Translations under genes and position numbers: made by a program | The notes under the pieces: model-generated | What the model saw: the letters and a program-made list of their open reading frames with translations, nothing else | What the model was told of the DNA's origin: nothing | Databases searched by the model: none | Shown here: positions 1 through 64,000 of the stretch, one piece after another | Layout: the number at the start of each line of letters is the position of its first letter | Numbering within the stretch: position 1 is the stretch's first letter | From: an uncultured Gammaproteobacteria bacterium | Lineage (GTDB): Bacteria; Pseudomonadota; Gammaproteobacteria; Francisellales; CACEW01 | Length of the DNA stretch: 64,000 nt | Assembly (NCBI GenBank): GCA_964539235.1 | Contig: CAZIIK010000050.1 | Coordinates: 160-64,159, forward strand | Direction: 5' to 3'

Positions 1-198
1 CTGTGTTTTGTTTATTCTAGACCTTGGTTAGCAACTGGTATTGTCATTGCCATCTTTGGCCTAGGTCATGCGTATGGCTACCTACTAGGCTTAATTCGTA
101 ACAAAGACGCAGCAAAAAGCCATACTGGTATCGTACCATTCATGTCACTGGTTGTTGCCTTAACTTTAATTGCCGGCTTGTGGGTTCACCTCCACTAG
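1..198 (+). CDS. 3' end of a membrane protein gene (partial, starts before the window)
   Basis: Frame 1 is open from base 1 to TAG at 196-198. The translation (...GIVIAIFGLGHAYGYLLGL...SLVVALTLIAGLWVHLH) is hydrophobic and TM-like. A hairpin terminator follows. Confidence 0.4.
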   Translation: MCFVYSRPWLATGIVIAIFGLGHAYGYLLGLIRNKDAAKSHTGIVPFMSLVVALTLIAGLWVHLH

Positions 199-207
199 AC
201 CAATTGA

Positions 208-240
208 GAGCGGCTCGCTGATTCTGGGCCGCTCATTTTT
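208..240 (+). terminator. Hairpin plus T-run between convergent genes
   Basis: GAGCGGC (208-214) pairs with GCCGCTC (228-234), followed by ATTTTT. It overlaps the nhaA stop codon, so it could act in both directions. Confidence 0.5.
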
Positions 241-1579
241 CCGTCTTAAGCACCTTATCTCCGCGACACATGAATCGCATCAAAATATATCCTAAACAGG
301 CTGCTATTAATGAAGCCACCAAGATCCCGATTTTTGCCATCATAATTTGTTGTCCCGATGTATAAGCCAACTCAGACACAAAAATCGACATCGTAAAACC
401 AATCGCCGCAATCAAACTAAGCGGTAAAATGTGCTGCAATGATACATCATCAGACAACCGTACCCATCGCATTTTCACAACAATAAAAGATGCACCAAAA
501 ATACCGATCACCTTGCCCAAGATCAGCCCCAGAATAATGCCCAAAGTTAAAGTTTGTAACAATATTAGCCAGACTCCTGAGCCGGCCGCCAAGTGCACAC
601 CTGCATTCAGCAAGACAAATATTGGAATAATTAAATACGTCACTGGATAGTGCAACGCATGCTCTAAACGTTGCAGAGGGGTCTCTAGCACATGTAAAAC
701 CCCTTCTATAGCCTGTAAAATAGCCGCACGCGTCCCCTGCCCAACAGCCCAGCTACCTTGCGCAGTCAAAAACTGTTGTAATAATTGCTTCAAGTCCTCA
801 CCAACCGTCATGTCAGTATGGCCCAATCGAGCAGGAATCGTAAAAGCCAACAACACACCTGCAATTGTCGCATGCACGCCTGATTTAAAAATGAAAAACC
901 ACAATACCAAGCCGATCAACAGGTAGGGTGACAACTTACGCACACCCAGAACATTAAAACCAATGAGAATACATAAGCAAACTGCCGCACACCCAAGGTA
1001 TAACCAATTCAAGCCATGGCCATAGAACGCCGCAATCACAATCACTGCCCCCAAATCATCGACAATTGCAATAGCTGAAAGTAAAACAAACAGACTTCTG
1101 GGAACGAGCTTACCCAACAAAGATAAAATCCCCAGAGCGAATGCAATATCAGTTGCCATTGGAATCGCCCACCCCTTGAGCGCACCGGGGTCATGATGAT
1201 TCAACAGGGCAAAAATAATAGCAGGCACTAACATTCCACCCAGTGCCGCAACCACTGGCAACAAAGCACGCCGCCAAGAACTCAGCTCACCCACTAAAAT
1301 TTCACGCTTGATTTCTAAACCAACCAATAGAAAAAAGATCGCCATCAAACCATCGTTTACCCAATGCTTGACTGACTTATATAGCCCAAAGGAACCAACC
1401 GAGAAGCCGACTTTTGTTTGGTTAAGCGCATCGTAGAAATGTCCATAATGGCTATTGGCCCACACCAAGGCAATCAATGTACAGATAACCAACAGGACTC
1501 CACTGAAAGCTTGGCTAGAGACAAATTCTTCGAAGGCGCGCACAACGCGCATAAAAGGCAAAGTGGGTTGCTGTGACAT
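233..1579 (-). CDS. nhaA: Na+/H+ antiporter NhaA
   Basis: 448-aa polytopic ORF with NhaA-like segments (WVNDGLMAIFFLLVGLEIKRE, IAIVDDLGAVIVIA). Confidence 0.9.
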   Translation of the reverse strand: MSQQPTLPFMRVVRAFEEFVSSQAFSGVLLVICTLIALVWANSHYGHFYDALNQTKVGFSVGSFGLYKSVKHWVNDGLMAIFFLLVGLEIKREILVGELSSWRRALLPVVAALGGMLVPAIIFALLNHHDPGALKGWAIPMATDIAFALGILSLLGKLVPRSLFVLLSAIAIVDDLGAVIVIAAFYGHGLNWLYLGCAAVCLCILIGFNVLGVRKLSPYLLIGLVLWFFIFKSGVHATIAGVLLAFTIPARLGHTDMTVGEDLKQLLQQFLTAQGSWAVGQGTRAAILQAIEGVLHVLETPLQRLEHALHYPVTYLIIPIFVLLNAGVHLAAGSGVWLILLQTLTLGIILGLILGKVIGIFGASFIVVKMRWVRLSDDVSLQHILPLSLIAAIGFTMSIFVSELAYTSGQQIMMAKIGILVASLIAACLGYILMRFMCRGDKVLKTEK

Positions 1580-1582
1580 AAC

Positions 1583-3655
1583 CTAAAGCCGCAGACAAGA
1601 AATATCGGCCACCTGTATAAAAACTTGCCTGACCAATTGCAAGAGCGCCAGGCGATTACAGCGCACCTTCTCATCTTCTGCCATCACCATGACCGCCTCA
1701 AAAAATACTGCAATGGGCCCAGATAATGTCGACAATGCCGCCAATGCCGCCTCATATTGCCTAGCAGTCACCAGCTCACTGACCTGAGCTTGTAAAGCCT
1801 CAACTGCCACAAATAATTGCTGCTCGGCCGTTTCAGCTAATAATGTTGCATCAACAATCAACGCATTGGTTTGGGCTGCTTTCGACAGCAGTTTCACCAC
1901 ACGTTTGTTTGCTGAAATTAATGATTCTGCCGATTCCGCTTGCTTAAACAACATCAATGCCTGCATACGTTTAAACAGGTCAGCAGGATTGCAAATTGGC
2001 AGCATTTCAACGGCATCGAACACATCATGCGCAAGACTTTGATCCAAAGCCAACCCTTTCAAACGCTCCAAACAAAAGTCATACACATGCTCTGCAGTTT
2101 CGGCCTCTGTCAACACACCGGCATATTGCTCAACGGCAAACTGTAATAGCGCCGCCAAATCCAGGGGCCACTCTGTTTCTAACAGCACCCGCAACACGCC
2201 AATGCTAGCCCGACGCAAGGCAAATGGATCTTTGCTGCCGGTTGGTGGCTGGCCAATGCCAAAAATACCCACCAATGTATCAATCTTATCGGCTACCGAA
2301 ACCACACACCCTAATTGTGTAGCCGGAATCTCATCGGCCGCAAAACGTGGCATGTAATGCTCTCGCAACGCCACTGCAACTGCCTCGGGTTCACCATCAT
2401 GCCGTGCGTAATATTGACCCATCACTCCCTGCAAATCTGGAAATTCACCGACCATATCAGTCAACAAATCAGCCTTACACAATCCAGCTGCCTGCTTCGC
2501 AAGCTTGGTATCAGCTCCAATCTGCTCTGCAATCCAAACGGACAACTTAGCGATACGCTCACTTTTATCCGCCAGCGAACCCAGCTGATGCTGAAAAGTT
2601 ACATTGGTCAAATTGGGCACACGATCTGTCAAACGCTGCTGACAATCTGTGCGATAGAAAAACATGGCATCTGCCAAACGCGCACGCATAACTTTTTCAT
2701 TGCCCCGCACCACTGATGCTGGATTGGTCGATTCGATATTACTCACCGTAATAAACCGCGGCAGCATCTGACCAGTTCCATCTAAAACTGCAAAACATTT
2801 CTGGTGCCTTTGCATCGCCATCATCAAAGCTTCTTGCGGGACCTGCAAAAATTCTGGATCAAATTGACACCATAACGCACACGGCCATTCCACAATATTT
2901 GCAACCTCAGCTAACAGCTCGGGTTCAATCACAGCATGACCCCCTATATCAGTTGCAATTTTGTGAGTTTGCATTTCAATCGTACGACACCGCTCATCAG
3001 CATCAGGCATTACATAGCCTTTATCTTGCAACAAGGTCGCATAATCATCTGCATGCGCCAAGACTAATGCTGCCGGATGGTGATAGCGATGACCGTACGT
3101 AACGTTAGATGCTTGACACCCATAGGCCTCGAAAGGTACGACTTCATTGCCATACAAGAGCACCAACCAATGCACAGGGCGAATAAATGGCGTATTGGCA
3201 TCACCCCAACGCATCATTTTTGGTACCGGTAAACGTTGCAAAGCAGATGCAATAATATTTGGCAACAATTCAACCAATGGCTTTCCAGGCTGAGTCGCTT
3301 TGAACCATAACCACTCACCCTTATCTGTTTTTAAAGTTTCCACCTGGTGCTGTTCGATACCGCAGGCACGCATAAAACCTTGCATGGCCTGAGTGGGTTT
3401 ACCATCTTCATCATAGGCAACCTGTACAGCAGGACCACGGCGCTCGATAGTCTGCTCTGGCTGCGCCTCTGCCACATCTGACAAATGCACTGCTAAGCGT
3501 CGCGGTGCACAGTAAACTTTCACGGCAGAAAAGGTGATGTGTTGTGCTGACAACCCTTCCGTAATTGCTACTGATAAGGCATCTGCCAGTCGAACCAAAG
3601 CCTTCGGCGGCAACTCTTCTGTGCCAATCTCAAACAATAAAGATTCATGACGCAT
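1583..3655 (-). CDS. glyS: Glycine--tRNA ligase beta subunit
   Basis: The N-terminus LFEIGTEELPPKAL is typical of GlyS. I prefer the ATG at 3655, 1 nt after the glyQ TGA; the track ORF extends to 3676. Confidence 0.95.
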   Translation of the reverse strand: MRHESLLFEIGTEELPPKALVRLADALSVAITEGLSAQHITFSAVKVYCAPRRLAVHLSDVAEAQPEQTIERRGPAVQVAYDEDGKPTQAMQGFMRACGIEQHQVETLKTDKGEWLWFKATQPGKPLVELLPNIIASALQRLPVPKMMRWGDANTPFIRPVHWLVLLYGNEVVPFEAYGCQASNVTYGHRYHHPAALVLAHADDYATLLQDKGYVMPDADERCRTIEMQTHKIATDIGGHAVIEPELLAEVANIVEWPCALWCQFDPEFLQVPQEALMMAMQRHQKCFAVLDGTGQMLPRFITVSNIESTNPASVVRGNEKVMRARLADAMFFYRTDCQQRLTDRVPNLTNVTFQHQLGSLADKSERIAKLSVWIAEQIGADTKLAKQAAGLCKADLLTDMVGEFPDLQGVMGQYYARHDGEPEAVAVALREHYMPRFAADEIPATQLGCVVSVADKIDTLVGIFGIGQPPTGSKDPFALRRASIGVLRVLLETEWPLDLAALLQFAVEQYAGVLTEAETAEHVYDFCLERLKGLALDQSLAHDVFDAVEMLPICNPADLFKRMQALMLFKQAESAESLISANKRVVKLLSKAAQTNALIVDATLLAETAEQQLFVAVEALQAQVSELVTARQYEAALAALSTLSGPIAVFFEAVMVMAEDEKVRCNRLALLQLVRQVFIQVADISCLRL

Positions 3656-3656
3656 A

Positions 3657-4562
3657 TCATTGCCCTCCTTGTGCAAGACAACCTGGAAAACCTAATGCCT
3701 CACGCGATATGTAATAAGCTTCAGCCACGCCGCGCGATAAAGTACGTACCCGCAAAATGTAACGTTGACGCTCTGTGACCGAAATCGCATGACGCGCATC
3801 TAATAGATTAAATGTGTGGGAAGCTTTTAATAACATTTCATGCGCAGGCAAAGGCAATGCCGCATCCAGTAAACGTTGGCTTTCACTTTCATAATGATCA
3901 AACTGCTGGAATAACGCATCAACCGGCGCTTCTTGGAAATTATAAGTCGACATCTCGACTTCATTTTGATGAAACACATCGCCATAAGTCACAGCACCTG
4001 CAGGTGTTTGTGACCAAACCAGATCAAACATGGAATCTACATCTTGCAGATACATTGCTAAACGCTCCAATCCATAGGTAATCTCACCGGTAACCGGCCG
4101 ACAGTCCAAACCACCTACCTGTTGGAAATAAGTAAACTGCGACACCTCCATGCCATTTTTCCAAACTTCCCAACCTAAACCCCAAGCACCTAAAGTAGGT
4201 GATTCCCAGTTGTCTTCAACAAACCGAATATCATGCTCCAGAAGATCAATTCCTAAAGCACGCAACGAGTCCAAATACAGTTGCTGAATATTGTCTGGCG
4301 AAGGCTTCAAGACGACTTGGAATTGATAATAATGCTGGGTGCGATTGGGGTTTTCACCATAACGACCATCCGTAGGACGACGAGAAGGCTGCACATAAGC
4401 CGCGTGCCAAGGTTCAGGACCAATAGCTCGCAGAAAAGTGGCAGGGTGGAAGGTACCCGCACCCATTTCCATATCATAAGGTTGCACAATAATGCAGCCT
4501 TGATCAGCCCAATACTGCTGTAACGTCAAAATAATTTGTTGAAAAGTCAAACGATTTGCCAT
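3657..4562 (-). CDS. glyQ: Glycine--tRNA ligase alpha subunit
   Basis: [18 protein letters not shown]... aligns with the GlyQ N-terminus. I prefer the ATG at 4562 over the track start at 4589. Confidence 0.95.
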
Positions 4563-4676
4563 GGCAAAAGCACTGCGCCCTCTATTCATTAAGGCCGGGG
4601 AGTATAACGCAAAATGACCAGGCCGGAAATTACGCCGACCGGCTAATTTTATCTATGATACCTCTGCACAATTCGA

Positions 4677-5159
4677 TTATTGGCGGCGTTTAGAAACCAG
4701 ACGCTCATCAAGCTCAAACGATAAAGGTACTGCTGTTGCTAATATAGCCTGACTACGTGGATGGACTGGATTAAGCACATAATTCCATTCTCTAGGCACA
4801 ATAACACTGGGAACTGCCAATACAGGACTTTCTTGAGCATGCAACCAATCATCCCCCAACGAAGCTGTCTCTGGTGGTGCTTCTGGTTCTCGCCAAGTGG
4901 TTGGTAAATGATTACGCTTCAAATAGATAATATCTTCTTGAGGTAAGGTTAGACGCAGCAGCCGATAATGCTGTAGCAACGGGTAGTGATCCAGATGAAC
5001 TAAAATTTCTAAAAGCGCCAAAGATTCTGAACCAGCAATATATAGGCAAGCTTTACCTTTACTATTCCAACGACCACCATAACGTTTGGCACCATCACCA
5101 CTGAGCGCTGTGTCCAGCCATTTTGCTTTGACCAAACGATAAGCACTGAGCGCTTTCAA
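4677..5159 (-). CDS. RES-domain toxin (NAD+-targeting toxin family)
   Basis: 160 aa with a RES-like pattern (RYGGRWNS, GSESLALLEILVH). Its start overlaps the upstream antitoxin stop by 4 nt. Confidence 0.85.
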   Translation of the reverse strand: MKALSAYRLVKAKWLDTALSGDGAKRYGGRWNSKGKACLYIAGSESLALLEILVHLDHYPLLQHYRLLRLTLPQEDIIYLKRNHLPTTWREPEAPPETASLGDDWLHAQESPVLAVPSVIVPREWNYVLNPVHPRSQAILATAVPLSFELDERLVSKRRQ

Positions 5160-5590
5160 GAGAAAACCCCATGCTCCAAACGTCCTACCAGATCTAATAC
5201 TGCTTCCATTTCAGCTGAAGTAGCCAGCATATCAATAGGACGACGATGACCTAATCCCTGTACCGGCTTGTTTAACCAAGCCCGAGTGGCAAGCTTGTCA
5301 CCTTCAAACAGCTCCTCAGCTGCTTTATATAGCCGAGCATAGCGATATAATTTATCACTTTCTTGCGCGGTAAATCGTTTACCTTTACGACGCTGCAAAG
5401 ACGCAGGTGAAATCGTAATGACTTCCGCAAATTTTTTTTTATCGAGCCCAGACAAGTCGGCCAATGTATTAAACACCGTATATGGGAGTCCCTCGTGCAG
5501 TAATTGATAAAGCTCTGGGCCACGCGATGGCATACCAACAGTTTCCCAGAAACTGCGACGCCTTGCCATATTTTGCTGCAATGTACGCAT
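5156..5590 (-). CDS. Xre/DUF2384-type antitoxin partner of the RES toxin
   Basis: 144 aa. The C-terminal part (RRPIDMLATSAEMEAVLDLVGRLEHGVF) resembles the DUF2384 antitoxin domain. It sits immediately upstream of the RES gene and overlaps it. Confidence 0.8.
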   Translation of the reverse strand: MRTLQQNMARRRSFWETVGMPSRGPELYQLLHEGLPYTVFNTLADLSGLDKKKFAEVITISPASLQRRKGKRFTAQESDKLYRYARLYKAAEELFEGDKLATRAWLNKPVQGLGHRRPIDMLATSAEMEAVLDLVGRLEHGVFS

Positions 5591-5616
5591 TTGAATTCCT
5601 CAATTGATACATCTTG

Positions 5617-5625
5617 ATTATATCA
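5617..5625 (-). promoter_or_regulatory. Extended -10 (TGATATAAT) for the TA operon
   Basis: The minus strand reads TGATATAAT about 27 nt upstream of the antitoxin ATG. It lies inside a TGATA...TATCA inverted repeat, and GAGGAA is a plausible RBS. Confidence 0.35.
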
Positions 5626-5630
5626 GGTGA

Positions 5631-5978
5631 TCAGCTTATTTCAACTTCATCCAACAAACACGCCTCAGGATACAGCAGCCGACCCTCTGCAAAATGCACC
5701 CCTTCTGTAGCCAATAGCTGAAGCTTTTTCTCTAGCGTAGCGCCTACTTGCTCACCCTGGAAACCACCCAAGGTTAAATCAGATGCAATCACACGATGAC
5801 AAGGTACTTCCGGTGCAAAAGGATTACGCCGCAGTGCTTGGCCAACTGCCTGCGCAGAGCGACAATCAATCGCTCGTGCCAAACAGGCATAAGTAGTCAC
5901 TTTACCGCGCGGCACCTGCATTAAAGCCTGATAAACGCGTTGTTGGAAAGCACTTACAGTAGCAAATTTATCATACAT
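5631..5978 (-). CDS. MGMT-family methylated-DNA--protein-cysteine methyltransferase (single domain)
   Basis: 115 aa with the active-site motif VPCHRVI and a helix-turn-wing region (TTYACLARAI). Confidence 0.8.
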   Translation of the reverse strand: MYDKFATVSAFQQRVYQALMQVPRGKVTTYACLARAIDCRSAQAVGQALRRNPFAPEVPCHRVIASDLTLGGFQGEQVGATLEKKLQLLATEGVHFAEGRLLYPEACLLDEVEIS

Positions 5979-6054
5979 TACATTACCTCCAGCCGTGGCA
6001 TATGACTGTACCGTTTGAGCACCTGACTCAAGCGTATGGGCGCACTCAATTCTG

Positions 6055-6468
6055 TCATGACAAATGTTCTGCAGCGTAACGTTTAATCGCTTTCAGCATC
6101 TCATACAACCCATTACGACGCGTTGGACTTAAATGCGCCTCAAAACCAATTTCGCCGAGAAAATCTGGTGACAAAGCCGCAATGTCTTGAGCTGACTGAC
6201 CACTGTATACCGCAAATAAAACCGCCATCAGACCTGACACGATCGCGGAATCACTGACACCAGAGAAATGCAAACAACCATCGCGGAACGAACAATCCAT
6301 CCACACCTGAGATTGGCAACCACGAATCAGGTATTGCTCGATCTGCTTCTCAACTGGAAAACTCAAAGTTTTACCCATACTAATCAGCATTTGATAACGC
6401 TCAGTCCAATCATCAAAAAAGCCAAATCGCTCAATAATTTCTGCCTGGGCCGCCTGGATGGAAGTCAT
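6055..6468 (-). CDS. sufE: SufE/CsdE-family sulfur acceptor protein
   Basis: 137 aa with IRGCQSQVWMD around the conserved Cys and a SufE-like C-terminus (LSPTRRNGLYEMLKAIK). Confidence 0.8.
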   Translation of the reverse strand: MTSIQAAQAEIIERFGFFDDWTERYQMLISMGKTLSFPVEKQIEQYLIRGCQSQVWMDCSFRDGCLHFSGVSDSAIVSGLMAVLFAVYSGQSAQDIAALSPDFLGEIGFEAHLSPTRRNGLYEMLKAIKRYAAEHLS

Positions 6469-6582
6469 GGGAGATGCTCATAAAATACAACGGCCTGAAT
6501 ATACCGAGGTTAGACAGTGTCGTCACGAGTTTTTTCGGTGTGGAAATGCGACAACTTAAAACTTGTCTTCAAACTATGAGAG

Positions 6583-6738
6583 TCTGTCGTCAAATTGCTT
6601 ACCTGTAGCGAAAAAGGTGGAAGTTTAGAACAAATGAATTCAAATTTGCGTCGAATAGCAGGGACTATTGGGCAATAATTTGAATTCATTTGGGCAAATT
6701 CAACATCTTTTGCAGCCAGGAGAGTAATTTGACGACAG
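6583..6738. repeat. Long nested imperfect palindrome (MITE-like or structured RNA)
   Basis: Outer arms TCTGTCGTCAAATT (6583-6596) and AATTTGACGACAGA (6725-6738). Inner arms AAATGAATTCAAATT (6632-6646) and AATTTGAATTCATTT (6677-6691). Apical arms AATAG (6654-6658) and CTATT (6665-6669). Confidence 0.6.
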
Positions 6739-6747
6739 ATTCTAATC

Positions 6748-7653
6748 TCAAGCGAAAAAATTTTCACCGGTCAGGCGTTCAAAAATATCGATATAGCGTG
6801 CACTGAGTGTTAACACCAGTTCTTCAGGTGCTGCTGGCAAAACTTCATCTTGGTAAGGATCACAGTGCTCGCGATACCACAAACGCAGCATTTCCTTATC
6901 AAAATTATCGGGTTCTTGGCCGTTGGCCATCAGTTCAGCATACGTCTCGGCCAACCAATACCGACTCGAATCTTGAGTATGACACTCATCAACCAGAATA
7001 ATGTCGCCATGTTCATCAACACCAAATTCATACTTAGTATCAACCAAAGTCAATCCGGCTTGCTGTGCCTTTTGTTGACCAAACGCGAATAGCGCCAAGG
7101 CTTTCTCTGCGATAAAGGTCCACTGGTCTGGCGTAATACCGCCCAGTGCTGCCAAACGCTCAGTTGTTAAGGGCTCATCATGATCTTCTGCTTTGGTAGA
7201 CGGCGTTAAAATTGCCTGCGGCAATGCTGTATTTTTCTGCAACCCATCAGGCAATGTCGTTTCAAAGAACCGACGTTCCCCTTGTTGGTACAACTGCCAA
7301 ATCGATGTGCTGGTGGTCCCGGTCATATAGCCGCGCACCACGACTTCTATGGGAAAAACTCGGCATTTTTTAACCCGCGTTTGATTCGGTGCCGGCACGG
7401 CCAATAAATGATTCGGGATGATATGCCGTGTCTGCTCAAACCACCACACACTGGTACGATTCAGCGCCTCACCTTTGAAAGGAATCTGGGCAATATTACG
7501 GTCGAAAGCACTCAAACGATCTGTGGTGACCAGCAACAGACTGTCGCCGCAATCATAACGATCGCGCACTTTTCCTCGATACTTCGGGTAAGGCAAATCA
7601 GTTTCAACAATGCAATGAGTTAGCGCTTCGCGAATCCGCGGCAAAATAGTCAT
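6748..7653 (-). CDS. purC: Phosphoribosylaminoimidazole-succinocarboxamide synthase (long form)
   Basis: 301 aa. Contains YRGKVRD, LLLVTTDRLSAFD and TKYEFG, which are SAICAR synthase-like motifs. Confidence 0.9.
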   Translation of the reverse strand: MTILPRIREALTHCIVETDLPYPKYRGKVRDRYDCGDSLLLVTTDRLSAFDRNIAQIPFKGEALNRTSVWWFEQTRHIIPNHLLAVPAPNQTRVKKCRVFPIEVVVRGYMTGTTSTSIWQLYQQGERRFFETTLPDGLQKNTALPQAILTPSTKAEDHDEPLTTERLAALGGITPDQWTFIAEKALALFAFGQQKAQQAGLTLVDTKYEFGVDEHGDIILVDECHTQDSSRYWLAETYAELMANGQEPDNFDKEMLRLWYREHCDPYQDEVLPAAPEELVLTLSARYIDIFERLTGENFFA

Positions 7654-7671
7654 AACACCTTTCCCCCAAAA

Positions 7672-8931
7672 TCAACCAGCAAAATGATAGCAGTCGGCAA
7701 CAATCGGGTTATACAGCACAGTTTCTGCCTGCAGCATCTGCGCGAATGCAGCCTGATCCACTGTATCAGGAATATCAAAGCCCCACACAATACCATGCTG
7801 CAAGTGCGTGATCTGCGTTAAGCCACACTGACGATGTAAGTTATGCAGTTTATGTTGCGCCAAGACATCTTCATGCAGACGCACCAAATACGTTAAGTCG
7901 TGCTGCAGCCCAGCCGGTTCGACTAAGAATTCTTTGCTGGAATTCCATAATTCATAACTGTCTGCCAATGCTGTTTGCAAATCCGCTGTCGACATGTCGC
8001 TACTCATTTTCCAATGCACATAACGTTTCACACCAATCGGCCAACCCATCTGGTGCAAAGCATTTTGCACAGAAACCGCCACATTATCGTGAATCACCAT
8101 AGCAACCAACAATTCGGTTTCTGATGCCTGACGGGCCCGCGGCTGAATCTGTGGTAGCGCTGCGTCATCCGTCAATGTCGTGTAATCCACCGGCTGACCC
8201 GATTCGATATAACGACGCATTGAGGTAAACACCGCGTCACCAGCTGGCGTACGTTCAGGGTGTGGCATCATCGCCAACACGTTACCCGCTGCGTTCGATA
8301 CCGCAGCCAAATTCTCAACGGCACCATTTGGATTCACTGGAAAATGCGCATCTACACGACCCGCTGCATCACAATATTGCCACAGATCAGCACCCGCTTG
8401 TTTGAGTTGCGACAACACATCTGACGTCAACACAAAACGGCCTTCGGCATGCGCCAATGGAATCTGCAGGGGTGCAGCATCACCTTGATTAAAAACGCCC
8501 GTTCCAGACTGCTTAGGTTTAATATGGCACCACGCATTGTAAAACCCAGTCCCCAATACTTGGTCATTCTGCATGCGTTTATTCTCGGTTAATGCCGCGG
8601 CAACGCGATAGGTGCCATCCGCTGCACGCACACCCGGCACTAAGCCACTTTCCACCAAAATCTGCGCACCGTTACAAATCCCTAAAACCGGCTTGCCTTT
8701 TTCTGCCTCAATAGCCAAACGTTTTAACACTGGATCTTTGGCAGCGATTAATCCGGAACGTCCACGGTCTTCATAGGAAAATCCACCCACGAGGATATAA
8801 CCCGCAAAACCATCTAAAGCGCGCGCATCGTTCCACAAATAGGGTTGCGGTCGCATGCCAGCCCGCTGCACCGCTAACGCCGTCTCACGTTCACAGTTCG
8901 AACCTGGAAACTGAATGATTGCAATATCCAT
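7672..8931 (-). CDS. purQ: FGAM synthase glutaminase subunit PurQ fused to two PurS-like repeats
   Basis: The N-terminal ~230 aa is PurQ-like (IIQFPGSNCE, GICNGAQIL, MPHPER). The C-terminal ~150 aa holds two segments resembling PurS (SVQNALHQMGW...VKRYVHWKM; LAQHKLHNLHRQCGL...VLYNPIVADCY). Confidence 0.85.
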   Translation of the reverse strand: MDIAIIQFPGSNCERETALAVQRAGMRPQPYLWNDARALDGFAGYILVGGFSYEDRGRSGLIAAKDPVLKRLAIEAEKGKPVLGICNGAQILVESGLVPGVRAADGTYRVAAALTENKRMQNDQVLGTGFYNAWCHIKPKQSGTGVFNQGDAAPLQIPLAHAEGRFVLTSDVLSQLKQAGADLWQYCDAAGRVDAHFPVNPNGAVENLAAVSNAAGNVLAMMPHPERTPAGDAVFTSMRRYIESGQPVDYTTLTDDAALPQIQPRARQASETELLVAMVIHDNVAVSVQNALHQMGWPIGVKRYVHWKMSSDMSTADLQTALADSYELWNSSKEFLVEPAGLQHDLTYLVRLHEDVLAQHKLHNLHRQCGLTQITHLQHGIVWGFDIPDTVDQAAFAQMLQAETVLYNPIVADCYHFAG

Positions 8932-8943
8932 ATATCAAGACCT

Positions 8944-9990
8944 TTATAATAGATTGACGACCGATTGCGCTGCAGGCACCACTTCACCTATCCGGTAATA
9001 CGGCATCTCCGCCTGTTCTGCCAACACGGACTCCAACGCGGAAACTTGCTCAGGCGCAACGACGATCACCCAGCCAATCCCCATATTAAATGCGCGATAA
9101 GCTTCGTCGATGGGCAACTGGCCCAATTCGCATAAGCGTGCGAATAATGGTGGCGCTGACCAACTGTCTAACGCAATATTCACACCACAGCCTGACGGCA
9201 ATACCCGTGGAATATTTTCCAACACACCACCGCCGGTAATATGCGCCATGCCTGCAACCTGAACACCTGCATCCAACACAGCGTGTACAATGCTGCTGTA
9301 ATTGATATGCGGTGCTAGCAAAGCCTCTGCAACGGTTTGACCTACGGTGTCTAATTCAGCGTCGATGGCGTAACCACCGACTTCAAATAACAGTTTGCGC
9401 GCCAATGAAAACCCATTCGTATGCAAACCACTGGATGCCAAACCATACACCACATGACCTGGTGCAATGGTTCGACCATCAATAATAGCATCGAGTTCGA
9501 CTACACCGGTCACCACGCCGACCAAGTCATGCTCACCAGGTAAATACGTATCGGGCATTTCCGCGGTTTCACCGCCGACCAAAGACACACCATTCACACG
9601 ACAAGCTTCCGCCATGCTTTTCACAATGGTTTCAACCGTATCTGGGTTCAATTTATCATTAGCGACATAGTCCAACATCGTTAAGGTTTTGGCGCCTAAT
9701 ACCAAAATATCATTGGCACAAGCGCTCAATAAATCATGACCCAAATGGGCAAACTGACCTGCCATGCGCGCAACAATGGTCTTAGTCCCAACACCATCGA
9801 TGCTCTGCACCATGACCGGATGATTGTAGCCAGACAATGCCGACTTCAAATCGAACATAGCGCCGAAACCACCGATCCCACCGATCACGTGAGGTGAAAA
9901 CGTGGCTTGCACCGCCGACTTAATCCGACGAACCACCTCGTTCCCAGCTTCAATATCAACACCGGCATCGGCATATGTGACTTGTGACAT
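8944..9990 (-). CDS. purM: Phosphoribosylformylglycinamidine cyclo-ligase (AIR synthase)
   Basis: 348 aa with YADAGVDIEAGN, DGVGTK and GLHTNGFSL motifs. Confidence 0.95.
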   Translation of the reverse strand: MSQVTYADAGVDIEAGNEVVRRIKSAVQATFSPHVIGGIGGFGAMFDLKSALSGYNHPVMVQSIDGVGTKTIVARMAGQFAHLGHDLLSACANDILVLGAKTLTMLDYVANDKLNPDTVETIVKSMAEACRVNGVSLVGGETAEMPDTYLPGEHDLVGVVTGVVELDAIIDGRTIAPGHVVYGLASSGLHTNGFSLARKLLFEVGGYAIDAELDTVGQTVAEALLAPHINYSSIVHAVLDAGVQVAGMAHITGGGVLENIPRVLPSGCGVNIALDSWSAPPLFARLCELGQLPIDEAYRAFNMGIGWVIVVAPEQVSALESVLAEQAEMPYYRIGEVVPAAQSVVNLL

Positions 9991-10154
9991 AGTTTTTTAT
10001 CCTAGTTTATATAGCGTGATAGGGCGCACTTCGCTAAAAGATACAAATGACTGAGTCTGTGGAAGTCGATGCCTATAAAAGGTCGCACCAAAACGGATTC
10101 AATCAGCAGTTCAAATACCTCGGCTCATTTACCCCATACGTTTCTTCATGCTTT

Positions 10155-12485
10155 TTATGCATTCAACCGTTGGCGCAAACCGTCTTGCCACAACTGTTTT
10201 GCTTCAGCAATCGGTAATGCGTGACCATTGACGGATAAGACACCATCCGTTGTGGTATGACCCAGATTTTGCCATGGCAAACCAGTTGATTCTAACGCGC
10301 TGGAAACCGCGGCATAATCCTCAGCAGAGACTTCTAATACAAAGCCAAATGATTCACTGAACAAAGCCTCTATCTCTGTCAATTCCGTTGCTAACGTCAC
10401 CGAGCAGCCAAAGCCTTTGGCAATACTCATGAGTGAAATCGCCGTCAACACGCCCCCTAATGCCACTGACTTCGCCGCCAAAATCTGGCCTGCTTGAATC
10501 TGCTGCTGCAGCCACACCAGGCTGGCACGCACCTTGGCCAAATCAGGTTTTGGTAAAGCAGCACCCAAAGCATCATGGCATTGGTAATACACACTGCCGC
10601 CACATTCGGCCTGCGGCATGCCCAGTAAAATAATCTGCGAATCAGCACGCTGAAAGTCGGTGCCGATGGCTTGCTCAACATCCGCCAAACGCCCCAAGCA
10701 ACTGATCATCGGACTGGCCGGAATCGCTCCACTCTTGGATTCGTTATACAACGACACATTCCCTGCCACAATCGGCAAGGCCGCGTCGGGATGGTCGAAT
10801 AAGGTTAATGCCTGACATGCTGTTTTCATGCCATCTATCGCCGCGACAAAATCAGCCATTTGTTCAGGTTTTTCTGGATTACCAAAGCATAAACAATCGG
10901 TAATGGCTTCAGGTGTTGCCCCAGTCGCAACCACTTGCGCAACCGCTTGTACAACGGCATTAATGGTTGCCCAATAGGGATCAATTTTGCCGTAGCGCGG
11001 ATTAGCAGCCACGGCTAATGCGACACCAACCTGTTGAATTTCACTCGGCCATTCTGGTCCATTAAAAGGCGCTAACACACCGGCATCTGCACGACCGCGT
11101 TCTAAAACTGTACGGCCCTGCACTTGCTTGTCATAGGTTTCATAGACGCACGCCCGACTGGCAATATTTTCATGCGCCAGCACGCGACGCCAGGTCGACA
11201 ACACATCGGCTGCTGGTAAAGTCGGCGCGGCTAACTGACGTGCAACAGACTTCACTGGGCGATCATAGACAATGCCCTGTGTAATATCTTTCGCCATCGC
11301 ATCGATCAATACTTCACCTTGATAGGTCACACGATAACGACCGCCTTGCTTAATCTGGCCAACCACCGTTGCACGCGCGCCTTGAGAGACGGTGGGCAAA
11401 GCATATTCTTCATTGTAATGTGCCAAAACTTCCGCGGTGAGCTCTGGCGGGCAAACCCACATATACCGTTCTTGCGTCTCTGAGCATAACAACACCGCTG
11501 GGTTTAAATGTTCCATGCTGACGCGCACATCATCTAAACACACTTCGGCACCATAACCCGCTGCTTCAGCCAATTCGACACTGGCGCAGGCAATACCACC
11601 CGCTCCTAAATCTTTAAACCCAACACGGTGGACTTGATTACGCGCTGCCAACTTTTCAAACAATGCATAGTTGGACTTCAACATCATACGACCCAAAAAG
11701 GCATTGGGCTCTTGCACAGCCCCACGGTTTTGTTCATCTGCTTCTGCCTCCAAATCAACCGATGCAAAACTGGCGCCGCCAAAACCACTGTTATCCGTGG
11801 GTTTTCCGACCAGAATCAAATCATAACCATCGGCATTTTCCGGCGCATAAGAATGCGTAATATGATCAGCCTTCACCACACCCAGCGTCACTGCCGTCAC
11901 TAAGCAATTCTCGTTATAGCCCGCATCAAACTGCACATCACCCGCAATATTGGGCACACCCAATGCATTGCTGTAACTGGCAATCCCAGCCACAACACCT
12001 TCGTAAACCCAATGGGTTTTATGTTGCTGAATATCGCCAAAACGCAAACTATCGGCATTGGCAATCACGGTTGCACCCATGCAACACACATCGCGCACAT
12101 TACCGCCAATACCGGTTGCAGCACCTTCAAATGGCACCACCTGAGAAGGGTGATTATGCGATTCATGGCTGATGACAACACCGTACGCATCACCGGCTCG
12201 ATCACGCGCAATTTCAACCACACCTGCATCTTCTTTGGCACCTAAAATGACATTAGGCCCATCGGTCATCAATGTCTTCAGATGCACACGCGAGCTTTTA
12301 TAGGAACAATGTTCTGACCCTTGAATACCCCACAAAATACATTCTGACAACGTCGGCGCACGCCCCACCATTTCCTGAATTTTCAACGCTTCCGCTACGG
12401 TAATGGATAACTGATTTTCATCAATTAAACGCTGGATTTCGGTTTCTGCTAATGCGGCAAAATCAAATTGTATGTTGTCAGACAT
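10155..12485 (-). CDS. purL: FGAM synthase subunit PurL (small, ~780 aa type)
   Basis: 776 aa with SEHCSYKS, ESHNHPS and duplicated PurM-like domains. No glutaminase domain, consistent with a separate PurQ. Confidence 0.95.
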   Translation of the reverse strand: MSDNIQFDFAALAETEIQRLIDENQLSITVAEALKIQEMVGRAPTLSECILWGIQGSEHCSYKSSRVHLKTLMTDGPNVILGAKEDAGVVEIARDRAGDAYGVVISHESHNHPSQVVPFEGAATGIGGNVRDVCCMGATVIANADSLRFGDIQQHKTHWVYEGVVAGIASYSNALGVPNIAGDVQFDAGYNENCLVTAVTLGVVKADHITHSYAPENADGYDLILVGKPTDNSGFGGASFASVDLEAEADEQNRGAVQEPNAFLGRMMLKSNYALFEKLAARNQVHRVGFKDLGAGGIACASVELAEAAGYGAEVCLDDVRVSMEHLNPAVLLCSETQERYMWVCPPELTAEVLAHYNEEYALPTVSQGARATVVGQIKQGGRYRVTYQGEVLIDAMAKDITQGIVYDRPVKSVARQLAAPTLPAADVLSTWRRVLAHENIASRACVYETYDKQVQGRTVLERGRADAGVLAPFNGPEWPSEIQQVGVALAVAANPRYGKIDPYWATINAVVQAVAQVVATGATPEAITDCLCFGNPEKPEQMADFVAAIDGMKTACQALTLFDHPDAALPIVAGNVSLYNESKSGAIPASPMISCLGRLADVEQAIGTDFQRADSQIILLGMPQAECGGSVYYQCHDALGAALPKPDLAKVRASLVWLQQQIQAGQILAAKSVALGGVLTAISLMSIAKGFGCSVTLATELTEIEALFSESFGFVLEVSAEDYAAVSSALESTGLPWQNLGHTTTDGVLSVNGHALPIAEAKQLWQDGLRQRLNA

Positions 12486-12588
12486 CGTGGTGCGGCAATA
12501 CCCTGAAATTTGAAGAGCGCGATAGTAACATGGGTATTATAAAAACCCAATCAAGAAGACCATTGCATCACCGCAGTAGCAGTAAGGC

Positions 12589-14151
12589 TTACGCCGCCGT
12601 TTTTTGATAATCCTCAACCGTACCGGAAAAACGACTTAAGGTGCCGTCTGTAATCAGATACAGCTCATCGACCAAGCTACGCAGCAAATAGCGATCATGC
12701 GACACTAAAATTAATGCCCCATTGTACTGCTGTAAAGCGAGCATCAAAGCTTCACGCGTTTCCAAGTCTAAATGATTGGTCGGTTCATCAAGCAATAACA
12801 GATTTGGTCGTTGCTGAATAATCATCGCTAAGGCAACCCGCGATTTTTCACCGCCAGAAAACTGCGACAGGGCTGTTTGCGCGGCATCACGGTCGAAACC
12901 AAAGCTACCTAAATATCGAATCAAATCTTGATCCGGCGCATGAGGCGCTTGGCGGCGCAACAACTGCAGTGGCGTATCCTCGGCGGATAACTCATCCACT
13001 TGATGCTGAGCAAAATAACCTATCTTAACCTGACCGGCACAATCGACCTGGCCTGATAATGGTGTTAAAGCACCGCATAACCCTTTGATAAAGGTACTTT
13101 TACCCGCCCCATTTAAGCCTAACAAACCAATACGCATACCCGCAGCCAAACTGAATTTGACGCCGCACAGCACCAAATCATCGCCATACCCTAAATCGAC
13201 CCGGTCCATTTTGACCATGGGATTGGGCATATGTTCAGCTGCTTGAAATTCAAAACGAAACGGCAAAGTATCGTGAATCGGTTTGAGTAACTCCATGCGC
13301 TCAATCCGCTTCAAGCGGCTTTGTGCTTGTTTGGCCTTACTGGCTTTAAACCGAAAACGATCGACATATTTCATCATATGATTAATCTGCGCCTGCTGTT
13401 TCCTGAATTGCGCATTTTGTAAGGCGATTTGCTGCGCGCGCAGCAACTCAAAATTCGAATAATCACTGTGATATAACTTCACCTGACCCGCTTCAATATG
13501 CGCGATATCAGTGGTCACACGATCAATAAAATCACGGTCATGCGACACCATTAACACCGCGCCACTGTAGTGTTTGAGATATTTCTCCAGCCAGATAATA
13601 GCTTCCATATCCAAATGGTTAGTCGGTTCATCCAACAGCAATAAATCACTGGGTTTGAATAAACAACGCGCCAAATTCAAACGCATGCGCCAACCCCCAG
13701 AAAATGATTTCACCTGCTTGGCAATGGTTGCTTGCGAAAAGCCTAATCCATGCAAAATCTTGGCCGCATTGGCCTGCGCAGCATAACCATCCATTTCAGA
13801 CAGGCGATGATGACATTCCGCCATTTCATTAAAATCATTTAATGCCTCAGCTTGTGCTAACGCTGCGAGCACTTGTGCCAAAGGTTCATCGGCTGCTACT
13901 ACATAGTCCAAAGCTGTTTGCTTGGTACCTTGGACCTCTTGCTGCAAATGGTTAATACGTGTACCGCTTTTCAGTGAAATTTCACCGTCGCTCGGCTCCA
14001 ACTCGCCCAAAATCGCAGCAAATAAACTCGATTTACCACAGCCGTTTTTACCCACTAACGTCATGATTTGTTTGGCATATAAGGCAAATGAAACCTGGGT
14101 CAATAATGGTTCCGCACCTCGGGAAATACTGATGTTATTTAATGTAATCAC
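12589..14151 (-). CDS. ABC-F family ATPase (two ABC domains, no TM domain)
   Basis: 520 aa. Two Walker A sites (GKNGCGKSS, GLNGAGKST), two signature motifs (SGGWRMR, SGGEKSR) and an inter-domain linker. Confidence 0.9.
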   Translation of the reverse strand: MITLNNISISRGAEPLLTQVSFALYAKQIMTLVGKNGCGKSSLFAAILGELEPSDGEISLKSGTRINHLQQEVQGTKQTALDYVVAADEPLAQVLAALAQAEALNDFNEMAECHHRLSEMDGYAAQANAAKILHGLGFSQATIAKQVKSFSGGWRMRLNLARCLFKPSDLLLLDEPTNHLDMEAIIWLEKYLKHYSGAVLMVSHDRDFIDRVTTDIAHIEAGQVKLYHSDYSNFELLRAQQIALQNAQFRKQQAQINHMMKYVDRFRFKASKAKQAQSRLKRIERMELLKPIHDTLPFRFEFQAAEHMPNPMVKMDRVDLGYGDDLVLCGVKFSLAAGMRIGLLGLNGAGKSTFIKGLCGALTPLSGQVDCAGQVKIGYFAQHQVDELSAEDTPLQLLRRQAPHAPDQDLIRYLGSFGFDRDAAQTALSQFSGGEKSRVALAMIIQQRPNLLLLDEPTNHLDLETREALMLALQQYNGALILVSHDRYLLRSLVDELYLITDGTLSRFSGTVEDYQKTAA

Positions 14152-14154
14152 GGA

Positions 14155-14493
14155 CTAATCACATTCCTGTGTATAAGTCACTGTACATTCTGAAGCGTCA
14201 TTGCCTGTAGGCTGACAGGTTTGATGTTTCACTGCATGACAATGCGGCGTGTTGTGATGCTCCACCTGATGCTGCGTGTGCGCCGATGGTTTCGGTGCAC
14301 TGGGACCCGAAGGCACGGTTGGTGCCGGCGGCAAAGTTGCCGGGCCTGCTTCAGTTTGGGCCTGGTCATGCATGGCCTGTGTTTGCTCAGCGTCGTTAAT
14401 TAAGGCTTGCCAATTCACGTCGCTTTTACTGCAGGCCGTGAGCGCACCAAATAAGGTGATCAACGCTAAGATTTGAATGAAATTTCGATACAT
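14155..14493 (-). CDS. Small lipoprotein with a His/Cys-rich C-terminus
   Basis: Start ATG at 14493 (MYRNFIQILALITLFGALTAC, lipobox LTAC). The tail HTQHQVEHHNTPHCHAVKHQTC...ECTVTYTQEC suggests metal binding. The stop is 3 nt from the ABC-F start. Confidence 0.6.
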   Translation of the reverse strand: MYRNFIQILALITLFGALTACSKSDVNWQALINDAEQTQAMHDQAQTEAGPATLPPAPTVPSGPSAPKPSAHTQHQVEHHNTPHCHAVKHQTCQPTGNDASECTVTYTQECD

Positions 14494-14660
14494 ACGGACA
14501 ATTTCCCAGATCAACAAGGCGAGCAAGCATAGCACAGGGCATAGAATATATATCCCAGCGTATTAATCCCTATTGACCGAATATGAAGGGCTCGGGCAGG
14601 CTGGTCGCCTAACTTAATTGTCGTGAGATTTAAACTGTAAAACATAAAAAGGTAACCGCC

Positions 14661-15089
14661 ATGCTCATTAAAAATATCTTCGCCCTTACAATTGTCAGTT
14701 CAGCCATTGCAACCGCATCACTTGGTTTCTCAGGTGTTCAGGCTCAAACCTGCCATTTGAATCAAAATCCAGATGGATCATATACACAAGTTGGCTGCAG
14801 CAAAAGAGGTAATGATACTTTCCAAGTGTTTGCTGGAAATGTCATAACACTTCAGCCACACCTACAACACATATTTTTTCAAATCACACATGCTGACAGT
14901 ATTAAGGTGAATGGTGTTAACACCCAGTACTTTAGAGACCTAATGACTCAAGGCACAACCTTCAGAGTTAGTATTATCGGTCGCGGTGAGACCCAAATCC
15001 CCAACGGCACAAAGCTTTTCAGTGTTTCATACAAAGCAAAGGTATTGGATTTCGCCAATTCGGAGCTGGTGTGTCAACCTGTCTATTAG
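14661..15089 (+). CDS. Secreted hypothetical protein
   Basis: 142 aa with an N-terminal signal peptide (…GFSGVQA/QT). I recognise no family. Confidence 0.5.
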   Translation: MLIKNIFALTIVSSAIATASLGFSGVQAQTCHLNQNPDGSYTQVGCSKRGNDTFQVFAGNVITLQPHLQHIFFQITHADSIKVNGVNTQYFRDLMTQGTTFRVSIIGRGETQIPNGTKLFSVSYKAKVLDFANSELVCQPVY

Positions 15090-15093
15090 GCAA

Positions 15094-15843
15094 CTAAAGC
15101 CCACAGCCAAAGGGTGAGCCGCAGCCCATACTGAAAATATTGCCACCGGCTGACACAGCTGTGCAGTCGGTGCGTTCGCGCGCGGCCACCAGGTCCGCTG
15201 TGCCGTGATATAACGCTGGATCTAACAATTGTGCAGCCATTTCAGTTTCCAGCGCTGCGGCTTTATGCAAGGTTTCTGTAGACATACGGCACAAATCAGT
15301 TTGATCACTATTCACGCAAGGATCACATTCCAAACTGCGATGCGCCAAAATCGGTGAGCCGCTACGTTCAACCAAAGCCAGAATGTCCGCATCATCGTGT
15401 TTGAATAATGGGTGCCATACCGCGCGTTCGCCATAATGCGGACTGTCTTCGATGTGCTCAGGCAATTGATTCAAACTCACCGCAGCCGCACGACGATGCG
15501 CCAATAGAATAGTAGCTTCCAAATCAGGATCACACTCTACTTGATCTAGCCAAGCCAATAACGGCAAACCTTTGAGAAATCCGGCACACCACTGAAACTT
15601 ACGCGACGGAAAACTGCCACGTGTTTGCATCAAACGAACAAAATCTGCTTGTGGGCGCAACACCACCCACTTAAAACCCAAACCTGACACCCAAGCCTCG
15701 CACTGTTCGACCCGCGCCGGCCATTCCGGTGCCGCCCAACCGGTTTCGACATAGACCACGGCAACATCAGTTAACGATTGTTCAGCAGCCCATTGAATTA
15801 AGGCAACACTGTCATTACCAAAATTAGCTGGAATCACATACAT
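15094..15843 (-). CDS. PAPS-reductase/PP-loop family protein, translationally coupled to queC
   Basis: The ATG at 15843 shares one base with the queC TGA (TGATG on the minus strand). Contains NFGNDSVALIQW, FQWCAGFLKGLP and ECDPC. The track ORF's Cys/Arg-rich extension to 15936 lies inside queC and is rejected. Confidence 0.7.
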   Translation of the reverse strand: MYVIPANFGNDSVALIQWAAEQSLTDVAVVYVETGWAAPEWPARVEQCEAWVSGLGFKWVVLRPQADFVRLMQTRGSFPSRKFQWCAGFLKGLPLLAWLDQVECDPDLEATILLAHRRAAAVSLNQLPEHIEDSPHYGERAVWHPLFKHDDADILALVERSGSPILAHRSLECDPCVNSDQTDLCRMSTETLHKAAALETEMAAQLLDPALYHGTADLVAARERTDCTAVSAGGNIFSMGCGSPFGCGL

Positions 15844-16535
15844 CACGCGCAACCTGTAACACCGGCCACATAACGTGTTGGATCTGCAACACCTGCAGCA
15901 GCAAAACCTTCGCGACGCAATACACAGCTGTCGCAACGACCACAGGCTTCACCCACTGCATTTGCCTGATAACAGGAGACACTCAAACTGTAATCCACAC
16001 CCAAGGCCACACCGGCTTGAATCGTTTCTGCCTTACTTAATTGCACCAGCGGCGCGCTGATTTGAATGGCTTGGCCCGATACACCTTGTTTAGTCCCGAC
16101 GTCCGCCACCTGCTGGAAAGCTGCAATAAATTCAGGTCGACAATCAGGATAACCTGAGTAATCCACACTGCTAACACCAATAAAAATTCGCTCGGCACCA
16201 ACCACTTCGGCATAACCCAAGGCAATCGATAAAAACACGATATTGCGTGCTGGCACATAGGTTGCTGGGATCTCACCATCTCCAGCATAATCAGGCACAT
16301 CAATTGTTGTATCGGTTAATGTTGAACCACCCAATGCCCCTAACGACTTTAAATCAATCACTCGATGCGGCACCGCAAAAGTCTCCGCAACACGAAGTGC
16401 TGCAGCCAATTCAGCCACATGACGCTGCTGGTAATCAAAACTAATCGGGTAAGGCGCATAGCCTTCTGATTGTGCTAACGCCATACAGGTCAAACTGTCT
16501 AAACCACCGGACAACAGCACCACCGCTTTTTTCAT
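15843..16535 (-). CDS. queC: 7-cyano-7-deazaguanine synthase
   Basis: 230 aa with a PP-loop ([10 protein letters not shown]) and a C-terminal Zn-Cys cluster (CGRCDSC). Confidence 0.9.
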
Positions 16536-16611
16536 ATCACACTCCTTTACGCAGGTTTGAGTTTTCAGGTTATCTGAGACCTTTGCGCGAACAGATTATT
16601 GGGTGAAACTC

Positions 16612-18501
16612 TCAAAAGGTCTCAATCTGTTTATCGCGTTTTTTCAGATGAACCAACAGCAAGGAAATCGCTGCCGGAGTGACACCCGAAATGCGACTCG
16701 CTTGCCCAATAGTTTGCGGACGCACATCGGTTAATTTCTGCCGCACTTCATTCGATAAGCCGGATACGTTGGCATAATCTAAATCCGCCGGCAATACCGT
16801 TTGTTCATGACGCTTCTGACGTTCGATTTCTAAGGTCTGCCGTTCAATATAACCGGCGTACTTCGTTTGAATTTCAATCTGCGCTGCCGCTTGTGCATGC
16901 GCCAAGCCAGGGCCCAAACCCTCAATCTGCATTAAGTCAGCATACGTCACCTGCGGACGCTTCAGCAATTCTAATACGGGGTATTCTCGTGTCAGTGATT
17001 GATCCAAAGCCACTGAAAAAGCCCGTGCCGCCGCAGTGTCAGGCCGCACCCAAGTCGTGCGCAAACGCGCCAGTTCAGCCGCAATTAACTGCTGTTTTTC
17101 TTGAAACACCTGCCAACGGGTTTCATCAACCAAACCCAGTTCCTTGCCTAATGGCGTGAGCCGCGCATCGGCATTATCTTCGCGCAGCAACAAACGATAT
17201 TCCGCACGTGATGTGAACATGCGATACGGTTCTTGCGTACCGTTCGTAACTAAATCATCTACCAACACACCTAAATAAGATTCATCACGGCGCGGTGTCC
17301 ATTGCTCACGCCCAGCGGCCCGGCGCGCGGCGTTCAACCCGGCTAACAAACCTTGTGCACCGGCTTCTTCATACCCAGTGGTGCCATTGATTTGCCCAGC
17401 AAAGAACAAGCCTTGCACCGCCTTAGTTTCGAGGGTGAGTTGCAGTCCACGTGGATCAAAGTAGTCGTATTCGATGGCATAACCCGGACGTGTGATGTGG
17501 GAATTTTCAAAGCCTTTAATTGCGTGGACAAAGTCTTGCTGCACGGCAAATGGCAGGCTGGTGGAAATACCATTCGGATACAGCTCAAATGTATCCAAGC
17601 CTTCTGGTTCAACAAAAATCTGGTGTTTGTCTTTATCAGCAAACCGCATCACTTTGTCTTCAATCGATGGGCAGTAACGCGGTCCAACACCTTCAATATT
17701 ACCGGAATACATGGCGGAACGGCTGATGTTCTGCGTGATGATGTCATGCGCCTGGGCATTGGTATAGGTGATGTAACACGGCACTTGGCGTGGATGTTGG
17801 CCGGCGTCGCCTAAAAAGGAAAATACCGGCGTGGGTTCGTCACCAGGCTGTGTTTGCATCACAGAAAAGTCGACGGTATTGCCATCGATTCTCGGCGGTG
17901 TGCCAGTCTTTAAACGCCCAACTTCAAACGGCAAGGCACGTAGTCGTTTCGCCAAAGCATTTGCTGGCGGATCACCTGCACGTCCACCGCCATAGTTAAC
18001 GTCACCAATGTGGATGCGACCGCCCAGGAAAGTGCCCACTGTCAGTACGACATTGTTTGCCATAAAGCGTAAACCCATTTGGGTAATCACGCCGGTCACA
18101 CGGTCGTGTTCGATCACCAGGTCTTCTACGGCTTGTTGAAACAGCGTCAGGTTAGTTTGTTGTTCAACCAGACGACGAATGGCTTGGCGATATAGATTAC
18201 GATCGGCCTGAGCACGCGTTGCTTGTACCGCTGCGCCTTTGCTGGCGTTTAGAATACGAAATTGTATACCCGCTTGATCGATTGCCTGAGCCATAGCGCC
18301 ACCCAGTGCATCAATTTCTTTGACCAAATGGCCTTTGCCAATGCCGCCGATCGCCGGATTGCAGGACATTTGGCCGATACTGTCGATGTTGTGTGTGAGC
18401 AATAAGGTGCGCGCACCCATGCGCGCTGCTGCCAACGCCGCTTCTGTACCGGCATGGCCACCACCAATCACTATCACATCGTAAACATTTTGTTCGGACA
18501 C
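16612..18501 (-). CDS. mnmG: tRNA uridine 5-carboxymethylaminomethyl modification enzyme MnmG (GidA)
   Basis: 629 aa with an FAD-binding N-terminus ([16 protein letters not shown]) and GidA-like motifs throughout. Confidence 0.95.
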
Positions 18502-18673
18502 GCGACAATACTCATCGTCAAGGGTTAAAAATGGACGCGCATGATAGCGAATTCCGTGGAAATGCGCAAAATTAGACCAGAAAATGGCGAGCGCCCGCTG
18601 TTAAATGGCTGACCTGAAACGAAAAAAGCCGGGTTGTTGAGTGATGGACTATAAACGGAAGAACTAAGTTAAC

Positions 18674-18775
18674 CGGCGTTTTATCTATATCTCCTTCGAA
18701 ACGCCGTTAATGCATCCCTGCAGGCTGACACTGCGACCTCCTGTCGCAGAGCCTTCTCAGGAGATATAGCTAAAA
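18674..18775. repeat. Nested, mutually exclusive inverted repeats (candidate structured RNA or MITE remnant)
   Basis: CGGCGTTT (18674-18681) pairs with AAACGCCG (18699-18706). CTATATCTCC (18685-18694) pairs with GGAGATATAG (18760-18769), with flanking extension. An apical hairpin runs GGCT..CTGCGAC-ctcct-GTCGCAGAGCC (18723-18753). Confidence 0.5.
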
Positions 18776-18895
18776 CACTTTGAACGGCATTGCCGCCCCA
18801 GCAGCTTTCAAAATAACCGAAATTTACATTTTTAGTATTTTTAACGGAATTTATAATAGAATTAGTCCATTAATGGATTGTTTTGGAAGTAGAAC

Positions 18896-19534
18896 ATGTA
18901 TGTCTGCAGAGTTTGGACAATCGGAAGAGATGGCAAACCAAATTTTTACATAGGCGATGACAAGGCTAAAATTGATAAGGCACAAGCTAGGGCCTATCAG
19001 GATGCAGGTAAAAACTCTTATCCACAGCACCATGACGCAATCACTCATATCGTGTGGATTGGAGGCACTATGCCGAGTGAAGGCGATACAGAAACCTTAT
19101 ATTCCGTACCCGCTTTAACACTTAATGCAAAAGATATTCGGCCTAAAGCATGTGCGCGTATTCGAGAAGACCTGGCCCAAACTATTGCAAAATTATTTGC
19201 AGAAGAGCGCATATATACTTCCCAATGCTCTGTCATCATTAACACAGTAATCGTTGCCAATGTGGCTACGGCAATTGAATGTATTCAGGGCATGCTAAAG
19301 AAAGGCCTTATAATTGAGATAACACCCTGTAATGTTTATCGGTATCTTACATATCTTTCATCTTCATCAGAATCAAGCAATCCATTTCGACTCACGTTTT
19401 TTGAGTATGCGAAAGCATTAAAAGATCAAAACGCACGACGATACTCAGATCGATATGGAATTGAATCGAAGAAAGACTCAGAGCAGCCAGTTGAAATAGA
19501 AATGTCGCTAATGGGTGATAGTCGACCTGATTAA
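18896..19534 (+). CDS. Hypothetical protein (orphan ORF, AT-rich by eye)
   Basis: 212-aa ORF with no motif I recognise. Its composition looks lower in GC than its neighbours. It contains a perfect TTATCCACA at 19018-19026. Confidence 0.4.
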   Translation: MYVCRVWTIGRDGKPNFYIGDDKAKIDKAQARAYQDAGKNSYPQHHDAITHIVWIGGTMPSEGDTETLYSVPALTLNAKDIRPKACARIREDLAQTIAKLFAEERIYTSQCSVIINTVIVANVATAIECIQGMLKKGLIIEITPCNVYRYLTYLSSSSESSNPFRLTFFEYAKALKDQNARRYSDRYGIESKKDSEQPVEIEMSLMGDSRPD

Positions 19535-19692
19535 ATCAACAACTGCCTTGCCATCCAACACTATCTTTAAAACATTTGCATATTCGGTTTGACCTGGATG
19601 GAACACGATGCCTAATATTCACTTGATATCAAAAGCATCTACTGGCATAAGTGATCAAATAATATCCTTTTAATGATCGGAGCGCCGTAACC

Positions 19693-20178
19693 ATGCACAC
19701 TGTAAACGCACAACATTGGATTCATAAGTTGAATCTAGAACCGCACCCGGAAGGTGGTTACTACGGTGAGTTTTATCGCTGCTTAGAAAATGTAATCTGC
19801 AGTGACACACAAAAGCGTTCCGCATGCACCTCGATTTACTACTTATTGGAAAACGATCAAAAATCGCATTTACATCGTTTAACTTCAGATGAGATCTGGC
19901 ATTTTTACGCAGGACAGACACTCATCATCTATGAAATCAGCCCAGAGGGCCAGCTGACGGAAACTGCCTTAGGGCAAGGTGAAACAGATGTGTTTCAACA
20001 TGTAGTACCCGCCGGAAATTGGTTTGGTGCAAAGTTACAAAAGCCCAACGGGTTTTCGTTGGTTGGGTGTACAGTTGCACCTGGTTTTGAATATGTAGAC
20101 TTTGAACTGGGAAGCCAGGCAAGCTTGCAAGCATTGTATCCTCAACACCAGCAGTTAATCACGGAACTGTCTAACTAG
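19693..20178 (+). CDS. Cupin-fold protein, DUF985 family
   Basis: 161 aa with HPEGGYY, SIYYLL, HRLTSDEIWHFY and GCTVAPGFEYVDFEL, typical of the DUF985 cupin family. Confidence 0.8.
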   Translation: MHTVNAQHWIHKLNLEPHPEGGYYGEFYRCLENVICSDTQKRSACTSIYYLLENDQKSHLHRLTSDEIWHFYAGQTLIIYEISPEGQLTETALGQGETDVFQHVVPAGNWFGAKLQKPNGFSLVGCTVAPGFEYVDFELGSQASLQALYPQHQQLITELSN

Positions 20179-20222
20179 CGCGGAATATACTAACCAAATT
20201 TTTAATCTGAGACTTTGTAAAA

Positions 20223-20351
20223 ATGGCACAAGAAATCATTACAGAAAATGATCAGTTGGCACTGACGGAGACGGATAGCCAACGTGTTTTAGACCTATTA
20301 GGCGATCTCCCAACACCGCGCACCAAGCTGATATACGCCCACGCCAAATAA
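20223..20351 (+). pseudogene. Possible remnant of a DUF1778/TacA-like antitoxin (C-terminal part only)
   Basis: 42-codon ORF MAQEIITENDQLALTETDSQRVLDLLGDLPTPRTKLIYAHAK. It resembles the C-terminal segment of DUF1778 antitoxins. There is no RHH N-terminus and no GNAT toxin downstream. Confidence 0.3.
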
Positions 20352-20429
20352 ACATGCCAAACCCGTTAGACAATGCCCGGGCAAATGTCTATCATACGCA
20401 CAATTCTCCTTCTGCCTGGGTTTTATCCT

Positions 20430-23400
20430 ATGAAACACTCCATTAAAAAAGTCTTACTCCTCGGTTCTGGCGGCTTACGCATTAGCCAAGCAGGTGAGTT
20501 TGATTATTCCGGCTCACAAGCGATTAAAGCCCTAAAAGAAGAAGGTATCACCGTTATTTTGGTGAATCCGAACATCGCAACGATTCAGACTGATCCGGAC
20601 ATGGCGGACAAGGTCTACTTGCAACCGTTGAACAAGCCCACTGTCACCGAGATCATCCGCACCGAACGTCCTGACGCCGTACTGCTAGGTTTTGGTGGAC
20701 AAACGGCCTTGAATTTAGGTTTAGCATTGGAAGACGATGGCGTTTTCAAAAAATACAACGTTGCCGTCCTGGGCACAGATACACAAGCGATTCGTTTGTC
20801 TGAAGACCGTAAATTATTTAAAGAAGAACTCGACAAAATCGGCGTCTGCACTGCCAAGAGTTTTGGTGTTTCCACCGTAGAAGATGCGATCATTGCTGGC
20901 CGCGAAGTCGGCTACCCTTTAATGATGCGCTGTGCTTTTTCACTTGGCGGTTTGGGCTCTGGCATTGTCGACGACGAAGCCACACTGAGATCACGTGTCA
21001 CTGAAGCGTTGAGCGTCGCGCCTCAAGTGTTGATCGAAGAAAACATGATCGGCTGGAGTGAGTTTGAATACGAAATCGTGCGTGATGCTGCTGGCAACGC
21101 ATTAACCGTGTGTAACATGGAAAACTTCGACCCCATGGGCATTCACACCGGTGAAAGTATTGTCGTTTCACCTTCGCAGTCACTGACCAACCGCGAATAC
21201 CACATGCTGCGCGAAGTGGCGATTAAGGTCGCTAATCACTTTAATATTATTGGTGAGTGCAATATTCAATACGGTTTCAACTTAAAAACCAGCGAATACC
21301 GGGTCATTGAAATCAATCCCCGACTGTCGCGTTCCAGTGCTCTGGCTTCTAAAGCCACCGGTTACCCACTTGCCTTTGTCGCGACAAAATTGGCCTTGGG
21401 CTACAAGCTGCATGAACTGAAAAACAGCATCACCAAAAAGACCTGTGCTTACTTTGAACCTGCGTTGGATTATGTCGTAGTTAAAATTCCGCGTTGGGAT
21501 ATTCAAAAGCTGAAAGGCGCTGAACGCCGCATCGGCACGGAAATGAAAAGTGTTGGTGAAGTCATGGCCATTGGCCGCAGCTTTCCAGAAGCCTTGCAAA
21601 AAGCCATTGGCATGTTGAACATCGGCGCCACAGGTTTGTTGGATTACCCATACGAAATTCCAGATTTGGAAGCAGAAATTGCCCAAGCGACTGACCGCCG
21701 TATTTTCGCCTTACACCGTTTCTTTGTGGCAGGCGGCACGGTCGAAAAAGCTGCTGAACTATCCTGCATCGACCCGTGGTTCTTGCACCACATGTATGCC
21801 ATTGCAGATACTGAGCGCCAACTGAAAAAACACAAATTATCCGCTGACTTACTGCACCATGCGAAGAAAATGGGCTTTTCTGACCGCATCATCGGCCAAT
21901 TGATTAAAAAAGATGAAAACTTTGTCCGCGAACGTCGTTTGGCAGATGGCATTACACCAATGGTCAAACAAATCGATACCCTGGCTGGCGAATTCGACGC
22001 ACAAACGAATTATCTTTACCTCACGTACCACGGATGTGAGCACGATGTGGCGCCGGCGGAACAGCCGTTAAGCATTATACTTGGCTCAGGCCCATACAGC
22101 ATCGGCTCTTCAGTGGAATTTGACTGGTGTGGCGTGACCACAGCGAGAACCTTGAAAAAACTCGGCAAAGGTTCTGCCATTATCAACTCCAATCCGGAAA
22201 CAGTGTCAACCGACTACGATGAGTCAGACCGCCTGTACTTCGAACAACTTACCCTGGAACGGGTACGTGATATCGCAGATTTCGAAAACCAGGATGGCAT
22301 TGTGGTGTCCATGGGCGGACAGATTGCCAACAACTTGGTGCCACATTTGACTGCACATGGCTATCCAATTTTAGGGACTTCACCAGAGAATATTGAACGT
22401 GCGGAAAACCGCGAAAAATTCTCCTCCATGTTGAATGACCTCGACGTTGACCAGCCTGAATGGATCGCTGCCGAGACTTTGAGCAAAGCGAAAAAATTTG
22501 CCAATCGTGTCGGTTATCCAGTATTGATTCGTCCTTCCTTTGTTTTGTCTGGCGCCGCAATGAATGTGGTATTTTCCGAAACCGAAATGGAAAAATACCT
22601 GGCGGAAGCCTCTATGGTATCACCTGACCACCCCGTGGTGATTTCTGACTTTATTCAAGATGCGAAAGAATTAGAAATTGATGGTGTTGCACAGAACGGT
22701 CAAATCGAAATTTATGCCATTTCGGAACACGTGGAAAATGCCGGTGTGCATTCCGGAGATGCCACCATCGTGTTACCACCGCAGCGACTCTATCTAGAAA
22801 CCATCCGCCGTGCCAAACACATCACGCGTAAGATCGTGTCTGAGCTGGATATCTCAGGTCCGTTTAATATCCAATTCATCGCCAAAGATGACGACATTAA
22901 GGTGATCGAGTGTAATGTCCGTGCATCACGCTCTTTCCCATTCGTGTCTAAAGTCACCGGTCACAACTTTATCGATATTGCTGCCCGCGTATTGCTGAAT
23001 TGTTATCAATCACAACATTACAACACTCTAGACCTCGACCATGTTGGCGTGAAAACACCACAATTTTCTTACAGCCGTCTGAAAGGCGCGAACCCGGTGG
23101 CCCATGTTGAAATGGCGTCGACGGGTGAAGTCGCCTGTATCGGCGATGACCTATTAGATGCGTTTTACCGCTCTTGGCAAGCAACAGAACAACAGGTATT
23201 GCGCAAGAAAATTTTTGTCAGCATCAGTTCGAATAAAAAACCACGCTTATTGGAGGCGTTACAACATTTAGATGAATTGGGTTGGGAAATTTACACCACC
23301 GAAGGCACTCATGATTACCTCGCTAAGATGGGTGTGAGTTCACGTTGCGTCTTTAAAGCCAGCACGCAAAATACACCGAATGTTGCCGATATGATTCGCG

Positions 23401-23603
23401 AGCAACAGGTTGATTTGATTGTGAATATTCCAAGCAGCCGCGCCAGCAGCAGCCAAGTCACCGATGGTTTTACCATTCGACGCCTGGCGATTGACCATCA
23501 CATTCCGCTGATCACTAATCTACAGATTGCACAAGTCGCGTTGCATTGTTTAGCCGAATTGCATGATCGGCCGACCACAGTAAAGGCTTGGCAAGAGTTT
23601 TAG
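20430..23603 (+). CDS. carB: Carbamoyl-phosphate synthase large subunit (no adjacent small subunit)
   Basis: About 1057 aa from the ATG at 20430 ([31 protein letters not shown]). It has two ATP-grasp halves and a C-terminal MGS-like domain. The track start at 20373 is rejected. Confidence 0.9.
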   Translation: [1057 protein letters not shown]

Positions 23604-23818
23604 TCTGAGACCAGACCTAAAACTGGCTTTATTCTGCTGTGACTGTACAGTTCTCCTAAGTTCCTTATCTGTTAAGTATCACTGAAGTTATGAAACAGCC
23701 TTTATAATTGCAAATGCGCAACATTGAGAAACAAAAAAATGTTGTGCAACACATTTTTATTGACAATAGTTGCGCGTTTAGTATCGTTGCATTCTCGCGA
23801 TTAACTTGGAGAAAGATC

Positions 23819-25051
23819 ATGCAATGGGACGCTTTGGGGTTTAGCGATAATCCATTTAATACCGACCCAATTCGGCAAAAGACATTAGATTTATACATTG
23901 GTCGTGATAAAAATGTTGGCATTTGTAAAAATGTCCTAGCAGAAAAAAATGTGTTACTCATCATTGAAGGCGCACGAGGGATAGGCACCACGTCATTTGG
24001 CAACTACCTGAGATTTAATTCACAGGCACAGAAAAAATATTTCACGCCGTCAAATGAAATTAGAGTGGGAGCCGGTTGGAATATTGAGACTTTATTGGCT
24101 GTCATCGTTGGCAATATCGTGCGTGAACTTGATATCTTTCAATCAGCGCTTGTTGCAAACAATAAAAAATTTCAAGATGCCAAGGCGCTCACGATGCGCA
24201 TTGCTGAAACATACCGTTCCTTTGGTATTGATGCATTAGGCTTTGGGGTAAATTATGGGAAGAACGCAGGAATTTCTTTTCAACCCAGTATTGTGCCGGC
24301 AGCGATTTTAGGGCATCACCTTGAGGATTTAGCTAATTTAGTGCAATCCCTTGGTTATGAATTCGGTATTTTGCTGCAATTAAATAATTTGGATGTTGGT
24401 GCTATACATGAAGCAAAACACTCAAAGTACTTATTTAATGAACTGAGAGACTATATTCAAACTGATTTAGTCAGTTGGATGTTGGTTGGCGATATTGGCT
24501 TACGGAAATTTATTGCGCAACAAGTTGATCGGTTAGATGATATTGTTAGTTACGAAGTGAGAATTGATGCTTTATCAAAGCAAGAGTTTCTAAATCTAAT
24601 TGATCAACGTGTCAGTTTCTACAAAACACATAAAAATGCAGAACTGCCAATTGATAGAGCCGTCTTTTTGCATCTTTTTAAAATAACTAAGGGCAGGCTG
24701 CGCTATGTGTTCGGACTTCTTAAACGGCTGCTTAACGAGTTAAGTATTGGGGACCTGACAGATCGCTTAACGCTTGATATTGCAAAGCCTATGGTGACAA
24801 GGTTGACACAGGAAAGAATTGTACAATATGACATTACCCCAAAAGAATTAAGTCTATTACAAATGATTGTAAAAGCAGGCTATGGTAATGCGAGTAAGCT
24901 TTCTGCCAAATTGGGGCAATCTCGCCAGGCCATATCAAGAGCATTGGTCAATTTGCTGGAGATAAAACTGTTGCATGTCCAACAATCAGGCCGGGATAGA
25001 ACTTATTATCCTGTGCTTGAAGCAGAAATAGCCTACTTAAGTCAGGAGTAG
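23819..25051 (+). CDS. ORC/Cdc6- or ExeA-like P-loop NTPase with a C-terminal winged-helix domain; degenerate Walker A
   Basis: ATG at 23819 preceded by GGAGAA. N-terminus FSDNPFNTDP. The P-loop reads GARGIGTTS, with Thr where the Walker lysine is expected. The C-terminus is MarR-like wHTH (ASKLSAKLGQSRQAISRALVNLLEIKLL). The gene looks AT-rich. Confidence 0.7.
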   Translation: MQWDALGFSDNPFNTDPIRQKTLDLYIGRDKNVGICKNVLAEKNVLLIIEGARGIGTTSFGNYLRFNSQAQKKYFTPSNEIRVGAGWNIETLLAVIVGNIVRELDIFQSALVANNKKFQDAKALTMRIAETYRSFGIDALGFGVNYGKNAGISFQPSIVPAAILGHHLEDLANLVQSLGYEFGILLQLNNLDVGAIHEAKHSKYLFNELRDYIQTDLVSWMLVGDIGLRKFIAQQVDRLDDIVSYEVRIDALSKQEFLNLIDQRVSFYKTHKNAELPIDRAVFLHLFKITKGRLRYVFGLLKRLLNELSIGDLTDRLTLDIAKPMVTRLTQERIVQYDITPKELSLLQMIVKAGYGNASKLSAKLGQSRQAISRALVNLLEIKLLHVQQSGRDRTYYPVLEAEIAYLSQE

Positions 25052-25161
25052 TGGAATTTTCAGCAGAGCGTTATGGTTTGAGAACCGGTTTTTGAAATCT
25101 TGCATGTCGAAACCGTAATTTTTTGTTGGTTCACTCCCATTGGTCCAAGCGCTAGGCAAAA

Positions 25162-26515
25162 TTAATCTGAGATCTGTAAGAGCCGCTGCAACTGCTCAAT
25201 CAAATAAAATGGAATCGACGACAGCTGATATTTGGCGACTTGCCCATCATGTAGTTTGACCGCAACCGGCACCTGACTCGGCAGATCAGCATTAACCCTG
25301 ACAGCATGAGGTAGTTGTTTTAGATGCATGAACAGATGCAATGATTTTAAACTGCCGGTTGCACCTGACTTCACCTCAATCGGCACGATTTGACCACCAG
25401 ATGCCCAAACATAATCTAATTCCGCATTAGCACTTTTATTTTCACGCGCCCAGTAATAGGTCTGTGGTGCTTGATACAGTGGTTGGCTGGCGCGCAATAA
25501 CTGACCGACAATTTGTTCAGAAATAGCACCTTGGTTAATCAGATTAATGTCACCGATTTGATTGACTTCATGTAATTGCAATCCGAGCAAAGCCGAGGTC
25601 ATGCCCACATCTAACAGCCCAACTTTAAATCGCTTAGCATTGGCTTCTGCCATTAATGGCACACCATTTGCCGCAGTTGCAACGGCTTTGTAACACACAC
25701 GTGCCTGGCACAGTAAACCTAAGGCTGCTTTCAGTTTGGTTGACTGTAAATCTCGTGCGACCTGGCTGTAAACAAACTTACCACCCAAAAGACGGGGCAC
25801 AGCCTGCCATACCGCGTCTAAATATTGCGTATCAATTCTCGGGGTGTATTTGACAAAGTCATCCCGATAAGCCATACGCAAATCACTCTGTATACGAGCA
25901 ACTTCTGCCAGCGCATCGGTATTGACCCAAGTCGCCACAGCTTCTGGCATACCACCCACAATCAGATACTCGCGGAATAAATCCAACAACTTATGGTGCA
26001 CGGGCAAAGCAACAGGGGTTGTGAAATCCATCTGTTGTATAAACGCTAACAAGACCGTTTCATTTTTGGCCAACAAAAATTCTTCAAAAGATAAGGGTTC
26101 GATATAGCAAAAAGATACGCGCCCGACCGGCATGCTGAACTGATGGTCACCTAAGGTAAAGTCCAACAAAGATCCTGCCGCGACGACTGCAAGCTCTGGC
26201 ATATCTTCATAAAACCATCGCAATTTTGCCAATACATCCGGAAATGCTTGCGACTCATCCAAAAATAATAAGGTCTGCTCAGGTTGCAAGGTTTGCTGCT
26301 GCGCTAAACCGATATCACGCAGAATGACTTGCACATCATTGGTGTGGAAAAACTGCTTGTGCGCTGGAAACTTCTCAAAGTTCAATTCAACTAATTGCTT
26401 ACCACTGGACTCCACCAAATGACGCACCAACCTGACGGGCACCGCGCATAATCATCGGCTTGCGAGCTGAATTCTGCAGCCACTGCTGCAAATATTGAGA
26501 GGCATAACGTTGCAT
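25162..26515 (-). pseudogene. DUF4143-type AAA ATPase/PD-(D/E)xK protein, frameshifted in the P-loop
   Basis: An N-terminal fragment from ATG 26515 (MQRYASQYLQQWLQNSARKPMIMRGARQVGAS..) stops at 26399. The main ORF (25162-26442) is in another frame and lacks a Walker A. Walker B is LLFLDESQ and the tail is ELDYV...IPIEVKSG. Confidence 0.75.
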
Positions 26516-26564
26516 GGCTGCATCCTCTGAATGCACATATTTCAGACTAATATAGCACAATTAA

Positions 26565-26619
26565 CAAAAAGACCCTTGTGTTTTTGTAACAAACCATCAA
26601 AAACACAAGGGTCTTTTTT
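26565..26619 (-). terminator. Strong rho-independent terminator after argH
   Basis: A ~19-bp perfect stem, AAAAGACCCTTGTGTTTTT / AAAAACACAAGGGTCTTTT, with a 13-nt loop and flanking A/T runs. It starts 5 nt after the argH stop. Confidence 0.8.
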
Positions 26620-26623
26620 ATTT

Positions 26624-28000
26624 TTATGTCTGATTTAGTCGCTCCTGTGCGTAGGTAAGTTGCTGTAAAACGGCTTGTTTTGCCGTGCCACCCCGCACGC
26701 AGCGGGCTTCGACAGCATGCTCTGGCACTAAAGCCGTATAAACATCTGCAGCGAATAATTCACTGTGTGTCTGCAGCGTATGTAATGGCAGATCCACCAG
26801 TAACTGTTGCTGCTGAATACACTGCATCACCAACTGACCTGTCACTTCGTGAGCTTGACGAAAAGGCATGCCTTTTTTCACCAAGTAATCTGCCAATTCA
26901 GTGGCATTGGAAAAATCTTGCGTCACTGCTTGGCGCATATTCTCTACGCGCACTTTCAGCGTTGCTAACATGGGCGCAAATAAATCTAATGAACCATGCA
27001 AAGTCGTTAAGGTATCGAATATCCCTTCTTTATCTTCTTGCATGTCTTTGTTGTAGGCCAAAGGCAATCCCTTGAGCACAGTTAAAATACCGATTAACGC
27101 ACCGTAAACACGACCAGTTTTACCCCGCACCAATTCTGGCACATCTGGGTTTTTCTTCTGCGGCATCATGCTGCTGCCAGTACAATATGCGTCATCTAAT
27201 TCAATGAAACTAAATTCTTTACTGCACCACAGCACCAACTCTTCACTCAATCGTGACAAATGGGTCATGATTAAAGCCGCATGTGAAAGGAGCTCCACCA
27301 CGAAATCTCGATCACTGACCGCATCCAGACTGTTTTCATACACCGCTGAGAAATCCAAGGCTTCTGCCACACTAACGCGATCAAATGCGAAACCTGCACC
27401 CGCTAACGCACCGGCGCCCAGTGGGCAAACATTAATGCGTTTTAAACTATCGGTCAGGCGATCGATATCACGCTGAAACATCCAAAAATAAGCCAATAGA
27501 TGATGTGCCAGCCGCACGGGTTGAGCACGTTGTAAATGCGTATAGCCAGGCAATATGGTGTCGACATGCTCACTGGCTTGCGTGACCAAAGCCTGCTGCA
27601 CAGCTTTAAGTTTTTGCACCATACTTTCAACATGCAGGCGTAAATACAGATGCATATCGGTGGCCACTTGGTCATTACGACTGCGACCCGTATGCAATTT
27701 ACCAGCCAATGCACCAATTTCTTCATGCAGCAAACGTTCAATATTCATGTGAATATCTTCATCAGCCACTTGAAACGTGACTTCATCTGCTGCAATGCGT
27801 TGCTGAATGGCATGCAGACCGGCAACAATGGTGTCGCATTCTTCATCGGTCAGCACATCGCATTGCAACAACAACTGCGCATGCGCCACACTACCTTGGA
27901 TGTCGACCATGGCTAACTCATGATCAAAATGAATCGACGCGGTGAATTCATCGACTAACTGGTCAGTTGGTTTGGTAAAACGGCCACCCCAAAGTTTCAT
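26624..28000 (-). CDS. argH: Argininosuccinate lyase
   Basis: 458 aa: [18 protein letters not shown] and the signature [12 protein letters not shown]. Confidence 0.95.
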
Positions 28001-28070
28001 GTTTTGTTATCCTTTTTTCATGTAGGCCTTTATCTAAATTTTGCTAAAAACCAAACCCTTTAATAGGCTT

Positions 28071-28192
28071 GACTTCGACAAAAGGTTCCTGTCCTTCGAC
28101 CAAAGGCTCCTGAGCTTGTCGAAGGACAGTCAGCGAAAATTAGGTCCATGAGCCTGTCGAAGGGACCATCTTTCGGAGGCTCAGGGAACGGC
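28071..28192. repeat. Cluster of REP-like hairpin units (core CCTTCGAC / GTCGAAGG)
   Basis: Perfect 12-bp hairpin CTGTCCTTCGAC (28089-28100) / GTCGAAGGACAG (28118-28129). It is flanked by the two halves of a second unit (28073-28086 and 28142-28164), which match the copy at 57921-57955. Confidence 0.6.
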
Positions 28193-29385
28193 TACTGATT
28201 CACCATTTTATAAACCTGTAACGGCAACCCCCACAACTTAATAAAACCTTCTGCCGCAGCATGATCAAACTGATCATCGGGTTTATAGGTCGCTAATTCA
28301 AATTGGTATAACGATTGCTCAGACTTACGGCCAGTCACCACGGCTTGTCCTTTATGTAGTTTGACGCGCACCACACCAGAAACAGTTTTCTGCGTCTCGG
28401 CAATAAACTGTTTCACCACATCTGTGAGGGGGGAATACCACATCGCTTCATAAATGAGTTCCGCTAACTTCTGCTCCATCACCGGCTTAAAATGCATCAT
28501 TTCCCGCGGCATGGTTAAGGCTTCCAAAGCTTTATGCGCCTTGATCAACGTCATCGCGGCAGGTGCTTCGTAGACCTCACGCGACTTGATGCCAACCAAA
28601 CGGTTTTCAATATGATCGATACGACCGACACCATGTTGACCAGCCACCTGGTTTAGGGTTTCAATCAGCGTCACAAATGGCATGGCTTCACCATTTAATG
28701 CCACTGGCTTACCGTGTTGAAAGGTAATTTCAATCTCTTCTGCCGTATCCGGTGTATCAGCAATAGCACTCGTCCATTCATAAGCCGCTTCGGGTGGTGC
28801 TGCCCAAGGATCCTCTAGCACACCACATTCGCAACTTCTGCCCCACAGGTTTTGGTCGATGCTAAACGGGTTATCGAGATTGATCGGCAAGGGAATAACG
28901 TGTTCGTTGGCATAAGCAATCGCATCTTCACGTGCCATTGGCGCTTCACGTACAGGTGCTACAATTTTCAGATCAGGATTCAACGCATGAATCGATACAT
29001 CAAACCGTACTTGGTCATTGCCTTTACCGGTACAACCATGCGCGACAGCCACCGCACCAGTTTGCTGAGCGATATCGACCAGCACCTTCGAAATCAAAGG
29101 CCGTGATAAAGCTGAAACTAACGGATATACCCCTTCATATAAGGCATTGCCCTGCAAAGCTGGTAGTAGATATTCTTCTGCAAAAACTTTCTTCACATCG
29201 ACGATATGACACTCAACTGCGCCAACGTCTAAGGCCTTTTGCTTGATAAAATCGAGATCTTTACCTTCGCCAACATCCATCGCGGCGGCCACCACGTCGT
29301 AACCATATTTATCTTGCAACCATTTAATGGCGATGGAGGTATCTAAACCACCGGAATATGCCAATACAATTTTATCTTTTGCCAT
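28192..29385 (-). CDS. argG: Argininosuccinate synthase
   Basis: A start at 29385 gives [17 protein letters not shown]. Also [14 protein letters not shown]. The track start at 29412 is rejected. Confidence 0.95.
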
Positions 29386-29399
29386 GTTTTTTCTCCCTT

Positions 29400-30260
29400 T
29401 TATTTGGTACACAGCGTGCCAACACCGGCTTCTGTGAAAATCTCTTCAATTAATACATGAGGTCGTTTGGCACCCAAAATATGGATATTGTTCACGCCAC
29501 GACGCAGCGCTTTGAGAATGGTATTCACTTTGGTCAGCATGCCACCGACCACAATTTCTTCGTCAATCAACAACTGTAATTTAGCAGCATTACAAACCGA
29601 CAGCGGTTCATCTGCCTGGTAGATACCGGCCTGATCCGTCAAATAAATTAATTTCTCCACCCCGAGCTCAGCTGCTAAGCAACAGGCAGCCCAATCAGCA
29701 TTCACATTGACTGCTTGACCATTTTTCATCACTCCAATGGGTGACACAACCGGAATAAACGCAGCCTGATCATCGGCTTGCTGCATCTGCATGAAATGAC
29801 GCAATAAATCTAAGTTGACCTGTGAAATTTCACCCACTAGACCCAGTTCTGCGGACACCAAATCACATTGCAACATTTGTTGGTCAACACCGGATAATCC
29901 AATCGCGGGAACTGCCAGAGCATTTAAACGTTTCACCAACATTTTATTGACCTGACCACTCAACACCATCTCGATAACATCCATCATATCGGGTGTCGTA
30001 ACCCGCTGACCTTGGTGAAATTGCCATGACAAATTATAGGTCGACAAAGCCGATTCAATAGCTTTGCTCCCCCCATGCACAATGACAATGGCAATCCCTG
30101 CCGCACGGAGTAATTTAAGGTCTTGGCAAAGACTTTCGACTAGGGCGGGCTCATCCAAGATTGAACCCCCCATTTTGATCAAAATACTTTTACCTTGAAA
30201 TTGCTGCACATATTGCAGTGCTTGTAATAGTAAGTCGGTCTGTTGTACCTGCATGTTCAA
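29400..30260 (-). CDS. argB: Acetylglutamate kinase
   Basis: 286 aa with [15 protein letters not shown] and other amino-acid-kinase fold motifs. Confidence 0.9.
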
Positions 30261-30263
30261 TCC

Positions 30264-31463
30264 TTAACTGACGTATTCCGCATTGATTTTGACGTAGCGT
30301 TCCGATAAATCGCAGCCCCATGCCGTTGCCATCTGTTCACCCGCATGCATATCAACTTCCAACACAACAGTATCTTGTTGCATTAATTGCTTCAGTTTTG
30401 CTGCATCGACAGCTTGCGGTTGTTCCGCAGAAAATAGCGTCATGCCTTGGAAACGCAATGAGACTTGTTGCAAAATTTCCACGGGCACCTGTTCTGCACC
30501 GAGACGCCCAATAAAACGGCCCCAATTAGGCGACTCGCCATAAATCGCTGTTTTAATCAGTGGGCTCATGGTCAAGCCACGCGCGACTTGCTGAGCCAAA
30601 GCCAAGGTGGGCGAATTTTTCACCTGTGCTTCAATTAACTTGGTTGCGCCTTCACCATCACGCGCAATGCTTTTGGCCAAAACAATGGCTACCTCTTGTA
30701 AAGCTGCCCAGAAAATTTCTTGGTCGGCTGAAGTGGCCAGCGACACGCCACTGGCACCGTTTGCTAATAGAAAAACACTATCATTCGTCGAAGTATCACC
30801 ATCGACACTGATCATATTAAAGCTGTGATCAGTCACCGCTTTTAAACCGTGTGCAGCTGCTGCAGTATCTAAAGCCACATCAGTCAGCAAGTAGCCCAAC
30901 ATAGTTGCCATATTGGGATGAATCATGCCCGAGCCTTTTGCGACACCGGTAATACAGACTTCACCTTGCGATAAGGTGATTTTTTTCATCACCGTTTTGG
31001 GCACGAGATCTGTTGTCATCACTGCCAAGGCAAACTTCTCGGCAATGTCACTGGTACTTTGACAGAGCTCCGGCACTGCCGCCGTTATTTTGTCAACCTC
31101 CATTGGTTCGCCAATCACGCCGGTCGAAGCAGACAATACCTGATGAGTTTCGCATTGCAATTGCTGGGCAACCGCGGTAACCATTGCCTGATTATCCAGC
31201 TCACCTTGAGGACCTGTTGCCGCATTGGCCTGACCACTGTTGGTGATCACCGCGCGGATGTTATCCGCTGGCAGCAATGCCTGTGAATACCGGACGGGCG
31301 CTGCTTGGCAGGTGCTTTGGGTAAAGACACCGGCAGCCACAGCAGGCACTTGCGAAATCACAATGCCCAAATCAGGCCGATAACGTCGCACACCACAGTT
31401 CACACCAGCTGCGACAAACCCCTGTGGCAATTGGGTTCTAAAAATTCCTGCACCTGGCGTCAT
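30264..31463 (-). CDS. argJ: Bifunctional ornithine acetyltransferase/N-acetylglutamate synthase
   Basis: 399 aa with the ArgJ autoprocessing region (GMIHPNMATMLGYLLTD) and the C-terminus INAEYVS. Confidence 0.9.
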   Translation of the reverse strand: MTPGAGIFRTQLPQGFVAAGVNCGVRRYRPDLGIVISQVPAVAAGVFTQSTCQAAPVRYSQALLPADNIRAVITNSGQANAATGPQGELDNQAMVTAVAQQLQCETHQVLSASTGVIGEPMEVDKITAAVPELCQSTSDIAEKFALAVMTTDLVPKTVMKKITLSQGEVCITGVAKGSGMIHPNMATMLGYLLTDVALDTAAAAHGLKAVTDHSFNMISVDGDTSTNDSVFLLANGASGVSLATSADQEIFWAALQEVAIVLAKSIARDGEGATKLIEAQVKNSPTLALAQQVARGLTMSPLIKTAIYGESPNWGRFIGRLGAEQVPVEILQQVSLRFQGMTLFSAEQPQAVDAAKLKQLMQQDTVVLEVDMHAGEQMATAWGCDLSERYVKINAEYVS

Positions 31464-32512
31464 ACCACCTCCCCAGGCAAAAGCCCTAAACTGACCGGCC
31501 AGTCATAGTAACGATTTAAATTCTCAATCGCTTGTGAAGCCGCGCCTTTATGCAAATTATCAATAAAACAAAATACTTGAACCCCATGCGCATCAACTGT
31601 GTACACCAGGTGCGTCATCGGTGTGCCCACCACCGACTTCAAATGCAATAACTGCGGCGCTTGCTGTTCAGCCTGTAACAACGGCATCTGTGTCACCAAT
31701 GGATAGTCTTGATAGGCTTGGGTGAATGCTTGTTCCACATCTTGTGCAGTCACACCCGCCTTGAGCCGAGCATACGCTGTCATAGCAATGCCTTGCTGCG
31801 TGGGCAAAATTTGCGTGGTTAATTTGGGTGCTACCGTTTGCCCAGTCACACCGGCAATAGCGTGGGTAATTTCCGGTGTATGCTGATGACGACCCACTTT
31901 GTACGGATAAAAATCACCGGCCACTTCGGCAAATAGCATATGACGTTTTGCTGAGCGGCCCGCACCTGTCACACCGGATTTACCATCCAGAATTAGACTA
32001 TCGACATGCATCAAAGGCACCACAGGTAAAACCGCCATCAATGCGGCCGTGGCATAACACCCCGGATTGGCAATTAACTGCGTCGGTTTTGCAGACTGCC
32101 AAGGTGATAAACCGTAATGAGCTTCATCTAAGAAGCCTGGCGCTTGATGTGTAAAACCGTACCATTCTGGATGCGCAGCTTCCGGCAAACGAAACCCACC
32201 ACTCAAATCAATCGTCAACACGCCGGCAGCCAAACAAATAGGTACCCATTCAATTGAAACATTGGCCGGCGTTGCCAAAAACACCACATCCAAACTGGAT
32301 AAATGCTGTGGAAAATCTTCCACTGAAAAGGTTGGCACGCGCTGAGCCTTGGGGTGTATGAGGTCGTGACCTAACTGCCAATCATCCTGACGAGCAAAAA
32401 CAGTCGCTAACTCAACCTGGGGGTGATCAAGCAGATAGCTTGCCAATGTCAGGCCACTGTAGCCCTGCGTGCCAATTATTGCGATTCTCTTTTTCAACGA
32501 TTTATACTGCAT
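31460..32512 (-). CDS. argC: N-acetyl-gamma-glutamyl-phosphate reductase
   Basis: 350 aa with an NAD-binding N-terminus (IAIIGTQGYSG) and the active-site segment ANPGCYATA. Confidence 0.9.
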   Translation of the reverse strand: MQYKSLKKRIAIIGTQGYSGLTLASYLLDHPQVELATVFARQDDWQLGHDLIHPKAQRVPTFSVEDFPQHLSSLDVVFLATPANVSIEWVPICLAAGVLTIDLSGGFRLPEAAHPEWYGFTHQAPGFLDEAHYGLSPWQSAKPTQLIANPGCYATAALMAVLPVVPLMHVDSLILDGKSGVTGAGRSAKRHMLFAEVAGDFYPYKVGRHQHTPEITHAIAGVTGQTVAPKLTTQILPTQQGIAMTAYARLKAGVTAQDVEQAFTQAYQDYPLVTQMPLLQAEQQAPQLLHLKSVVGTPMTHLVYTVDAHGVQVFCFIDNLHKGAASQAIENLNRYYDWPVSLGLLPGEVV

Positions 32513-32528
32513 AATTAGTCAATTTAAC

Positions 32529-32603
32529 TGAATAATAATACACATAGTGGCGCTAGGCAAGTTTATTTTGCATTTTTATTTAGTTACATTGATTTTTTAT
32601 TCA
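32529..32603. promoter_or_regulatory. ARG-box-like operators in the divergent argC / aminotransferase-argR control region
   Basis: TGAATAATAATACA (32529-32542), TGCATTTTTATTTA (32569-32582) and TGATTTTTTATTCA (32590-32603). All resemble TGAATwwwwATTCA, and the last two are spaced 21 bp apart. Confidence 0.5.
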
Positions 32604-32648
32604 CTATTTGGCAAACTACGTATCACTTCAATGATGCTGACCACCTGA

Positions 32649-33842
32649 ATGAACGATCTAATCAAACTGGAAAATCAATACAGCGCACACACGGTTAATT
32701 CCTTACCGATTGTTTTAACCAAAGGCCAGGGCTGCTGGGTTGAAGACAATCAAGGTAAACGCTATTTAGACTTTGCCTCAGCGCTGGCTGTGAATAATTT
32801 TGGACATTGCCACCCTCATATTGTGCAGGCTGCACAGTCACAGGCTGCAAGTCTCACCATGTGTTCACGGTTATTTTATAATGAACACCTTGGCACGCTA
32901 TCTCAGAAGCTTTGCCAACTCACAGGGATGGACCAAGCACTACCGATGAACAGTGGTGCTGAAGCCTTTGAGACAGCAGTGAAAGCAGCACGCAAATGGG
33001 GTTATGAACGCAAACATGTGCCAGATGATCAAGCTAATATCATCATGTGCCACAATAATTTTCATGGTCGAACCGTCACGGCCATCAGCGCATCAACCAA
33101 ACAAAACCACCGCACACATTTTGGCCCTTTCACACCAGGCTTTACCTTTATTGATTACAATGATGTTGCTGCACTAGAAGCTGCCATCCAGCCGCACACC
33201 GTGGCTTTTATCATTGAGCCGATTCAAGGTGAAGGCGGCATTATTATGCCTGACACTGATTATCTGCAACGCTGCGCCGATCTGTGTCAAAAAAATAACG
33301 TTTTGTTTATTTTGGACGAAATTCAAACTGGAATGGGCCGTACCGGTCAATTCCTCGCCTGCCAACATGCTAATGTCTTGCCTGATGGCGTATTGCTCGG
33401 TAAAGGCCTCGGCGGTGGTGTATTGCCAGTGTCCATATTAGTCGGAAAGGCTGATTTCATGTCAGTATTCACACCCGGCAGTCATGGCAGCACTTTTGCT
33501 GGCAGCCCATTTGCTTCAGCCGTTAGCATCGCTGCACTCGAAGTATTAGAACAAGAAAAGCTATGTGAAAATGCACAGACATTGGGCACCTATTTACTCA
33601 ATGGCATGCAAAACGTTCAACATCCTGCTATTCGAGATATTCGTGGCCAAGGCTTACTGGTGGGGATTGAATTTGATACCGACCAAATCGATGTGGCACA
33701 GCTATGCCAACAACTGGCAGAGGCAGGTCTATTAGTCATTAACACGCATAATTACTTAATTCGCTTGGCTCCGCCACTCAATATTGAAGCAACACATATC
33801 GACCAAGCTGTCTCCATTCTGCAACAGGTTCTTAGCTCATGA
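32649..33842 (+). CDS. Class-III aminotransferase, ornithine aminotransferase-like (may serve as ArgD)
   Basis: 397 aa. LPMNSGAEAFETAVKAARKWGYERKHVPDDQANIIMCHNNFHGRT and LDEIQTGMGRTG look closer to RocD/OAT than to classical ArgD (from memory). Confidence 0.85.
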   Translation: MNDLIKLENQYSAHTVNSLPIVLTKGQGCWVEDNQGKRYLDFASALAVNNFGHCHPHIVQAAQSQAASLTMCSRLFYNEHLGTLSQKLCQLTGMDQALPMNSGAEAFETAVKAARKWGYERKHVPDDQANIIMCHNNFHGRTVTAISASTKQNHRTHFGPFTPGFTFIDYNDVAALEAAIQPHTVAFIIEPIQGEGGIIMPDTDYLQRCADLCQKNNVLFILDEIQTGMGRTGQFLACQHANVLPDGVLLGKGLGGGVLPVSILVGKADFMSVFTPGSHGSTFAGSPFASAVSIAALEVLEQEKLCENAQTLGTYLLNGMQNVQHPAIRDIRGQGLLVGIEFDTDQIDVAQLCQQLAEAGLLVINTHNYLIRLAPPLNIEATHIDQAVSILQQVLSS

Positions 33843-34294
33843 CACAACCACTCACACGCGATTTACACGATTTGTTGATGGCGGGCACCGCTGCCAGCCA
33901 AGATCAACTTTGCCAGTTACTAACTGCACAGGGCCATGAGATTAACCAGTCGAAAATCTCTCGCTTACTGCGCAAATTGGGCGCAGTTAAAAGCAAAAAC
34001 GCTCAAGGCGAAATTGTCTATCGGCTACCGAAAGAACCTGCGCCGCCAACGCCTTCGAGCCCATTAGCCGACCTGATTCTCAGCATTGACTGTAATGAAG
34101 CCAATATTGTAATCACCACCAGCCCAGGCGCCGCGCAACTGGTTGCGCGCTTGTTGGACTACAACCGCGAGCATACCGGTATACTGGGCTCAGTTGCCGG
34201 CGACGATACTATTTTGGTCATTCCGACCAGCATTCATCAAACGCAGCTGACCCTGGAAAAATTGAAACAACAGCTCCTGGAAACGGCCGGATAA
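33839..34294 (+). CDS. argR: Arginine repressor
   Basis: 151 aa with an N-terminal wHTH (SQDQLCQLLTAQGHEINQSKISRLLRKLGAVK) and the C-terminal GSVAGDDTILVI. Its start overlaps the upstream stop (ATGA). Confidence 0.9.
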   Translation: MTQPLTRDLHDLLMAGTAASQDQLCQLLTAQGHEINQSKISRLLRKLGAVKSKNAQGEIVYRLPKEPAPPTPSSPLADLILSIDCNEANIVITTSPGAAQLVARLLDYNREHTGILGSVAGDDTILVIPTSIHQTQLTLEKLKQQLLETAG

Positions 34295-34365
34295 ATGTCT
34301 GACCACCGCACTGTCTAGAAAAACATGCTACCCTAACGCACCATTTCAGCCACACATCCATTCTG

Positions 34366-34989
34366 ATGTCATTCAACCAAACACTGCAGACAGCACTTTC
34401 AAAGGTAACATCCATCACCACCGAACAGCTCACACAAATTTCTACCTATCTCACCGAATTGGAAAAGTGGAATCGCACACATAATCTGACGGCGATTCGC
34501 AACCGCGATGACATGATTACGCGCCATATTTCAGACAGCTTAACCCTCTTGCCTTATCTTCATGGCACAGACTTATTGGATATCGGTACAGGCGCTGGCT
34601 TACCCGGCATCCCACTGGCAATTGCACGCCCAGAACTAAACATCAGTTTACTCGACAGCAATGGTAAAAAATGTCGGTTTCTGCGGCATATCGTACAGGT
34701 GTTAGGCTTAAGCAATGTCACTGTATTTCATCAACGCACTGAACAGCATACCCAACAATATGACATGGTCACTGCACGTGCTTTGGCGACCTTGGATCAA
34801 CTCTGGCAATGGGCTAAACCTCTGCTGCACCCACATGGCGAATTAATTGCGATGAAAGGCCAAAAACCTGAGACAGAAATCGCCGCCTTACATGCAATCG
34901 ATACAGTGGAAGTCACACTGCATACTTTAGAAACTTCACAATGCACTGAAGCGGTGGCGCGGCATATTTTGGCTGTGCGGGTGGCTTAA
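34366..34989 (+). CDS. rsmG: 16S rRNA m7G527 methyltransferase RsmG (GidB)
   Basis: 207 aa with WNRTHNLTAIR and the SAM motif LLDIGTGAGLPGIPLAI. Confidence 0.9.
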   Translation: MSFNQTLQTALSKVTSITTEQLTQISTYLTELEKWNRTHNLTAIRNRDDMITRHISDSLTLLPYLHGTDLLDIGTGAGLPGIPLAIARPELNISLLDSNGKKCRFLRHIVQVLGLSNVTVFHQRTEQHTQQYDMVTARALATLDQLWQWAKPLLHPHGELIAMKGQKPETEIAALHAIDTVEVTLHTLETSQCTEAVARHILAVRVA

Positions 34990-35020
34990 GCAATTGCATA
35001 GGGACCATTGCACGATTCGA

Positions 35021-36193
35021 TTACAACAATTCTCCCTCCCACAGCCGTGATAAAAATGTTTGCCAGGGTAAACACAAGACGCCTTCTGTCTGACGCGCAA
35101 ATGCATCACACGAGACCAAGAAATATTGCTGACAAATATTTTCCTGCTGCAACATGCGCAAAGATTTTAGATGCTTGGACTGAATCTGTGTCGTCGACTT
35201 TACCTCTATCGCTATTTGATCGCCAATGATGAAATCCACTTCATAACCATGTTTAGTGTGCCAATAACTTAAAGGCAGTTTCTGACGCGTATAACTTAAA
35301 TAGGCGCTGAGCTCCATAGCAATAAAATGCTCAAAAGCATGACCAAACAGCTCGGTCTTATCCGGAATATGATAGTTCTGGATCAGCGCATTACGCACAC
35401 CTAAGTCAAAATAATAGAACTTTGCAGTTGCGACCGGTTGACGCTGCACACTCTTGCGCCAACTTGGCAACATGAACCCGAGGAAAGTATCCGCCAATAC
35501 TTGGTAATACTCTCGGATAGTGGCTGCTGTCACGCCAATTTCATTTGAGATCGCCGTAAAATTCAGCATATGGCCACTGCTTAAAGCCGATAACTGCAGA
35601 AACTTTGAAAATACAGGCAAGTTGCGCACCAATGCTTCAGCCTGAATTTCATCACGCAAATAGGTATGCGTATAGGCATATAGCTCATCTTCTGGGTCAG
35701 TACTGTTATAAATGGCCGGTAACCCGCCATATTGCAGGTAACGCTGTAAATTAAAGTCTGGTATTTCTTGACTGGTTAATGGAAATAATTCTGCTTGCCA
35801 AGCACGACCGGCCAATAAATTAACACCCGCCAGCTTGAGTTTCCTGGAACTGCTACCGGTTAATAAAAATGTTACGCCACGCTGTTCAATTTGACGGTGC
35901 ACTTCGTTTAATAAAATCGGCAGACGTTGGATTTCATCGATCACGATTAGCTTTGCCTGTGGATAAGCCGCCAACATCTCAGCAAACGCGCCTGGATTGG
36001 CTGATAAAGTTAAATAGAGATCATTGCGCAGCAAATCAAATACCGGTGTGTCCGTTGGTAATTGTTGATTGGCTAAAAAAGATTTGCCTGTTGCTCGAGG
36101 GCCAAATAGGAAAAAAGATTTCTTGGCTAATAACGCTTTAATATCCAATAATCGATGAATAACCATGATATTTCCGGAAATTCTATAGTTCAA
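35021..36193 (-). CDS. DUF4143-type AAA ATPase with a PD-(D/E)xK-like C-terminus
   Basis: Walker A FGPRATGKS, Walker B LIVIDEIQ, tail YEVDFIIGDQIAIEVKS. An alternative start is at 36166. Confidence 0.8.
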   Translation of the reverse strand: MNYRISGNIMVIHRLLDIKALLAKKSFFLFGPRATGKSFLANQQLPTDTPVFDLLRNDLYLTLSANPGAFAEMLAAYPQAKLIVIDEIQRLPILLNEVHRQIEQRGVTFLLTGSSSRKLKLAGVNLLAGRAWQAELFPLTSQEIPDFNLQRYLQYGGLPAIYNSTDPEDELYAYTHTYLRDEIQAEALVRNLPVFSKFLQLSALSSGHMLNFTAISNEIGVTAATIREYYQVLADTFLGFMLPSWRKSVQRQPVATAKFYYFDLGVRNALIQNYHIPDKTELFGHAFEHFIAMELSAYLSYTRQKLPLSYWHTKHGYEVDFIIGDQIAIEVKSTTQIQSKHLKSLRMLQQENICQQYFLVSCDAFARQTEGVLCLPWQTFLSRLWEGELL

Positions 36194-36218
36194 CTATCGA
36201 ATTTCCGATTTTCACCCT

Positions 36219-37127
36219 CTAGCCCACCAGCAATTTCGTTGCGCAAATACCTTGGTCATAGTGCAACATCCCCATAAAACGATCTGCACAGACAACGCGA
36301 TACCAACCGGTTTTAGGCGCGACAATATCGGCCTGTTGCTTACGCCCTTGTTGTAAATGCGCACATTGTTCAGGAGTAATGTCGAGTAGTGGACAGTGCT
36401 GCAAGCCTGTGTCCACGGGTAATAGCAGGGTGGATAATGTCGCGGAGTCTTGCGCAGCTGCTACCGCATCCAGCGTGTGCATAGCAGTCGCGGCAAAGCC
36501 AGCACAGTGATCACGACGCAGCACAATCAAGTGTCCTAAAGTGCCCAGTTTTTTGGCCAGATCTTCCGACAACGTGCGCACGTAGGTACCTTTACTACAA
36601 CACGCTTGAAACGTCAGCTGCGCCAAATCAGGTTGCCAATCAAGCAGTGTTAATGAATGGATGGTTACCACGCGTTGTTTTTGTGGAACCACAATGCCCT
36701 TGCGCGCCCAGTAGCACATCGGTTTGCCTTGATACTTCAAGGCAGAATAAATCGGCGGGGTTTGCGTCACTTGGCCGACAAATTCATGCAATACGGTTTG
36801 CAGCTGTGACGCTGTCAGTTCAGGCACTGCTTGTTGAGCCAGTGGCTCGCCCTCACTGTCACCCGTTGTGGTTGCTTGGCCCAACTGCACTGTGGCCGTG
36901 TAGCTTTTGTCCGCATCAAGTAAAAACTGAATAAATTTGGTGGCCTGACCAAAAGCAATCGGCAACATACCGGTTGCCAGAGGGTCCAATGTCCCCGTAT
37001 GACCTGCTTTTTTGGCAAGAAAGTATCGACGCACTTTTTGGAGTGCTTGATTAGAAGACAAGCCCGTGGGCTTATCCAGCAAGATAATGCCGTCAATCGC
37101 TTGCCAGGGCATGGAAGGTTTACTCAT
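36219..37127 (-). CDS. truB: tRNA pseudouridine55 synthase
   Basis: 302 aa with GIILLDKPTGLSS and GHTGTLDPLATGMLP, which holds the catalytic Asp. Confidence 0.9.
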   Translation of the reverse strand: MSKPSMPWQAIDGIILLDKPTGLSSNQALQKVRRYFLAKKAGHTGTLDPLATGMLPIAFGQATKFIQFLLDADKSYTATVQLGQATTTGDSEGEPLAQQAVPELTASQLQTVLHEFVGQVTQTPPIYSALKYQGKPMCYWARKGIVVPQKQRVVTIHSLTLLDWQPDLAQLTFQACCSKGTYVRTLSEDLAKKLGTLGHLIVLRRDHCAGFAATAMHTLDAVAAAQDSATLSTLLLPVDTGLQHCPLLDITPEQCAHLQQGRKQQADIVAPKTGWYRVVCADRFMGMLHYDQGICATKLLVG

Positions 37128-37476
37128 GTCCTTTTTTGAGCGCTGATTGAATCAATTCATCGAGTTGATTGGCAGCATCCGTCGTATTGTCATACAGAAA
37201 GTGTAATTGAGGCACAATTCTCAGTTCACAATTCTGCGCAACCAGGCGGCGTAAATACCCTGCCGCTTTCTGCAAGGCTGCAGTGGCACCCTCTATTGCT
37301 GCCTGGTCACCGAATGTCGAAAAATAGATTTTGGCATGTGCCAAGTCACGACTGACTTGTACGTCCAAAATGGTGACCATAGACAAGCGCGGATCATTAA
37401 CTTCACGCTGAATCAATTCAGATAAAGTCTTTTGCACCAAATCTGCCACGCGCTCCGCACGTGTCGATGTGGCCAT
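37120..37476 (-). CDS. rbfA: Ribosome-binding factor A
   Basis: 118 aa, RbfA-like (RAERVADLVQKTLSELI...DPRL), in the conserved position after infB. Confidence 0.9.
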   Translation of the reverse strand: MATSTRAERVADLVQKTLSELIQREVNDPRLSMVTILDVQVSRDLAHAKIYFSTFGDQAAIEGATAALQKAAGYLRRLVAQNCELRIVPQLHFLYDNTTDAANQLDELIQSALKKGHE

Positions 37477-39998
37477 TATTCAATGACCCGTTTCACTTCT
37501 GTGACTTCGAACACTTCGATGTGGTCACCGACTTTGACATCGTTATAGTTTTTCACGCCAATCCCGCATTCCATACCTTCACGCACTTCTGCGGCATCGT
37601 CTTTGAAACGACGTAATGATTCCAATGCGCCTTCATAAATCACCACGTTGTCACGCAATACGCGAATAGGATTATTCCGTTTCACCACACCGCTGGTCAC
37701 CATACAACCGGCAATAGCACCCAATTTAGGTGAACGGAACACATCGCGGACCTCTGCAATACCAATGATTTCTTCTTTCATTTCAGGCGGCAGCATACCG
37801 GACAGCGCTTGTTTCACATCATCCAATAGTTGATAAATGATACTGTAATAGCGCAGTTGCAGACCTTCTTTTTCGGCCAAGCCACGTGCAATCGCATCTG
37901 CACGCACATTGAAACCGAACATCACAGCACCTGAAGCTAATGCCAAGTTAACATCTGATTCAGTAATCCCACCAACACCGCTGGCAATGACCTTAACAGC
38001 CACTTCATCGTTGGAGAGCTTATGTAAAGAATCGGTCAAGGCTTCTAAGGAGCCTTGTGCATCGGCTTTCAGAATGACTGAGAGCTGTTGTGCGGCATTC
38101 TGCTCTTTGAAGTTACTGAAAATATCATCCAGGTTCATCGCCGGTTGGCTGAGCTCCGTGTTACGTTGCTTCTCACGACGATAATCACTGACTTCACGTG
38201 CCTTACGTTCATTCGGCACCACAATAAACTCATCACCACTGACTGGCGCAGCTGACAAACCTAATACTTCGACTGGAATCGACGGACCAGCTGATTTGAC
38301 CGGTTTGCGGTTTTCGTCTAACAATGCCCGCACCTTACCAAAAGCAACACCAGTTAAGACAATATCACCTTTGTGTAGTAAGCCACTTTGTACCAGCAAA
38401 GTCGCGACAACACCTAGACCTTTATCTAAACGTGATTCCACCACAACACCACGCGCTGCACCGGTAGCAACCGCACGCAGCTCTTGAACTTCGGCTTGTA
38501 AAAGAATGCCTTCTAATAAACTATCAATACCCGTGCCTTTCTTGGCTGAGACTTCGACAAACATGTGCTCACCACCCCAATCTTCTGGAATGATTTCATG
38601 TTGCGTCAATTCATTTTTGATTTTTTCTGGATCCGCTTCTGGCTTATCAATCTTATTGACCGCCACGATAATCGGTACACCCGCTGCCTTGGCATGTTGG
38701 ATGGCTTCGATAGTCTGTGGCATCACACCGTCATCGGCTGCCACAACCAACACTACGATATCAGTTAGATTCGCACCGCGTGCACGCATCGCCGTAAAGG
38801 CCGCGTGACCAGGGGTATCTAAAAAGGTGATGATGCCTTTTTCAGTTTCCACATGGTAAGCACCAATATGCTGCGTAATGCCACCAGCTTCCGCATCAGT
38901 CACACGCGTGCGACGAATGTAATCGAGCAAGGACGTTTTACCGTGATCGACGTGACCCATAATAGTCACAATCGGTGGGCGTTCTGCCGTTTCTACATCT
39001 TCAGCAGGCGCGGCTTGTTGCATGAGCGCATCTTCCAAAGCGGACTCACTGACAATCACCGGTTTGTGCCCCATTTCTTCGACAACTAATACGGCCGTTT
39101 CTTGGTCAACCACTTGGTTTACAGTTGCCATTACACCCATGCCCATCATGATTTTAATGACTTGGGCAGCTTTCACACTCATTCTCTGAGCAAGTTCTGC
39201 AACGGTTAGATTTTCTGGGGTTTTTACTTCGTGCACTTTATTCTCTGTTGGTCTTTGGAATGCTTGGGTTTTAGATCTGTTTGGATTTGGCTTAGCACGG
39301 GTGATTTTGGGCCGTGCAGCAGCTTCATCTTCCACATCATTGTCGTCATCACCGTAGTTTATATACTGCTGACGCAAACCTTGCTTACTGCTGGTTTTAC
39401 GATCCTGAGTCCGTTGACGCGCTTGTTGCTTACGCTTTTTCTCAAATGGGTCAACTTCTTCAATGGGTTTAGTCGGATTTTTAACCTCGGTCGTGTCAGA
39501 CTTAGCGACATCAGTTGTTTCAGCAACATTGTTTTCAGACTTTGCTGCTGTCTGCGTTTCAGCGGCTTGCGCGCGTTCTGCTTGCTGACGCTGTTTTTCA
39601 GCCGCTTCAGCTTCGGCTTTTTCCCGTGCAAGACGTTCTTGCTTCTCGCGTGCCGCCTGTTCAGCTGCTAAACGCTCTGCTTCTTCAGCCGTTCGCTGAC
39701 GCGCTATCTCTTCTGGAGAGGGATAAGTTTTCTTTTGACGGATTTCGATGTTAACAGTCTTACCACGTGCACCACCGCTTTGCTTTAGGGCGCTGGTACT
39801 CTTACGTTTTAAGGTAATACGTGTTGGCGAAACTGTTTGACCACCACGAATATGGCTCAACAAAACTTGTTTCTGCTCGTCACTCACCAGATCATCCACA
39901 GAAGTCTGCGGTAGATTTGCTTCTTTGAGCTTCTGCAACAGTTGCTGCTCATCGATGCCAACACTTTTTGCTAATGCACTGACGCTTACTTCTGCCAT
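37476..39998 (-). CDS. infB: Translation initiation factor IF-2
   Basis: 840 aa with a charged N-terminal region and a GTPase core ([23 protein letters not shown]). Confidence 0.95.
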
Positions 39999-40080
39999 AC
40001 CTTTCTACCCTCACTCTTCCACAACTGATCGCAATTGGCGGCTATGTCATTCATGCTCACCATCTATCGCTTTACATTAT

Positions 40081-41559
40081 TTATTCAAACCAAGGTTTGC
40101 GTGCCGCCATAATCAGTTCAGCTGCACGTTTCTCATCTAAACCGTCAATCCTGAAGCTAGTTAGATCATCAACCGCTTGTTCGGCTAACGTTTCCATGGA
40201 CTCAATGCCTTTCTCAAATAATTTCGAGGCCATGTCTTGATCCATGGTGTCAACATTCATCAAATCACACTCAGCCGGCAGACCACCACCGGACAAAGCT
40301 TTGGTTAATAAAGCATTCTTGGCGGTTTCTTGTAATAGAACAACGGTTTCTTCTTCAAATAAACCGACCGCCATGAATTCTTCTTGTGGCACATAAGCCA
40401 CTTCCTCCAAAGTTGAGAAACCGACTTCAACTAAAGCTGCGGCAATATCTTCTTCCAAGCCCATTTGCGTCATGAACAGCTGTACAGTTTTTTGTGCTTC
40501 CGCTTCTTGTTGCTCTTCTGCCTCTGTATCGGCAATGACATTTAGCTGCCAACCGGTTAGCTGTGTTGCCAAACGCACATTCTGCCCGCCTTTACCAATA
40601 GCCTGCGACAGCTGCTCTTCTTTAACCGCCACTTGCATGGTATGTGATTCTTCGTCAACCACGATCGATACCACCTCTGCAGGTGACATGGCATTGATCA
40701 CAAACTGTGCGGGGCTGTCATCCCACAACACAATATCAACACGCTCACCATCCAACTCATTAGAAATCGACTGTACCCGTGAACCACGCATACCCACGCA
40801 AGCACCGACCGGATCGATACGACCATCGTTGGTTTTAACCGCGATTTTAGCGCGCATACCAGGATCACGTGCCACACTTTTTACCTCGATTAATTGCTCC
40901 GCAATTTCAGGCACTTCTAATTTGAATAATTCCGATAACATTTCGGCACTGGTACGACTCAAACGCAATTGTGGACCGCGCGCATCGCGATCAATTTCCA
41001 TCAAACAGGCACGCACACGATCGCCCATGTGGAATGCTTCCTTCGGCAAAGCATCTTGGCGAGATAATAGGCCTTCTGCATTTTCACCAAGATCTAGGAA
41101 AATATTATCGCGTGTCACACGTTTAACCGTGCCATTAACCAGTTCGCCCATACGCTTTTCATATTGCTTGACCATCTGCTCACGCTCAGCTTCTCGTACT
41201 TTTTGTACAATGACTTGCTTAGCAATTTGTGCCGCAATACGCCCAAATTCAATCGATGGAATAGGCTCTGCTATCACCTCGCCTTCTTGTACTTCAGGTG
41301 AATCTTTTTGCGCTTCAGAAACCGTGATTTCTGCCTCAGGATTCTCAATTTCCGCATCGTCTGCTACAACAGTCCAACAGCGAAAAGTATCATAAGCACC
41401 AGTTTTGCGATCAACTTCAACACGCACGTCCCAATCCAAGCTATTCTTTTTCTTGGTTGCCATTGCCAATGCTGCTTCCATTGCTTCGAACAACGTATCC
41501 TTCGCAATATTTTTCTCGTTAGAAACCGCTTCAATCACCAATAGTAATTCTTTACTCAT
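40081..41559 (-). CDS. nusA: Transcription termination/antitermination factor NusA
   Basis: N-terminus SKELLLVIEAVSNEKNI, with S1 and KH domains and C-terminal acidic repeats. The ATG at 41559 overlaps the rimP TGA. Confidence 0.95.
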   Translation of the reverse strand: MSKELLLVIEAVSNEKNIAKDTLFEAMEAALAMATKKKNSLDWDVRVEVDRKTGAYDTFRCWTVVADDAEIENPEAEITVSEAQKDSPEVQEGEVIAEPIPSIEFGRIAAQIAKQVIVQKVREAEREQMVKQYEKRMGELVNGTVKRVTRDNIFLDLGENAEGLLSRQDALPKEAFHMGDRVRACLMEIDRDARGPQLRLSRTSAEMLSELFKLEVPEIAEQLIEVKSVARDPGMRAKIAVKTNDGRIDPVGACVGMRGSRVQSISNELDGERVDIVLWDDSPAQFVINAMSPAEVVSIVVDEESHTMQVAVKEEQLSQAIGKGGQNVRLATQLTGWQLNVIADTEAEEQQEAEAQKTVQLFMTQMGLEEDIAAALVEVGFSTLEEVAYVPQEEFMAVGLFEEETVVLLQETAKNALLTKALSGGGLPAECDLMNVDTMDQDMASKLFEKGIESMETLAEQAVDDLTSFRIDGLDEKRAAELIMAARKPWFE

Positions 41560-42035
41560 CACGCTTTTCCTTTATGACTGTCATACTCTGCCAATACTTT
41601 TGCTTTCTGCACGTTGTGCAATGGAATGGCAACTTCAACCGATTCCACATCCAAAATCACCGTTTCATTGTCAGCCGACACAATTTCACCCATGTAACGA
41701 CGCTTAGTTTGTACCGGCGTTAATAGGCTCACTTTTATACGACTGCCGCAGTATGCCCGATAGTGTTCCGGCATAAAAAAATACCGCTCTAAACCGGGCG
41801 AAGAAATCTCTAAGTTATATGCACCATTCACTGGATCTTCAACGTCCAATAAAGCACTCGCTTGCAAACTTACTTCCCCACAGTCATCAACCGTAATGCC
41901 ATTTTCATGGTCAATGTACACGCGCAACAAAGCGTGTTTACCCTGGGGTAGATATTCAATGCCCCATAATACAAAACCACAGCCTTCAACCGCGGGTTTG
42001 AGCAATGAGAATAATGTTTTTTCTAATCGTGTCAT
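41559..42035 (-). CDS. rimP: Ribosome maturation factor RimP
   Basis: A start at 42035 gives MTRLEKTLFSLLKP. It sits in the conserved position between tRNA-fMet and nusA. The track start at 42068 is rejected. Confidence 0.85.
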   Translation of the reverse strand: MTRLEKTLFSLLKPAVEGCGFVLWGIEYLPQGKHALLRVYIDHENGITVDDCGEVSLQASALLDVEDPVNGAYNLEISSPGLERYFFMPEHYRAYCGSRIKVSLLTPVQTKRRYMGEIVSADNETVILDVESVEVAIPLHNVQKAKVLAEYDSHKGKA

Positions 42036-42054
42036 GTGCTGATCACTCAGGTAC

Positions 42055-42076
42055 AAAAAAAGGCCCAAAGGCCCTT
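42055..42076 (-). terminator. Small hairpin plus U-run between tRNA-fMet and rimP (attenuator-like)
   Basis: The minus strand reads AAGGGCC-TTTG-GGCCTTT followed by TTTT. The position is analogous to the terminator after metY in the E. coli metY-nusA operon. Confidence 0.4.
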
Positions 42077-42094
42077 CGTGTCTTTACTAAAAAT

Positions 42095-42171
<77 letters not shown>

Positions 42172-42209
42172 ACGACCAAAGAACCAAGACAGCTTGATTC
42201 GAGACGCGC

Positions 42210-42238
42210 ATGGTACGCAACTTTAAAGGGAGATGCAA
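42210..42238 (-). promoter_or_regulatory. Candidate sigma70 promoter for tRNA-fMet
   Basis: The minus strand has TTGCAT (42238-42233), a 17-nt spacer and TACCAT (42215-42210), followed by a GC-rich GCGCG discriminator. This is about 35 nt upstream of the tRNA 5' end. Confidence 0.3.
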
Positions 42239-42340
42239 GGCTTGTTTGTAAAAGCATAGAAACAACATAATCAATTACTTTTATGTGCTTCTATTTTCTC
42301 TTGAAACCCTAAAAAGCGCGCTGCCCGCTACCCAAGTGTA

Positions 42341-42538
42341 TTAGTTTTTACGCACATTAATGGCTGAAGGACCCTTGGGGGTGCTTTCAATATCGTAAGA
42401 TACACCATCGCCATCGTTAATGTTTCCCTCAACATTGTTTTGATGTACGAACACATCTTTACTGCCATCAGCTGGCGTAATAAACCCGTACCCTTTGGTT
42501 GTGTTGAAAAATTTAACGGTTCCCGTATTACTAGACAT
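42341..42538 (-). CDS. Cold-shock protein (CspA family)
   Basis: 65 aa with [17 protein letters not shown] and VFVHQN, the RNP1/RNP2 motifs. Confidence 0.9.
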
Positions 42539-42700
42539 ATTTTTTACCCTGTTTTACATATAAATCAATTCGCATCCCTCAGCAGGGAAAGCGAGCGCTG
42601 ATGCTAACACACCCTGCCAGACAGTGCCATTCAAAAAAACTATTGCATCACTTCATTAACCGCAAACTTCATCGCTATGACTATTGAGTGCAAAGGTACT

Positions 42701-43929
42701 CTACGTACCAGACTGCGTTTGCGTTTGCGTTGGCGCAGCAAACTCTGGTGCTCCAGCTGCCAACAATGCTGACAAGTCACCACCCAACGGCGGATAAATT
42801 CGATCTTGGTTAATATGACGCTTAAGTGTTTTGGCTACCAGGCCAATTTTCTGCGTTTTACGTACCCAGCCTTCAGTGTAGATACCACCCCATTCGCCTA
42901 GGTCAGCACATGTCACATAGTTTCGTTGTGCGTATGCCAACGACAGCTTACCCACCAAATTGGCAACCGCATTGTATCCGGCATAACGACCCTGCGGCCG
43001 ACCCTGTTGACAACTCATCACGGAGCCATGGTTTTCATCGACAGACACCAACGCCAGGTCGCCTGCCACGTAGATATTGGATTGCGTCGGCAATTGTAAA
43101 TATTGATTAACTGGCACACGCCCTAATGGATCCAAATTCTCTGCAAGCTGTTGGCCTAATGGGTGTGCTTGCAGACCCAGCGTTGAGATCGACATATCAA
43201 CGGCCAAAGTCTTCTCTGTGTTGTACGCCACCTCACCTGACCGCACTGCTGTTACAGTTGCCTGATCAATCGCTATGACACCAGACTGAGCCAATGCTGC
43301 TTGCACATGTACACTGGTATCGCCACCCAAACTATCGCGGACTTGATGACGGTCCAGTAAATAAACCGTCGGGGCCACCATCGGCAATTGATTTTTCTCA
43401 GCAATTTTCCGACACCACACAGGCAGTTCACAGGCCAGCTCAAGCCCAGTAATACCGGCGCCTAAAATCGCTAAGCAGCACGGCTGTTGCTGGCCGATTC
43501 TAGCAACATAGGTTTCTTCTAACGATCACGCAGCGCCATCGCAGCTGTATAAGTATCAATATTATGCGCCAGCTCTATGCCAGGAATCGGCGGCATGCTT
43601 AATCGACTGCCAGCTGCAACGACTAGCGCGTCAAAAGCCACCATATCACCGTCATCGCACGTCAATTGCTGCGCATCTGTATCAATATGCGTAACAGCAG
43701 CGTATTTAAGCTTCACGCATAAAGGCTGCAAAAAATCGGCCAACGGCACCTGTGTCTCTTCCAGTTCATACTCATAATAACGTGGCCGAATGCCCAAATA
43801 AGGCGATGGAATAATCAGTTGAACTTCAATGTCATGTACAGCCAAACGATGACACAGACTCGCCGCGGCTAGCGCCGCTGAACTGCCGGCATGACCGCCT
43901 CCAACAATACATACACGTCGCATAATCAT
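42701..43929 (-). pseudogene. NDH-2-like FAD-dependent pyridine nucleotide-disulfide oxidoreductase, frameshifted
   Basis: The N-terminal ORF (43519-43929; VCIVGGGHAGSSAA) ends at TAG 43519-43521. The second Rossmann motif (AILGAGITGLELACEL) and the rest continue in another frame that opens just after TGA 43526-43528. Confidence 0.75.
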
Positions 43930-43931
43930 GC

Positions 43932-45185
43932 CTACCCGAAATAATGTGTTGTGTTGATCTCGCGCAAGGTTTTGGTTTTTGAACGCATGACAATACTGTG
44001 CGTTTTTGCACCACCAGGGAATGTGCGTACGCCTTGTAACATCGTGCCAGTCGTCACACCCGTCGCTGCGAACATAATTTCACCATCTGCCAAATCATGC
44101 AGATAATATTTCTTCGCAAAGTCGGTAATACCATAACTCTGCGCACGCGTTTTTTCAGCCTCATGGAGAAATACCAAACGACCTTGCATTTGCCCACCGA
44201 TACAACGCAAAGCAGCAGCCGCCAATACACCTTCTGGCGCACCGCCTGTGCCAATATACATATCGATACCGCTATCAGGTTGCGCGGTTGCAATCACAGC
44301 TGAAACATCACCGTCATTAATAAGCGCAATACGTGCACCTGCTTCGCGTACTTCTTGGATAATAGTTTCGTGACGTGACCGGTCTAAAATACAAACAACT
44401 AAAGAACCAACCGTGGTTTTCTTAGCCTGCGCCAGGCTGTGCAAACTGTCCGCAACACTGGCATCTAAGTCGATCACATCAGAGCCTTCAACACCGGCCG
44501 CAATTTTTTGCATATAGGTATCGGGCGCATTTAAGAAACCATTGTGTTCCGCCATGGCAATCACCGCCAATGCATTCGGACCGCCTTTGGCTGTAATTGA
44601 AGTGCCTTCTAAAGGATCTAAAGCAATATCAACCTTGGGACCTTCCCCGCAACCAACCGGTTCACCAATATAAAGCATGGGGGCCTCATAGCGCTCACCC
44701 TCACCAATAACGACCGTGCCGTCAATATACAAACTATCAAAAGCCGTACGCATGGCATCAACAGCTGCCTGATCAGCCGCTTTTTCATCACCACTAAACG
44801 TCTGTTGATAGGCAAACGTACCACCCTTTATTTGACAAACATTATGATCGTTATTGACAACCATAACCCCATTCGCCTCGATAATTTCACCCGAGGCAAC
44901 TCGTACGGTGGATCCCGGATGGGTTACCCAGAAGTAAAAATGTGGATGATCAAAAAAGTCACCCGTGGTATCAACTGCATAGTCTTTGGACCAGTTGATA
45001 CCCGGAACAATAATCGGTGTTTGTGGCAATGTTGTTTCACCCGGGCTGGTATCGATACCGTCGAAAGCACCAAAATGATACGCCAAGGTACAACTTTGAC
45101 TATTTTCTATATTTATGGCCTTATGTGTCGCAGCGACTGCGGCACTGCTCGCCACGCATAAAAAGATCGCAATTGCACAAGCCAT
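43932..45185 (-). CDS. glpX: Class II fructose-1,6-bisphosphatase (GlpX) core with an unrelated signal-peptide-bearing N-terminal ~135 aa
   Basis: From GDEKAADQAAVDAMR onward it aligns with GlpX as I recall it (IGEGE..APMLYIGE, DPLEGT, GGAPEGV). The N-terminus MACAIAIFLCVASSAAVAATH... looks like a signal peptide followed by an unknown domain. Confidence 0.8.
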   Translation of the reverse strand: MACAIAIFLCVASSAAVAATHKAINIENSQSCTLAYHFGAFDGIDTSPGETTLPQTPIIVPGINWSKDYAVDTTGDFFDHPHFYFWVTHPGSTVRVASGEIIEANGVMVVNNDHNVCQIKGGTFAYQQTFSGDEKAADQAAVDAMRTAFDSLYIDGTVVIGEGERYEAPMLYIGEPVGCGEGPKVDIALDPLEGTSITAKGGPNALAVIAMAEHNGFLNAPDTYMQKIAAGVEGSDVIDLDASVADSLHSLAQAKKTTVGSLVVCILDRSRHETIIQEVREAGARIALINDGDVSAVIATAQPDSGIDMYIGTGGAPEGVLAAAALRCIGGQMQGRLVFLHEAEKTRAQSYGITDFAKKYYLHDLADGEIMFAATGVTTGTMLQGVRTFPGGAKTHSIVMRSKTKTLREINTTHYFG

Positions 45186-45398
45186 GGGACCGTAACATAG
45201 CGAACACCCTTTACAGAATAATTAATAAAAATATTGATATAATATATAGATATGTTTATTTTTCAACCAAAAATCCTCAGATATATTATTTATATAAATC
45301 ATGGCCTTGCTATTTGCATAAATCAGGGTAGAAGGCATCACGCTGCTATCGCACAATACTCAGGACCTATTCTTAAAATTGATTAGAGAATTACTGGT

Positions 45399-45730
45399 CT
45401 ATAGAGCAGCACCATCAAAATGATACACCTTAAGACGCGCCCAGTCGCAGTCGTCAAGCGCATGCAAATTTACTGTATGCTTCTGGAGATTAGGTGTTGG
45501 GCCATATATGAAAATGCCGCAATGTTTGCAGAAATAATGCTCACCTTTCATCTGATTAAACGTATAACGAGCCAAGCCCGCTTCACCCTCAACAATTTTA
45601 ATATCATCTACAACTGAATAACTGTGTGACGCTTACTACAGTACGAACAATTACATACAATCGGCTGTTTCAGCTCAAATTCACATTCAAACTTAACGCT
45701 TTGACAGTGACATGAACCTGTATATTTCAC
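45399..45730 (-). pseudogene. GFA (glutathione-dependent formaldehyde-activating/CENP-V) family gene, frameshifted
   Basis: My own minus-strand translation. GTG 45730 gives MKYTGSCHCQSVKFECEFELKQPIVCNCSYCSKRHTVIQL, then a stop at 45614-45616. A second frame gives ..YSVVDDIKIVEGEAGLARYTFNQMKGEHYFCKHCGIFIYG...FDGAAL, with a stop at 45399-45401. Confidence 0.6.
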
Positions 45731-46039
45731 CTTCACCCTCACTTATTGAAGCAAATGATAAAACCGAATAATAAGCACAAAACCATAAATAATAACCGCA
45801 ACCCGTGGCACCACACACGCAAAACAGTTTCATTCTAACTCGTCTGGTGAGTACTTTAATTAAAACAACAGCTCTCGGTTCAATCCGTCAATCAAAAAAA
45901 CAGTTCATCTTCAGACACCATAAACCACGTTACGCAAAGTACGCACCACAAAACATGGTGCGGCAATTCTTAAACCATGGACACTGATCCAATCACAACA
46001 AAAACACAGTAACGCAGAGTGAGGGAAAAAGACGCAGAA

Positions 46040-46129
<90 letters not shown>

Positions 46130-46142
46130 GTTTTACAAAATA

Positions 46143-46228
46143 TGGTGCCGGCGGACGGAGTCGAACCGTCACGGGCGATGCCCACCACCCCCTCAAGATG
46201 GCGTGTCTACCAATTCCACCACGTCGGC
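46143..46228 (-). tRNA. leuU: tRNA-Leu (anticodon GAG)
   Basis: 86 nt with acceptor GCCGACG, anticodon loop TTGAGGG, a long variable arm and an encoded CCA. It lies directly after secG, as in E. coli secG-leuU. Confidence 0.9.
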
Positions 46229-46230
46229 AA

Positions 46231-46671
46231 TTATTTTGTGGTCTTGTGCGAGAATGCCTGATAAGTTGATTTTACATCGGTACTTTTTAGCGACACCGGT
46301 GCATTCATATTTTGTGAAGTTGGCTTCTGACCAGCCTGCAAAGCTTGCAAACGTTTCTGCATCGAAGCAGGTTTCGCTACTTCCTTTTGCGCAACTGGTT
46401 TTGGTGCGACAGGCGCTGAAAGTGTTTGCTCTGCGGCAATATTACGATGTGCTAAATAACCTAACGACAAGCTGGTGACAAAAAACAAGGCAACCAAACC
46501 GCCGGTTAACTTCATCAAAAAGGATGCAGGTCCTCGGCTGCCGAACAGGGTGTTGGCACTGCCACTGCAAAATGCAGCGCCCATATCAGCGCCTTTGCCT
46601 TGCTGTAACAAGACCAACGCAACAATCGCAAGCGCGATAACAATATGGATAAACAGAATAATGCCAAGCAT
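46231..46671 (-). CDS. secG: Preprotein translocase subunit SecG (extended C-terminus)
   Basis: N-terminus [27 protein letters not shown] is SecG-like. A long low-complexity tail follows. The stop is 2 nt from the tRNA-Leu 5' end. Confidence 0.85.
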
Positions 46672-46788
46672 CTTTACAAAGAGTCCCCGTTTTGCAGGCG
46701 AACACCTTATACGATTTGATGCTTTTGCGCAATACTCCCAGAACGAGACCTGCTCTACATTAGAAACAAGGTTCAGCTCGCTTTTGGC

Positions 46789-48045
46789 TTATTGCAGTAC
46801 ATATAGTCCTAAGCTTTCAAACTGTTGAATGCGGTGCATATCTTGAGCGATTGCCTCTGCATTGCCCATCAACAAAAGATGCATGGGGCTGCTGGCATAG
46901 TCATGAGTCACTGCCAACCAATCACCCGGTTCTAGATAGGGTTTGACCCATCTCACCGTCGGCAAGTTTTGAATATCCTCTAGATAACGAAAAGCCTGGA
47001 GCTGACCAGATACCTGACTGCGTAACAGATACAATTTTGCTGACTGTTGCAAGGCATAATGTACAGATCGCTGTGCAAAGCGTTCTGGTTTTGCATAAGC
47101 TTCTATCATCACATCAAGCTGTGTTGCTGTTATACACTGCTGCAAATATTGGATTGGAAATAGGCCTCCCATCAAACGTGCGCCAAGTTCAACCAACACC
47201 GGACCATTTTTTGTCATGACAATATCGCTGGTGGTTGGGCCTTCTGTAATCGCCAGAGCTTGTAACACCTGCTCGATATACGCAATCAATTGTTTTTGCA
47301 CCGCACCTGTTGCCGGTAATAACTCAACCTGGTCATACAGAAAACGCCCCGCACCATCTACAACTTTAGTCATATCCCAGACATCAGTCACCACACAACG
47401 ACCGGCTCGACTGACGGTATTCACTCGATATTCGCGCCCGGTTAAAAAGCCTTCGGCCAACACGTGTTGATTTGAGATACCGCATTGATTTTGCTTACCT
47501 TGAATGCGCTGAAATGCTGCTTCAGCCGTTGCCACATCATGACAACGATAAACATCTTCCGCTGACGCACTGTTTAATGGCTTGAGCACCCAGGGACCTA
47601 GCGACTGTCTATCTAACCATACGGCCAACTCGCGCCAATCTGTTGCACATTTAAAAGACGGCACTTTCACCTGTGCCTGCACCAAAGCCAGACGCTGCTG
47701 GTATTTATCACAGCGGGCTGCACTCAATGCCGTACCATTGCCGGGCAAGTTAAAGGCCTCATTCAATTGATCAGCCAACGCAACGCCCATATCAAAACCC
47801 GCGCAGACATGTGTGATCGAATAGGGTGCTAACTGCTGTAGTAATTTCGCAAAGTCACCGTCGTACCACAGCGTCTCAACATAATCTTGGGCACAAATTG
47901 ACTGTTCATAGTAAGCGTGTAATTGACGCACTGTACGCACATGAACACAGCGATAACCCTGCGCATTAAAGGCTTTTACTAGACTTGCAGCTTGGGAATA
48001 AGCATCGACAATGACAATGGTATTCAGTTGATGTGAAGCAACCAT
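46789..48045 (-). CDS. ATP-grasp ligase, L-amino-acid-ligase-like
   Basis: 418 aa. The layout resembles BacD-type ligases: an N-terminal Rossmann-like part (TIVIVDAYSQAA), GPWVLKPLNSASAEDV, EGFLTGREYRVN and LVELGARLMGG. Confidence 0.7.
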   Translation of the reverse strand: MVASHQLNTIVIVDAYSQAASLVKAFNAQGYRCVHVRTVRQLHAYYEQSICAQDYVETLWYDGDFAKLLQQLAPYSITHVCAGFDMGVALADQLNEAFNLPGNGTALSAARCDKYQQRLALVQAQVKVPSFKCATDWRELAVWLDRQSLGPWVLKPLNSASAEDVYRCHDVATAEAAFQRIQGKQNQCGISNQHVLAEGFLTGREYRVNTVSRAGRCVVTDVWDMTKVVDGAGRFLYDQVELLPATGAVQKQLIAYIEQVLQALAITEGPTTSDIVMTKNGPVLVELGARLMGGLFPIQYLQQCITATQLDVMIEAYAKPERFAQRSVHYALQQSAKLYLLRSQVSGQLQAFRYLEDIQNLPTVRWVKPYLEPGDWLAVTHDYASSPMHLLLMGNAEAIAQDMHRIQQFESLGLYVLQ

Positions 48046-48057
48046 TTAAACGGATCC

Positions 48058-49179
48058 TTAGTGGGTTAAAGCCGCCTTGATCAAAGGGTCTAACACCCTG
48101 TATCTAGCCTGTTGATCTTTGAACACATAATCCTTTTCAAGTAAAAAGTTCATCGCGCGGTGGATGCTGGTAATGGGCATACTGGTTTCTTGTGCATACT
48201 CATGACTAAATGGGTTTTCCACATAATCTGCACTGGCTAAATGCAGCAGTAATCGTCGTTGATTTAGCTTCAACAGCATCGCTTCCTGTTCAACTCTGGC
48301 TTTATTCTCTTGGACATAATCCATCCATTCTTGCCGAATAGCTTCCGCCGTAGCTGGCTTAGGCAGTCTCAAAATCATGGAACAAAGTTTGTTAATGTAA
48401 TACGGATGGCGTTCTGTACACGCAAAAATAATGTCATATGCATCTTCTTTGAGCATGTCACCCCACCGATCTAGGCTGGCCTGCTTAATATGCTCGCTAT
48501 AATGTTTTGCAGAAATTCGATTTAATTGGATTTCATCGCACGCGTTAAAAAAAGACCTACTGTCATCGTGAAACATGCGCTCTATCAAGTGTCGGTTACT
48601 CCCTGCAAAAACATAGCGCACAGATTTTGATTTTTGCATGGCTTCTCTTATAGCCGACCCAATACTTTTATTCGGTGTAACTTCCGCCAGCGTTTGGAAT
48701 TCATCTAAGAACAGAATGCAGCCTGATATACCTGAGTGCTCAGTCACATAGTGATCGAGTTTTTCTAGGGCGGTCAAAATAAGGTCAACTGCACGTTTAG
48801 GACGCTGAGTAATTTCCAAGCTCAAATCTTTGCCATAAAGCGAGATATTAAGCTGCAGTGCACCAAAGAAATTACCCGCTGCTTTCAAAAGCTTTGTCGG
48901 TGTTTTCTCTGTTTGGCTGATGATTTTCCCAATACCATGCAAAATATATTGCGCAATTTCTTGTTCATTGAGTGCTTTATATAAATCAACATGTGCATAA
49001 GGCAGTTCAAGCTTTGAAAAAGCCTGTAATGCCAAACTTGTTTTGCCATAGCGTCTAGGCGATATCAGCAAAGATGGCGTGCCAGTTTCAAGATTATAAA
49101 TGAGGCGCTCGGTTTCAACGCTTCTATTGCAAAAAGCTTCCCGGGTCGCTACCATTGTTGGAAAATAATTTTTCGTCAT
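48058..49179 (-). CDS. ATPase_2 (archaeal-ATPase)-like P-loop NTPase with a C-terminal winged helix
   Basis: FCNRSVETERL, Walker A SPRRYGKTS, Walker B ILFLDEFQ, and a C-terminal wHTH-like tail. It lies 12 nt upstream of the ATP-grasp gene, with AAGGA as the RBS. Confidence 0.7.
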   Translation of the reverse strand: MTKNYFPTMVATREAFCNRSVETERLIYNLETGTPSLLISPRRYGKTSLALQAFSKLELPYAHVDLYKALNEQEIAQYILHGIGKIISQTEKTPTKLLKAAGNFFGALQLNISLYGKDLSLEITQRPKRAVDLILTALEKLDHYVTEHSGISGCILFLDEFQTLAEVTPNKSIGSAIREAMQKSKSVRYVFAGSNRHLIERMFHDDSRSFFNACDEIQLNRISAKHYSEHIKQASLDRWGDMLKEDAYDIIFACTERHPYYINKLCSMILRLPKPATAEAIRQEWMDYVQENKARVEQEAMLLKLNQRRLLLHLASADYVENPFSHEYAQETSMPITSIHRAMNFLLEKDYVFKDQQARYRVLDPLIKAALTH

Positions 49180-49203
49180 ACGCGCGGTTTAATCCTCAAA
49201 GTG

Positions 49204-49280
49204 AGATACGCAAAATGTAATACGCAAAAAGCGTATTGTCAATTCCGTTTGGGGCCCTATATCGGCAATATCTCGAGATA
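49204..49280. promoter_or_regulatory. Palindromes and direct repeats upstream of the ATPase/ATP-grasp operon
   Basis: ATACGCAAAA appears twice (49206-49215, 49219-49228). The palindrome AATACGC-aaaaa-GCGTATT spans about 49218-49236. A perfect 12-bp palindrome TATCTCGAGATA lies at 49269-49280. Confidence 0.35.
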
Positions 49281-49477
49281 ATCGTGAGCGCTGAAGACCC
49301 GAGAAATGCTGCTGCATCATTTAAGTAGCATTTGAAGAAGATTCTAACGATGAGGTTCGCGACTCATGAGGTGATGCAACGGTATTTGAGAATAAGCAGC
49401 GACAATACAATTCCTTGATACCAGCTCAGAAAAATTGTTCAATCACAAGGCAAGTAATACTAAGGAAGGATCATTAT

Positions 49478-49774
49478 ATGCTAGCAGGTCATCGCCTAGA
49501 AGAATGGCAGCAACTGCTTAATTTATATGGCGAACACATGAAATGGGGCCCTGAATTCATCAACTGTATGTTGGATTCCTTGATTGAGACAGGTGACTCG
49601 CTAAACCCAGCAGATCAAGAAGTGCTCAATTTTCAATGGCAGAATATGACAGCTGCCATTACCGGAAAACCTGTTTGCGAACCATCGCTGCCGTTGTTAG
49701 GCCACATGATCAATCGGGGTGATGCGCATAAGGCAGAATATCAGCAATCAACCAGTCCTGCTGGGGTAAAATAG
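49478..49774 (+). CDS. Hypothetical small protein
   Basis: 98 aa from ATG 49478, preceded by AAGGAAGGA. I recognise no family. Its 3' end overlaps the convergent SDR gene by 34 nt. Confidence 0.35.
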   Translation: MLAGHRLEEWQQLLNLYGEHMKWGPEFINCMLDSLIETGDSLNPADQEVLNFQWQNMTAAITGKPVCEPSLPLLGHMINRGDAHKAEYQQSTSPAGVK

Positions 49775-50457
49775 CCATCGGCACTGTCTAACAAGAGCCA
49801 ACGCAAACCTGTCGCGACCTCAGCAGGTGACAATAATTGATCATTGGCTTTTAGGTCCTGGAAAAAACCACTCACCGGAAGATCTTCAGCATCAGCAGCG
49901 CGCAATTTGTTTTGCATCGGTGTATCGACGGTGCCAGGTCGCACACTACCAAACAGCACAGCGCTGTCAGCATAATCAGCCTGGCAAACCAAATATGCCA
50001 TATGTAATGCTGCCTTGCTGATGCAGTACGCCGCCATGCCAGACAAAGCACGATGTGCCAAGCCACTGGAAATATGCAACACACGCCCACGGGTCATTAA
50101 CGGCACCAATTGCTGGGTGAGAAACAACGGTGCTTCGACATTGACAGCTTGTGCTTGGCGCCACTGCTCCAAATCAAGTGTTTGCAAAGGCTTTAACGGT
50201 TTAACCAATGCCGCATTATGCACGATGTACTGTAAATCACCGTGTGCTTTGACAGCTTTAACCAGTATGTCTCGACCTGCTGCTGTACCCACATCCGCGA
50301 CAACCGTGTGAATCTGTTCAGGATAACGTTGCTGGGTCTGAGCTAAAGTGTCCGCTGTACGACCAGCGACTATGACGCGTAGACCACGCTCAGCTAACGC
50401 CCGCGCTAACGCCTGACCAATTCCAGAACCACCACCGGTAATTAAAGCTGTTTTCAT
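49741..50457 (-). CDS. Short-chain dehydrogenase/reductase (SDR)
   Basis: A start at 50457 gives MKTALITGGGSGIGQALA. The catalytic YCISK is present. The track start at 50523 is rejected. Confidence 0.85.
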   Translation of the reverse strand: MKTALITGGGSGIGQALARALAERGLRVIVAGRTADTLAQTQQRYPEQIHTVVADVGTAAGRDILVKAVKAHGDLQYIVHNAALVKPLKPLQTLDLEQWRQAQAVNVEAPLFLTQQLVPLMTRGRVLHISSGLAHRALSGMAAYCISKAALHMAYLVCQADYADSAVLFGSVRPGTVDTPMQNKLRAADAEDLPVSGFFQDLKANDQLLSPAEVATGLRWLLLDSADGYFTPAGLVDC

Positions 50458-50474
50458 GATCTTTCTCCCATCAT

Positions 50475-51365
50475 TTAAGTCGCCGCAACCGCAGTTTTGA
50501 TACAGTCCATAATGTGCTGACAAGCGGCTTTTTTAGCAGAACTGGTACGCCATAACATGCCAATCTGGCGATGTGGCGCTGGCGCTGTAAAAGTCTGCAG
50601 CGCAACCTCTGGCGTATTAACTGTATCGGCTACCAATTTGGGTAGTAAGGTAATGCCTTCACCCAATGCAACCATCTGGATCAACATCGACAAACTCGTC
50701 CCTTGATAACGCGCATGATCGGGATTGCGAATGTGTTGGCAAACAGACAACGCATGGTCTTTCAAACAATGGCCCTCGCCCAATAACAGTAATTCATCGA
50801 CCGAGACTGCGTCGATGGTTAGGGTGTCTTGCGCGGCTAAAGCATGGTCTTTTGGCACTGCCAACACAAAATCTTCTTCGAATAATGGCCGGCAGATAAA
50901 GTCGTCGATTCCAGCAACCGGTAATGCCAATAAAATCGCATCCAACTGCCCTTGCTTGAGCTGGGTAATCAGGGTATGCGTCTGCATTTCTTGTAGCTGA
51001 AAGCGCAAATTGGGCAATTGCTGTTTAAAGTACGGTAACACCCGCGGCAGTAAATAAGGCCCTAATGTCGGAATTGCACCAAGATGAAACGTGCCACTCA
51101 ACGGCGCGCGAATTTGTTGCGCCAATACGGTTAATGCCTCAATGTCTTGCAAAACCACGCGCGCCTGCGCAATCACTTGCTCACCAGCAGAAGTCGGCAT
51201 GACATGTTTGGGTTGGCGTTCAAACAACTGCAAACCCAGCGTTTCTTCTAACTTTTTCAGTTGCATACTTAAGGTCGGTTGACTCACATGGCACCGTTCC
51301 GCAGCACGGCCAAAACGCTGTAAATCGGCAACGGCAACCAGATATTGCAAATCTTTGATATTCAT
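50475..51365 (-). CDS. oxyR: LysR-family regulator, OxyR-like
   Basis: The HTH is RAAERCHVSQPTLSMQLKKLE. The redox Cys pair has OxyR spacing (GHCLKDHALSVC, C-x8-C). Confidence 0.8.
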   Translation of the reverse strand: MNIKDLQYLVAVADLQRFGRAAERCHVSQPTLSMQLKKLEETLGLQLFERQPKHVMPTSAGEQVIAQARVVLQDIEALTVLAQQIRAPLSGTFHLGAIPTLGPYLLPRVLPYFKQQLPNLRFQLQEMQTHTLITQLKQGQLDAILLALPVAGIDDFICRPLFEEDFVLAVPKDHALAAQDTLTIDAVSVDELLLLGEGHCLKDHALSVCQHIRNPDHARYQGTSLSMLIQMVALGEGITLLPKLVADTVNTPEVALQTFTAPAPHRQIGMLWRTSSAKKAACQHIMDCIKTAVAAT

Positions 51366-52000
51366 CTTGCCAATAACTCACTCAGCAAGGGCGCCAAATG
51401 TTGCCTCTGATGTTTCTGCCGGTGGCGTTCGGCGGTAATAATGCCGATTAAAGCCGCTAAGGCCTGCTCGAAATCATCGTTCACCACCACATAATCGAAC
51501 TCACCACAATGCGCCATTTCGTCTGTTGCCGCGGACATGCGTTGCGCCACAACATCTGAACTGTCTTGATTGCGTTGGCACAATCTGTCGTGCAATACCT
51601 GACGAGATGGCGGCAGAATAAAAATGCTGCTGTTTTGTTCTGGAAATAAGTGCCTGACTTGTTGTGCACCTTGCCAATCAATATCTAGTAGCACATCGTG
51701 GCCAATCGCCAAAGACGCAGCCAATGTGGTTTTCGACGTGCCATAGTAATGACCAAAGACTTGCGCCGATTCGATAAAGGCGCCTGCTGATTGTAAATTT
51801 TTGAATTCCGTTTCACTGACAAAGTGATAATGCTGACCCTGAACTTCCTGTGGTCTCGCCGGACGTGTGGTATGTGAGACAGAAACAACCAAGTCTGGCA
51901 TTTTTTCGATCAGCGCTTGAATCAGGCTGGTTTTACCCCCACCAGACGGCGCTGCGATCACAAAAATGGTGCCGGAACCTTGGGTCGACATTGTGTTCAC
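51362..52000 (-). CDS. gmk: Guanylate kinase
   Basis: P-loop APSGGGKTSL, plus SHTTRPARPQE and YHFVS. Its stop overlaps the oxyR start (ATGA). Confidence 0.9.
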   Translation of the reverse strand: MNTMSTQGSGTIFVIAAPSGGGKTSLIQALIEKMPDLVVSVSHTTRPARPQEVQGQHYHFVSETEFKNLQSAGAFIESAQVFGHYYGTSKTTLAASLAIGHDVLLDIDWQGAQQVRHLFPEQNSSIFILPPSRQVLHDRLCQRNQDSSDVVAQRMSAATDEMAHCGEFDYVVVNDDFEQALAALIGIITAERHRQKHQRQHLAPLLSELLAR

Positions 52001-52100
52001 CCGTGCTTTTGGAAGCGCAGTCTATCGGGGGTGCCTCATAAAAGCCAGTCTGAAACGTGTACTTCGATACATTGACCTGATTACAAAACTTGCATAGCAT

Positions 52101-53099
52101 GTGCCACCTCTGCATGACAGGACCTGGCACGTGACCATTGAAGATATCTACGAACTCGTTGCAACTGACTTTGACGCCACTGACCAACTGATTCGTCAGA
52201 ACCTCACCAGCCAAGTCCCACTCACTAACATCATCAGCGATTACATTATCAGTAACGGCGGCAAACGCCTCCGACCTCTGTTGACATTACTACTCGCAAA
52301 AGCATTAGATTATCGCGGCACCCAGCACCACACCCTGGCGGCAATCGTTGAAATCATCCACACCGCGACCTTGCTGCACGACGATGTCGTCGACAACTCT
52401 GGCCTACGCCGTGGCAAAAAGACCGCCAACATTATCTGGGGCAATCCCGAGGCTGTACTCAGTGGTGATTTTCTCTATTCAAAAGCGTTTGTGCTGATGG
52501 CACACCTGCGCATCCCTGATGCCATGATCTTATTAACCGAAAGCACTAACCGCATTGCTGACGGAGAAATGCTGCAATTACTGAACGTGCGTAATGTTGA
52601 TACCACAGAAGCTGACTACTTCGATGTCATCTACCATAAAACCGGTAAATTGTTTGAAGCTGCGTGTGTATTGCCCGGCTTCCTCGTGGACGCATCAACT
52701 GAAACACACGACACACTCGCAAATTTCGGGCGCCATCTGGGCACTGCATTTCAATTGATTGATGACGTATTGGATTACACTGCCTCTGCCGAAGAAATGG
52801 GCAAAAACCTGGGCGATGATTTAGCTGAAGGCAAACCAACCTTGCCGATTATCTATGCACTACAACACAGCGCCGCTTCTGATCGCGAGCTATTACGTCA
52901 GGCTATTCTGCAGGGCAATACCGAAGATGTCGTGGCCATTCAAACCATCGTGCAAGCCAGTGGCGGTATTGCGTATACACAATCTAAGGCCATTGCAGAA
53001 GTCGAGCAGGCAAAACAAAACTTGCATCAACTGGTGGCGTCAGACTACCGTGCAGCGTTAGAAACCTTATGCGACTACGCCATCGAGCGCTGTGCTTGA
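52101..53099 (+). CDS. ispB: Octaprenyl-diphosphate synthase
   Basis: Two DDxxD motifs (LLHDDVVDNS, LIDDVLDY). The real start may be the GTG at 52131 (VTIEDIYELV). Confidence 0.85.
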   Translation: MPPLHDRTWHVTIEDIYELVATDFDATDQLIRQNLTSQVPLTNIISDYIISNGGKRLRPLLTLLLAKALDYRGTQHHTLAAIVEIIHTATLLHDDVVDNSGLRRGKKTANIIWGNPEAVLSGDFLYSKAFVLMAHLRIPDAMILLTESTNRIADGEMLQLLNVRNVDTTEADYFDVIYHKTGKLFEAACVLPGFLVDASTETHDTLANFGRHLGTAFQLIDDVLDYTASAEEMGKNLGDDLAEGKPTLPIIYALQHSAASDRELLRQAILQGNTEDVVAIQTIVQASGGIAYTQSKAIAEVEQAKQNLHQLVASDYRAALETLCDYAIERCA

Positions 53100-54250
53100 A
53101 CAAGCAACCACATCACAACCCCCCCCATCGCTTTTGAGACGTATAACTTAGCCTTGCGACCGGTTTTGTGTTGGTACTCAGCCGTGACCTGTGCCACAAA
53201 GGCGTCGCGCGATGCATTATCCACCAGCGCCACCGCACAACCACCAAAACCCGCGCCCGTCATGCGAGCTCCAAAACAGCCCGGTGCGTTTTGCGCAATG
53301 GCAACGATGTCATTAAGGGCATCATTAGTGACCTCAAAATACTGATCCAAGCTCGTATGGCTGGCCTTCATGAGCTCGCCCAATGCGCGCGGGTCATTTT
53401 TGTCCATCGCCAAAGCTGCTGCTTGGACACGTTGATTTTCCATGAGCACATGAAAGGCCCGTTTATAGGCAATAGGATCCATTTGATCTTGCGCTTGTAC
53501 AAGGTCGTTCAATTCAACCGCACGCAACGTACGGTGACCTAAAAACTGCGCCGCAGCTTCGCAAGATTGACGGCGTTCGTTATACGCTGATGTTACCAAA
53601 TCACGGCGTGTACAGGCGTCCATCACCACCACGGCGGTATTTGTCGGTAATGGCACCGCAGTGGTCGACAAATCCTGGCAATCGATCATCAGTGCCTTGC
53701 CTGCTTCCGCCGCTGCGCAAATCAATTGATCCATAATGCCACAGTTTACGCCCGCCCAGTCATTTTCAGCCTGTTTGCCGCAGCATGCTGCTGTCACCGG
53801 ATCCCATGCAATATCATTGGCATGGCACAATGCACGCGCAATCGCCATTTCGAAAGAAGCGGATGAAGACAGGCCAGCGCCAATGGGCACATTAGCGGCA
53901 ATCACCGCGTCAAAGCCACACGCTAGGGTCACACCAGCTTGCGCATAGGCCCACACAACACCTTTGACATATTCACACCAATGATCGGTGCAGTTTTGCG
54001 TCGGTGTGAGATCGGCTAAAGACAGCTCAGTGAACTCATCAAAATCAATACTTCTGACCCGGATCTGGGCATCCTCACGCCCTGAGCACACCATATGTGT
54101 CGACATTTCCAACGCCATGGGTAATACGAAACCATCATTGTAATCGGTATGCTCCCCAATCAAATTGACGCGACTCGGCGAACAAATGGTTGTCTGTGGC
54201 GCCACACCAAACTGTTGTTGAAACACTGCTGATAGATCGGTATTCATCAC
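53075..54250 (-). CDS. galK: Galactokinase
   Basis: PSRVNLIGEHTDYN is the galactokinase signature and GAGLSSSAS is the GHMP motif. Confidence 0.9.
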   Translation of the reverse strand: MMNTDLSAVFQQQFGVAPQTTICSPSRVNLIGEHTDYNDGFVLPMALEMSTHMVCSGREDAQIRVRSIDFDEFTELSLADLTPTQNCTDHWCEYVKGVVWAYAQAGVTLACGFDAVIAANVPIGAGLSSSASFEMAIARALCHANDIAWDPVTAACCGKQAENDWAGVNCGIMDQLICAAAEAGKALMIDCQDLSTTAVPLPTNTAVVVMDACTRRDLVTSAYNERRQSCEAAAQFLGHRTLRAVELNDLVQAQDQMDPIAYKRAFHVLMENQRVQAAALAMDKNDPRALGELMKASHTSLDQYFEVTNDALNDIVAIAQNAPGCFGARMTGAGFGGCAVALVDNASRDAFVAQVTAEYQHKTGRKAKLYVSKAMGGVVMWLLVQAQRSMA

Positions 54251-54257
54251 ACTTCCT

Positions 54258-55268
54258 CTACAACGCGGATAATCTTTGGGCGGCCTGTTCAGGCGTTAAA
54301 TCGCGTTGAACTTCTGCCAACATTTCATAGCCCACCATAAATTTTTTCACCGTACTGGAACGCAAAAGCGGCGGATAAAAATGGGCGTGTAACTGCCAAT
54401 GTTCTGCGGTTGAGCCATCATTAGGTGCACCATGCCAGCCCATGGTATGCGGAAAAGAAACATCAAATAACGCATCGTAACGCCGTAATAAGTTTGACAA
54501 TATCTGCGCCAAACTGCGCTGCTGCTCCACCGATAATTCGGTCAAACGTGCGACAGGAAAAGTCGGTAATAGTAAAGTTTCAAACGGCCAGCAAGCCCAA
54601 TAAGGCACTACCACCAGCCAATCCGCATTTTGGCAGACAATCCGTTCGCCATAAGCCTGCTCTTGTTGGACATAATCCAGTAACAAGGCTTGATGGTGTT
54701 CGGCAAAGTAAGCCTGCTGAGCGCGCTGTTCTTTGGCAATTTCGGTCGGTAAGTGCGCACTGGCCCAAATCTGACCATGAGGGTGTGGACTCGAACACCC
54801 CATGATTTCGCCTTTGTTTTCAAAAATCTGTACCCACTGGTATTTCTGCCCCAGTTCCGCAATTTGTGCAGCCCACGGTTCAATAACAGCCATCATCTGA
54901 TCTTCAGATAAATCTGCCAACGTTTGACTGTGATCCGGTGAAAAACAAATGACACTCGCTTCGCCAGACACGGCTTCCGATTTGAATAGGGGTGATTGCG
55001 CAGACGCTGGCTTGATGTCCACTTGCGGCAACATGGCAGGATGGTCGTTATCAAACACAAATGTTTTAGCGTAATCCGGATTGGTTTGCCCACCGATACG
55101 CTTATTGCCTGGGCATAAGTAACAGTCAGGATCGTAGGCAGGTCTTTTCTGTGTCGGTGTGCTTTCTGTTTTACCTTGCCAAGGTCGTTTGGCGCGATGT
55201 GGCGATACTAAAACCCATTCGTCAGTGAGTGGGTTATAGCGTCGATGCGGGTGTTCGTCGTGCTTCAT
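54258..55268 (-). CDS. galT: Galactose-1-phosphate uridylyltransferase
   Basis: HRRYNPLTDEWVLVSPHR, CYLCPGN and the active site SSPHPHGQIWA. Confidence 0.9.
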   Translation of the reverse strand: MKHDEHPHRRYNPLTDEWVLVSPHRAKRPWQGKTESTPTQKRPAYDPDCYLCPGNKRIGGQTNPDYAKTFVFDNDHPAMLPQVDIKPASAQSPLFKSEAVSGEASVICFSPDHSQTLADLSEDQMMAVIEPWAAQIAELGQKYQWVQIFENKGEIMGCSSPHPHGQIWASAHLPTEIAKEQRAQQAYFAEHHQALLLDYVQQEQAYGERIVCQNADWLVVVPYWACWPFETLLLPTFPVARLTELSVEQQRSLAQILSNLLRRYDALFDVSFPHTMGWHGAPNDGSTAEHWQLHAHFYPPLLRSSTVKKFMVGYEMLAEVQRDLTPEQAAQRLSAL

Positions 55269-55437
55269 GCAAACGCTGCTCTGCGTGAAAAGCGGCTAAT
55301 GTATAAATCCACTCGGAGAAATGCAAGGTTGAGACCTCCACACGAACAAACAGGCGATGTACACCACATGTTGTTTGGCAAAAGCGTGATATACTGCAAA
55401 ACCTTAATTTCGTACACAATATATAGGGAATCTGTCC

Positions 55438-56259
55438 GTGGCAAAAATCATTGTCATTACCTCGGGTAAAGGCGGCGTGGGCAAAACCACCACCAGCGCC
55501 GCATTCGGTACCGCACTTGCTATTAAAGGCGCAAAAGTCGCCATCGTCGACTTTGATGTAGGCTTACGTAACCTCGACCTGATCATGGGCTGCGAACGTC
55601 GCGTGGTATATGACTTGATCAATGTGATTAATGGTGAAGCCAAATTAAATCAGGCCTTAATCAAAGACAAACGCGTCGACAGCCTATACATCCTGCCAGC
55701 ATCCCAAACACGTGATAAAGACGCACTCGATAAAGAAGCCGTCGGCAAAGTGTTAGAAGAGCTTGCCAAAGACTTTGACTACATCGTCTGCGATTCGCCC
55801 GCGGGTATCGAACGCGGTGCTTTCTTGGCCATGTACTACGCGGATGAAGCCGTGATTGTGACCAACCCTGAAGTGTCATCGGTACGTGATTCAGATCGCA
55901 TTCTCGGCGTTTTATCTAGCAAATCCAAACGCGCTGAAAATAATGAAGAAAGAATCAAAGAACACCTGCTACTGACGCGTTATTCACCAGAACGTGTTGC
56001 TCGAGGCGATATGCTCAGCGTGGCAGATGTCCAAGAAATTTTATCGATTCCGTTATTGGGTGTTATTCCTGAATCCAAAGCCGTGCTCAAGGCCTCGAAT
56101 GCCGGCACACCGGTGAGTTTGGACCAAGAAAGTGATGCCGGTCAGGCATACCTAGACGCTGTCTCCCGTTTTATGGGTGAAGATGTGCCACATCGATTTA
56201 TTGATGTAGAAAAAGTAGGCCTGTTTCAGAAGTTATTCGCGCGGAGGAAAGCCGGATGA
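55438..56259 (+). CDS. minD: Septum site-determining ATPase MinD
   Basis: GTG start; deviant Walker A SGKGGVGKTT; C-terminal amphipathic helix (GLFQKLFARR). Confidence 0.95.
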   Translation: MAKIIVITSGKGGVGKTTTSAAFGTALAIKGAKVAIVDFDVGLRNLDLIMGCERRVVYDLINVINGEAKLNQALIKDKRVDSLYILPASQTRDKDALDKEAVGKVLEELAKDFDYIVCDSPAGIERGAFLAMYYADEAVIVTNPEVSSVRDSDRILGVLSSKSKRAENNEERIKEHLLLTRYSPERVARGDMLSVADVQEILSIPLLGVIPESKAVLKASNAGTPVSLDQESDAGQAYLDAVSRFMGEDVPHRFIDVEKVGLFQKLFARRKAG

Positions 56260-56567
56260 GTTGGTTAGATTTTTTGTTCAAGCCTAAAAAACCCGCCTCT
56301 GCTTCAATGGCAAAAGAACGTTTGCAGGTCATTTTCGCCCATGAAAAGGCTCGCGCCAACAGCCCAGAGTATTTGCCAAAAATGCAAAGGGAGATCATGG
56401 AAGTAATCGCCAAGTATGTTGATGTCGACCCCGACCAAGTCAAAGTCGAATTCGAACAAGCCGGTGAACGCTCGACACTGGAGCTGAACGTGACCTTACC
56501 TGAGCAAGAGAAAAAATCAGGGCAGAAAAAACCGCGTACGCGTAGCAAAAAAGCCGCTGCCAGTTAA
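56256..56567 (+). CDS. minE: Cell division topological specificity factor MinE
   Basis: SASMAKERLQVIFAHEKA is MinE-like. Its start overlaps the minD stop. It has a Lys-rich C-terminal extension. Confidence 0.9.
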   Translation: MSWLDFLFKPKKPASASMAKERLQVIFAHEKARANSPEYLPKMQREIMEVIAKYVDVDPDQVKVEFEQAGERSTLELNVTLPEQEKKSGQKKPRTRSKKAAAS

Positions 56568-56592
56568 GCAACCCAATCAACTGCTTTGACGA

Positions 56593-57813
56593 TCAACCAC
56601 CGGGGCTTGTGTCTTCTGTGAGTCGCTCTTCACCTGAAACTGTAACGGTAATTTCTTCAAGCTCACGGCACGCCTCTTTGGACTCCGTATGGTGATACCC
56701 CGCCGCACTACAGGTACCGGCAAGCGAAGCTAATGACCAAGCAAGATACCGGGCATCCATGCCGAACATCTCTTGCGCCAACAAAGTACGTAACATAATA
56801 AAGACTGAAGCAGCTGTTCCCACAGCATGCATCAACGGTCCCTTCCACTTGATGCCTTCACGCAGAAAAGCAGAAGCGGTTTTTGGCACAAAAGGCTCGG
56901 TTTTTGGGTTAGTCAATCTAACCGCAGCACGCATGGCATCATCAGATGCTTTACCTTCGAATAACCAGTTTTGCACCGCGGTTGGCGTGATACAAGCCAC
57001 GGCAAAGACCAGAGCGCCCCCGACTAACCCAACAATCCCTAAAGTTTCACCACTCACCTGAGCTATTTCCGGTGCGGGCAGCATTAATACGACATCAATG
57101 ACATGTTCAGCCACATGCCATGCACTACCACCACGAGCTATCCAGGTGCGAAAAGCATTATTCTGCAGGCACGTTTCCGAACAGATTAAATGCATGGCGT
57201 GATAACGATCAGCTGGCGCCTTAGTCCACTTATGAAGACCTTCACCAACAGCTGAAACATCTGTGGTGAAATCAAATGGCAAACGTAGAAATAGGGCAAT
57301 GGCTAAAGTAATCACTACACCACGCCAACCTAGCCAGGGCGTTAGATTGCCATCAAAGTCTGAATCTTGTTGATATTCATAACACCAGGCGACCAGGCTC
57401 TCAATTTCAAAGTACACCTCTAATAACGCTTTCACAATCGAAAAACTTATATAAAGCCCCATCGGTACGCCTTGTTTGTCTTGGCAAAACTTTTGCACCC
57501 GAGAGGGTGGAGGTTTATCAGATTCATCAGATTCACTGTCAGATTCATCACCATCCTCAACCCAGGCTTCTCGCACTTGAAAAGCTGCTTTATTCAGAGA
57601 CTCAATGCCGCCCATGAACGCACCAACCGTCAAAGCCAGCGGCCCCGGCTTCTTGGTCAATCCTGCAATTGTCGCCACAAAATTTCCCGTCACATTAGCA
57701 CCTTCTGCCAGGACATATAGGCCTTGTTTAGTTCGACGCCCACACTGGCTTTTTTGCGGTCTTCGACAACAACAAGCTTGTTTGATTCTTTTCCACCATT
57801 TCATAGACATCAT
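56593..57813 (-). CDS. Hypothetical multi-pass membrane protein
   Basis: 406 aa with a basic, Cys-rich N-terminus (KQACCCRRPQKSQCGRR), an acidic tract (EDGDESDSESDESD), several hydrophobic segments and a Glu-rich C-terminus. I recognise no family. Confidence 0.5.
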   Translation of the reverse strand: MMSMKWWKRIKQACCCRRPQKSQCGRRTKQGLYVLAEGANVTGNFVATIAGLTKKPGPLALTVGAFMGGIESLNKAAFQVREAWVEDGDESDSESDESDKPPPSRVQKFCQDKQGVPMGLYISFSIVKALLEVYFEIESLVAWCYEYQQDSDFDGNLTPWLGWRGVVITLAIALFLRLPFDFTTDVSAVGEGLHKWTKAPADRYHAMHLICSETCLQNNAFRTWIARGGSAWHVAEHVIDVVLMLPAPEIAQVSGETLGIVGLVGGALVFAVACITPTAVQNWLFEGKASDDAMRAAVRLTNPKTEPFVPKTASAFLREGIKWKGPLMHAVGTAASVFIMLRTLLAQEMFGMDARYLAWSLASLAGTCSAAGYHHTESKEACRELEEITVTVSGEERLTEDTSPGG

Positions 57814-57912
57814 CCCTGTGTTTATGTATTGCGCGGCAGTATATACAGAACTTTGCTATCTTCAAATGCGAATAATTATCATTTGCATTTTTCGGGCTGA
57901 TCGTTTGATTTG

Positions 57913-57955
57913 AGGGACCTCCCTTAGACAGGCTCAGGGACCTTTTGTCGAAGGG
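57913..57955. repeat. REP-like hairpin unit (same family as 28071-28192)
   Basis: CCCTTAGACA (57921-57930) pairs with TGTCGAAGGG (57946-57955) with one mismatch. Its reverse complement matches 28142-28164 at 21 of 23 positions and 28073-28086 at 14 of 14. Confidence 0.55.
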
Positions 57956-58063
57956 ATGATAAACCCATTAAACGTCCGAAAATTCGTGAGATAGCGAACA
58001 GACGCCATGAACACTTTCACGTATACTGTAAACCTTTCTTACCGTCAGAGCGCTACTCATACC

Positions 58064-58594
58064 ATGAATGTTCGCCAGTTTGCCGAAGCCATCCCCAATG
58101 TCAGTCAAGGCGTGTTTATCGATCTCAGTGCCGTGGTCACAGGCCGTGTCAGCTTAGGTCCAGACGCTTCCGTCTGGCCTTGTGTATCGATCCGCGGTGA
58201 TTTAATGCCGATCACCATTGGTGCGCGCAGCAATATCCAGGACGGTAGCGTGTTGCATACCACGCACATGAGTGATTACTGCCCAGAAGGCCATGCATTA
58301 ACCATTGGTGAAGACGTAACGGTTGGCCACAATGTGACATTGCATGGCTGTACCATTCACGATCAAGCCTTGATTGGTATGAATGCGGTAGTGTTGGATG
58401 GTGCCGTCGTAGAAAGCCACGTGCTGGTTGCCGCGGGCAGTGTGGTTGGACCCGGAAAAGTCTTAGAAAGCGGTTATCTCTGGTTAGGTAATCCGATTCG
58501 CAAAGCACGCCCACTCACAGACAAAGAAATACAATTCTTTCGTTACAGTGCTGAGCATTACGTTAAGCTAAAAGACAAACATGCGCAGAGGTAG
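58064..58594 (+). CDS. Gamma-carbonic-anhydrase-like hexapeptide-repeat protein (YrdA/PaaY/CaiE family)
   Basis: I prefer the start at 58064. It has left-handed beta-helix repeats and His ligand motifs (LHTTH, VTVGHNVTLHGC). Confidence 0.8.
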   Translation: MNVRQFAEAIPNVSQGVFIDLSAVVTGRVSLGPDASVWPCVSIRGDLMPITIGARSNIQDGSVLHTTHMSDYCPEGHALTIGEDVTVGHNVTLHGCTIHDQALIGMNAVVLDGAVVESHVLVAAGSVVGPGKVLESGYLWLGNPIRKARPLTDKEIQFFRYSAEHYVKLKDKHAQR

Positions 58595-58598
58595 TGTT

Positions 58599-59753
58599 TT
58601 AGCTGCGTGGCTTTAGCAGAAAATCATGAATATTGAGCACATCAATATTAGGTTTGTACGCGTCACTTTTTCCACAATACACTAAGAACCCTTGATCATT
58701 TTCTTCCAAATAAGATTCCACATGTCTTAACATTCTGGGATGAAACGTCGCATTATGCTTTACCTCAATTAATTCACGGAACTGTTTCCGGTCAATAATA
58801 ATGTCGATCTCTTCTCCACCATGTGTTCGATAATAATAAACTTCAGCGTTTGACTGTTGATGCCGCTCGCGTTTGACAATTTCGGACATAACATAATTTT
58901 CAAACAAAGCACCACTCATAGGGCCATGCGTATAATGTTCGTACGATTCAATGCCAACCAAATACGAAACTAACCCGGTATCATAGAAGTAAATTTTGGG
59001 CGCCTTCACAAGGCGTTTACCGTAATTGTTAAAATAAGGTGGAACCAAAAACAAAATGTACGAGGCCTCCAGTACAGATACCCAACGCGATACCGTCGAA
59101 ACAGCCACACCCAACGCGCGAGCCAATACTGATAGATTAAGCTGTTGAGATACACTAGCCGCCAACAGATGGATTAGACGTTGAAAATCGCGCAGATCGC
59201 CAATTTTGTGCAACGTCCTAATATCTTTTTCCAAATAAGTTTCCAAGTAGGCGCCATACCACAATCCTCTATTGCGATAGTTTTGCAACACCAGCTCAGG
59301 GTACGAACCTTGCCAAACCGCACTATCTCTCTCTGTCTCGGGCAATTCGGCATATTCCAACGGCAATAGGCATAGATTAACGACTCTACCAGCCAATGAC
59401 TCGGAGATATTTTTCAATAGATTAAACCGATGCGATCCACTGACCACAAGCTTGCCATAGCGCTGCCTATCTTGGTCAACAGCCAACTTAATATATTCAA
59501 ATAGTTCCGGCACCAGTTGCGCTTCATCAAACACCACACGATCAGCATATCTGGCCATAAACGCCACAGGATCATGGTAGAAGCGGCTACGAATATCGGG
59601 TTGATCTAAACGAACCACCTCGTATTGATTCGCCAGTAAGTGGGCAATAATTGTTGACTTACCAGATTGATGTGGCCCCGTTACGGCAACAACCGGGAAC
59701 ATCTCTAATGCCGACAAAAATGTTGGTTCTAATGCACGTTGATAATATGTCAT
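58599..59753 (-). CDS. DUF4143-type AAA ATPase with a PD-(D/E)xK-like C-terminus
   Basis: Start ATG at 59753 (MTYYQRALEP). Walker A TGPHQSGKST, Walker B VVFDEAQ, tail EEIDIIID...LIEVKH. An inverted repeat CTTGAAAT...ATTTCAAG lies just upstream. Confidence 0.8.
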   Translation of the reverse strand: MTYYQRALEPTFLSALEMFPVVAVTGPHQSGKSTIIAHLLANQYEVVRLDQPDIRSRFYHDPVAFMARYADRVVFDEAQLVPELFEYIKLAVDQDRQRYGKLVVSGSHRFNLLKNISESLAGRVVNLCLLPLEYAELPETERDSAVWQGSYPELVLQNYRNRGLWYGAYLETYLEKDIRTLHKIGDLRDFQRLIHLLAASVSQQLNLSVLARALGVAVSTVSRWVSVLEASYILFLVPPYFNNYGKRLVKAPKIYFYDTGLVSYLVGIESYEHYTHGPMSGALFENYVMSEIVKRERHQQSNAEVYYYRTHGGEEIDIIIDRKQFRELIEVKHNATFHPRMLRHVESYLEENDQGFLVYCGKSDAYKPNIDVLNIHDFLLKPRS

Positions 59754-59825
59754 AGCCACACCTTTTACTTGAAATCTTATCATGGCATCGAAATATTTCA
59801 AGTGAAAATACTGCATAACGTCAGA

Positions 59826-61058
59826 TTAATAATGCCGATACCTGGCCAGCAACACGATACCCAATAGCGTAGCCACACAGGCCAACACCAGTGCACCTAC
59901 ACTGTCAACTGTATTCAACCAGACCCCCAAGGCATTAACCAAGGTATTGGCTAGGGCTAAAATAGCGCCGGTAATACCCATTACCCATCCTTGTTTCGTT
60001 TGATCAACCTGGCGTGAAAAGGTGCTAACCAAAAAGGTATAGGCCAAACCAAATGCGGCGTTCAAGGGAATCGTAATGATCCAAATCAACCAGACCCAAG
60101 GCACTATACTGATCAAACCAATACTGATAGCCAACAGCACAAGATTGACCAATATAACGCATCGATGACTCAACCGACTGTGTTCAAAATGCCGCGGCAA
60201 CCAAGCCGTTCCGAGCGCCAAACCAACACCGATGAGTGCCATGTATACACTCACCATGGTGCTATCCAGAGCAAATCGTTTGATCAGCAGCACAGAAATA
60301 AAAAAGTAGTAACCGTTATAACCCATCAGAATAAACAGATAGGCAGTCGACAGCGATCGTACGGTGTTGTGCGTGAAAGCCGACAGCAAGACTTTAATCG
60401 GCTTGGTCAAACTCAATTGTATGCGCCCGTGACGACCTGAGGTTTCAGTAAAACTGTACCCAATCAAAATAAAGTTCATCGCGCTGAGTAATGTCACCAC
60501 ATACAACGGCGTCGTATCTGAAAACCAACTGACCCAGTGACCGTTAGATAAAAAACCACCGATGATTGGTCCACCCACCAAACCTGCACTAAAGAAAAAC
60601 ATCACGTAACCCAGACTTTGCGCGAGCTGATCAGGTGGACTTACATCTGTAATCGCGGCTTGTGCAATCGGTTGGCTACCCGCTGTTAGACCGGCAATCA
60701 TACGCCCAAGCAGTAGCAACCATAAACTGTGAACAATAAATGCGCCTGCCGTGATCAAATAGGCAATGCTGACACCAGCCATACAGATCATCAGCGCTTT
60801 CTTGCGCCCGGTAGTGTCCGATAGATCACCCAAAAATGACGCACCAAACAACCAACTTATGAAGTATACGGCGAACACCGCACCATAAATCAGATTACGA
60901 AAATGACTGTCTCCATATGAAATTAACAGATGGTTCTGTGGATCAATCAGTGCGGTACTCAACAAGGGCATTAAAATTCCAATACCCATCGCATCGATAA
61001 ATAGTACGGTATATAAACTGATTAAAGACCATCTTTGGTGTGACATATTACGCTCCAT
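59826..61058 (-). CDS. MFS transporter (TetA/drug-efflux-like, 12 TM)
   Basis: 410-aa polytopic ORF with the MFS motif GDLSDTTGRKKAL. Confidence 0.8.
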   Translation of the reverse strand: MERNMSHQRWSLISLYTVLFIDAMGIGILMPLLSTALIDPQNHLLISYGDSHFRNLIYGAVFAVYFISWLFGASFLGDLSDTTGRKKALMICMAGVSIAYLITAGAFIVHSLWLLLLGRMIAGLTAGSQPIAQAAITDVSPPDQLAQSLGYVMFFFSAGLVGGPIIGGFLSNGHWVSWFSDTTPLYVVTLLSAMNFILIGYSFTETSGRHGRIQLSLTKPIKVLLSAFTHNTVRSLSTAYLFILMGYNGYYFFISVLLIKRFALDSTMVSVYMALIGVGLALGTAWLPRHFEHSRLSHRCVILVNLVLLAISIGLISIVPWVWLIWIITIPLNAAFGLAYTFLVSTFSRQVDQTKQGWVMGITGAILALANTLVNALGVWLNTVDSVGALVLACVATLLGIVLLARYRHY

Positions 61059-61104
61059 CTTTTTTGTTTTCAGCCAACAACTGGATAACTCATGCCAGCA
61101 TAGC

Positions 61105-61118
61105 GAAACAATTGTTTC
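61105..61118. promoter_or_regulatory. Perfect 14-bp palindrome in the MFS/LysR divergent region
   Basis: GAAACAATTGTTTC lies between the divergent MFS and LysR genes and is a candidate LysR operator. Confidence 0.35.
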
Positions 61119-61165
61119 TTATATATATTCAATAACTAAAATTACTGTTTCATATTAGGAACAAT

Positions 61166-62050
61166 ATGCAGCTTTCAGATCTAGATATTTTCTATCAAGT
61201 GGTCCGCTCGGGTAGCTTCACGCAAGCAGCTGACAGACTGCAATGCTCGAAGGCGCAAGTGAGTCGCCGGGTTACGGCATTAGAACAGCACCTTAAAACC
61301 AAGTTGCTCAACCGCACCACTCGAACCCTGCACCTGACAGAAGCAGGACAGGTGTGTTTTGAGCTGTCGTGTAACGTTCACGATGCAGTGAAGGCCGGTA
61401 TTGATCAGTTAGACCATCTCAATCAACACCCGCAAGGCAAACTTAAAATTTCGCTGCCGCCTGCCTTTGGTGAATATGCCCTCGCACCGCTATGGCCAAA
61501 GTTTTGCCGACAGTATCCAGACATTAACCTCGATGTGCAGCACCACACCCGAGTGGTGAATGTCATTGAAGAAGGCTTTGATGTGGTCTTACGCCGTGCG
61601 CACTTAGCCGACTCCAACCTCATTGCCCAACCGCTGTGCACGCCTCAGCAATGGTTGGTGACCACGCCTCAGTATATTGAACGATATGGAGCCATTAGCC
61701 AATTAGAAGACCTAAGGACCCGACCTTGTCTGACTTACACAGGCCAGCCTGAACACCATTGGCACATCATGGACCATCGTTTATGCCAAGAAATCGCTGT
61801 TCCTATCCACAACGTTTTTCGCGCCAATAGCGTGAATGTCATCCTCGAAATGGTGCTGGCGCAGCAAGGTGCTGCTTTACTACCGGACTTCATGGTGAAG
61901 GACGCTATCGATAAGGGTTCGCTCGTTCGGCACTTGCCACAGATTGAAACCTTAAGCCGGACTGTGCACATTGTGTATCCGTCACGCGACTATTTACCGC
62001 CAAAGACCCAAATGCTGATCACATTCTTAAAGGCACACTTTGCCAACTAA
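61166..62050 (+). CDS. LysR-family transcriptional regulator
   Basis: 294 aa with an N-terminal HTH (GSFTQAADRLQCSKAQVSRRVTALE) and a LysR substrate-binding domain. Confidence 0.85.
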   Translation: MQLSDLDIFYQVVRSGSFTQAADRLQCSKAQVSRRVTALEQHLKTKLLNRTTRTLHLTEAGQVCFELSCNVHDAVKAGIDQLDHLNQHPQGKLKISLPPAFGEYALAPLWPKFCRQYPDINLDVQHHTRVVNVIEEGFDVVLRRAHLADSNLIAQPLCTPQQWLVTTPQYIERYGAISQLEDLRTRPCLTYTGQPEHHWHIMDHRLCQEIAVPIHNVFRANSVNVILEMVLAQQGAALLPDFMVKDAIDKGSLVRHLPQIETLSRTVHIVYPSRDYLPPKTQMLITFLKAHFAN

Positions 62051-62066
62051 TGACAGTTGATAAACA

Positions 62067-62729
62067 CTAACGCACACGGCATAGCGTTAATCCACCACCA
62101 ATGGGAATCATACAAATATCGATGCGGTCATCGCCATGCAATTGGTGGTTAAAGGCAACCAATGCTTTGGCATAAGGGCGGTCACTGTGCACATTCAAAT
62201 CACTAGTGGCCATCACATTATCAACCGCAATAACGCCACCTTGGCGCACTAATTGCAGGCCATATTCAAAATAATTGGGATAATTCAATTTATCGGCGTC
62301 GATAAACATAAAATCAAACTGCCCGGTTTTGCCGGCTTGCACCAATGACTCTAAGGTTTCTAAAGCAGGGGCAATTTTCAGCGTAATCTTGTTAGACACG
62401 CCCGCTTGTTGCCAAAAATCTTGGCCAATACGCGTCCATTCTTCGCTGACATCACAGGTCGTGATATGGCCATCTGCCGGTAATGCCAATGCCATGGCCA
62501 AAGCACTGTACCCCGTAAAACACCCGACTTCTAAAACCTGTTGAGCACCCTGCATTTTGACCAAGAATTGCATGAGCTGCCCTTGGTCTGGTGCGATTTG
62601 CATATTGGAGTCCTGCGTATGCGCATGCGTATGTGCACGCAGCTCGGTTAGCACAGGATGCTCACGCACGGCCGTATCCAAAATATGTTGATAAGCTTCT
62701 GGGGTTAAATGGTGAAATCCACTGCTCAT
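62067..62729 (-). CDS. Class I SAM-dependent O-methyltransferase (caffeoyl-CoA OMT/YrrM-like)
   Basis: 220 aa with the SAM motif VLEVGCFTGYSALAMA and the metal-binding segment FDFMFIDADK. Confidence 0.8.
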   Translation of the reverse strand: MSSGFHHLTPEAYQHILDTAVREHPVLTELRAHTHAHTQDSNMQIAPDQGQLMQFLVKMQGAQQVLEVGCFTGYSALAMALALPADGHITTCDVSEEWTRIGQDFWQQAGVSNKITLKIAPALETLESLVQAGKTGQFDFMFIDADKLNYPNYFEYGLQLVRQGGVIAVDNVMATSDLNVHSDRPYAKALVAFNHQLHGDDRIDICMIPIGGGLTLCRVR

Positions 62730-62782
62730 AATTTTCTCCTTAACATTTTAGGGTGTCGTGACACACAGCATGCCATGTCATG

Positions 62783-63619
62783 TCAATCAGCCGACAAAAC
62801 CTGCTGATAAATAGCTTGGGTGTCTGGCCTCACACCGCGCCAAACAGCAAAAATCTCCGCATTTTGCTCCACCAACATACCGATACCATCCGCGGTTCGT
62901 TGACAACCCTGCTGCTTTGCCCAGGCGATAAACGCGGTATCTGCCTGACGGCCATACATCATGTCATAGCAAAAAGTTTCTGTTTGCAGAATGCTATCTG
63001 GAATGGGCGGCACTTCGCCAGACAAACTGGCGGCGGTGCCATTGATGATCACATCAAATGATTGCGTTAATGCGTCATAAGGCATACAAGTCAACACATC
63101 TGAAGCAAAGCGTTCGCATAAACGTTCGGCCTTGGAAATGGTCCGATTTGCCAAGACAACCAACTGTGGTTGCTGCACCAACACTGTGCCTAAAACACCC
63201 TGCACAGCGCCACCAGCACCGGCCAATAAAATTCGTTTATCCTTTAAATCGATTTGATGACGGCGTTGTAAATCCCACACCATACCCATGCCATCCAAGT
63301 TGTCGCCATACAACACGCCATCGTCACGGAAGTGTAAGTAACTCACCGCACCAGCTTGCTCAGCCAGCGAACTGACCACATCGGCATATTGATAAGCCAT
63401 AGTTTTTAAGGGTAACGTGACATTCAAACCGCATATGTTTTCTGATCTGAATGCCTGCAGCCTGTCAGGCAATTGTTCTGCTGTCACGCGATATCGGTCA
63501 TACGCAATCCTCTGCTGGCACTGGGCAGCAAAAGCCAAATGAATAGCAGGTGATAAACTGTGCGCAACGGGATCACCTATCACGCCATAACGATCATATG
63601 CCGCCACGGTCAAAACCAC
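62783..63619 (-). CDS. aroE: Shikimate dehydrogenase
   Basis: VIGDPVAHSLSP, LNVTLPLK and LLAGAGGAVQGV are AroE-like motifs. Confidence 0.9.
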   Translation of the reverse strand: MVLTVAAYDRYGVIGDPVAHSLSPAIHLAFAAQCQQRIAYDRYRVTAEQLPDRLQAFRSENICGLNVTLPLKTMAYQYADVVSSLAEQAGAVSYLHFRDDGVLYGDNLDGMGMVWDLQRRHQIDLKDKRILLAGAGGAVQGVLGTVLVQQPQLVVLANRTISKAERLCERFASDVLTCMPYDALTQSFDVIINGTAASLSGEVPPIPDSILQTETFCYDMMYGRQADTAFIAWAKQQGCQRTADGIGMLVEQNAEIFAVWRGVRPDTQAIYQQVLSAD

Positions 63620-64000
63620 CTAGTTTGATGAAATGTATTTTTCACGTCTCACGGATTTGGTATCAAAGCCATAAGTTTCCGTCAACAAATTGAAAGCATC
63701 ATCGACCATGTTAGGGTTACCGCATAGATACACCACATCTTGGTCCGCATTGAGATCTAGGTTTTCTAAACTGCTTTGGATATATCCTGAACGCTCATCC
63801 GTTTGTAGTGTTGAAGTTTCACGACTCAGATGGCTGAGATACTGTGCATGCGCTGGATTGTCCTGACAAAATTTCTGAAAATCGTTGGCATATAATAAAT
63901 CCGCACGGTATTGCACGCCTTGTAAAATCACCGCTTGAGTTCCAGCAGAGCAGGTCTTGTGCAACAATGGCAACATAGAGCGGTAGGGGGCAATCCCGGT
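63620..64000 (-). CDS. Ferredoxin-NADP reductase-like oxidoreductase, C-terminal NAD(P)-binding part (partial)
   Basis: The frame stays open to the window end. Upstream codons read TGIAPYRSM, the FNR NAD(P) motif. The C-terminus has YLCGNPNMV. Confidence 0.75.
   Translation of the reverse strand, partial: TGIAPYRSMLPLLHKTCSAGTQAVILQGVQYRADLLYANDFQKFCQDNPAHAQYLSHLSRETSTLQTDERSGYIQSSLENLDLNADQDVVYLCGNPNMVDDAFNLLTETYGFDTKSVRREKYISSN

Follow-up and report, generated by a model that had tools for sequence, protein, structure and literature searches.

The bacilysin operon carries bacC, the gene for an SDR oxidoreductase, next to bacD, which encodes an L-amino acid ligase. Together with RizA and BL00235, BacD (YwfE) is the closest described counterpart of an ATP-grasp enzyme considered here. 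The second protein considered here belongs to a widespread family that joins an ATPase to a winged helix and is represented by archaeal SSO1545 (PDB 2fna) and PABY2304 (PDB 2qen). Our literature searches by Pfam and PDB names turned up nothing but irrelevant hits, with no reported function for this family and no description of a conserved operator at the promoter of an ATPase_2/AAA_14-type protein's own gene.

Genes of both kinds adjoin each other in a stretch of 64,000 nucleotides (hereafter the window) from an uncultured gammaproteobacterium (GenBank assembly GCA_964539235.1, contig CAZIIK010000050.1), where an earlier reading of the DNA (the original prediction) had taken them for an operon that could make a small peptide or modified amino acid under the control of a nucleotide-sensing regulator. 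Comparison with homologous loci leads us to regard the locus as, probably, two independent units that have become adjacent in this lineage only, an apparently self-regulated ATPase gene and a ligase gene.

Results

Layout of the locus

The two-gene layout of the original prediction, including the 12-nt gap, the AAGGA ribosome-binding site and the position upstream of secG, is present in the sequence (Table 1), and the Walker A and B motifs, a duplicated ATACGCAAAA, an AATACGC/GCGTATT palindrome and a perfect 12-bp palindrome are all there too. The arrangement occurs in three independent assemblies that are 99.6-99.97% identical, and is therefore not an assembly artefact.

Table 1. Features of the ATPase-ligase locus, with positions counted in the window.
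Feature	Position	Strand	Remarks
ATPase-wHTH gene	48058-49179	-	373 aa; ORF calling
ATP-grasp ligase-type gene	46789-48045	-	418 aa; ORF calling
ATPase/ligase junction	48046-48057	-	12 nt
AAGGA RBS of ligase	48055-48059	-	overlaps ATPase stop codon
SDR oxidoreductase gene	49741-50457	-	Pfam adh_short, 132 bits; true start MKTALITGGG
Spacer, SDR to ATPase promoter	49243-49740		about 500 nt, unconserved
Orphan ORF	49478-49774	+	98 aa; mostly within SDR-ATPase spacer
ATPase promoter	49214-49242	-	TTGACA 49242-49237, 17-nt spacer, TACATT 49219-49214
Operator (putative)	49204-49237	-	inverted repeat plus third half-site
Downstream same-strand string	46042-46788	-	117-nt spacer, secG, two tRNAs
secG	46231-46671	-	Pfam SecG and TIGR00810 matches
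tRNA-Leu(GAG)	46143-46228	-	after secG
tRNA-Ser(UGA)	46042-46129	-	after tRNA-Leu

Sequence scans found no promoter- or terminator-like site in the ATPase/ligase junction, and the ligase-secG spacer contains no terminator-like site and no significant RNA structure (z -1.3); secG and the two tRNA genes are possibly read through from the ATPase promoter. Neither an integrase or transposase gene nor terminal repeats border the ATPase gene in the window, and a search of the flanks for direct or inverted repeats marking a mobile element returned only short, chance-level ones. An ORF at 45399-45575, considered as a GFA-family remnant, was discarded for want of Pfam support.

The orphan ORF, which had been suggested as a further member of the unit, has no counterpart but itself among 1.84 billion representatives and no match in Pfam, NCBIfam, PHROG or PADLOC, and is interrupted at codon 19 (GAA to TAA) in the sister strain L090. 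It was rejected as a gene on these grounds, and is therefore not part of the unit. The spacer between the SDR gene and the ATPase promoter gave no match to an Rfam ncRNA family.

The two proteins

In the 373-aa protein, which is of the archaeal SSO1545/PABY2304 type, an AAA+ ATPase is joined to a C-terminal winged helix. Its Walker A (SPRRYGKTS, GKTS at 45-48) and Walker B (ILFLDEFQ, DE at 159-160) motifs are both invariant in the family. Pfam AAA_14 matches at 30.3 bits (cut-off 27), covering only part of the profile, and ATPase_2 reaches 24.3 bits, under its cut-off of 33.2; most homologues carry precomputed matches to both models. A sequence search of the PDB returned 2fna (E 2.6e-5), and the AF2 model (pLDDT 87.8, pTM 0.84) contains the P-loop core, the helical lid and the C-terminal winged helix, with helices at 305-348, a beta-hairpin at 352-362 and a predicted recognition helix at about 336-348 (TSIHRAMNFLLEK). 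Foldseek aligned this model over its full length to 2fna and 2qen (TM 0.66-0.73), followed by archaeal Orc/Cdc6, with Apaf-1/NLR among the weaker matches. The protein belongs to a tight bacterial subfamily (mean column identity 57%) found mainly in Legionellales/Coxiellaceae-like MAGs, one homologue being fused to a HigA-like HTH. It has a weak PHROG match and no effector domain, and PADLOC models of anti-phage defence matched neither the ATPase nor the ligase, the SDR or the orphan ORF. Base composition (gene GC 0.417, z -1.9; GC3 z -1.0) gives a weak hint of foreign origin.

Profile HMMs, sequence and predicted fold all place the 418-aa protein among the ATP-grasp enzymes of L-amino-acid-ligase type. 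It scores 33.5 bits with Pfam ATP-grasp_4 (cut-off 27), 28.5 bits with ATP-grasp_3 (cut-off 23.2) and 311 bits with NCBIfam PRK07206 (cut-off 302); LAL_C2 stays at 18 bits, under its cut-off of 29.4, and the DdaF (dapdiamide A synthase) equivalog model at 224 bits, far under its cut-off of 840. Residues 7-410 align to a PDB entry named 'L-amino acid ligase' (E 3e-49), and the AF2 model (pLDDT 93.2) places RizA, BL00235 and YwfE/BacD at the top of the Foldseek matches (TM 0.70-0.78), above PurD and PurK. Residues K155, E286, R290 and G293 belong to conserved motifs with invariant columns. A 27-sequence ligase alignment proved too diverse for pattern scanning. Models of PurD, Ddl, RimK and cyanophycin synthetase score at most 24 bits each against cut-offs of 143-850, so that the enzyme is not an orthologue of these primary-metabolism ligases, the possibility that the original prediction had named as fatal to its proposal. 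Between strains the gene shows 6 synonymous and 4 non-synonymous differences; it is intact and, as judged from sequence, under purifying selection.

Both family assignments made at the outset have stood up: the ATPase_2-like NTPase-wHTH has an AAA_14 match, a sub-threshold ATPase_2 match and the folds of 2fna and 2qen, and for the ATP-grasp protein RizA, BL00235 and BacD are the best matches, so that its classification by HMM and structure is L-amino-acid-ligase-like.

Each gene occurs elsewhere without the other

Conserved linkage of the two families, the core of the original prediction, did not survive the co-occurrence check. No ATP-grasp gene of the ligase family lies within 6 kb of an ATPase homologue at any of 83 loci, and none of 84 loci with ATP-grasp homologues contains an ATPase of the window family, so that a dedicated ATPase-ligase pair as a conserved system is close to refuted. 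The pair is confined to three strains of one species that are nearly identical.

The ATPase family is a solitary gene in ever-changing contexts. The nearest homologues (64, 61, 55 and 54% identity) stand among unrelated genes, at 37 of 78 loci the next gene downstream is encoded on the other strand, and close downstream genes on the same strand either lack a Pfam assignment or are unrelated housekeeping genes (rsmG, thyA, SulP, epimerase, ECH, radA-like, dinB). Most neighbours overall are housekeeping genes, no partner gene is conserved at the homologue loci, and neither an SDR nor a ligase gene flanks an ATPase homologue elsewhere. Several MAGs carry two or three copies, some in tandem, and some copies adjoin a phage-type replication initiator.

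The ligase clade is known from two lineages only, with at most 37% identity to anything outside it. Metagenome scans returned no close relatives, and single-protein scans of genome contigs gave no match for the ligase and none for NusA. The nearest orthologue (locus L001, 53% identity) lacks the ATPase gene and starts 1 nt after an SDR gene (TAA-C-ATG) whose product is 65% identical to the SDR of the window; the outer flanks of the two loci differ. The SDR thus appears as the only neighbour kept by the ligase, a coupling that is weakly supported because the SDR family is widespread without a ligase and because, in a relative of L001, the SDR gene is followed by a 50-nt spacer with a promoter-like site, up to the contig end. 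Relative to the sister strains L089 and L090 and to orthologues, the SDR gene of the window has one extra nucleotide in a C-run (49763-49766), which cuts its conserved tail short. That an insertion had replaced the last codons of the gene was considered and rejected: the sister-strain frame restores a tail matching the orthologues, so the window has a mere 1-nt indel.

The ATPase gene carries its own promoter and a putative operator

TTGACA-17-TACATT is the sole 10/12 sigma-70-like promoter match in 45900-50600, and relatives keep TTGACA at the corresponding position. The palindrome AATACGC-N5-GCGTATT (49219-49237) lies within the promoter spacer. The duplicated ATACGCAAAA occupies 49206-49215 and 49220-49229, and a third half-site, TTTTGCGTAT, lies 14 nt downstream (49206-49215), so that the putative operator covers the spacer and the -10 element. 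ATACGC-N5-GCGTAT has one exact site in the 64 kb, and matches with up to two mismatches occur at chance frequency.

TACGC...TGCGTA...TGCGTA is invariant in nine lineages whose ATPases are 47-64% identical to that of the window, and the operator is the only conserved upstream DNA (80-87% identical), with no similarity to other ATPase loci upstream of the promoter. Across 56 upstream regions of ATPase genes, 66% have palindrome arms of 7 nt or more (10% of shuffles) and 17 have 14-15-nt repeats (1 of 280 shuffles); TTGACA, then a palindrome, then half-sites every 14-15 nt are the hallmark of promoters in this family. Each operator class pairs with its own sequence of the predicted recognition helix across the wider family, and the architecture is also found where an ATPase gene is without cargo downstream or precedes unrelated housekeeping genes.

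Autoregulation by the winged-helix protein, as first proposed, is supported by this invariance and by the co-variation of operator and helix, and appears to belong to the ATPase gene by itself. Also offered in that argument, the perfect 12-bp palindrome TATCTCGAGATA (49269-49280) was dropped as a regulatory site: palindromes of this kind number 25 in the window and 13-26 in shuffles, and this one is not conserved in relatives.

Discussion

Probably two units on one strand

The reading that we favour sees two independent units at this locus. The first would be a single-gene AAA+/winged-helix module carried with its own promoter and operator. Most likely, a dimer or higher oligomer of the ATPase binds AATACGC-N5-GCGTATT and the half-site 14 nt downstream; as the candidate sites cover the promoter spacer and the -10 element, such binding would repress the gene's own transcription, and DNA binding or oligomerisation is presumably adjusted by the nucleotide bound. 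The second unit would be a ligase-type enzyme that makes an amide bond by way of an acyl-phosphate intermediate. The module and about 500 nt of unconserved DNA would have come to lie between the SDR and ligase genes, probably by insertion or rearrangement. As the gap is 12 nt and the ligase gene has neither promoter nor terminator to itself, it is most likely co-transcribed from the ATPase promoter, and would be under ATPase control only as a by-product. Tight 12-nt spacing with a good RBS is also the expected look of a selected operon. Insertion between SDR and ligase is probably the direction of the change, although, with the ligase clade found in two lineages only, parsimony formally makes no choice between an insertion here and an ATPase loss in the L001 lineage.

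More tentatively, the ATPase may stand for a class, undescribed as far as we could find, of single-gene, self-operated AAA+/winged-helix modules, each with its own promoter, palindrome and 14-nt iterated sites, in which co-evolution of sites and recognition helix insulates paralogues from one another; by assembling on its sites in a nucleotide-dependent way, such a module would act as a sensor or switch (addiction-, defence- or initiator-like), not as an ordinary repressor, and would take over host genes downstream. This broader proposal is possible, though we would not lean on it. Its copies would be scattered, sometimes several to a genome and sometimes on prophage-like elements, in Legionellales/Coxiellaceae-like bacteria, and the genes taken over in the window would be the ligase gene and possibly secG and the two tRNA genes.

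Self-repression could instead be mere housekeeping control of a mobile or conflict NTPase, a minimal STAND/Orc-Cdc6-like sensor in addiction or defence for which the sites serve as an assembly platform. Variable contexts, multiple and tandem copies (some by phage-type replication initiators), the HigA-like fusion and the weak PHROG match would suit such a role, as would a fold nearest to SSO1545/PABY2304 and then Orc/Cdc6, with Apaf-1/NLR weaker, and iteron-like arrays, 2-4 units long and repeating every 14 nt. The lack of a PADLOC match, an effector domain or a conserved partner gene nevertheless makes it unlikely, as do a locus without integrase, transposase or terminal repeats and the prevalence of housekeeping genes among the family's neighbours.

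Descent from an ancestral SDR-ATPase-ligase unit, in which the ATPase was an old functional regulator of an SDR/ligase pathway and was deleted in the L001 lineage, strikes us as improbable. The three genes do share one strand, with gaps free of terminator-like sites, and two lineages cannot fix the direction of change; but a single nucleotide separates the SDR stop from the ligase start in L001, an unlikely product of a 1.7-kb deletion, the SDR and ATPase genes of the window have between them about 500 nt that are not conserved and include a decaying ORF, and at no other locus does an SDR or a ligase flank an ATPase homologue.

Least probable of all, and to our minds barely credible, is a two-gene system in its own right, its nucleotide-sensing ATPase-wHTH having evolved to regulate the ligase and the two together making a small peptide or modified amino acid: the 12-nt gap with AAGGA, the shared strand, the single promoter with its operator, and an intact ligase under purifying selection in an arrangement kept in three strains all fit it, but those strains are at least 99.6% identical and so carry no independent weight, and against it stand the absence of co-occurrence at 83 and 84 loci, the nearest ligase orthologue without an ATPase, and the same operator architecture at ATPase genes without cargo or before unrelated housekeeping genes.

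A tempting lead is thereby removed: what looked like a tight 'operon' for an NTPase regulator and a peptide ligase is an accident of one species, and adjacency alone can mislead. What emerges in its place is a rare, divergent ligase clade in gammaproteobacteria of host-associated type, with the SDR as its sole kept neighbour, and a testable hypothesis on the DNA target of an archaeal-type ATPase/winged-helix family, consisting of a promoter operator, sites with a 14-nt period, and co-variation of helix and operator.

Comparison with described systems

The window ligase shares full-length homology and fold with BacD/YwfE, RizA and BL00235, and DdaF and TabS are relatives. Genes for its relatives elsewhere lie beside an MFS exporter gene or inside clusters that look biosynthetic, whereas the window gene stands among housekeeping genes of a small-genome gammaproteobacterium, outside any biosynthetic cluster. 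By analogy, the bacC-bacD pair resembles L001, where the SDR gene is directly upstream of the ligase gene, and also the window, where the ATPase gene lies between them. The likeness of the SDRs is only generic, however: in the search that matched the window SDR to BacC (5itv; E 2.7e-15), 228 other SDR sequences also reached E of 1e-10 or less, and no other bac genes are present.

The ATPase agrees with SSO1545 (2fna) and PABY2304 (2qen) in domain order and whole-length fold, and has in common with the ATPase_2/AAA_14 type an N-terminal F-x-[ND]-R-x-x-E motif in addition to Walker A and B; it differs from the archaeal-type proteins in that sequence similarity is marginal and that the window subfamily has a conserved operator at its own promoter. 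Archaeal Orc1/Cdc6 proteins likewise consist of an AAA+ base, a lid and a winged helix (Foldseek E about 1e-8 to 1e-9) and, like the window ATPase, have repeated recognition elements beside their own gene. The TM scores are only 0.42-0.55, however, the candidate sites of the window ATPase lie over a sigma-70 promoter instead of an origin, and its family, unlike Orc1/Cdc6, is present in several copies per genome at arbitrary chromosomal places.

Results

An AAA+ protein with a C-terminal winged helix (the ATPase) and a downstream ATP-grasp protein (the ligase) had been proposed to form a two-gene system. Both open reading frames (ORFs) are present as predicted, with a 12-nt junction in which AAGGA overlaps the ATPase stop codon, and are followed on the same strand by secG, tRNA-Leu(GAG) and tRNA-Ser(UGA). 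This gene order is common to three independent assemblies (99.6–99.97% identical over 6.1 kb), which excludes an assembly artefact. Absence of linkage elsewhere, set beforehand as the refuting observation, is what we found: a ligase-family profile had no match at 83 ATPase-homologue loci (flanks of up to 6 kb per side), nor did an ATPase-family profile at 84 ligase-homologue loci. The MAG OFTM325 has both families, on separate contigs (L054, L123), the nearest relatives of the ATPase (64, 61, 55 and 54% identity) occupy unrelated genomic places, and clustering of all neighbours identified no recurrent partner gene of the ATPase except paralogous ATPases. The ATPase–ligase pairing is not a system.

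Features of the locus and its surroundings (window positions)
Feature	Position	Strand	Length
Pyr_redox_2 oxidoreductase gene	42701-43929	-	two ORFs (136 aa, 239 aa)
glpX ORF	43932-45185	-	417 aa
Stretch between glpX and tRNA-Ser	45186-46041		857 nt
Small ORF between glpX and tRNA-Ser	45399-45575		58 aa
Ligase ORF	46789-48045	-	418 aa
ATPase ORF	48058-49179	-	373 aa
Duplicated ATACGCAAAA	49206-49215 and 49220-49229		
AATACGC/GCGTATT palindrome	49219-49237		
Perfect palindrome TATCTCGAGATA	49269-49280		12 bp
Orphan ORF	49478-49774	+	98 aa
Short-chain oxidoreductase (SDR) gene	49741-50457	-	238 aa
C-run at SDR 3' end	49763-49766		

Between glpX and tRNA-Ser lies a stretch without a convincing gene, unusually long in an otherwise compact window; its small ORF has no Pfam match. 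The FBPase_glpX profile spans only residues 125–414 of the glpX ORF, whose first 124 residues have a signal-peptide-like beginning (MACAIAIFLCVASSAAVA) and match no Pfam family; the call in the near-identical strain L089 is 273 aa only. The Pyr_redox_2 gene, split in the window, is one 407-aa gene in L089 and 336 + 71 aa in strain L088; the split points to pseudogenisation or assembly frameshifts in the window's genome.

The ATPase carries Walker A (GKTS) and Walker B (DE) motifs, matches AAA_14 (and, below threshold, ATPase_2), and weakly matches SSO1545 (PDB 2fna). Its structural model (pLDDT 87.8, pTM 0.84) aligns over the full length with 2fna and PABY2304 (2qen; TM 0.66–0.73), the next-ranked matches being archaeal Orc/Cdc6, RuvB and Apaf-1/NLR proteins, and the predicted build is an AAA+ core, a lid and a C-terminal winged helix. 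Motifs and fold agree with the original assignment as a winged-helix NTPase, and the protein represents a bacterial subfamily of an uncharacterised archaeal-type ATPase family (PF01637/PF13173); it matched none of the PADLOC defence models. Homologues (491 by protein search; 480 confirmed stretches in species-representative genomes) come mostly from Coxiellaceae, Legionellales, Francisellaceae, Thiotrichales and unclassified gammaproteobacterial MAGs. One of them (P0038, 439 aa) has an N-terminal HTH_3/XRE domain and the source name ‘HigA family antidote’, which hints at a link to toxin-antitoxin-style regulation.

The next downstream gene lies on the opposite strand at 37 of 78 ATPase loci, and a same-strand gene follows within 60 nt at 18 loci. 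Ten of these followers were examined, and all are unrelated: housekeeping genes account for seven (rsmG, thyA, a SulP permease, an epimerase, an enoyl-CoA hydratase, a RadA-like gene and dinB), and the remaining three lack a Pfam match. Several genomes (loci L008, at 3864 and 5968, L039, L057, L060, L065 and L071; MAGs CSMAG_1456, RIFCSPHIGHO2_12_FULL_36_30 and MFD04463.bin.2.67) hold two or three paralogous ATPase copies, some in tandem; at L008, where both upstream regions were read, the two copies have operators of different classes, TACGC-type and GTCATA-type. A subclade ∼31% identical to the window's ATPase (L050, L051, L058, L060) adjoins a replication initiation protein of phage type (phrog_16167, 224 bits), together with a conserved PHROG protein without assigned function; this setting suggests a prophage or integrative-element context.

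Upstream of the ATPase the coding strand reads TTGACA-ATACGC-TTTTT-GCGTAT-TACATTTT-GCGTAT. Among the repeats originally noted, the duplicate and the AATACGC/GCGTATT palindrome both fall inside TTGACA-17-TACATT (10/12 matches), the only strong sigma-70-like promoter in the 4.7-kb region; the perfect 12-bp palindrome is present, but such palindromes are at chance level (25 in the window vs. 13–26 in shuffles). The exact operator site occurs once in the 64-kb window, and matches with up to two mismatches are at chance frequency. TTGACA-nTACGC-N5-TGCGTA-N7/8-TGCGTA is invariant in nine lineages whose ATPases are 47–64% identical to the window's, and is the only similarity to those loci (80–87%) in the window's 620-nt upstream region; the promoter is thus what accompanies the ATPase gene from place to place.

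Across the family, perfect palindromes with arms of at least 7 nt, mostly centred 30–60 nt before the start codon, occur in 66% of 56 upstream regions vs. 10% of dinucleotide shuffles, and strong direct repeats, all of 14- or 15-nt period, in 17 of the 56 vs. 1 of 280 shuffles. The operator varies by ATPase subclade, tracking the predicted recognition helix: TSIHRAM is paired with TACGC-N5-GCGTA, ATIDQSL with ATGGTCTATA..TATAGACCAT, SSSASQA with TTCATAAAATATGAA, ATISQSL / SSISQT with GTCATAnAATATGAC, and TPRAVIKAV with GGTATTATACC. These pairings read as the mark of co-evolution between a DNA-binding protein and its own operator; with the invariant operator, they lend good support to the predicted autoregulation, but only as a feature of the ATPase gene by itself. 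In the MAG Co_bin_819 (L003, CBFIHN010000027.1, ∼2219–2260), a second complete operator copy (TACGCATATTGCGTA plus an upstream TTACGCAAA half-site) lies directly past the ATPase stop codon, ∼230 nt upstream of a PAP2 phosphatase gene, so in that genome the ATPase may also control an adjacent gene, besides its own.

The ligase passes NCBIfam PRK07206 (311 bits, cut-off 302), reaches 224 bits on the DdaF model (cut-off 840), and scores at noise level on PurD, Ddl, RimK and cyanophycin synthetase models; by HMM, it is not an orthologue of a primary-metabolism ligase, an identity that was to count against the original prediction. A solved ‘L-amino acid ligase’ aligns with residues 7–410 (E 3e-49), and BL00235 and RizA align less strongly. 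The first structural matches of the AlphaFold model (pLDDT 93.2) are RizA, BL00235 and YwfE/BacD (TM 0.70–0.78), and the family alignment shows no variation at the ATP-grasp Lys, Glu, Arg and Gly. The protein is therefore predicted to be an intact L-amino-acid-ligase-type amide ligase, as first guessed, and is a new, divergent member of that family; its relatives are one 99% strain variant, one protein at 53%, and others at no more than 37%. Of the 24 differences that separate the window from the near-identical strain L090, 10 fall in this gene, which accounts for just a fifth of the length compared; four of the 10 are non-synonymous, with three of them clustered at codons 343–350, and the other six are synonymous.

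In the sole close relative (P0122, contig L001), 1 nt lies between an SDR stop codon and the ligase start (TAA-C-ATG). The product of that SDR gene is 65% identical to the window's SDR, and the outer flanks differ (coaD-yfhL and ubiX in L001; gmk with an OxyR-like LysR gene, and secG, in the window). SDR and ligase are therefore common to both lineages, and the window adds 1.7 kb between them, made up of ∼500 nt of unconserved DNA and the ATPase gene with its promoter. The SDR–ligase link is modest. The window SDR is part of a broad gammaproteobacterial group of orthologues, most of them without the ligase. More distant ligase homologues neighbour a methyltransferase and aldehyde dehydrogenase, an MFS exporter, or an actinobacterial biosynthetic-looking cluster.

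The C-run at the SDR 3' end is one C longer in the window and L088 than in L089 and L090, whose frame gives a tail (FTQQDWLIADILPYAHHPD*) agreeing with those of orthologues (FTEKDWRIEQLPD*); the end of the window's SDR is therefore frameshifted, by real mutation or homopolymer assembly error. The orphan ORF, originally suggested as a possible member of the same unit, was rejected: it matched only itself among 1.84 billion representative proteins and nothing in family libraries, overlaps the conserved SDR tail on the opposite strand, and is left out by the gene caller in L090, in which its codon 19 is changed (GAA→TAA).

Discussion

We propose that the ATPase would bind the inverted repeat and downstream half-site over the promoter spacer and −10 element, repressing its own transcription, with oligomerisation or affinity probably set by nucleotide state. 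Since no promoter or terminator was found in the 12-nt junction, and the 117-nt spacer ahead of secG showed neither a terminator nor a stable structure, the ligase would be read from the ATPase promoter or by read-through of the upstream SDR operon; in that case it would depend on the ATPase only incidentally.

Three points favour insertion of the ATPase module over its loss in L001: SDR and ligase are 1 nt apart in L001, the window's spacer is unconserved and decaying, and the family habitually precedes arbitrary genes. This is a judgement from two lineages only. GC content of the ATPase gene (0.417, z −1.9; GC3 z −1.0) is only weakly suggestive of a foreign origin.

The most interesting by-product is the operator architecture of the ATPase family, for which we found no description in literature searches that were themselves uninformative, and for which we claim no priority. 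In architecture, the ATPase is like Orc1/Cdc6. A gammaproteobacterial ligase homologue in OFTM325 (L123, 4983–7494; 34% identical) overlaps a downstream MFS transporter gene by 17 nt, a ligase-plus-exporter pair that, by analogy, resembles bacD-bacE.
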